Assembly (NCBI GenBank): GCA_030668875.1
Contig: DAOVER010000008.1
Span: 30,001 to 62,000 of the forward strand
Direction of reading: 5' to 3'
Source of the DNA: Candidatus Heimdallarchaeota archaeon
GTDB taxonomy: Archaea; Asgardarchaeota; Heimdallarchaeia; Heimdallarchaeales; Heimdallarchaeaceae
Length of the DNA stretch: 32,000 nt
Both the position numbers and the translations under genes were made by a program. Under the pieces are notes generated by a model that did not search any database, had not been told where the DNA came from, and saw only the letters and a program-made list of their open reading frames with translations. Positions 1 to 32,000 of the stretch are shown here, piece by piece; position 1 is the stretch's first letter, and each line of letters starts with the position of its first letter.

Positions 1-3000
1 ATTATAGTCGATCCTCAAAGTCCAAAGGAGCAAGCAAGAATTCAAGAACTGAAAGATAACCTTGAAAATTATTTCTTACGCTTGGTAAAGATAGGCAATT
101 TAATCAAAATACCTTTTGACGATTTTGCAAAAGAAGAGGAACACTCTTTTGAGACAACCTTAGACATTTCAAAACTGCAAAGTAAGATAGAATCTTTTCT
201 TAGTCAATATGAAGAAAAAATGTCAACTCAAGTTGCTAAACATAAGCAATTAAAAAAAGAAGAACGCATTCTTGCAGGTTTAAACAAGTTCAAACGTCAA
301 ATTGAAAAAGACAAATTTACAATTGACCTTTTATCTTCCAATTCAAGAACTTTTACTATTTACGGTGAGATTCCTTCATCCTATGAAGAAATCCTTCGTT
401 TTTATTTAAATGAAATCACTGGTGGTAAGATATTCTTGTGGAGTGTTGCAACAGAAGGAAGAAAGACAAAAACAATAATTTGCATTTCCTTATTGGATTT
501 CAAGGAAAATGTAGTAGAGATTCTTGAACAAAATTACTTTGAACCTACAATTTTAGACTTATCTTCTCTTAAAACCATTGATGACTATACCTCTTCTACA
601 ACGGTAAGCGATCTTTATTCCATGATAAATTCTGACCTAGTAAAAATAGAGCAAGAATTAGAAGGGTATCTAACAGATTTAACCGAACAAATTGTTTTCT
701 ACATTAACTCAATAAAAACTGAAGTCACTCTTCTAACATTAGAAGAGAAAGGTCGAACCGATGAAAAAATGTTTACAATCTGGGGATGGGTAGAGAAAAA
801 AAATTACGACATTTTTGTAAATGAGATAGAGTTACTGAAAATGCAACCCAAATTCTTTGTTCTTGATGATGTTCCATTTTCATATCAGAAACCAAAGAAA
901 GAGGAGGATGAGCTGAAAATAGCAAAACCTGAAGTTGTTCAAAAAGGAAAAGAGAAATATGTACCACATTTATCTCATAGTGGGGGTGAACCTGAAGGTG
1001 GGATGTTTTTCCCAAAAAAGGCTTCTTTTATAAAAATGGAGACCAAAAGTAAATACAACCGTCAGTTTATTTCATTTGTTCGTTCTTTGAATTTAATCCA
1101 TCCGATAAAAATTGGTTCTTTGGACAATATTACAATTGATTCTCTTACCAAGAGACGTATGGAACTTACACAGTATCTAGCAAGGGTAAAAAAAATCAGA
1201 GAAATGTTGAATCTAAAGAAATCATCTGGTGATTCTTGTGATCAATTCCAAATTGTTGATGATCTAGCTCATTCTAAAGCATTTATAGAGAACTTTCTCA
1301 ATGAATTCGAGAGAGAAGTTGAAGCAACCTTTACAGAGTATGATCAATTGAAAAAAGAGAGGGATCAGCTTAAACTATATCGACCTTCAATTGAAATAAT
1401 GAAAAATGAAGTTATGGAATTCATGCTATCTGAAGGAGGTTCTCAAACAGTTACATTCTTGGGTTCAATTCCAAAAAGCCATCTTAAAGCAGTTAAATTC
1501 TTTGTAAATGAAGTTACAGACAGTACTATTATGTTCCGGGCAACAGAGTCATTAGGTTCAAAAAAGAACGAGAAGAATTTGTTTATTTTAGCCTTAAAGG
1601 AATATGAAAACGCGATTTCCAGAGTTTTGAATGAATATTCATTTCAACCAATTGAATATGATTTGGACTTACTTCAGCAAGAAGATTCACTTGAGGAGAA
1701 AAAGAATGATCTCATTCTAAAGATTGAGAAATTGGAAAATAGATTAAGCGAATTTCCTAACGAAATCGGTGATAGAATATCAGCGGTAGAAGAACTAATC
1801 TCTGTAGAATTGGATAGGATTAAAACAGAAGAAATTTTTCAAGTTTCTGAAGGTAAGACGATTATGTGGGGATGGATTCCAGGGCATGCTATGGAGACTC
1901 TATTTGAGAAAAAGGAAGAATTGAATTTTAAGCTTAACATAACTGTAACAGACAACGTACCTCTTCCAAATCCATCTATTACAAAAAGAAGTCAGTTATT
2001 TGGAGCTATAGGGGGAATTATCGGAGGAATGGGCCAACCAAATCCTCATGAGGTTGACCCTTATACTGTCGTGAAATTCACTTTTCCATTGCTTTTCGGA
2101 ATCATGTTTGCTGATTTAGGGCATGGTATAATGCTTGCTTTAATCGGCGCTTTTCTTGCTATTAGAAAACGAAGGAAGAAGATTCAACCCAGTGAATCAA
2201 TCTCAGGATACCTTTATTCTGGTGGCGAGTTATTAGTTTTCTGTGGCATGTCAGCAGCATTCTTTGGAATATTGTTTGGATCTTTATTAGGAGATGAAGA
2301 ATTCTTATCTCATCTTTTCCAAAGTATTGGCATTAACTGGATACCTTTAGTTAATCCATTGCATGAAACTAAGTTGCTTCTTGTTGTCGCTTTGTTATTC
2401 GGTTTTATTATGATTCAAATCGGGATATGGTTGAAAGTCTATCGAAACATTAAGTACGGACATGGCTTTGCCTCTTGGGGTGCTCCATTAACACTTTCAA
2501 TCGTGTATGTTGGAATATTCGCAATGTTGTATAATATCATAGCAGATGGTGTCAGATCTCATTTCTTTGAAACGATCTTAGGTGTAAAGAATTGGTATTT
2601 ACCTTTGTTCCCCTCTTGGGTTGTTTATCTGGTTGGATTGGTTCCTGTATTGTTTGTTCTTGAGTATATTCATGCAAAGACAGATGGAATTATAGATGCA
2701 GTTGATCATATAATTGCACTAGTTTCCAATACTTTATCCTTCAGCCGAATTATGGCATTACTTATGGTTCATGCAATTTTAAGTGGGCTGCCTTTTGCAC
2801 TAACAGGAATAGTAGGTGTAGTAAATGTATCTCCTATTTTTTTACCCACTGGTTCTCATCTTGAATTATTAACACAAATTGAATTTGTAGCCCCTCTAGC
2901 TCAATCTTGGGTCTGGTGGCTTGCGGGTATTGTAATGGGCTTATTCATAATTGTACCCGTAGAAGGCTTATTGTCCTTCTTGAATACTTTAAGGCTTCAT

Positions 3001-3105
3001 TGGGTAGAATTTTTCACAAAATTCTATATCGGAGATGGCCTGGTTTACAAGCCTCTTAAAGAAAATCTAGCCTTTATTGAATTAGTAACAGCAGAAGGTA
3101 GTTGA
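1..3105 (+). CDS. atpI: V/A-type ATP synthase subunit I (a), 5'-truncated by the window, with tandemly duplicated soluble N-terminal domain
   Basis: Frame 1 is open from base 1 (IIVDPQSPKEQARIQ...), so the TTG at 82 is not the true start. Membrane domain has EVDP...FPLLFGIMFADLGHG, essential-Arg helix SFSRIMAL and LRLHWVEFFTKFY. The G-W-[VI] motif occurs twice, about 362 aa apart. Confidence 0.95.
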   Translation: MIVDPQSPKEQARIQELKDNLENYFLRLVKIGNLIKIPFDDFAKEEEHSFETTLDISKLQSKIESFLSQYEEKMSTQVAKHKQLKKEERILAGLNKFKRQIEKDKFTIDLLSSNSRTFTIYGEIPSSYEEILRFYLNEITGGKIFLWSVATEGRKTKTIICISLLDFKENVVEILEQNYFEPTILDLSSLKTIDDYTSSTTVSDLYSMINSDLVKIEQELEGYLTDLTEQIVFYINSIKTEVTLLTLEEKGRTDEKMFTIWGWVEKKNYDIFVNEIELLKMQPKFFVLDDVPFSYQKPKKEEDELKIAKPEVVQKGKEKYVPHLSHSGGEPEGGMFFPKKASFIKMETKSKYNRQFISFVRSLNLIHPIKIGSLDNITIDSLTKRRMELTQYLARVKKIREMLNLKKSSGDSCDQFQIVDDLAHSKAFIENFLNEFEREVEATFTEYDQLKKERDQLKLYRPSIEIMKNEVMEFMLSEGGSQTVTFLGSIPKSHLKAVKFFVNEVTDSTIMFRATESLGSKKNEKNLFILALKEYENAISRVLNEYSFQPIEYDLDLLQQEDSLEEKKNDLILKIEKLENRLSEFPNEIGDRISAVEELISVELDRIKTEEIFQVSEGKTIMWGWIPGHAMETLFEKKEELNFKLNITVTDNVPLPNPSITKRSQLFGAIGGIIGGMGQPNPHEVDPYTVVKFTFPLLFGIMFADLGHGIMLALIGAFLAIRKRRKKIQPSESISGYLYSGGELLVFCGMSAAFFGILFGSLLGDEEFLSHLFQSIGINWIPLVNPLHETKLLLVVALLFGFIMIQIGIWLKVYRNIKYGHGFASWGAPLTLSIVYVGIFAMLYNIIADGVRSHFFETILGVKNWYLPLFPSWVVYLVGLVPVLFVLEYIHAKTDGIIDAVDHIIALVSNTLSFSRIMALLMVHAILSGLPFALTGIVGVVNVSPIFLPTGSHLELLTQIEFVAPLAQSWVWWLAGIVMGLFIIVPVEGLLSFLNTLRLHWVEFFTKFYIGDGLVYKPLKENLAFIELVTAEGS

Positions 3106-3106
3106 A

Positions 3107-4099
3107 ATGTCGTTTGGTGATATAGGTTATCTAATGGGTAGAGCCCATGGGATAGTTGGGAATGTACTTACAAAGTCTCAATTGAGTCTTCTATTATCCT
3201 CCAAGAATCTTAAGGAACTAAGAGCAGCTTTTACACAAACGAGATATGATTCCATAATAGGACACCTTAACTTCGAAACACAACTTGAAGATGTTGCAAG
3301 GACATTAAAAACAAATTTTGCTGAACTATTAGTTAAATTTTATAATCAAGCATCATCTTCAGTTAAGAAGAAAATTAGACTGTTTAGTGAAAGATACAAC
3401 GCAGAAAATTTACGAATAATATTACAAGGCATTCATGTTGGAATGAAACATGAAGATATCGTGGCTCGTATTGTGCCTGTGGCAGGTTACACTTTAGATT
3501 ATTACATTAAACTGCTTTCGATGCCCATAACTAAAATTATCTCATCCCAAAAAGATTCAGACCTTCAAAAGCAATTACAGGAAGCTTACGTTGAATTTGA
3601 AAAGACTAAACGCTTTACTCCAATAGAGTCTGCAATAGATCAATACATCTATGTTACTCTTCCGAAAGTATCTCGCAAATATGAAACATATGTAAACATG
3701 AAAAATATCTTAGCTCTTTCTAGATGTATAACTTTGGGAATACCTGCATATAGACACATCCTCCCAAATAAGTTTATAGCAAAAGCATTGAAATCTAATA
3801 GTGTTTCAGAAGTACTTTCGGTGTATAATTACCATCCGTACAAAGGTGTTTTTTCAAGATATATAGGTGCAAAAGACATTCCTTTGCATGATCTTGAATT
3901 TGCTGTTGAGAAATACTTGCTAAAATATTGGAAAAAGACCTTCAGATTTGGAACTGTATTTGAAACAGATGCTTTAATAGGATTCTTTGAATTGAAACTC
4001 GCTGAAGTAATGGATGTTATAAGAATTATCGTTGGAGTTGGTGCAGGTTTTACTGAATCTGAAATAAGAGAAAATCTCCTGTTTTATGGGATTTTCTAA
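3107..4099 (+). CDS. atpC: V/A-type ATP synthase subunit C (d/AC39 family)
   Basis: 330 aa, 1 nt after atpI. N-terminus GYLMGRAHG...LTKSQLSLLLSSKNLKEL...TRY and internal ERYNAENLRIILQG match the subunit C pattern (Y..AR...lL...l..L / kydi.NlK.ilR). Confidence 0.85.
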   Translation: MSFGDIGYLMGRAHGIVGNVLTKSQLSLLLSSKNLKELRAAFTQTRYDSIIGHLNFETQLEDVARTLKTNFAELLVKFYNQASSSVKKKIRLFSERYNAENLRIILQGIHVGMKHEDIVARIVPVAGYTLDYYIKLLSMPITKIISSQKDSDLQKQLQEAYVEFEKTKRFTPIESAIDQYIYVTLPKVSRKYETYVNMKNILALSRCITLGIPAYRHILPNKFIAKALKSNSVSEVLSVYNYHPYKGVFSRYIGAKDIPLHDLEFAVEKYLLKYWKKTFRFGTVFETDALIGFFELKLAEVMDVIRIIVGVGAGFTESEIRENLLFYGIF

Positions 4100-4143
4100 A
4101 TATTCTTCCTTCTTAAAAAACTTGATGAAAATTTTGAGGAAAG

Positions 4144-4530
4144 TTAGTTTTCCCCTAATGCTTCAATTGTTTCTGGTACATATCGTTTAATAACTTGCAT
4201 AGCTAATCCAACATTGTGTAGATCTCTGCTAGCACCTATTAGAATGTACTCTGCTGCGCTTGCTAAAATTGTAAAACCTTCTTCCCCCCTTATTAATACT
4301 TGCTCCAAAGCACCATGTTCTAAATTTTTGGTTACCATTTTTCCTGTGGAAAGCACTGCAGAAGAGACAGCACTGAGTAGATCAGGATCTGTGCCCTTCT
4401 CAGAGAAAAAGGCAACTTTGATACCTTCTGCGTTAACAACAGCTAACGCCTCTAAATCACAACCTAATGAAATTTGCTTCAGTATTTTAACTAATAGTTT
4501 TTTTTGTCCGGCTGATAAATCTATAGACAT
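4144..4530 (-). CDS. Roadblock/LC7 domain protein
   Basis: ALAVVNAEGI...DPDLLSAVSSAVLSTGKMV...LEHGALEQVLIRGEEGFTIL is a typical Roadblock/MglB pattern. Start placed at ATG 4530, with GGTGA SD 5 nt upstream. Confidence 0.9.
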   Translation of the reverse strand: MSIDLSAGQKKLLVKILKQISLGCDLEALAVVNAEGIKVAFFSEKGTDPDLLSAVSSAVLSTGKMVTKNLEHGALEQVLIRGEEGFTILASAAEYILIGASRDLHNVGLAMQVIKRYVPETIEALGEN

Positions 4531-4732
4531 CTTGTTCACCTGTTTTATTCTAATTTACTATTAACAAGTGTTATACTATTAAGTTTATTGAAACCAGAAA
4601 GCGAGATTATGTTAAAACTATCATAACATCATATGGAAACAGAAAGCTATCAACAATATCCAACCACATTTAAAACAAAAGAAATACGGAAAAAATGGAA
4701 ACTTTTTATTTGATAACATTTTCAGACTTACC

Positions 4733-5962
4733 ATGAAGCTTTTGTTTATAGTACTGGATGGTCTTGGAGATAGACCAATTCCTGATTTGGGTGGAAAGAC
4801 TCCACTTGAATATGCTAATACTCCAAATTTAGATAAAATAGCCTCACTGGGAATGAATGGTTTGTTGCATGTTATTGCACCTGGGGTAACTCCTGGTAGT
4901 GATACCGCTCACTTAGCGCTTTTTGGTGCAGATCCCTATAAATATTACACTGGTAGAGGACCTTTTGAAGCTGCGGGAATCGGTTTAGAAGTTAAGGAAG
5001 GAGATATTGCTTTTAGAGTCAACTTTGCCACAATAGATGACAATGGTGTTATAGCTGATAGAAGAGCTGGCAGAATAAAAACTGGAACTGAGGAGTTATC
5101 GAAACTTCTTGAAGGAATTGAAATTGATGGGATAAAGTTTTTACTTAAAGCTGGGACTGAACATCGAGCTGCTTTGGTTCTTCGAGGAGAACGGTTGTCC
5201 GATAAGGTATATGGTAATGATCCTAAGGTCGAAGGAAAAGAACCACCAATTTTCAAACCATTAGACGAAAGTTCAGAAGCTCAAAAGACTGCTCGCGTTC
5301 TTACTACTTACGTAATGAAGGCAAGGGAAATTTTATCAAAATCTGAAATTAATGTAAAGAGAACACAAGAAGGATTGCACCCTGCTAATTTTCTATTAAT
5401 TAGAGGGTCTGGCAAAGTACCTAAAGTACCCAATTTTGAAGAGGAATATTGTCTTGAATCCGCTTGTGTTGCTGGGGGAGGCCTCTATAAAGGCATCGCT
5501 CGAATGCTAGGAATGGATATTATTGAAGATGAAAGGTTAACTGGAGGTGTAGATACCAACCTAGAAGCAAAGTTTGAAGTCACACTTAAGAATCTCAGTA
5601 ATTACGATTTTGTTTTTGCACATGTAAAAGGAACAGATAATCTCTCTCATGATGGAGATTATATGGCAAAAACACATTTTATAGAAAAAGTTGACAAAGA
5701 ACTGTATAGATTTCTCCCCGAGAATTTTGATCAAGAGCTTGTTATAATGATTACTGGAGATCATAGTACTCCATGTAGTTTCAAGGACCATTCTGCAGAC
5801 CCTGTACCACTAGTTATCTGTTCTTCAGATTGTAGAAGGGATGAAGTAGAAAAATTCGGAGAATCTTATGCGGTTAAAGGATCATTGGGTCATGTTGTAG
5901 GTAAGTATTTAATGGGTATAGCATTAAACGAGATGAGATTGGTGCACAAGTTTGGAGCATAA
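4733..5962 (+). CDS. apgM: 2,3-bisphosphoglycerate-independent phosphoglycerate mutase, archaeal type
   Basis: IVLDGLGDRP...GKTPLEYANTPNLD, PGSDTAHL (phospho-Ser), GRGPFEAAG, HVKGTDNLSHDG, TGDHSTP, HSADPVP. Confidence 0.95.
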   Translation: MKLLFIVLDGLGDRPIPDLGGKTPLEYANTPNLDKIASLGMNGLLHVIAPGVTPGSDTAHLALFGADPYKYYTGRGPFEAAGIGLEVKEGDIAFRVNFATIDDNGVIADRRAGRIKTGTEELSKLLEGIEIDGIKFLLKAGTEHRAALVLRGERLSDKVYGNDPKVEGKEPPIFKPLDESSEAQKTARVLTTYVMKAREILSKSEINVKRTQEGLHPANFLLIRGSGKVPKVPNFEEEYCLESACVAGGGLYKGIARMLGMDIIEDERLTGGVDTNLEAKFEVTLKNLSNYDFVFAHVKGTDNLSHDGDYMAKTHFIEKVDKELYRFLPENFDQELVIMITGDHSTPCSFKDHSADPVPLVICSSDCRRDEVEKFGESYAVKGSLGHVVGKYLMGIALNEMRLVHKFGA

Positions 5963-6947
5963 TGAAGAAAATGAAAAGTCAATATTTCAATTAATCCTTC
6001 CTTATCTACTGCTTTTCATTGCAGTTGTTGCCGTTTCATTTTCAGCAATTATTGTAGTGGAACTTAATGTAACACATGGTGTTGAATATGAAGTTACTGC
6101 CATGTATCGGACTTTATTCGCAGGAATCGGTGCTCTTCTTCTTTCATTTCGTAAGAAAAAGATTAACTGGGTATTCCAGAAATCTACTCTGAGAAAAAGT
6201 CATTGGTATGTCCTTGCAGGTTTACTATTAGCAATTCATTTTGCTTCTTGGTTTGTATCACTTGGTTTTACTTCTATTGCTATATCTACAACTCTTGTTG
6301 ATACTGTTCCAATTTTCCTTGCTGTATTTGGTTATATTTTTTTCAAAGAAAAAATTAATTACATTGGAATGATAGGAATTGGATTAGCAGTAATTGGAGG
6401 CGTTTTATTAGCCTTCAATTCATCTAATGGTAATGCTGATCAATCCAACCCATTACTTGGAGTAGTATTATCGTTAATCGGTGCTTTAACCGTTGCCTTC
6501 TATTTTTTAATTGGGAAGAAAGTTTTACAAGATGCTCCTCTTTGGCCATATTTTGCTTTTGTAAATCTATCGTCTGCATTCTTTCTCTTTATTTATTGCT
6601 TGATTTATAACGTGTTTGAAAATTTTGAACTATTTGTATTTCCGTTAATTGTTTTCGTTTTATTTATTCTATCAGCCGTAGGCCCTTCGTTGATTGGTCA
6701 TGCAACTTACAATTATTCTTTAAAAAAACTCCCCGCATTTGTGGTTGGAGTTGCAATATTAGGTGAACCAATTGGCGCAACAATTCTTGCAATATTCTTT
6801 TCTAATCAATTTCCTACACTTCTGACTATTCTTTATGTAGGGATAATTTTAATTGGAGTAGTCATAACTTCCTTCTCTCCAAAAATCAAAATGAATATCT
6901 TAAAAATAAAAGAAAAAGAAAAACTATTAGATTCGAGAGACGTTTAG
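5952..6947 (+). CDS. EamA/DMT family transporter
   Basis: About 10 hydrophobic segments in two EamA halves; LAIHFASWFVSLGFTSIAISTTLV and IGHATYNYSLKKLPAFVVGVAILGEPIGATILA. Start (TTG overlapping the apgM stop) is uncertain. Confidence 0.9.
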   Translation: MEHNEENEKSIFQLILPYLLLFIAVVAVSFSAIIVVELNVTHGVEYEVTAMYRTLFAGIGALLLSFRKKKINWVFQKSTLRKSHWYVLAGLLLAIHFASWFVSLGFTSIAISTTLVDTVPIFLAVFGYIFFKEKINYIGMIGIGLAVIGGVLLAFNSSNGNADQSNPLLGVVLSLIGALTVAFYFLIGKKVLQDAPLWPYFAFVNLSSAFFLFIYCLIYNVFENFELFVFPLIVFVLFILSAVGPSLIGHATYNYSLKKLPAFVVGVAILGEPIGATILAIFFSNQFPTLLTILYVGIILIGVVITSFSPKIKMNILKIKEKEKLLDSRDV

Positions 6948-8132
6948 TAAGTCTTCCAATCTATTCATCGCATCCTCTATTTGATTTAATGTTGGAAGAT
7001 ACACCATTCTGAAACCATTTTCACCATAAGGACCAAATCCCGAGCCAAAAACCGATAGAACGTGTTTCTTACGAAGTAGGTCAAAAACAAATTCCTTATC
7101 GTTCTTCCAGGTAAACTGTTCCATATCTAGAACTGGGAAAATGTAGAATGCTGCTTCTGGTTTGAAGACAGTTATTCCTTCCATCTCTGTTAATCTTGTA
7201 AACATCAAATCTCTTCTTTCGCGTAGTATTCGGATTGTTTCAGGAAGATAAGAACTTAAATCCTGTTTCAGTGCTTCAGCTCCAGCTTTTTGTAAAGGTG
7301 TAGATGCACACAACCTAATTCTTGTGAGTTTATTCAAACCTTCCCACGGTCCCTCTACTTTATTTTCAGGATCGTGTAAGTAGGCATATCCAAGCCTCCA
7401 ACCTGGAGCTAAAAACACCTTGCTAAAGCCGTTGTATGCGATTACTGGAACATCTTTTGCAATTTTTGCAGTTGCTATGTGTTTCAGTCCTTCATCTAAT
7501 ATTAATCCATCATAGGTTTCATCTGAAACGATACATGCATCGTATTCACCAACAACTTCAATGATTTCCTTTAACACTTTTTCTGGATAAACAGATCCAG
7601 TTGGATTATTTGGACTGTTAAGGAAAACAAGTTTAGTTTTTTCGTTCATTAAAGATCTAATATGATCAGCATCTGGATAAAAATTTTCTTGAACTACTGT
7701 TTTATAATATTGAATTTTTGTATCAAAAATCGTTGCATTTCCTGAATAACTAGGGTAGTGAATGCCTGGTATAACTACATTGTCTCCTGGATTTGTGAAA
7801 GCCATAAATGTCATTTGAATACCTTCAGACACACCAGCTGTTGCAACAACTTTGTCTGACGTGACACTTACTCCATGTTTACCGTTTTCATACGAAGCTA
7901 CTGCTTCTCTATATTCTAGAAGCCCTTGAGAGTTTGCATAGAAATTATAATTTTCCATTTCTGCGTATTTCAAAGGTTCTGTGAGTAGTTTAGGGGTTTT
8001 AAAACCATATTTAATTGGATCTCCAATATTTAGTTTAATGATTTCATGTCCTTGTGCTTCAACTTCCGTTGCAACGGCTAGAACATCTCGGATAGCATAG
8101 CTAAAATTTTCAGTTCTTTCAGATATCTTCAT
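6927..8132 (-). CDS. PLP-dependent class I/II aminotransferase (AlaA / alanine aminotransferase-like)
   Basis: IIKLNIGDP, NSPNNPTG, SDETYD, FSKVFLAPGWRLGY (PLP Lys), PEAAFYIFP. Confidence 0.9.
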   Translation of the reverse strand: MKISERTENFSYAIRDVLAVATEVEAQGHEIIKLNIGDPIKYGFKTPKLLTEPLKYAEMENYNFYANSQGLLEYREAVASYENGKHGVSVTSDKVVATAGVSEGIQMTFMAFTNPGDNVVIPGIHYPSYSGNATIFDTKIQYYKTVVQENFYPDADHIRSLMNEKTKLVFLNSPNNPTGSVYPEKVLKEIIEVVGEYDACIVSDETYDGLILDEGLKHIATAKIAKDVPVIAYNGFSKVFLAPGWRLGYAYLHDPENKVEGPWEGLNKLTRIRLCASTPLQKAGAEALKQDLSSYLPETIRILRERRDLMFTRLTEMEGITVFKPEAAFYIFPVLDMEQFTWKNDKEFVFDLLRKKHVLSVFGSGFGPYGENGFRMVYLPTLNQIEDAMNRLEDLLNVSRI

Positions 8133-8295
8133 TATCTTAATCCCTACTGTGTGTTAGGCGAAAACTCACAAAAAATAAACGTATTGGTTTGACTATCACG
8201 TATCTTGTTACGAAGTTGGGAGCAGTATACTATTTCCCAGATATTACATCCCTAAATAAAGTAATTTTTGATATTTTACTAAAATAGGTGTTATA

Positions 8296-9696
8296 ATGCC
8301 TGCTATAGCAAATTGTAGTTTTTGCAGTAGTCCTGCACAATATTATTGTAAATCATGTAAGAGGAAACTTTGTTCAGATCACATAATAATCTCAAATACT
8401 GTTTATCATTGTGATAACTGTGATGAAGACTGTTATGAACAAAATTGTCCCACTTGTGGAAAAGAAACATCAACAACTAGACATGAACCTGTTCACCGTT
8501 GTGATTGGTGTAAATCTGCTTCAGTTGAGGATGGTTTATTATATTATCAACAGTTACCACAGTTAATTTTCTCGGTTGTGAATCTTCTCCATAAGAAGCT
8601 TTCCAAAGTATGGAAACTTACTAACCATTACGTTGAAGTTGTTAACACTGTTTATGAAATTAGAAAAGCAAAAATTATGCTTTTCGCAGGCGTTGAAGAT
8701 GAAATTACACTCTTGAGAGGCAAAATCGCAACTTTCATAGACCATCTCGTAAAATTTGAAAATGAAACTTTTACTATGGTGGATGAGAAACTCCGCAATA
8801 TTGGTTATATGCGGTACACAAACTTGAACAACATTGAGAAAGCAGAAGAAGTATTAGTTTTGATGGAAAACCGTTTAAAGCTTTTGGATAATACCTTAGA
8901 AAATAAATTTGAGGGAATTGAAACGGATTTTGATATTCTCGAACAGAAAGTAAACTACTTGAAATTCCAATTTGGATTTCTCAAAAAAATTCATCAATTA
9001 CTTCCAGATAATGAGAAGGAAGAACTCATCGCTGTAATTCCTCGTGTCTGGTTAAAGAAAAATAGAAAAATTGCTAGAAAGTATCTTCTTATTTTCACAA
9101 ATCAAAATCTCTATCTGATGCGAGAAAAGGGCTTGTTTGATGTAAAATTGAGAACTAAAGAAGCTATTAGTTTGTCTTATATTATAGATAAAAAGTACAT
9201 CTCAAAATTACTATCTGGAAAAAACTTCAGATTCAAAACTCGATTGGATTCTTATGTTCTATATGGTAGAAAAACAACACTAGAACAGATTTTAACGTAT
9301 TTTCAATTAGTAGACAATTATATTGATTTCTCCATTCATAAATCCTCAATAATAGAAGATCTCAAGGATTATTCACTAACAATAAGTGAGCTCAAAAGCA
9401 ATATACAACGCAATCACAATCATCTACGAACTTACTTGTTGAACAAACGTGAACTGAAAAAAGAATTATATTGGAGAGAAGGACAAGATGCAAAGTTCAA
9501 TAAGTTATTTGAGCAACTACTTGCAGTCGAACGTAAGATTCATCGATTAAACCAATCTCGAAGGTATGGAGGAAGGAGTACAAGAGGAATAGATGGACTG
9601 TTGGGTAAACTTACTGTTGAACACAATCGTTTGAAACAACAAATGGAAAGTGTTCGCAGAAAAAGCGATGAATTCGATGATATGTGGGAGATTTGA
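8296..9696 (+). CDS. Multi-zinc-finger (B-box-like) + coiled-coil + PH-like domain protein
   Basis: N-terminal CxxC-x7-CxxC-x4-CxxH followed by three more CxxC pairs; long heptad-rich helical region; beta-rich segment EELIAVIP...LLIFTNQNLYLM resembling bacterial/archaeal PH-like domains; C-terminal coiled coil. Confidence 0.6.
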   Translation: MPAIANCSFCSSPAQYYCKSCKRKLCSDHIIISNTVYHCDNCDEDCYEQNCPTCGKETSTTRHEPVHRCDWCKSASVEDGLLYYQQLPQLIFSVVNLLHKKLSKVWKLTNHYVEVVNTVYEIRKAKIMLFAGVEDEITLLRGKIATFIDHLVKFENETFTMVDEKLRNIGYMRYTNLNNIEKAEEVLVLMENRLKLLDNTLENKFEGIETDFDILEQKVNYLKFQFGFLKKIHQLLPDNEKEELIAVIPRVWLKKNRKIARKYLLIFTNQNLYLMREKGLFDVKLRTKEAISLSYIIDKKYISKLLSGKNFRFKTRLDSYVLYGRKTTLEQILTYFQLVDNYIDFSIHKSSIIEDLKDYSLTISELKSNIQRNHNHLRTYLLNKRELKKELYWREGQDAKFNKLFEQLLAVERKIHRLNQSRRYGGRSTRGIDGLLGKLTVEHNRLKQQMESVRRKSDEFDDMWEI

Positions 9697-9727
9697 GAAA
9701 AAGCATAAATACTAGGATTCTTTTGTT

Positions 9728-10027
9728 GTGATGAGTGTTATGTCTAAGAAAAAAAGTAAATTGGATAGATATACATGGATAATAACTGAGTTGGTACTTG
9801 GTATTGCTGCACTTGGATATGGGTTATTTGGAATAATAGTGACGCCAACTCCTCTCAATTATCTTTACATCATTTTGATTTGCTTAGGAAGTATTTCAAT
9901 ATTAACTGCGATTATTCAAATGACCATAATGAGAAAGAAGAAAATAAACAAATTCTGTTCCAAATGTGGCGAAAAAATAAAAAAAGAGGACGATTTCTGC
10001 CCAAAATGTGGTGAAAAAATCGGTTAA
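9728..10027 (+). CDS. Small membrane protein with C-terminal zinc ribbon
   Basis: Two hydrophobic helices followed by FCSKCGEKIKKEDDFCPKCGEK (zinc-ribbon pattern). Confidence 0.8.
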   Translation: MMSVMSKKKSKLDRYTWIITELVLGIAALGYGLFGIIVTPTPLNYLYIILICLGSISILTAIIQMTIMRKKKINKFCSKCGEKIKKEDDFCPKCGEKIG

Positions 10028-10034
10028 ACCAAGA

Positions 10035-10406
10035 TTACTTTTTCTTCCAGACTTTTAGAAATTCAGGCATTTCCTCGAAGGCAATTACTGGTAAAGTGAC
10101 CCATTTTGGATCAGCAGCAAAATCAGTAAATTCCATCTCTTCAGCCGGAGATGTTCTATATCTAATAAAAGCAGTTTCAAGTTCCTTAGAGTCTTCAACC
10201 CAGATTATAAAAGGTAGAGCATTAAGTTCGTAATATCCTAAACTCGTATTGAAAATGAAATAAAAAGATTTTTCATTATCTCTGAAATATCCTATGTATC
10301 CTGCTGCTCTATCAGATCCTACGCTAAAAACCATCATTTTTACTAAATCTTTAACTGAAGAAACTTTAATAGCTGCTGGAGATTGTATTTTGTCTGTGTC
10401 AACCAT
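10035..10406 (-). CDS. Hypothetical soluble protein downstream of the ATPase proteolipid gene
   Basis: 123-aa ORF with GGTGA SD (ttggtgaattataatt) upstream of ATG and globular composition, 35 nt after atpK on the same strand. Confidence 0.7.
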   Translation of the reverse strand: MVDTDKIQSPAAIKVSSVKDLVKMMVFSVGSDRAAGYIGYFRDNEKSFYFIFNTSLGYYELNALPFIIWVEDSKELETAFIRYRTSPAEEMEFTDFAADPKWVTLPVIAFEEMPEFLKVWKKK

Positions 10407-10441
10407 AATAATTCACCAAAAAATAAGAAAAGATTGTGAAA

Positions 10442-10753
10442 TTAAAATACTATCAGAATTGCCACAAGCAGTCCATAAATAGCTACCGCTTCAATAAGTA
10501 CAATGAAGAGAAAAGCTTTTCCAAATAAATCCGGATTTTCAACTATAGCTCCAATAGCAGCACTTCCTGCAATCGCCATAGATATAGCCGCTGCAGCTCC
10601 TGTAACCCCTACTGCTAGGGCTGCTGCTATTGGTTTTAAGTAGTCATCAGAAGGAGCATCTTGTGCAAGAACACCTGTTGACATCAACATTAAAGCTCCA
10701 GTAATACTAAAGATTATCACTGCAAATTTCGCTGTTTTTTTATTCAAAAGCAT
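10442..10753 (-). CDS. atpK: V/A-type ATP synthase subunit K (proteolipid c), single hairpin with N-terminal presequence
   Basis: Ala/Gly-rich helices IAAALAVGVTGAAAAISMAIAGSAAIGAIVENP and FIVLIEAVAIYGLLVAILI carrying the ion-binding Glu. Signal-peptide-like leader ends VLA|QD. Confidence 0.95.
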   Translation of the reverse strand: MLLNKKTAKFAVIIFSITGALMLMSTGVLAQDAPSDDYLKPIAAALAVGVTGAAAAISMAIAGSAAIGAIVENPDLFGKAFLFIVLIEAVAIYGLLVAILIVF

Positions 10754-10858
10754 AGATTATCACCTATTTCCATAACCTCTTTTGTGTATCTGAATTTAAA
10801 AATTTCGAAAGGACCCTTCTTATGGATTTAGAGTCTAAAACAATACATATAATAACCA

Positions 10859-10872
10859 CGAAAGCTTTAATA
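10859..10872 (+). promoter_or_regulatory. Putative BRE/TATA promoter of the ESCRT-III operon
   Basis: cgaaag followed by tttaata, 33 nt before the ATG at 10906, in the 152-bp divergent intergenic region. Confidence 0.4.
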
Positions 10873-10905
10873 GGTATAACTTAAAAAATTAAAACAGTGA
10901 GCTAG

Positions 10906-11520
10906 ATGTTTGGAAATTTTATGGGATGGCTATTAGGTTCGAAGAAAAACCCTCGCGACCATATAGTAAATCTAAGATTAACTGTTCGTCGATTAGAAAG
11001 AGCTCAGAGAAAGCTTGAACGTGACGAATCTAAAATGCAATTAAAAATGAAACAAAGTATTCAACGAGGAGATTTAGAGTCTGCACGATTATTTGCAACA
11101 GATATTGTTCGAAACCAACGTTGGGAGTTTGGTTATCAAAAATTAGTATCTAGAATAAATGGATTAATTTTCAAACTTGAACGTGCGGATACTGCTGCCA
11201 GCATGGCTGCAGAGATGCATGGAGTAGCTTCCGCTCTTCGAGCTGCTAATGAGCAGCTACAAATACCTGATTTAGACCGAGTAATTCAGGATATGGAAGG
11301 ATCCATTGACGGGATTGAGGAATCTACAGGTACTATTGAAGATGGTATAGATGATTTATTGATTGCAGATACAGATCCAGCTGAAGTAGATCGTTTAATA
11401 GAAAAAACTGCTGTTGAATTAGGTGTCTCAACACAAGCAGGATTACCTTCTGTGGGTGTTGTAGAGACAGATGATTTAGAAGAAGAAATCCAAAAGCTAA
11501 GGAAAAAAGAAGAGGATTAA
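10906..11520 (+). CDS. ESCRT-III subunit, Vps2/Vps24/Vps46(Did2) class
   Basis: Snf7-family helical pattern LRLTVRRLERAQRKLERDESKMQLKMKQSIQRGDLESARLFATDIVR; N-terminal amphipathic MFGNFMGWLLG; C-terminal MIM1-like DDLEEEIQKLRK. Confidence 0.92.
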   Translation: MFGNFMGWLLGSKKNPRDHIVNLRLTVRRLERAQRKLERDESKMQLKMKQSIQRGDLESARLFATDIVRNQRWEFGYQKLVSRINGLIFKLERADTAASMAAEMHGVASALRAANEQLQIPDLDRVIQDMEGSIDGIEESTGTIEDGIDDLLIADTDPAEVDRLIEKTAVELGVSTQAGLPSVGVVETDDLEEEIQKLRKKEED

Positions 11521-11534
11521 ATAGGTGATAAATA

Positions 11535-12188
11535 ATGGTTAAAAATTGGCTCTTTGGCAAAAAACGAAAGGAAGACGCTGATGCTCTTTCAACACTCAAA
11601 GCACAAATGAATAGAATGGAACATGAGGCAAGAAATCTTGAAAGACAAGCAGATGAGCAGAAAATACTAGCTGCCAAAATGCTTCAAACTGGCAACAAAG
11701 CTGGAGCAAGATCAGCACTTAAGAGAAGAGCAGTCTTCATGAAAAGACTCAATTCTGTTCATAATACTGTTATGAACCTTCAAGCTCAGCTAGATAGTAT
11801 CCAAACAGCTGCATCAACCGCTGACACTGTTAGGGCAATGGAAGTAGGTACAAAGGTAGTTGGAGAGAAAATCAAGGAAGTTTCTCCAGAAAGAACAGAA
11901 CGTGTTATGGATACAGTTATGGAACAACGTGATCAAATTGAAATGATGACAGAAGCCTTATCTGATCCAAGTTTATCTGAAGGAATTCTAGATTTTGAAG
12001 ACGATGCAGCAATTGATGATCAACTAGCACAGCTTGAAGCTGAAATGGACCTTGGAACAACAACAAGCTTGCCTGATCTCTCTGGATTACCTGCAACACC
12101 AACTGGTGTCTCAGGTGAAAAGGAAGAAGATACATCAGATCTTGAAGAAGAACTTGAATCGTTGAAGAAAAAAATGAGTGAAGATTAA
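11535..12188 (+). CDS. ESCRT-III subunit, Vps20/Vps32(Snf7)/Vps60 class
   Basis: WLFGKK N-terminus, GNKAGARSALKRR...LNSVHNTVMNLQAQLDSIQ, acidic tail with LPDL..LPATP and DLEEELESLKK motifs. Confidence 0.92.
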   Translation: MVKNWLFGKKRKEDADALSTLKAQMNRMEHEARNLERQADEQKILAAKMLQTGNKAGARSALKRRAVFMKRLNSVHNTVMNLQAQLDSIQTAASTADTVRAMEVGTKVVGEKIKEVSPERTERVMDTVMEQRDQIEMMTEALSDPSLSEGILDFEDDAAIDDQLAQLEAEMDLGTTTSLPDLSGLPATPTGVSGEKEEDTSDLEEELESLKKKMSED

Positions 12189-12196
12189 CATCTTCC

Positions 12197-12215
12197 TTTT
12201 TTGTTTTTATTTTTT
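12197..12215 (+). terminator. Oligo-T archaeal-type terminator after the ESCRT-III pair
   Basis: ttttttgtttttatttttt starts 8 nt after the stop at 12188. Confidence 0.5.
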
Positions 12216-12304
12216 AAAGGGAAAGTGGAGAACAATAGAAAATAAAATAAAACCATTTATATCTGATAGTTGTAATAATAGTATAGAACTCGAAAAAAAC
12301 GGTT

Positions 12305-13459
12305 GTGACTTACGTGTCGGCACAAGGCTTAATAGATCATGCTAGAGAATTTGCTTTAAAGGCTTATAATTTTGATAAAGAAAAAAACTATAGTGAAGCT
12401 ATTCCTTATTACTTAGATGCCGCAGAAGCTTTAATGAAAGCCATTAGATTCGAGCGTAATCCTCAAATTGCTCGGACATTGAAGAAGAAAGCGGAAATGT
12501 ATTTAGCTCGTTCAAAGGAATTGCGAGAACTACTTTCTAAACGGAAGGAGAAGAAGTCAGCAGCTGGAGACGACAGCGACAATGATAAATTATCGGGAGC
12601 AATTTCTGATATTATCGTTACAGAGAAACCCTCAGTCGCCTTAAAAGACATTGCTGGATTAGAAACTGCTAAACAGACATTAAGAGAAGCAATTGTTTTG
12701 CCGTTAATGCGTCCAGATCTTTTTTCAGGTGCAAGAAGACCTTGGAAAGGAATTTTGTTATTTGGTCCTCCCGGTTGTGGAAAAACTCTAATAGCAAAGG
12801 CAACAGCAGCTGAAGTTGAAGCTACTTTTTTCAATGTTAGTGCTTCTTCAATCATTTCGAAGTGGTTAGGAGAATCAGAGAAACTTGTTAAGACCTTGTT
12901 CCAACTCGCTCGTGAAAAACAACCAAGTATTATCTTCATTGATGAAGTTGATGCTTTAGCAGGAGCAAGAGGAGGAGAGCACGATGCAATGCGTCGAGTT
13001 AAAACTGAATTGTTGACTTCAATGGATGGTTTATCTAGTTCAGAAAAAGATCGCATTGTCACTGTAGGTGCAACAAACTTGCCAGAAGCTATAGATGGTG
13101 CTTTTAGGCGGAGATTTGAGCGTCGTATTTACATTCCTCTACCAGACATTGAAGCTAGAGAAGCAATCTACAAATACAACACCAAAGGTATAGAAGTTGG
13201 TCCTGATGTTGACTACTCTATTTTAGCAGAAATAACTGATTGTTACTCTGGTGCCGATATTGCAATGGTATGCAGAGAAGCAATAATGACACCTATTAGA
13301 GAGCTGGATATGGCTGGAGCAATTACTGATACAAATATTCAAGCGCGTCAAGTTACACAAGATGACTTTTTAGAAGCAATAGAAGCCATCAATCCATCAG
13401 TTAGTGATGATGAAGTAGATAGATACGATAAATGGAATGAAGAATTTGGCAGTGCTTAA
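12305..13459 (+). CDS. vps4: Vps4 AAA+ ATPase with N-terminal MIT domain
   Basis: MIT (AREFALKAYNFDKEKNYSEAIPYYLDAAEALM), Walker A GPPGCGKT, pore loop SKWLGESEK, Walker B IIFIDE, FRRRFERRIYIPLP, C-terminal helix YDKWNEEFGS. Confidence 0.97.
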   Translation: MTYVSAQGLIDHAREFALKAYNFDKEKNYSEAIPYYLDAAEALMKAIRFERNPQIARTLKKKAEMYLARSKELRELLSKRKEKKSAAGDDSDNDKLSGAISDIIVTEKPSVALKDIAGLETAKQTLREAIVLPLMRPDLFSGARRPWKGILLFGPPGCGKTLIAKATAAEVEATFFNVSASSIISKWLGESEKLVKTLFQLAREKQPSIIFIDEVDALAGARGGEHDAMRRVKTELLTSMDGLSSSEKDRIVTVGATNLPEAIDGAFRRRFERRIYIPLPDIEAREAIYKYNTKGIEVGPDVDYSILAEITDCYSGADIAMVCREAIMTPIRELDMAGAITDTNIQARQVTQDDFLEAIEAINPSVSDDEVDRYDKWNEEFGSA

Positions 13460-13476
13460 AACTAGAGGTCTAACTC

Positions 13477-14232
13477 ATGTCTACCCTTGAAAAGAGAAAA
13501 GATGAAGAAGAACATGCTGAAAAATTAGATATAAAGAAGCTCAAGGAAGAAAAAGAAATTTCCGATGAGAAACTAAAGCTAATTGAAGCAAGTATCAAGG
13601 GATTGGAAATAACTGAGGAAGACCTAAAAGCTACTATGCCTGTTGTGAAAACTGTTACACAAGTAGATCTTTCAAAAGAACAAAGAGCGTTTTTAGAAGT
13701 TGAGTTTGAGGATAGTTTACCGAAATGGGTAAAAGCTCCCTGGATGTATATTAAACCAAAGAAAGAATCACAAGTTGAATCTTGGCTTGAAAGCTGGTCA
13801 GCAATAGTTCTTGATTACAGTCGCATTTTTGTGATTCACATTATTAATGTTAATGAGATTCGAAATGTTCATCCATTTAATAATACTAAAAACAATAAAA
13901 GAATGTCTTTGGAACAAACTCGAGAGATTGTTGATCATCTCGTTAAACAGAGTGTAGCTAAATGGTTAGATGAAAAGACAAAAACACGAGCTCGTATTTA
14001 CTGGAAAACAAACGAGGAGTGGGCAGATAATCTGTTAGATTTCATGATTGAAACAGGTAGAGTCGTGGAGATTCACTCACTTTTTGATCTTTCGCAACTT
14101 CAACAAAAATGGAGCGATTTACCCGCTGATGATTTAATAATTGTTTGTGAAATGTTGGTTGAAAAAAAAGTGGCAAAATGGTTAAATAAAGAAAAAACAA
14201 TTATTCAATTTGAATCTGATAAAGTTTTTTAA
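13477..14232 (+). CDS. vps25: ESCRT-II subunit Vps25 (EAP20) with charged N-terminal extension
   Basis: PWMYIKP...QVESWLESWSAIVLDY...HPFNN..NKRMS matches the eukaryotic FPPFFTLQP...W.SLVL...LFNN..L.RKL pattern; second winged helix WSDLPADDLIIVCEMLVEKKVAKW. Confidence 0.88.
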   Translation: MSTLEKRKDEEEHAEKLDIKKLKEEKEISDEKLKLIEASIKGLEITEEDLKATMPVVKTVTQVDLSKEQRAFLEVEFEDSLPKWVKAPWMYIKPKKESQVESWLESWSAIVLDYSRIFVIHIINVNEIRNVHPFNNTKNNKRMSLEQTREIVDHLVKQSVAKWLDEKTKTRARIYWKTNEEWADNLLDFMIETGRVVEIHSLFDLSQLQQKWSDLPADDLIIVCEMLVEKKVAKWLNKEKTIIQFESDKVF

Positions 14233-14238
14233 AAAAAA

Positions 14239-14964
14239 TTACATCCCTAGTAAACCAGGAAACCAATATTTGGTGCCCTCAGAATAGCTTCTATCTACTC
14301 TTGCAATACCATGTTCATCAAAGAATGTTAAACATCTATCAATTCTTTCTTCTGACCAGTCAGTTTTCATCAAAAGCTCTTCTTTTGTCACATACCCTGA
14401 TCTTGACGCATAACTCAATATGATGTCGTGGTCTGGGCTGAATTCAACTGGTGTAAACTCTATGATTTTGACACCAGACTCAAGATTTTTGTAGGGTCTT
14501 ATAAGTTTAGAATTGATAAGTTTCTCAATCGATCTATACATATCATCTATTGAAACCATTCTTCCAGGTCTGATTTTATTCAATTGAGTAAATAATTCTC
14601 CAACTGACATGATACCTCCGTTATCAGGAGTCGAACTCTGACCTTGTTCCAATATTTCATTTGCCAAAATATCGTAGAATCCTTTGCCAGTTAATTTATC
14701 TTTGAGTGTAGGTGCTTCTTTCCAATCAAAACGACCAATTTCTGCAGGTAATCCTAATTCGTCTCGTAAACCTGCTAGTTTGTCATAATATTCTTTATTC
14801 TCCGAGATTTTATCACCGTATTTTTTCTCGAATTTTTTCAGCTGTTTCTTAATAACCTGAATATTATCCATCATTTGCTGTAATTCTTGAATCATTAATT
14901 CAGCATCTTTTACTTGGAAAGCAGATTTTATCTTGATTTTTTTCTCTATGTCTCTTAAACCCAC
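14239..14964 (-). CDS. ESCRT-II subunit Vps22/Vps36 (EAP30 family)
   Basis: Start placed at GTG 14964 (GGAG SD upstream), giving MGLRDIEKK. Contains GFYDILANEILE, NGGIMSVGELFTQLNK, GYVTKEELLMKTDWSEERIDRCL, and ends KYWFPGL (EAP30 tandem winged helices). Confidence 0.9.
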   Translation of the reverse strand: MGLRDIEKKIKIKSAFQVKDAELMIQELQQMMDNIQVIKKQLKKFEKKYGDKISENKEYYDKLAGLRDELGLPAEIGRFDWKEAPTLKDKLTGKGFYDILANEILEQGQSSTPDNGGIMSVGELFTQLNKIRPGRMVSIDDMYRSIEKLINSKLIRPYKNLESGVKIIEFTPVEFSPDHDIILSYASRSGYVTKEELLMKTDWSEERIDRCLTFFDEHGIARVDRSYSEGTKYWFPGLLGM

Positions 14965-15049
14965 TTCAATCTCCAAATAGTAATTGTATAGCACTTATTT
15001 ATATCTTCGCAAATCTGAAGACTATCAAAATATAAAATAGTCAGAAAAA

Positions 15050-15355
15050 CTAGAAAATACTTGGTAAAACTTGTATCCAATTCTTTATTTTCCCTGTTAT
15101 CTGATTTACTTCTCGTGGTGAAAGGAATGCTGCAAGCCTATTTTTGTATTTTCTATAGAGAGATTTGTATACCTCTTCCATCTCGTCTCCCAATCTTTCT
15201 CCCTTTGAGTTGATTTTTCTAATTTCCAAAGTGATTTCTTCTATTTCTTCAAGAATATAACCAACATCTATCTTAATCTCTATAAGATTGATTAATTCAA
15301 ACAATAACTGTCTCATGTTGATAAATTGTGCGTCATCAGCGTTTTTCTCTAGCAC
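15050..15355 (-). CDS. Small helical protein, probable stand-alone Vps28 C-terminal-domain-like four-helix bundle
   Basis: SD AGGTGA then GTG at 15355. Hand alignment to the Vps28 CTD of the adjacent gene: ELINL/ELIDL, ILEEIEEI/LLADMDEM, RKYK/GKYK, KNWI/ARWL. Confidence 0.55.
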   Translation of the reverse strand: MLEKNADDAQFINMRQLLFELINLIEIKIDVGYILEEIEEITLEIRKINSKGERLGDEMEEVYKSLYRKYKNRLAAFLSPREVNQITGKIKNWIQVLPSIF

Positions 15356-15431
15356 GAAAATCACCTGGTTATATCTCGATAAACCTCATTGAAAAATAAT
15401 TATAAGAAGAGAGGATATCTCCTTCTTTTCA

Positions 15432-16835
15432 TTATAATTCTTTGAGGACTCGTCGAAAATCATTCAGCCATCTTGCTGCTTGGAATTCGAGTTTTTCACA
15501 ATCTTCCTCCTTTATGACCTCTTCAGGTTTGTATTTACCAACAATTTCACGCCAATTATTGATATCTCCAATGACCCAATGGTCTTCAGGAATTGATGGG
15601 AATGTTTTGAGTATGTGTATCATCTCATCCATATCTGCTAGTAGTAAATCTGCCCTAGCTACTGAACGAAGTCTAGTTAAATCAATCAACTCAATTGCAG
15701 AAGAAACAAAATCCGCAGTTTTTGAGGGCATTTTCTTCAACGAGTCAAAGGGTATGGATACTGCGTCAGCAGTTTCAACTCCTTCAGCTACACGGAGATG
15801 TCGAATGCCTTTAGGATATTTGTTATCTAGTTTTTCTTTTTTGATAAAGTTTTCAAGTTGGAACCCAACTTTCTCTAGCTGCATTCGTGATTTGAAAATA
15901 CTTCTAATAAGAGAACGTAATTGCTTTCTATATGCAATTTGATCTATTTCATTATTTTCATAACTCTTAGCAAGATTATCAAGTGTTACAATTGAAGCAT
16001 AAAGATTAGCTTCTAATTCGAGGTTTTTTTCATCTAGTTTTGACATGCTACCACTCGCTTTGACGTGATTATGATGTTTTTCAGCTTTATAACCATTTTT
16101 AGAGTACCGTTTATATAGCTTTAGGAAATCCACAGTTGTCATGTCACCATCTTCAAATTTCTCTTGGAGTACTTCTAGGGTTTCTTGAACTGCATAGCTC
16201 TCAGCTTTAAGATTTTCTTCTAATGAGATTGATATTTCTTTGTCTGATCTATCAACTTCGATACCACCTTCTTTTAGTAAAGAGGCTCTTTCTTTCTCAA
16301 TTTTTCTACTTATGTCGTCAATCTTTGTTTGATAGTCCATTACTGTATCTTCTATTTCCCGTTTTTCAGTCTCTATAGGAGCTTCTTTTTTAGTTGCTAC
16401 CATTTCAATTTGAGGAAGTTGTCTAACAGGGATGGTAGCTCTCTGTAGTCCAGAATATCTTTCTTTTTTCTTTGATCTCTTTGTTTTATATGGTTTAGCT
16501 GGAACCCGGGTAAAAAGCTGTTTTGTATCACTAATTACATCATGAACATGATAATTTCTATTCCATTCCGCTAGTATTTTCATAACCAATGTTCCATCAT
16601 CATCAGTATTTGGATGATTCACCTTTGGTGTAATATCAACAAAAGGTGCTATATCAGGGAACCCGTCTTGAATGAAAATATTTGCAAAGATAGGAATTTC
16701 AGTTCCTTCAATTGTTCCTACATAACCTTTCCAATGTTTAAGGTTACCTCTTACAGGTTCGAATCCTGTTGCATTTTCATATATTAATTGCGTTTCATTT
16801 GCAAGGATGTAATCATCAGTAGATATCTGTCTCAC
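15432..16835 (-). CDS. ESCRT-I fusion protein: UEV (E2-like, no catalytic Cys) + coiled coil + Vps23 steadiness box + full Vps28
   Basis: UBC fold with FPDIAP.V...HPNTDDDGTLVMKILAEW; steadiness box AESYAVQETLEVLQEKFEDGDMTTVDFLKLYKRYS; Vps28 N-part NLYASIVTLDNLAKSYENNEIDQIAYRKQLRSLI; CTD TADFVSSAIELIDL...RWLNDFRRVL. Confidence 0.88.
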   Translation of the reverse strand: MRQISTDDYILANETQLIYENATGFEPVRGNLKHWKGYVGTIEGTEIPIFANIFIQDGFPDIAPFVDITPKVNHPNTDDDGTLVMKILAEWNRNYHVHDVISDTKQLFTRVPAKPYKTKRSKKKERYSGLQRATIPVRQLPQIEMVATKKEAPIETEKREIEDTVMDYQTKIDDISRKIEKERASLLKEGGIEVDRSDKEISISLEENLKAESYAVQETLEVLQEKFEDGDMTTVDFLKLYKRYSKNGYKAEKHHNHVKASGSMSKLDEKNLELEANLYASIVTLDNLAKSYENNEIDQIAYRKQLRSLIRSIFKSRMQLEKVGFQLENFIKKEKLDNKYPKGIRHLRVAEGVETADAVSIPFDSLKKMPSKTADFVSSAIELIDLTRLRSVARADLLLADMDEMIHILKTFPSIPEDHWVIGDINNWREIVGKYKPEEVIKEEDCEKLEFQAARWLNDFRRVLKEL

Positions 16836-16922
16836 CTTATTCTATTTCTCTCTATAAAATGATGACAATGAAACTTTAAAAAACATTGCATTCAATTTGT
16901 CAAATTAAAGTTGAAATCTGAC

Positions 16923-17927
16923 CTATCTTGTTATTTGAAGGATAATTTTTATCGGCTTTGCAAGATTGTTATCTAAAACGAATACGGTTTCTTTCCCCTT
17001 AGAGAGAGAATCTTTGATTAAACTAGTAGAATCTAATAATTTGCCTTTCATCATTAACTCTGGTTTTTTCAATCCATAAGTTAAAGCTAACCGAACTTCT
17101 AATTCTTTTACTGTTTCTTTTGAATGAGCTACAAACTCTATTTGCTCAAGTTTGTACAAATCTCCGCAAGTAGGACATTCTTCAGATCGAACCAATTCCA
17201 AAATGGTAGTTGCATTATTTAATCCATCATAAAAGAGATAATTACAAAGACTATTCCCAATATTCAGTATCAGTTTCAAAGCTTCTTGAGCCATGATACC
17301 TCCAACAATTGCTGATAATGTCGCTACAGCTGGAAGAGGAGGTTCTTCTTCGATTTCCTCTCTTTCCTTTTTCCTTTCCTCACCAAAAGGCGTACAGGCT
17401 TGAGCTAACTCTTCTTCAGGAACCAAAGGTTGGCATTCAAAACACGCTGTTTCGTAAGGAATAATAACTTGAGCATTCCCTAAAAAAGCAAACATGCCTC
17501 CTGTGACTAATGGTATTTTCATTCTAACGGCCATTGAATTGATCCATCTACGTCCAAGAAACGTATCTAAACAGGAGACAATTACATCTGCCTCTTCATA
17601 TACTGATATGGAAACTTTTTCCATCTTTTTATGATAGAATTCGATGTCTACTGTTGGATTTAATTCCTTCAATCTCTTAGCAGCAGTTTCTGATTTGGAA
17701 TTTCCTACATCACTATCACGAAATAATAGTTGTCTATTGAGATTGGATGTTTCTATCGTGTCAAAATCTATTATTACTAGTTTACCAATTCCTGAAGAAG
17801 CAAGAATGGTTCCTACATAACTACCAATAGCACCAACTCCAACAAGAAGCACTGTGCTATCTGAAAGAGTATCCTGGTTCCATCCCGGTATCAACTGCTG
17901 TCTAGAGTAGCGAACATCATCCGTCAT
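16923..17927 (-). CDS. Ubiquitin-activating enzyme E1 (ThiF/UBA family) with C-terminal ubiquitin-fold domain
   Basis: RYSRQ, VGVGAIG nucleotide loop, DFDTIETSNLNRQ, zinc pairs CFEC and CPTC, catalytic Cys in ACT. C-terminal ~75 aa have a beta-grasp pattern (TVKELEVRL...LMMKGKLL). Start likely ATG 17927 (MTDDVRY). Confidence 0.92.
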   Translation of the reverse strand: MTDDVRYSRQQLIPGWNQDTLSDSTVLLVGVGAIGSYVGTILASSGIGKLVIIDFDTIETSNLNRQLLFRDSDVGNSKSETAAKRLKELNPTVDIEFYHKKMEKVSISVYEEADVIVSCLDTFLGRRWINSMAVRMKIPLVTGGMFAFLGNAQVIIPYETACFECQPLVPEEELAQACTPFGEERKKEREEIEEEPPLPAVATLSAIVGGIMAQEALKLILNIGNSLCNYLFYDGLNNATTILELVRSEECPTCGDLYKLEQIEFVAHSKETVKELEVRLALTYGLKKPELMMKGKLLDSTSLIKDSLSKGKETVFVLDNNLAKPIKIILQITR

Positions 17928-18082
17928 TAAATCACAAGCCAACGATATGGTACTATTTGTTGCTGATATATGTTTCTTTTTGAACAGCTAAAAACAATAT
18001 TGAAAACTCTGAACAATAAAATTAGATAAAATACCAATAAATGCTATTAAAAATATAAAGAAGAAAAGGACTTAGATTTGAA

Positions 18083-18319
18083 TTAATAACCGCCTTTAGT
18101 TCTGGCAATCAGATAACATTTGTCTCCATCCATCATACCAGTTTGCTTCAAAATATCACTATCATCTAATTGTTTTCCATGAAAAACGATAATCACGGTA
18201 TTAGCTGGAATCTTTTTCTTTTTCGAAACTTCTCTCTTTAATTGTGCTACTGTTGATTGTGGATCCACATCCAGCTCCAATGACCCTCCACCTATTGCGG
18301 TAACGACACTAATTCTCAT
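18083..18319 (-). CDS. Ubiquitin (pro-form ending GG-Y)
   Basis: SD AGGTGA 8 nt before ATG 18319; 78 aa. TVAQLKREV, VFHGKQLDD (eukaryotic IFAGKQLED), C-terminus LIARTKGGY-stop (aaa ggc ggt tat taa). Confidence 0.93.
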   Translation of the reverse strand: MRISVVTAIGGGSLELDVDPQSTVAQLKREVSKKKKIPANTVIIVFHGKQLDDSDILKQTGMMDGDKCYLIARTKGGY

Positions 18320-18584
18320 TTCAGTTTTCACCTGTACTTTTCTAGTTTTATTATTGACTTATTCATTATTAAAGCTTGTCAAATGATTTCAAATTTTATT
18401 TTGCTTTACCTCCCCTCACTATCTCTGCAATTTATCAGAATTTTCAGTTGATAACACATGCTGATATTCTCTATGTATTATGACATCTTAACTATGAGAT
18501 TATGGTTTTCAAGATAGGTAGACCTGATTAGTAGCTAATTATTTCTACCTAAAACAATGTAAAATGCAAGTAAGGGGTGCTTAA

Positions 18585-18869
18585 ATGATCTATGATGTAG
18601 TTAACCAAATCTGTGAAGAAATGGACACAGACATTACTCCGTTCTATAATTCAATTGAAATTAAAGGAGATAGTATTTTATTGTTTAGGGATAAAATTGT
18701 ACAAGAAGTAGAAACTAAGAAAACAAGTAGCTATAATGAACTTGTTATTCCCGTTCAACCCACCATGAATGATTCAAACAAAGATATTGACGAAGTGATT
18801 CATAGACTAAGAGAACATTATAAAGAAAAACTAGTTATATTTTACAAGAGTTCTGAAAGAAGAAAATAG
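18585..18869 (+). CDS. Hypothetical protein (94 aa), divergent from ubiquitin
   Basis: ORF with purine-rich SD (aaggggtg) upstream and normal composition; no family recognised. Confidence 0.65.
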   Translation: MIYDVVNQICEEMDTDITPFYNSIEIKGDSILLFRDKIVQEVETKKTSSYNELVIPVQPTMNDSNKDIDEVIHRLREHYKEKLVIFYKSSERRK

Positions 18870-18878
18870 AAATAGTTC

Positions 18879-19268
18879 TCAATCAACAGTTCTCTCTTTC
18901 TCTCCCTTTCTTTTAATTGTGATCGATGAAGGTATGCCTTCGATTTCTCTTTCAAGTTTCTTTATTCCTAATCTAGTTATTTGCTTACCTTCCATATAGC
19001 CTATTTTGACCATATAAAGCAGATTTTTGAAAATAGTTTCAGCAGTCATTTTCTTATTATGATTATCATAGAGACTATGCCAATAATCATAAGCTTCTGG
19101 AACTAAGAAGAACTTCATCAGTGCTAATTTATCTTTCTCTTCAACACTAGCTGGAGCTTGCTCAGATTTTTTTAGTTCTTCCATCCTCTGCTTTCTCAGA
19201 TTGGCAATTTCAAGAAGCTCTTGAGTCTTTTTCTTTCGAATTTTGTCTAACTCATCATCTGTAGTCAT
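18879..19268 (-). CDS. PDCD5-related (dsDNA-binding protein family) protein
   Basis: DDELDKIRKKKTQEL N-terminus, FLVPEA...(cf. ILTPEA), KQIT...KKL and ITIKRK C-terminus follow the archaeal PDCD5 family pattern; divergent in the middle. Confidence 0.6.
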   Translation of the reverse strand: MTTDDELDKIRKKKTQELLEIANLRKQRMEELKKSEQAPASVEEKDKLALMKFFLVPEAYDYWHSLYDNHNKKMTAETIFKNLLYMVKIGYMEGKQITRLGIKKLEREIEGIPSSITIKRKGEKERTVD

Positions 19269-19432
19269 AAGTTCCTCAGCAAATCCAATGGTAAAAGCTA
19301 GTTATTAAGTTTATTTTTACCTAACTCTAATGACATTAATATTGTTCAATAAATACAATTCAAAAAAGATTTTCTATTAAACTAAAATATTTTTTTGAAT
19401 TATTCTAATGGTTATATATCTCAAGAAAGCTG

Positions 19433-20359
19433 CTAGATCACTATGCCAATAAACCAGAGTAGAAATGCTAAGACCATAAATATTGAAGCACTATTAAAAA
19501 TAATTTTTGTAGTTTTTTCAGTTGGTTTGATGAGGTTCATAATTGAAAGACCTATTAAGATAAGTACAGCTAAAATAATCAAGATATTGATAACAACGTA
19601 AAGGTCAAGAAGAGTGCTGATAACAATAGCTGTGATTGAGCTAATGAGTGAGGACATTGTTATCACAATAATGGTTTCTTTTTTACTTCTCACTACAGGC
19701 CACATTGGCACTTCTGCATTTTTGTAACCTTCCAATGTTTTCGGTAACAATGCAAGTGTAAGAATATGCAAAGGTATCCATGATAATATGAAAACTCCCA
19801 TGAGAATTGCGATTAAATCAATCCGTCCAGTAAACACAACTCTTCCAGCAATTGCAGGTAATCCTCCTGCAACTCCACCAAAAATAATGGAAAAATGAGT
19901 TCTTCTTTTCAACCACATTGAATAGATTACTATATCAAAAAAGAACCCTAGAAAAATTATGATCATAGCTGTTAGGTTAAGAAAAACACCCGCAAACAAG
20001 ATTCCGGAAACGGTATAGAGAAGCCCATGTCCTAAAACAGACAGAGGTGATATCTTGCCACTAGGAAGTGCTCTATCTTTAGTCCGTTCCATTTTTTTAT
20101 CTATGTCCATATCAATATACATGTTTAACAGAGTTGTACCAGATACCGCTAAAAACATGGAAAAAAGAAGCCATAAACTATCAGAAAGTGAAATGGTAGG
20201 ATAAGCAGATATTAGGTATGCTAACATTGAAGTAAAAACCAGTAATATGGTTTGCTTCTCTTTTATTAAACCTAGATATAAACGAAGATGTAGGAACCTA
20301 TCATTTGTGGTTCCTACTTTCTCTTCAGTTATAACGGGATATTGATCTGGGCTAGCCAT
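19433..20359 (-). CDS. cyoE: Heme O synthase (protoheme IX farnesyltransferase)
   Basis: LIKEKQTILLVFT, LNMYIDMDIDKKMERTKDRALPSG (UbiA/CyoE motif), YSMWLKRRT, GGVAGGLPAIAG, WIPLH. Confidence 0.93.
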   Translation of the reverse strand: MASPDQYPVITEEKVGTTNDRFLHLRLYLGLIKEKQTILLVFTSMLAYLISAYPTISLSDSLWLLFSMFLAVSGTTLLNMYIDMDIDKKMERTKDRALPSGKISPLSVLGHGLLYTVSGILFAGVFLNLTAMIIIFLGFFFDIVIYSMWLKRRTHFSIIFGGVAGGLPAIAGRVVFTGRIDLIAILMGVFILSWIPLHILTLALLPKTLEGYKNAEVPMWPVVRSKKETIIVITMSSLISSITAIVISTLLDLYVVINILIILAVLILIGLSIMNLIKPTEKTTKIIFNSASIFMVLAFLLWFIGIVI

Positions 20360-20379
20360 ATTTCATTTTCCTTTAATAT

Positions 20380-21882
20380 TTATTGTTCTATTTCCTTACT
20401 TCTATCTCCTTTTAGAATCTTGACTAATTGATATATACAGAAACTACCTATTGCTGCAAATAGTGCCATTACTCCTATATCAGTTATTATCATGGCAAAT
20501 GAACTATTATAATCGACCATCATGTAATATAAGGCAGCTCCAAATCCCACTAAACTACCGACTGTGACGAACCATCCTATTATTGTGCGCAACACACCCT
20601 TCATATTTATGTAATCTATATAGAAAAGTAAAACCATCATTGCAGTTAAAGTAGCTAAAACATGCCAATGTCCTGACGCAAAGGTGCGTTCTTGAATCCA
20701 AGATTTAGACCTAACATAATCTAGATTAAGTGCAGTATAAACTCCAGGAGCTGTTACCACAAAGTTAACCCAAATGAAGAGCCAGTAAAGACCGAAGTTT
20801 ACAGAATCTTTGAAGACGGATATAAAACGCTTCCAAATAGATGCTGTCTCATAATTTTCTCCGAGAACCTTTTTGCTAATCTGTATAAATCCAAATATAA
20901 CTAAAATCAGACTAGCAGATAACAAGAAAGCTGCGCCTACATTGATGATTACATGGGCATCCTCGTAACCAGGAACAACTAACCAAGCTCCAATAGATGT
21001 AATCAAAGTTCCAGGGATTATTAGGATTTGAGCCACAAGGTACCATAATTTAGTGACCTTAATGCGACGAAATACTATCAATAGTACCGCTACATCTATC
21101 ATAGCTAGCATGTTATGAAGATGAGCTATAATCATACGGAGATAAGGCAAAGTCTCATGTTCAAATCTAAGCCAATCTTCTGCTAAAAAAGGAAAAGAAA
21201 ACACTTGCATCCAAGGAGAAGAAAACACTTGTGGTGAATCTATAAATAGTCCTTGCGAATTACCAATATTTGCTCCTACATAAGCTGCTATTGAGGCTGT
21301 AATTAATAAGCAAAAAGCTACTAACATTATATTTAGCTGTTCTAGGTTTAATCTTCCTAAATAAGAACCATCTTTGTTTTTCTCATAATCAGGGAAATTC
21401 TTTGTTGGGACGGTCCCAATAAGCAAAACCACACCACCATAGAAAACTAGACAAAGTCCAAGAATAAAAAAAGCATGAGCAATCATATTCCGTTGTAATA
21501 TATATGCAAAAGTCAAACCCATTGTTGAAGTTAGTAGAGAACCAACTAGAATTGGCCATTTAATATGGGGCTTAAACTTCTCCCGTACATTGCAAGTATC
21601 CAAAACTAAGAAAACAACAGCTGCCAAAAATGGCATCGCGAGTGAGTGATATAACATTATGATTCGACTAAATTGAAATGCATCGTCTAACACAATAGGG
21701 ATTAATGGTTTACCAAAAATCTCTATGATTGGTTGTGAAAAAGTACCAAGGAAAAGGATAGCTAGGGTTAAATAAGCGATTATTAACGTAACTAATCCTT
21801 TGTAGGTACCAAAACCATACTTAAGCATACCTTGAAATCGACCAGTAAATGTCTTTCCTTTATCAGATTCTTTATTTGACAT
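20380..21882 (-). CDS. Polytopic His-rich membrane protein with three internal 4-TM repeats; distant heme-copper-oxidase-fold homolog
   Basis: 500 aa, about 12 hydrophobic segments. Three alignable units carry LYH, AHLH and GHWH, each followed by G[ST]L[LIV] about 35 aa later. Lies 20 nt upstream of cyoE. Confidence 0.6.
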   Translation of the reverse strand: MSNKESDKGKTFTGRFQGMLKYGFGTYKGLVTLIIAYLTLAILFLGTFSQPIIEIFGKPLIPIVLDDAFQFSRIIMLYHSLAMPFLAAVVFLVLDTCNVREKFKPHIKWPILVGSLLTSTMGLTFAYILQRNMIAHAFFILGLCLVFYGGVVLLIGTVPTKNFPDYEKNKDGSYLGRLNLEQLNIMLVAFCLLITASIAAYVGANIGNSQGLFIDSPQVFSSPWMQVFSFPFLAEDWLRFEHETLPYLRMIIAHLHNMLAMIDVAVLLIVFRRIKVTKLWYLVAQILIIPGTLITSIGAWLVVPGYEDAHVIINVGAAFLLSASLILVIFGFIQISKKVLGENYETASIWKRFISVFKDSVNFGLYWLFIWVNFVVTAPGVYTALNLDYVRSKSWIQERTFASGHWHVLATLTAMMVLLFYIDYINMKGVLRTIIGWFVTVGSLVGFGAALYYMMVDYNSSFAMIITDIGVMALFAAIGSFCIYQLVKILKGDRSKEIEQ

Positions 21883-22123
21883 ATCTTAAGTGCCGCCTTT
21901 ATTTTTCATCAAGTATTTACTTCGCATATATTACTTTTTTGTAAATATCTCAAATGTTGGTCTCCATTTTGTTGGAAATACGATTCCAAGAGAAATCAAA
22001 GCACTTACGATAAGAAGCGAACTTGGTAATACTATGAAAATTATTTCACCTAATTACGTTTCTTAAACATGAATTTTGAAGCGAATGTAAACTCTTTCCA
22101 ATAATCTGTTTATAAAAGTATTA

Positions 22124-22145
22124 AGTGTGCAAACTTGAGCACACT
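22124..22145. promoter_or_regulatory. Inverted repeat AGTGTGC-N8-GCACACT, candidate operator in the divergent promoter region
   Basis: Perfect 7-bp arms in an AT-rich 354-bp intergenic region between divergent membrane-protein genes. Confidence 0.35.
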
Positions 22146-22236
22146 GGCTAATGAGGGCGTATAGTAATATTATTCGGAGAAACTTTAAAAATCTAAAGAA
22201 TAAAACACGCTAACTCGATTTATTTGAGGTTAATAT

Positions 22237-22956
22237 ATGAAAAGAAAAATTACAACATTAATTGTTTTTGAGAGTCTTGCAGCGTTTATAGGTATAGTAA
22301 GTGCAAAAGGAAGTAGTTGTCCTACATTTAGTCCAACTACTGATACAACTAGCCCTCTTTATGTAATGAACGAATTGCAATGGGTTTTCATATTAACAAC
22401 ACTCCTCACTTACGTAGCAGCAATAGCTTCAGGAGGACTAATTTGGGCATTAATCTCTAAGCAGTCATGGTTCTATCCTGTAGCAGTAATTACAAGTATT
22501 ATTGGTATTGGAAGTGGATTAGTACCTTCTCTATTAGTGATACTAAATGGAATGGCTTTTTCTCCTTCTCTAATGAGAACTGTTGTTTATGGAATCGTTC
22601 TAATTCTATTATTACTTCCTCCGTTCTATGAACTTAGATTCAAAACTTCTTATGGAGATTCAAAAGATTCTACTGAAAACAATTCTAAACCAGAAAAAGT
22701 AGAAATAATAGACGCTAAGACTAGTATAGTATCCGCCATTTCCCTAATAGTGATGAGCATTGGAGTAGGCTTATTTATTCTGCCGTTTATGGTTACATCT
22801 TCTCATATCATAAATGGGGTAAACTATTTCACTAATGGGTCTCTTTACACATACTTTGGAATTGCTTTAATGTTGGCAAGTGTTATCCTCTTTGTATCTT
22901 ATACTTATCTGCAAAGATTGTCTACATCCAAAAATAAGAACAGAATTTCAATTTAA
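22237..22956 (+). CDS. Hypothetical multi-pass membrane protein
   Basis: Signal-like N-terminus, short Cys-containing loop (GSSCPTFSP), 5-6 further hydrophobic helices; SD gaggt upstream. Confidence 0.75.
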   Translation: MKRKITTLIVFESLAAFIGIVSAKGSSCPTFSPTTDTTSPLYVMNELQWVFILTTLLTYVAAIASGGLIWALISKQSWFYPVAVITSIIGIGSGLVPSLLVILNGMAFSPSLMRTVVYGIVLILLLLPPFYELRFKTSYGDSKDSTENNSKPEKVEIIDAKTSIVSAISLIVMSIGVGLFILPFMVTSSHIINGVNYFTNGSLYTYFGIALMLASVILFVSYTYLQRLSTSKNKNRISI

Positions 22957-23031
22957 AAAGAGCTGAAAAAGTTTAATGGCTCTTCACTCACTGTTTTTTT
23001 TCATTTTTTCTTGTTTGGAGAAATATAGTCT

Positions 23032-23739
23032 CTAATCTTTGTTTATAGGCAATAATTTGTCTACCGGTGGGTATCTTGTGAGTATATTATATTTTTCTGC
23101 GTACCTAACTCCACACTTTAACCCATTTGATCGTCTTCCAATATCTATCCAGTCATCAACTTGTTGCCAGTTGTAAAAATCTCCATAGAGTTTTGCAACT
23201 TTTCTGACCTTATCAAAATTTTCTGATACATCCACATATACAGTGGGTAATGAAGATAATTCTTCATGATACGTGAAAATTGGAATGTGTAAAGGTGGTC
23301 TATAAGCATCAAGGGGTTCAGTTATTTTTGGAATGCGGGCATATGTTAAAGCGTCATAAAGGATGTTTGTTGTTCCTCTATGGTCAGGATGTCTAGTGTT
23401 CATTGACCAAGTAATAATTGCATCTGTTTTTACTTCTGCTATTACTTTTGCCATTTTTAGAGCACTCTCTCTTGTAGATCTGACAGAAGTGTCTCCATAC
23501 CCTAAAAACATAGTTTCACAACCAACAATTGTTCCAACAGCTTCACCTTGATTTTCTCTGATTTTCTTAATCTTATCAAAGGGCATATCATTAAAATGTG
23601 ATGCCATTTCACCACTTGTTGTCCAAGCTAAAACAACTTGATCTCCTTTACCAACATGATTTGAAAGTGTACCAATACATCCAATCTCATCGTCTGGATG
23701 TGCAAAACATGCCAGAATAGTTTTTATCTCATCTGTCAT
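23032..23739 (-). CDS. PIG-L/LmbE family N-acetylglucosaminyl deacetylase (BshB1-like)
   Basis: FAHPDDE and HPDH metal-binding motifs, WTTSGEM, YAEKY tail. Start likely ATG 23739. Confidence 0.9.
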   Translation of the reverse strand: MTDEIKTILACFAHPDDEIGCIGTLSNHVGKGDQVVLAWTTSGEMASHFNDMPFDKIKKIRENQGEAVGTIVGCETMFLGYGDTSVRSTRESALKMAKVIAEVKTDAIITWSMNTRHPDHRGTTNILYDALTYARIPKITEPLDAYRPPLHIPIFTYHEELSSLPTVYVDVSENFDKVRKVAKLYGDFYNWQQVDDWIDIGRRSNGLKCGVRYAEKYNILTRYPPVDKLLPINKD

Positions 23740-23895
23740 TAATTTATCTAAAGAAATTGAACTTTTAAATTTGTGCATTTTTAAAAGGTCAACCCCCAAA
23801 AAACTTTAGATATAATAACAACGAAGTCATAAATACTATATATAGAGAAATCTACCTTAAGTAAAAGAGTAGATTTGAATCTTAGAGGCTGTTTA

Positions 23896-24522
23896 ATGTA
23901 TAGTGATGAGCAAAGACAAAGAATTGCAAGAATCATAGAATTACCTATCCCAATGGAATTTTTTGATATGCTAGAAGATCTTGTTTCACACTATGGAAGT
24001 CCAGAAAGAGCAATTTTAGAAGCAATAAAATCTCATCACAAAGAGCAATTTGGTACTTTGGATGATTTCAAACTAACTCAGACAACTCCCCCGGAAAGAG
24101 TTTATCGACTGATAAATCATATGAATTCTCCTGTTACTGAAGGAAAATTAACCAAAATAATAGAAAATGGGAAGAAATTTGAAGAAAAAACCCAGAGAGA
24201 TTTGGCTAAGGTAGATAAATTGATAGATCAGCTTAGTGATTTACCTGCTCTCTCTGAATTAAAAGAGGAGATTTCTTCAATGAAAACAATGATAAAGAAT
24301 ATCGAAACCACAACGTTTGCCGCGCCTCGAACAAGAGGTCCCAGAGCAGATCTATCTTCATTAGATGTGAGTCTCTCTGAATCTCAGGATAATCTTCTTG
24401 ATGCACCTGATAGACCTTTATTAGAATCTGTTTTGGATAGTGTTTTGCTTTTTGATGATGATTATGAAGAACAAAATAACACGGAGAAAGAAAAAACAAA
24501 GGGTGAAAAAAAGAAAGGTTAA
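23896..24522 (+). CDS. Hypothetical protein: RHH-like N-terminus, coiled coil, acidic tail
   Basis: RIIELPIPMEFFDMLEDLVSHYGSPERAILEAIK fits a ribbon-helix-helix pattern; heptads LAKVDKLIDQLSDL...LKEEISSMKTMIKNIE. Start ATG 23896 with agagg SD. Confidence 0.6.
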   Translation: MYSDEQRQRIARIIELPIPMEFFDMLEDLVSHYGSPERAILEAIKSHHKEQFGTLDDFKLTQTTPPERVYRLINHMNSPVTEGKLTKIIENGKKFEEKTQRDLAKVDKLIDQLSDLPALSELKEEISSMKTMIKNIETTTFAAPRTRGPRADLSSLDVSLSESQDNLLDAPDRPLLESVLDSVLLFDDDYEEQNNTEKEKTKGEKKKG

Positions 24523-25061
24523 TCCATCTCTTTAGCTCGTTCAACTAATTCTTCAGCTATTTTTAAAAATGCTTCATCTACATGTTTTCCCGACAAAGCA
24601 CTTGTTTTGAAATATATTTTACTTTTAATTTTCTTGTTCATATCTTCACATTCCGACTCGGAAGTTGCTCTCTCCTTTTGGAGGTCGTCTTTGTTTCCTA
24701 CTAGAATTTTTACAACTTTGGAACCACAATTATCAATGAACTCTTTATCCCATTTTTTAATGTCTTTCAGAGTTGTTGAGCGTGTTAAATCGAAAACAAG
24801 AAGTGCGGCCTTTGCACCTTTGTAGAAAGTAGGTCTGATTAAGCGAAATCTATCTTGTCCCGCTAAATCCCAGATGGAGAAAGCTACTTTTGTGCCATCT
24901 TTAAGAGTTAAATGTTTTTCCGATGGTTCCATACCAATTGTCATCAAGTAACTGGAATCAAATCGATCGTGAACAAATCTCTGTACCAGACTGGTTTTTC
25001 CAACAGCTGCACTACCAAGAAGAAGAATCTTAAAATTATAATCTGGTTGGGATCTACTCAT
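24519..25061 (-). CDS. Rab-like small GTPase (Ras superfamily)
   Basis: G1 GSAAVGKTS, G2 TIG, G3 WDLAGQDRF, FYKGA, G4 GNKDD, G5 TSAL; no C-terminal prenylation Cys. Confidence 0.95.
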   Translation of the reverse strand: MSRSQPDYNFKILLLGSAAVGKTSLVQRFVHDRFDSSYLMTIGMEPSEKHLTLKDGTKVAFSIWDLAGQDRFRLIRPTFYKGAKAALLVFDLTRSTTLKDIKKWDKEFIDNCGSKVVKILVGNKDDLQKERATSESECEDMNKKIKSKIYFKTSALSGKHVDEAFLKIAEELVERAKEMD

Positions 25062-25062
25062 T

Positions 25063-25375
25063 CTATAGCTCCATTAACGTTTTTAGCAAACTATCTAATT
25101 CTTCTTTCAAGCTTTCTAAATAAAACTTTTCGAAGTTCCCCTCTGATCTTTGAATGGTTGAAAGAGATGTGCATAAATCTAATAATTTCTCATAGTTTTC
25201 ACTCTCTTCAGGTTTTGCAATGTAATTATTGAATTTTTTCAAGGTTTTCTTGGCTAAAGAAGAAGCTGTCTTTTTGTTAATAGCTCCACTTTCATAAGCT
25301 TTGATTACATTCTGCGTCCAGCTTGCAACAGATTTGAGGTCAGTAATTTCAGTTAGGGGAGAAATATCACTCATA
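25063..25375 (-). CDS. Small helical hypothetical protein directly upstream of the GTPase
   Basis: ORF 25063..25434 is entirely helical in character; stop is 1 nt before the GTPase ATG. True start is uncertain (TTG 25434 or the internal MSDISPL ATG near 25375). Confidence 0.6.
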
Positions 25376-25639
25376 ACAAATAAGGCATGGGAACTAACTT
25401 TAATATACATTTTGCTAGAGAGTGAAAAAACCAATTAAAAAAATAAAAAACAATAGGAGACAGATATCAATCTTGAAAGATAAGAGAAATCAATAATTTA
25501 TATGCCAGGAATATCTTTGAAGAACTTCTTCTGTGATATTTTTTAACTATTTTTCTAATTTATTGGTTTCCTAATATCTTTACATAGTGGATATTCAATT
25601 TTGATTCCAAAATTGGTAATACTTCTAAAGAAATATTTG

Positions 25640-25666
25640 TGTTAACTTCACCCACATTGGTGACAG
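25640..25666 (+). repeat. 27-bp direct repeat, copy 1 (tgttaacttcacccacattggtgacag)
   Basis: Identical to 29329..29355; internal dyad TCACC-N6-GGTGA. Confidence 0.95.
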
Positions 25667-25747
25667 ATCCGATTTTTTCGTAAAAAGATATATAAGTCTC
25701 TAGACATACTTTCATGCATAATACCTAGAGTTGAGATTGCTAAAATC

Positions 25748-27445
25748 ATGAGTAAAAGAAAATTATTCTTCTGGTGTATGGTTATTATTCTTTCAACAAT
25801 CTCAATGAAATCTGTTTTCTTTGGTAGAAATGCCATCGCAAAGGAACCGTCAGATAATAACGTAAATGTTGGTTTAACACTTGATGACCATGATCCAATT
25901 CTCATAGATCACGATGATGATTTTACAACTTTGGGTTTTGCTGGTAATGGAACAGAATATAACCCTTACTTAATAGAGAATCTGAGCATAATTGCTTTTG
26001 GTCAACCCGCAATGGAGATAATGTTTACAACAAAGTTTTTTGAAATTAGAAATTGTTATATTAACGCTCCTATGCAAAACATTAAACTCTATTCTATAGC
26101 AAGTGGAACTGTTAAAATTCTAAACAACATTATTGATGACAGTTTTGCAGGAATTTTTGTTGAAAGTACACACAATATTACTTTCTTCAATAATTCTATA
26201 AGTTACAATTTTTATGGAATTGATATAAGGAATTCGTTTAATTGCAATTTGTCACATAATAAATTTTTTGATAGCATAAGATATGGAATTCGCGCAGATA
26301 ATGCAAAATCTATACAGGTGAGGCATAATTATTTTTATAATAGTGGTTTAGAAATCAGGAATCTTTCTCTTCAAGAATATTTAGAATGTCTGATTATCGA
26401 TAATTTCGTTGAAGACAAACCATTAGCATTTATTACAAATACCGTTGATACTGTCATCACTACTCCTGACTATGGGCAAATTATACTTGTAAATTGTACC
26501 AATCTAAACATCTCCAACCAAATTTTGAATAATGGAGGTATTGGCTTTCATCTCATATATTGTGAACAAATTGCGTTGTATAATAATCAACTATATGAGA
26601 ATTTTAGGGGGATCTTAATCGAGGAATCGAATAAAATAAGTGTTGAAAACAACACCATTAGAGGCAACGCATACTTTGGGATAGAGTTCACTCAATCAGA
26701 TTACTGCCAATTTGTAAATAATACTTTTTATGACCAATCTACATGTATTCGATTAGTAGAAGGTAGTTCAGCTTGGATTCACAATAATTCTTTCATTGAA
26801 TGTTCTGCGTCTCTTTTTATTTATAATACAAGCTCAACAATAATAACAAATAACACGTTTTTCAAATGTCAAGGCAGAATTATTTACTTGGTATACACCA
26901 ATTACTCATTTATTGCACATAACATTATTCAAATTAGTGACTTAGGTTTTGTGTTAAAAGATTCACACTTTAATGTTTTTTATCATAATCTTATTCAAGA
27001 ATGTGTGAGTTATGCTGTATCTATTGGAGAAAATTCTCATAATAATACGCTATATCTTAACACGTTTTTTGAGAATAATCACTTATCTGATTGGCAAGCT
27101 GAGGATTTTGGACTGAACAATTGTTGGTACAATGAGACGACACATCTAGGCAACTACTGGTCCGATTGGTCAGGAACTGGCTCTTATTCCATCGGTGGTT
27201 CATCCAGTTCAGTAGATCTTTATCCTCTCCTCTTCCCTTCCATTACTCCTCTAATAGATGAGTTTTCTATGGTTCTTTCCCTCCCTATCTTTCTCTTATT
27301 GGTCTCTCTTACCTATCTGATATTAAAAGTAAAACACAAAAAAATGAAAAAACTTGTTATTTTTGTTGAGAAAAGAAAAAATCAAGAAAAAAATAAAAAA
27401 GCGTTCATTTTTAATTCAATGTTTTTGATTAAAGGAGAATATTAG
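25748..27445 (+). CDS. Secreted, membrane-anchored right-handed parallel beta-helix (NosD/PbH1) protein
   Basis: Signal peptide; DHDPILID...[14 protein letters not shown]; many I.N N.I..N..GI repeats; GNYWSDW...DLYPL; C-terminal TM helix with basic tail. Confidence 0.9.

Positions 27446-32000: not shown

Follow-up and report, generated by a model that had tools for sequence, protein, structure and literature searches.

A stand-alone protein resembling the Vps28 C-terminal domain is encoded in the ESCRT locus of a Heimdallarchaeaceae archaeon

A small gene between the genes for ESCRT-I and Vps22 in a Heimdallarchaeaceae genome encodes a protein that is best explained, with a probability of roughly three in four, as a free-standing four-helix bundle homologous to the C-terminal domain (CTD) of Vps28 and a member of an old Asgard family; it may act in trans on ESCRT-II or ESCRT-III as a dedicated subunit or adaptor. 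The family has already been described and annotated in print (asCOG cog.004115; Makarova et al. 2024). To that annotation we add that the homology rests on intermediates from Baldr- and Hermodarchaeota, that the small proteins belong together in a single old family distinct from all fused CTDs, and that the order Vps28, small gene, Vps22 is common to several lineages. Asgard ESCRT clusters offer the best view of the origin of the eukaryotic hand-over from ESCRT-I to ESCRT-II, and a free Vps28-CTD module, which all Heimdallarchaeaceae genomes searched contain, may add a further link to this hand-over or regulate it. The main points of interest are its binding partner and the direction of evolution, from free bundle to fused domain or the reverse.

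Results and Discussion

A small gene in a compact ESCRT locus

The window, that is, the whole stretch of 32,000 nucleotides analysed here, contains the following features around the small gene:

10906-11520 (+): ESCRT-III (Snf7-family), first gene; Pfam Snf7, 1.4e-18
11535-12188 (+): ESCRT-III (Snf7-family), second gene; Pfam Snf7, 3.1e-23
12305..13459 (+): Vps4 AAA ATPase; open reading frame, the AB_125-type orthologue having MIT, AAA and Vps4_C
13477..14232 (+): Vps25 (ESCRT-II), convergent with Vps22; Pfam ESCRT-II, 1.5e-19
14239..14994 (-): EAP30/Vps22 (ESCRT-II); Pfam EAP30, 3e-21
15050..15364 (-): the small gene, stand-alone Vps28-CTD-like; 104 aa from a GTG at 15364
15432..16835 (-): single-chain ESCRT-I with a UEV/E2-like domain, a Vps23 core (steadiness box) and a complete Vps28; Pfam
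16923-17942 (-): E1-like ThiF enzyme; Pfam ThiF, 6.9e-63
18083-18331 (-): ubiquitin; Pfam ubiquitin, 1.2e-13

The small gene shares its strand with both neighbours, separated by 67 bp from the ESCRT-I fusion upstream and by 55 bp from Vps22 downstream, and the ThiF-type E1 and ubiquitin lie farther upstream on the same strand. Coordinates and Pfam assignments thus agree with the sequence-only reading, which had placed a gene of about 101 aa between the ESCRT-I fusion and Vps22. That length follows from an alternative GTG at 15355, which leads to the same stop (15050-15052) and is the start chosen in the earlier reading as well as the commonest among database gene calls.

The ESCRT-I fusion is 467 aa long and matches Pfam VPS28 at residues 276-464 (8.1e-12) along with UQ_con (1.1e-8) and Vps23_core (3.8e-7). 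Its own CTD covers approximately residues 371-467 (DNA 15435-15725), and a six-frame scan of the genome returned the fusion as the sole match to PF03997. Residues ~211-262 of the fusion, in addition to residues 276-330, match the steadiness-box part of the Vps28 profile, and the same part of the profile matches the C-termini of separate Vps23-like proteins in other lineages (L021-L058). The steadiness boxes of Vps23 and Vps28 are homologous, and both sets of matches are consistent with this relationship.

The small gene is confirmed as genuine and under purifying selection. Its dN/dS against close relatives with unsaturated dS was 0.07-0.17 (Nei-Gojobori), which excludes a spurious or non-coding open reading frame, and six-frame searches found the frame intact, in one copy each, in 29/29 genomes of its own family. 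In the Heimdallarchaeaceae it invariably sits between the genes for ESCRT-I and Vps22. A search of 5.8 billion proteins yielded 27 homologues of 84-104 aa, with identity down to 45%, which carry the label Candidatus Heimdallarchaeaceae and include HeimAB125_14060. The segment FELINxIEIKIDVGYILEE, spanning helix 1, the following loop and helix 2, is almost invariant in the family alignment, and a Tyr and a Trp are conserved too. The host genome measures 3.2 Mb and is 92% complete; DNA of the window is present in marine sediment metagenomes, from which the genome may derive.

Predicted fold and homology to the Vps28 CTD

AlphaFold2, run with the family alignment, predicts helices at residues 2-29, 34-49, 53-73 and 83-103 of the small protein (pLDDT 92.8, pTM 0.82). 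In this model a compact up-down four-helix bundle, superposable on 2J9U, 2J9W and 2G3K, takes up the whole of the 101-104 aa. Structure comparison gave scores of 12.2 against 2j9w_A, 11.5 against 2j9v and 11.4 against 2g3k_A. A Foldseek search of the model against the PDB returned no match at E<=0.001, and among the 50 matches listed the top TM-score belonged to 2j9w_B, the Xenopus Vps28 CTD (0.70/0.73, rmsd 2.7 A, E 1.5). The fold anticipated in the sequence-only reading is therefore recovered in the predicted model as a CTD-like four-helix bundle, although Foldseek by itself finds nothing significant in the PDB.

Direct sequence comparisons with the small protein were negative. BLASTP against the neighbouring fusion aligned nothing in the CTD (best E 0.78, elsewhere in the fusion), and Pfam scans gave no VPS28 at E<=1 for the window protein and noise without VPS28 for distant family members. 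Sequence-profile searches of the PDB with a Heimdall-only alignment (A1) and with an alignment of the whole small-protein family headed by the window protein (A2) recovered weak matches to coiled-coil and designed proteins, with no Vps28 among them. The Heimdall-only profile gave no significant match to Asgard Vps28 CTDs (hhalign E 0.03-0.04), and an HMM search with A1 over 1.84 billion representatives produced 17 matches, comprising the ~100-aa family, proteins of low complexity or with coiled coils, and an unannotated protein of 405 aa, with no Vps28 among them. This last one, the metagenomic protein P0064 (no Pfam match), aligns through residues 258-353 with the full length of the Heimdall free-CTD profile (E 8.7e-4), which may be due to chance or may reflect a fused form.

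Profile-profile comparison of the whole family gave a different picture. When A2 was aligned with an alignment of Asgard Vps28 CTDs (A5), hhalign reported 92.2% probability and an E-value of 5.7e-7 over 84 columns, against E 0.03-0.6 for controls made of the reversed CTD and of the Vps28 N-terminal region. The A5 profile in turn matches the solved eukaryotic CTDs (2j9w at 1.9e-13; 2j9u, 2j9v and 2g3k at 2e-6). When the CTDs of 25 full-length Vps28 proteins alone were used to build an HMM, the Baldr-type small proteins scored 29-35 bits end to end and the Heimdall members 3-15 bits, with a collinear alignment. Finally, the A2 profile matches the C-terminal end of a 788-aa DDRGK/E3-UFM1-ligase/PCI protein from a Loki-type genome (E 8.5e-5 per genome) at the same place, residues 689-778, where Pfam VPS28 is above its cut-off (25.2 bits). 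Given the E-value of 0.03 obtained with the Heimdall-only profile, the homology link depends on the Baldr and Hermod intermediates: a profile check proposed earlier is negative for direct Pfam VPS28 and positive for A2 against A5 once these intermediates are included. The window protein accordingly falls outside direct Pfam VPS28 membership, and through the intermediates its family matches genuine Vps28 CTDs over the whole domain.

These results bear on the idea that the small protein is a generic four-helix bundle unrelated to Vps28, which would resemble it by convergence, favoured by a similarly helical composition, and would do something else in the locus. Such a bundle would suit the missing direct Pfam, BLAST and PDB-sequence matches of the window protein and the Heimdall-only profile, and designed bundles and CheA P1 match the model structurally as well as the Vps28 CTD does. 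We nevertheless consider it quite improbable in view of the 84 collinear hhalign columns set against the controls, the bit scores of the Baldr-type members, the reciprocal match to a Pfam-certified Loki VPS28-C domain and the fact that the gene always adjoins vps28.

The hand alignment on which the sequence-only reading had built its case was reproduced column for column by hhalign, whereas pairwise BLASTP finds nothing; matched columns (small protein/fusion CTD) include LFELINLIEIK/AIELIDLTRL, YILEEIEE/LLLADMDE and KNWIQVL/ARWLNDF. The echo of eukaryotic LDDSQVRQM reported there holds by transitivity, LSPREVNQI aligning with IKEEDCEKL of Asgard CTDs and the latter with LDDSQVRQM of Xenopus (2j9w). 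By contrast, a profile of the Vps28 N-terminal region gave E 0.3-0.6 against the small-protein family, with no steadiness-box signal, and the N-terminal core/steadiness-box domain of a full Vps28 is absent. Since all of the 101-104 aa belong to the bundle, the gene product is a CTD-only protein and not a Vps28. Fold, profile homology via intermediates and synteny together uphold the central proposal of a stand-alone Vps28-CTD-like bundle besides a complete Vps28, and the small protein is very probably a homologue of the Vps28 CTD with its four-helix bundle.

Distribution and gene order among Asgard lineages

In Vps28 loci of other lineages, an HMM of the small gene detected an open reading frame of 94-98 aa (E 1e-11 to 1e-17) located right after a stand-alone Vps28 and right before Vps22. 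Its hosts, where genomes are named, are Baldrarchaeum/Baldrarchaeota, Hermodarchaeota, Wukongarchaeum and a few metagenome-assembled genomes with other Asgard labels. In the second family of the class (f7), a divergent copy occurs in 8/12 genomes. Matches to a broader profile were distributed over genome families as follows:

Family f1: 24/24
Family f2: 1/1
Family f7: 5/5
Family f9: 2/2
Family f13: 1/1
Family f17: 19/19
Family f19: 4/4

The remaining sampled families gave no small-protein match with this broad profile; in lineages that lack a match, Vps22 comes immediately after Vps28 in the loci examined. Where the small gene is present, Vps22 adjoins it in most of the examined loci across lineages, with an exception in the f2 locus L089. 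The synteny expected in other Asgard ESCRT loci is thereby borne out: the small gene is found next to vps28, usually just upstream of vps22, and the order Vps28, small gene, Vps22 is kept across several Asgard lineages. In three loci of the sister family f7 (L054, L055 and L057), ~1.5 kb separates the small gene from Vps22, the two genes being adjacent in the other f7 loci.

Related domains also occur in longer proteins. Three genomes (G119, family f24, at L088:330-1727 (+); G134; G140) encode proteins of ~466-476 aa without a Pfam match, in which the last ~90 residues are recognised by the profile of the free-CTD family (E 1e-5 to 8e-4 per genome). Judged from sequence, these C-termini may represent an unannotated Vps28-C-like domain fused to an N-terminal region of unassigned type. 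The 788-aa Loki protein (G190, Loki-type f14; L086:2500-4863 (-)) carries DDRGK, E3_UFM1_ligase, PCI and C-terminal VPS28 domains, is matched by both the free-CTD profile and PF03997, and agrees with the cog.003822 type of architecture in Makarova et al. 2024.

An old family and its possible origin

When 23 small proteins and 25 Vps28 CTDs were placed in an unrooted maximum-likelihood tree, a branch with 100/100 support set the small proteins apart from all Vps28 CTDs. The Heimdall and sister-family proteins formed a long derived branch on the small-protein side. The small family has an invariant L38, E39 and Y73 and a near-invariant W96, whereas the CTD conserves I11, D15, W58 and F90 instead. 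The 100/100 split indicates an old paralogue family and rules out a recent duplication of the adjacent fusion CTD. The earlier suggestion of a CTD paralogue therefore stands as regards a paralogue family, which is also found in Baldr, Hermod and Wukong genomes, and fails if taken to mean a recent copy of the neighbouring domain.

One account of this family, to which we assign a low probability for its two versions taken jointly, makes the free bundle a distinct core subunit rather than a degenerate spare copy. It could descend from a stand-alone Vps28-C module ancestral to Vps28, which later joined a steadiness box to create Vps28, or it could link ESCRT-I to ESCRT-II as a bridging factor whose partner is not the one used by the fused CTD. 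The step from a stand-alone Vps28-C module to Vps28 is postulated in the scenario of Makarova et al. 2024. Being unrooted, the 100/100 split is compatible with either direction, with the free form ancestral or derived.

Possible roles in the hand-over from ESCRT-I to ESCRT-II

The eukaryotic Vps28 CTD docks on ESCRT-II (Vps36) and on Vps20, and the steadiness-box half anchors Vps28 in the ESCRT-I headpiece. The small gene is probably co-expressed with the ESCRT-I fusion and Vps22. Since its product lacks the steadiness-box half, it presumably cannot join ESCRT-I by the canonical route, and, much like its eukaryotic counterpart, it would most likely bind a downstream part of the ESCRT machinery in trans. 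Vps22/Vps25 and a Vps20-type ESCRT-III protein are the alternative candidates for this partner, and the docked protein would supplement or tune the hand-over from ESCRT-I to ESCRT-II/III. This mechanism of docking and tuning, drawn by analogy with the eukaryotic domain, is put forward tentatively and has somewhat less than an even chance of being correct. A single complex prediction of the small protein with Vps22, both supplied as alignments, scored 0.12, a value below the mark that counts neither way.

In yeast, the Vps28 CTD binds the zinc finger of Vps36. By analogy with this contact, a 466-aa protein with N-terminal Zn ribbons encoded at 8296-9696 (+) is a candidate partner of either CTD. 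Pfam gives only weak B-box matches for this protein; its position and the size of its AB_125 counterpart fit cog.006820, Znr_PH_CC_SB (Makarova et al. 2024), a 'Triple Zn ribbon fused to pleckstrin homology domain' that the same authors propose to be a part of ESCRT-I peculiar to Asgard archaea.

The free bundle might instead be a competitive regulator that takes the site of the fused CTD on ESCRT-II/III and so damps or times ESCRT-I-dependent recruitment, the second role suggested in the sequence-only reading besides that of a soluble adaptor. It shares the fold of the CTD and is homologous to it, its gene sits between ESCRT-I and Vps22, and without a steadiness box it could not bring ESCRT-I along. 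An identical binding surface, however, does not fit the old split (100/100) from the CTDs of all full-length Vps28 proteins and the different set of conserved residues, and the gene is kept like that of a core subunit in every genome of several lineages. We regard competition as unlikely. We weakly prefer a dedicated subunit or adaptor that has a binding specificity of its own to a plain competitor, because the family is old and deeply diverged, is universally retained in its lineages and conserves a motif and residues of its own.

The position of the gene directly after the ESCRT-I gene could also suggest a Vps37- or Mvb12-like substitute that joins the ESCRT-I stalk or headpiece. The parts that Vps37 and Mvb12 supply to the stalk and headpiece are long helices or a helical hairpin; the small protein is predicted to be a compact four-helix bundle, and the N-terminal profile comparison gave no steadiness-box signal. 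We reject such an analogue on these two grounds and consider it highly improbable. Asgard genomes do lack Vps37 and Mvb12, but the Heimdall fusion is reported to dimerise by itself (Hatano et al. 2022).

Comparison with known systems

Makarova et al. 2024 (mBio 15:e00335-24, Table S2) assign the AB_125 orthologue of the small protein to asCOG cog.004115, "Vps28 protein, C-terminal region", and mark it as belonging to ESCRT; the asCOGs used there come from Liu et al. 2021. In Table S2 the AB_125 gene occupies 7115..7351, flanked by Vps22 and the E2-Vps23 fusion. The same authors describe some Asgard genomes that encode a Vps28 CTD separately besides full vps28 and suggest that separate CTDs interact with ESCRT-II as in eukaryotes (Makarova et al. 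2024). With this annotation and text already describing the family, the 'orphan' status given to the gene in the sequence-only reading does not hold. The listed AB_125 member, As_001-p_01332, is HeimAB125_14060 / OLS31937.1 and shares 54% identity with the window protein (E 6.2e-22); this orthology and the same genomic context place the window protein in cog.004115. On contigs that encode the identical AB_125 protein, the genes agree in order and size with Table S2, and the AB_125 locus has the same content as the window: Ub, E1, UEV-Vps23-Vps28, small gene, Vps22, Vps25, Vps4 and two Snf7 genes. The published call is shorter (78-84 aa, from a later Met), and otherwise nothing substantial differs. 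In the literature searched, HeimAB125_14060 / OLS31937 was found by name in no paper and no experiment on the small protein was found; Hatano et al. 2022 worked on the fusion next to it, HeimAB125_14070.

The CTD of the neighbouring fusion (orthologue HeimAB125_14070 / OLS31938.1) comes from the same genome and an adjacent gene, falls into the same fold class, and has ELI(N/D)L, KYK and the helix-4 Trp in common with the small protein. It differs in lying on the other side of the 100/100 branch and in giving no pairwise BLASTP alignment.

We know of no free counterpart of this CTD-only protein in eukaryotes. Compared with the eukaryotic Vps28 CTDs (2J9U, 2J9V and 2G3K from yeast; 2J9W from Xenopus), which correspond to the C-terminal half of Pfam PF03997, the small protein is free-standing, without the N-terminal steadiness-box/core domain. 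It is 3-8% identical to the solved domains and falls below the Pfam threshold. The element that the CTD contacts in yeast, the NZF finger of Vps36, is without a counterpart in Asgard Vps22.

The Loki proteins that combine E3-UFM1-ligase, PCI or adaptin with Vps28-C (cog.003822) share a domain that is matched by the free-CTD profile and by Pfam VPS28. In those proteins, Vps28-C is the C-terminal module of a chain of ~790 aa encoded elsewhere in the genome, whereas the small protein is single-domain and its gene lies within the core ESCRT operon.

What the first reader, a model, noticed from the sequence alone, without database searches (positions are those of the whole stretch)
19433..22956. 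Three-fold-symmetric, non-canonical heme-copper-oxidase-like protein coupled to heme O synthase and a divergent membrane protein
Seen: the 500-aa protein (20380..21882) splits into three alignable 4-TM units: RIIMLYHSLAM...VGSLLTS...AHAFFILG, RMIIAHLHNMLAM...PGTLITS...AHVIINVG, and RTFASGHWHVLAT...VGSLVGF...AMIITDIG. Hand-counted His positions are H79, H136, H254/H256, H310 and H405/H407. Established: HCO subunit I is also three 4-TM units, with heme ligands in TM II and an HxH in TM X (HFH in A-type, GHVH in cbb3), plus CuB ligands HPxxY (TM VI) and HH (TM VII). Here the TM II His and TM X HxH equivalents are present, but the CuB motif is replaced by a second HxH and there is no HH or crosslink Tyr. 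Inference: a more symmetric, possibly multi-heme, Cu-free relative of HCO using farnesylated heme O from the co-oriented cyoE. The divergent 239-aa membrane protein may be a partner. No subunit II gene is nearby. Distant HCO-homology families have been described, but a function for this module is not known to me.
Basis: partly seen in the sequence, partly recalled or inferred. Interest (0 to 1): 0.8.

Follow-up and report, generated by a model that had tools for sequence, protein, structure and literature searches.

The report
Hidden oxidase-fold haem protein cassette
An Asgard archaeon from marine sediment that has no recognisable respiratory oxidase carries a three-gene cassette: an unannotated 12-helix protein predicted to fold like the catalytic subunit of oxygen and nitric-oxide reductases, its own haem O synthase, and a small membrane partner. 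This points to an undescribed haem-dependent redox enzyme in close relatives of eukaryotes.

Summary
The ORFs, motifs and all hand-counted His positions are correct. Seven His (79, 136, 254, 256, 310, 405, 407) are 95-100% conserved in 118 relatives.

The 500-aa protein has no Pfam or NCBIfam hit. Its AlphaFold model (pLDDT 88) matches only haem-copper oxidase/NOR catalytic subunits (Z 15-21 for the top ten, then 12).

- **Haem O synthase link.** The downstream gene belongs to a separate haem O synthase clade that travels with this protein in Asgard archaea and Chloroflexota. 50 of 53 Asgard carriers have it, and 36 of those lack COX1.
- **Membrane partner.** The 239-aa protein's family was found only in carrier genomes (29 of 53, against 0 of 247).
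- **Cassette.** In this genus the three genes are one insertion/deletion unit, window 19319-23026. It is cleanly absent, deleted or frameshifted in relatives.

- H310 probably stands for one His of the CuB "HH" pair.
- Canonical oxidases show the same sequence-level three-fold repeat, so only the His pattern is more symmetric.
- This genome and most carriers lack ALAD, so haem must be salvaged.

Function is inferred, not shown: a haem O-dependent membrane redox enzyme. This scan has flagged the same family at least 8 times on other DNA. I found no published description.

The parts
20380..21882 (-). HCOL: 500-aa, 12-TM protein of an unannotated family with the predicted fold of haem-copper oxidase/NOR subunit I
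   Evidence: ORF. No Pfam or NCBIfam hit. AF2 pLDDT 88.3, pTM 0.89. VIA Z 21.4 to CcoN 3mk7_A and 20.1 to NorB 4xyd_A; the top 10 are all HCO/NOR, the next is Z 12. Foldseek hits are HCO only. Seven His are 95-100% conserved in 118 sequences.
19433..20359 (-). CtaBL: haem O synthase-like UbiA prenyltransferase, 20 bp downstream of HCOL on the same strand
   Evidence: PF01040 E 5e-43. TIGR01473 scores 197.3 bits against a cut-off of 210.3. The N..D.DID..M.RT..R motif, K151/R152, W194, P196, H198 and Y212 are shared with COX1-linked CtaB. It belongs to a separate HCOL-linked clade, support 100/99.
22237..22956 (+). F2: 239-aa, 6-TM membrane protein, divergently oriented, with invariant C28 and H190. 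Candidate accessory subunit or assembly factor.
   Evidence: Alignment A2. 35% identity to the protein at the Odin-labelled locus. Present in 14 of 24 loci. Found in 29 of 300 Asgard genomes, all of them HCOL carriers. Model pLDDT 82; only generic helical-bundle matches.
21943..22047 (-). Relic of the last TM helix of an F3-family gene. F3 is a 6-7-TM protein that sits intact directly upstream of HCOL in 9 other loci.
   Evidence: tblastn of F3 proteins against the 354-bp spacer gives 47-70% identity over 27-30 aa, E down to 2e-9.
19319..23026 (.). Cassette boundaries: the segment present here but missing from most genomes of the same genus
   Evidence: In G183 and G198 the blastn pieces place window 19318 about 14 bp from window 23027, and in G273 about 108 bp. 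coordinates show the same junction in G225, G068, G045 and G115. G153 is deleted for 19776-23282. G204 keeps only fragments. G301 keeps the cassette at 84-87% identity.

Best explanation
The three genes form one functional cassette for an undescribed, deep-branching member of the haem-copper oxidoreductase structural superfamily.

- **HCOL** is a 12-TM subunit-I-like protein. By analogy with HCOs it holds a bis-His low-spin haem (H79 + one His of H405/H407) and a second haem on the other TM10 His. That second haem faces a modified distal site built from a TM6 His and H310. A further conserved pair, the other TM6 His and H136, lies in the pore that is empty in known oxidases.
- **CtaBL** farnesylates salvaged haem b to haem O for this protein.
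- **F2** is a dedicated accessory subunit or assembly factor.

The holoenzyme would be a membrane redox enzyme that disposes of electrons on a small oxidant, most plausibly O2 and/or NO at trace levels (detoxification or scavenging), in otherwise anaerobic Asgard archaea and Chloroflexota.

Shown: fold (predicted), residue conservation, gene linkage, co-occurrence, and gain/loss as a unit. Inferred: haem binding, which His binds what, haem O as cofactor, substrate, and F2 binding.
For: **Fold.**. The HCOL model also matches a cbb3-type COX1 cluster in the ESM Atlas.

**Ligand positions.** His spacing is collinear with an Asgard A-type COX1: 79/254-256/310/405-407 against 78/249/298-299/384-386. 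By helix position and positive-inside loops, all conserved His lie in the outer half of the membrane, as in HCOs. H79, H254 and H405 are 118/118 conserved and H407 is 117/118. H256 and H310 are lost together in the three most divergent members.

**Weak direct sequence signal.** The HxH units align to the canonical TM9-12 unit with E 7e-4 and 2e-3.

**Haem O synthase link.**
- 50 of 53 carriers have CtaBL.
- 36 genomes have HCOL plus CtaBL and no COX1.
- 7 of the 11 CtaB-bearing genomes without HCOL have COX1.
- In nearly all genomes where both genes were found, they lie within a few hundred bases on the same strand (coordinates).
- Genomes with both oxidase types have two CtaB paralogues, and the HCOL-linked ones form their own clade together with bacterial ones.

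**Redox context elsewhere.**
- Loki-type loci add a GlcD-like FAD subunit, an HdrD/TfrB/GlcF-like Fe-S CCG subunit, a 4-His cytochrome-b-like membrane protein, and a desulfoferrodoxin-like ectoprotein.
- Bacterial loci add Crp, NDH-2, hemerythrin/PAS, a flavodiiron-like protein and even a canonical COX1 next door.

**F2 and selection.** F2 results are. dN/dS against the G301 copy is 0.21 for HCOL and 0.17 for CtaBL.
Against: - There is no significant sequence match to PF00115. Profile-profile alignment to COX1 is non-significant and unstable, so the ligand mapping rests on collinearity.
- There is no HH pair, no cross-link Tyr and no subunit II. Canonical four-electron O2 chemistry is therefore not expected.
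- The genome lacks ALAD, HemC, CtaA, Ccm and cytochrome bd, and only 7 of 53 carriers have ALAD. Haem supply is unexplained. Against that, family f5, where 1 of 21 sampled genomes has ALAD, has Ccm genes and a multihaem cytochrome c (Pfam seen in the related Odin-labelled locus; gene families matched in f5 loci) beside HCOL. Haem salvage therefore seems normal in these lineages.
- Two of the five bacterial contigs examined (four distinct loci) have no UbiA gene within 7 kb.
- The cassette is dispensable in this genus: it is absent, deleted or frameshifted in relatives.
- No expression or biochemical data exist.
Confidence: 0.5

Rival explanations
1. One reading: a Cu-free, all-haem, more symmetric cytochrome. 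Two or three bis-His haems (H79-H407, H405-H254, H256/H136/H310) form a transmembrane or lateral electron conduit with no catalytic binuclear centre. Electrons pass between cytoplasmic dehydrogenases and extracellular or periplasmic acceptors such as multihaem cytochromes.
For: - HxH motifs on both TM6 and TM10, plus His at the start of TM4 and TM8, give a symmetric pattern.
- The four strictly invariant His (79, 254, 405, 407) could make two bis-His haems.
- There is no HH and no Tyr.
- f5 loci sit among Ccm and multihaem cytochrome c genes.
- Loki-type loci supply an Fe-S/FAD dehydrogenase.
Against: - H310 matches the position and local motif of a CuB ligand, and it is lost together with H256. 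That looks like a separate metal site rather than a haem ligand.
- FGE-sulfatase-domain fusions occur, and oxygen/NO-type neighbours surround the gene in bacteria. Both hint at small-molecule chemistry.
- This genome has no cytochrome c machinery to hand electrons to.
Confidence: 0.22
2. A haem-handling protein rather than an enzyme. HCOL receives salvaged haem, or haem O made by CtaBL, and stores, chaperones or moves it across or within the membrane in haem-auxotrophic organisms. F2, F3 and MFS proteins would be helpers.
For: - ALAD is missing in this genome and in 46 of 53 carriers.
- Ccm genes (CcmABC, CcmE, CcmF) flank HCOL in several loci.
- An MFS transporter is a frequent neighbour.
- Conserved TM His residues are also typical of haem-handling proteins (established knowledge for CcmC/CcmF/CcsA).
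Against: - The fold is that of HCO catalytic subunits, not of any known haem-handling protein.
- 36 carrier genomes have no other known consumer of haem O, so a chaperone would have no client.
- This genome has no Ccm system.
- Dehydrogenase modules in Loki-type operons fit electron transfer better.
Confidence: 0.13
3. In this particular genome the cassette is a recently acquired, now functionless passenger on its way to loss, whatever the family does elsewhere.
For: - It is absent from most same-genus genomes, with a clean junction.
- It is deleted in G153, reduced to fragments in G204, and frameshifted near codon 113 in G301.
- The F3 gene upstream is already a relic.
- There is no haem biosynthesis.
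Against: - All three ORFs are intact here and every family-invariant residue is kept.
- dN/dS is 0.17-0.21 against G301.
- A full-length 82%-identical copy exists in another metagenome (P0004).
- The G301 frameshift may be an assembly error.
Confidence: 0.1

Closest known systems
cbb3 oxidase subunit CcoN (PDB 3MK7 chain A) and cNOR NorB (4XYD, 3O0R): the minimal 12-TM catalytic subunits of the haem-copper oxidoreductase superfamily
   Same: The predicted 12-TM three-arc fold aligns end to end: Z 21.4 with rmsd 3.9 A over 392 residues, and Z 20.1 over 380. There is an invariant His on TM2 and an HxH on TM10, a His on TM6, and a His at the TM7/8 junction with matching spacing. Like NOR, it lacks the cross-link Tyr.
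   Different: About 10% sequence identity and no PF00115 hit. One His instead of the HH pair. An extra His on TM6 (HxH) and an extra conserved His on TM4. No CcoO/CcoP, NorC or CuA subunit gene. A dedicated haem O synthase, whereas to my knowledge cbb3 and cNOR use haem b (not tested here). Metal content and substrate are unknown.
A/B-type oxidases (E. coli bo3 CyoB 1FFT/6WTI; T. thermophilus ba3 1EHK)
   Same: Fold: Z 17.8-19.1, Foldseek TM about 0.5-0.56. As in bo3, there is genetic coupling to a haem O synthase (cyoE).
   Different: No HPEVY or HH motifs, no subunits II/III/IV, and no recognisable D/K channel motifs (the last not testable without a residue-level superposition). The CtaB partner belongs to a different clade.
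Haem O synthase CyoE/CtaB/COX10 (TIGR01473), for the 308-aa protein
   Same: UbiA fold family. The catalytic Asp-rich N..D.DID..M.RT..R motif and other invariant residues are kept.
   Different: The score is just under the equivalog cut-off (197 against 210 bits). It belongs to a separate clade that travels with HCOL in archaea and bacteria. It has clade-specific substitutions: Q36, D142, S157, R173, L200, W220. Substrate is not tested.

Membership tests
Haem-copper oxidoreductase superfamily, subunit I (Pfam PF00115 COX1) | 12-TM fold of three four-helix arcs | tested here: met
   AF2 model pLDDT 88. The top ten VIA matches are all HCO/NOR subunit I, Z 15-21.4, and the next is Z 12. Foldseek hits are HCO only. 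This is a prediction, not an experiment.
Haem-copper oxidoreductase superfamily, subunit I (Pfam PF00115 COX1) | Sequence match to the family profile | tested here: not met
   No Pfam or NCBIfam hit at E <= 0.1. hhalign against Asgard and Thermoflexia COX1 gives prob 2-4%. Only unit-level hints appear, E 7e-4 and 2e-3.
Haem-copper oxidoreductase superfamily, subunit I (Pfam PF00115 COX1) | Haem ligands: His on TM II and HxH on TM X | tested here: met
   H79, H405 and H407 are 99-100% conserved. They sit at collinear positions in the outer half of TM2 and TM10. Actual ligation is not testable here.
Haem-copper oxidoreductase superfamily, subunit I (Pfam PF00115 COX1) | CuB/FeB ligands: one His on TM VI plus HH on TM VII | tested here: not met
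   There is no HH. TM6 carries HxH (H254, H256), and a single His (H310) lies at the HH position. At most two His can face the distal site unless other residues join.
Haem-copper oxidoreductase superfamily, subunit I (Pfam PF00115 COX1) | Cross-linked Tyr (O2 reductases only) | tested here: not met
   No position in 240-320 has Tyr above 38%.
Haem-copper oxidoreductase superfamily, subunit I (Pfam PF00115 COX1) | Haem and Cu/Fe content; O2 or NO reduction | not testable with these tools
   Needs purified protein.
Haem O synthase (TIGR01473 cyoE_ctaB), for the 308-aa protein | Score over the curated cut-off, plus catalytic motifs | tested here: inconclusive
   197.3 bits against a cut-off of 210.3. 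Other members of the same HCOL-linked clade score up to 225 and pass. Catalytic motifs are conserved. Activity is not testable.
Haem A synthase (COX15/CtaA, PF02628), considered for the 500-aa protein because of His pairs on TM2/TM4-type helices next to ctaB | CtaA profile match; 8-TM two-bundle fold | tested here: not met
   No PF02628 hit. The protein has 12 TM with the HCO arrangement. That no CtaA chain appears in the fold lists is itself inconclusive.
NnrS (PF05940), a 12-TM haem/copper membrane protein | Profile match | tested here: not met
   No Pfam hit at E <= 0.1. Fold comparison is not possible because no NnrS match appeared in the lists.

The most novel reading that the evidence does not exclude
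HCOL is a living representative of a pre-copper or alternative branch of the oxidase superfamily. All three pseudo-symmetric pores would carry a cofactor: three haems, or two haems plus a 2-His metal site. The enzyme would use haem O without CuB, giving many 'strictly anaerobic' Asgard archaea, including lineages close to eukaryotes, a so far invisible way to reduce O2, NO or another oxidant. That would change both the story of how haem-copper oxidases arose and the reading of oxygen tolerance at eukaryogenesis.
Probability: 0.15. Interest if true: 0.92.

Novelty: new variant of a known kind. Interest (0 to 1): 0.74.

Why it matters
Published surveys that I could search count Asgard terminal oxidases by COX1 and cytochrome bd only. 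One notes haem O biosynthesis genes across Heimdallarchaeia without a stated consumer (10.1101/2024.07.04.601786; also 10.1101/2025.02.26.640444 and 10.1101/2025.11.07.685452).

This family supplies that consumer in 36 of 300 sampled Asgard genomes that lack COX1. If it reduces O2 or NO, oxygen or nitrosative tolerance in the archaeal relatives of eukaryotes is wider than annotated.

The family also offers a very divergent comparison point for how the haem-CuB site of respiration evolved. The cassette is small (three genes) and can be expressed, so the question is directly testable.

Tried and rejected
- **Complex prediction** of HCOL (A1) + F2 (A2) + 3 haems scored 0.00, which is no verdict. 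It says nothing either way about binding.
- **The look-up of sequencing runs** listed no RNA holder. There were only four marine-sediment DNA runs that may be the source, plus one with a small share.
- **Profile search against PDB sequences** gave only a weak MrpB-like stretch, E 0.003, which I judged to be TM-helix noise.
- **Full-length hhalign to COX1** was non-significant, and its register changed between runs. I did not use it alone for residue mapping.
- **Pfam scans of single 4-TM units** gave nothing significant.
- **DUF423 against the units by hhalign** was non-significant.
- **F2 fold searches** gave only generic four-helix bundles, best Z 13.4, not above background for helical proteins. 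The Atlas shape search gave TM < 0.35. The Atlas feature search gave only unnamed Chloroflexota clusters at 0.87.
- **Literature searches** and three Asgard oxygen papers found no description of the family.
- **The scan's own index by sequence** found nothing.
- **The sigma-70 promoter/terminator scan** is uninformative for an archaeon.
Full report
**1. What is there**

The window comes from an Asgard archaeon. Next to the finding lie an ESCRT-I Vps28/Vps23-UEV fusion, a ThiF/E1 gene, a ubiquitin-like ORF and a Ras-family GTPase. The closest homologues of the 500-aa protein are labelled Heimdallarchaeaceae. Near-identical DNA is held in marine-sediment metagenomes.

The finding covers three intact ORFs:
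- CtaBL, 19433-20359 (-), 308 aa.
- HCOL, 20380-21882 (-), 500 aa, 20 bp upstream of CtaBL.
- F2, 22237-22956 (+), 239 aa, divergently oriented.

**2. The 500-aa protein**

It has no Pfam or NCBIfam match. The family is small:
- 104 clusters in the 5.8-billion-protein collection.
- 124 representatives with E <= 0.001 among 1.84 billion.

Members are labelled Heimdall-, Hod-, Thor- and Odinarchaeota on the archaeal side and Anaerolineae/Thermoflexia on the bacterial side.

In 32 sequences, seven His are invariant: H79, H136, H254, H256, H310, H405 and H407. So are R73, Y78, E235, W300, N373, R391, E398 and W406. In 118 sequences that include the most distant relatives:
- H79, H254 and H405 are 118/118.
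- H407 is 117/118.
- H256 and H310 are 115/118.
- H136 is 112/118.
- H256 and H310 are lost together in the three most divergent members.

The AlphaFold2 model is confident (pLDDT 88.3, pTM 0.89) and has 12 TM helices. An exhaustive structural comparison puts ten haem-copper oxidase or NO-reductase catalytic subunits on top:
- CcoN 3MK7: Z 21.4, rmsd 3.9 A over 392 residues.
- NorB 4XYD: Z 20.1.
- bo3, caa3, ba3 and qNOR: Z 15-19.
- The next match drops to Z 12.

Foldseek also returns only HCO subunits. The fold claim is therefore supported, as a prediction.

**3. Which His is which**

I could not obtain model coordinates, so this section is inference.

The spacing of conserved His matches that of an Asgard A-type COX1:

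| | TM2 | TM6 | TM7/8 | TM10 |
|---|---|---|---|---|
| HCOL | 79 | 254/256 | 310 | 405/407 |
| Asgard COX1 | 78 | 249 | 298/299 | 384/386 |

Helix positions and positive-inside loops place all of these His in the outer half of the membrane, as in HCOs. One non-significant full-length profile alignment lined up W300...H310-VIINVG with W.HH-MYTVG.

I therefore read the residues as follows:
- H79 and one His of H405/H407: the bis-His low-spin haem pair.
- The other TM10 His: the ligand of the second haem.
- One TM6 His plus H310: remnants of the CuB/FeB site.
- The second TM6 His and H136: additions with no counterpart in known HCOs.

By the three-fold logic, that last pair would lie in the pore that is empty in known oxidases. 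No Tyr is conserved in TM6 or TM7. So five of the six canonical ligand positions are occupied, and the canonical three-His CuB set is not.

**4. The three-fold repeat, with a control**

The three 4-TM units of HCOL align to each other with E 4e-6, 5e-5 and 1.5e-3.

I ran the same test on 16 canonical subunits (Asgard A-type, divergent Asgard HCOs and a Thermoflexia COX1). It gave E 1.2e-8 and 1.8e-5. The sequence-level repeat is thus a property of the whole superfamily. Only the His pattern is more symmetric here: HxH on TM6 as well as TM10, and His at the start of TM4 as well as TM8.

**5. The haem O synthase link**

CtaBL scores 197 bits on TIGR01473 against a cut-off of 210, far above any other UbiA model. 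It keeps the catalytic motifs.

In an even sample of 300 Asgard genomes:
- 53 carry HCOL, 61 carry a CtaB-like gene and 22 carry COX1.
- 50 of the 53 HCOL genomes have CtaB. The three exceptions hold only HCOL fragments.
- 36 genomes have HCOL plus CtaB and no COX1, including this one.
- Of the 11 CtaB genomes without HCOL, 7 have COX1.
- The other 4 belong to two families. One of these has a weak HCOL-like 462-aa ORF in sister genomes.

In nearly all genomes where both genes were found, they lie within a few hundred bases on the same strand, HCOL first (coordinates). In the 24 loci examined in detail, 20 carry a CtaBL gene, immediately downstream of HCOL in 18.

Genomes with both oxidase types carry two CtaB paralogues. 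A maximum-likelihood tree puts all HCOL-linked copies, including two bacterial ones, in one clade (100/99) apart from the COX1-adjacent copies. The linkage is looser in bacteria. Two of the five bacterial contigs examined (four distinct loci) had no UbiA gene within 7 kb. In a Thermoflexia locus HCOL directly follows a canonical COX1.

**6. The 239-aa protein**

Its family (F2) has six predicted TM helices, invariant C28 and H190, and no informative fold match.
- It sits beside HCOL in 14 of 24 loci.
- It was found in 29 of 300 Asgard genomes. All 29 are HCOL carriers, spread over six taxonomic families, and none of the 247 non-carriers has it.

Related genomes are not independent, but the exclusivity is complete. 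Physical binding is untested.

**7. One cassette, gained and lost as a unit**

- In G183 and G198, window 19318 lies about 14 bp from window 23027, and in G273 about 108 bp. coordinates show the same junction in G225, G068, G045 and G115. Exactly the three genes are missing.
- Among the closest relatives, G153 carries a deletion (19776-23282) that leaves a CtaBL stub.
- G204 keeps only fragments.
- G301 keeps the cassette at 84-87% identity, but with an apparent frameshift near HCOL codon 113.
- The spacer upstream of HCOL here holds a relic of the last helix of an F3-family gene. F3 is intact in nine other loci.
- dN/dS between G000 and G301 is 0.21 for HCOL and 0.17 for CtaBL.

The cassette is therefore an accessory module. 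It was under purifying selection for most of its history, and it is being lost in this genus.

**8. Haem supply**

The genome is 92% complete. It has no ALAD, no porphobilinogen deaminase, no CtaA, no Ccm and no cytochrome bd. It does have polyprenyl synthases.

Across the phylum sample, ALAD is present in only 18 of 300 genomes and in 7 of 53 carriers. Family f5 has ALAD in only 1 of 21 sampled genomes, yet the f5 loci examined carry Ccm gene families and a cytochrome family whose Odin-locus member has multihaem cytochrome c Pfam hits beside HCOL. Haem salvage therefore seems the rule. It does not argue against haem use, but it keeps a haem-handling role alive as a rival.

**9. Context that bears on function**

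  - F6 has a signal peptide, an ectodomain with a desulfoferrodoxin-like predicted fold and SOR-like H..HY and CN.QG motifs, and a C-terminal anchor.
  - F7 has 4-5 TM helices and four conserved His, with cytochrome b561/ferric-reductase-like leads.
  - F8 is a GlcD-like FAD subunit.
  - F9 is a 2x[4Fe-4S] + 2xCCG subunit of the HdrD/TfrB/GlcF type.
  - Sources.
- Thor-type loci add HxlR regulators, an MFS transporter, Ccm genes and multihaem cytochromes.
- Bacterial loci add Crp, NDH-2, ferredoxins, hemerythrin/DUF438/PAS, a flavodiiron-like protein and FGE-sulfatase fusions.

All of this fits a membrane redox enzyme fed by dehydrogenases and tied to oxygen or nitrosative stress. None of it proves that.

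**10. Verdict**

HCOL is a member of the HCO structural superfamily. It is not a member of any described family within it: the profile match, the CuB ligand set and the Tyr were tested and not met.

The most likely function is a haem O-dependent redox enzyme acting on O2 and/or NO at low levels (about 0.5). Rivals:
- A haem-handling protein (about 0.13).
- For this genome only, a decaying passenger (about 0.1).

This scan has already flagged the family at least eight times on other DNA. The literature I could search does not describe it.

Noticed in passing
window 15432-18331: Asgard ubiquitin/ESCRT cluster directly beside the cassette: a 467-aa UEV/E2-Vps23-Vps28 fusion, a 339-aa ThiF/E1-like protein and an 82-aa ubiquitin-like ORF. 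This flank is conserved at 68-90% identity in all 23 same-genus genomes.
   Followed up: partly
window 24519-25434: A Ras-family small GTPase (180 aa, PF00071 E 3.5e-46), followed 1 bp away by a 123-aa ORF with no annotation.
   Followed up: no
window 25748-27445: A 565-aa ORF with many short Asn/Ile/Phe-rich repeats and a hydrophobic C-terminal segment. From reading the sequence it looks like a parallel beta-helix surface protein. Not tested.
   Followed up: no
L035:7252-7761 and homologues in L036-L041: F6, encoded immediately upstream of HCOL in Loki-type loci, has a signal peptide, an ectodomain and a C-terminal TM helix. Atlas structural neighbours include desulfoferrodoxin-domain clusters (TM 0.57/0.78 and 0.43/0.60). 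Its motifs resemble the superoxide reductase Fe site, with the final His replaced by Gln.
   Followed up: partly
L035:10617-14061: Downstream of CtaBL in Loki-type loci lie three genes: a 4-His membrane protein (cytochrome b561/ferric-reductase-like leads), a GlcD-like FAD subunit, and a TfrB/HdrD/GlcF-like Fe-S CCG subunit. Together they look like a membrane-bound 2-hydroxyacid-type dehydrogenase module.
   Followed up: partly
L056:5225-8344: In a Thermoflexia genome a canonical COX1 gene (542 aa, PF00115) sits 147 bp upstream of the HCOL gene on the same strand. NDH-2, Crp, ferredoxins and a hemerythrin/DUF438/PAS protein are nearby.
   Followed up: no
HCOL residues 358-498; L057:10594-10986: Single-unit 4-TM families DUF423 and DUF2871 superpose on one repeat unit of the HCOL model (TM 0.74 and 0.64 by the small protein). 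A DUF423 gene lies two genes downstream of an HCOL-FGE-sulfatase fusion. Sequence comparison was not significant. This may be a lead to the pre-triplication ancestor of the oxidase fold.
   Followed up: partly
300-genome Asgard sample: ALAD (HemB) was found in only 18 of 300 genomes. Only 12 of the 22 COX1 genomes have it, and only 1 of 21 genomes of family f5, whose examined loci carry Ccm gene families and a cytochrome family matched to a multihaem cytochrome c. Either haem auxotrophy with salvage is widespread, or an unknown route exists.
   Followed up: partly
L047 (G301:C295) 1764-3217: The G301 orthologue of HCOL switches reading frame between codons 112 and 115. This is either a true frameshift or an assembly error.
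   Followed up: partly
L036 (G263:C18): Two HCOL paralogues (439 and 511 aa) lie in one locus, separated by F6, F2 and F3 genes.
   Followed up: no
L051 (G204:C117) 491-3208: G204 has about 2.7 kb of unrelated DNA inserted where window 18887 and 18886 are adjacent, just outside the degraded cassette.
   Followed up: no
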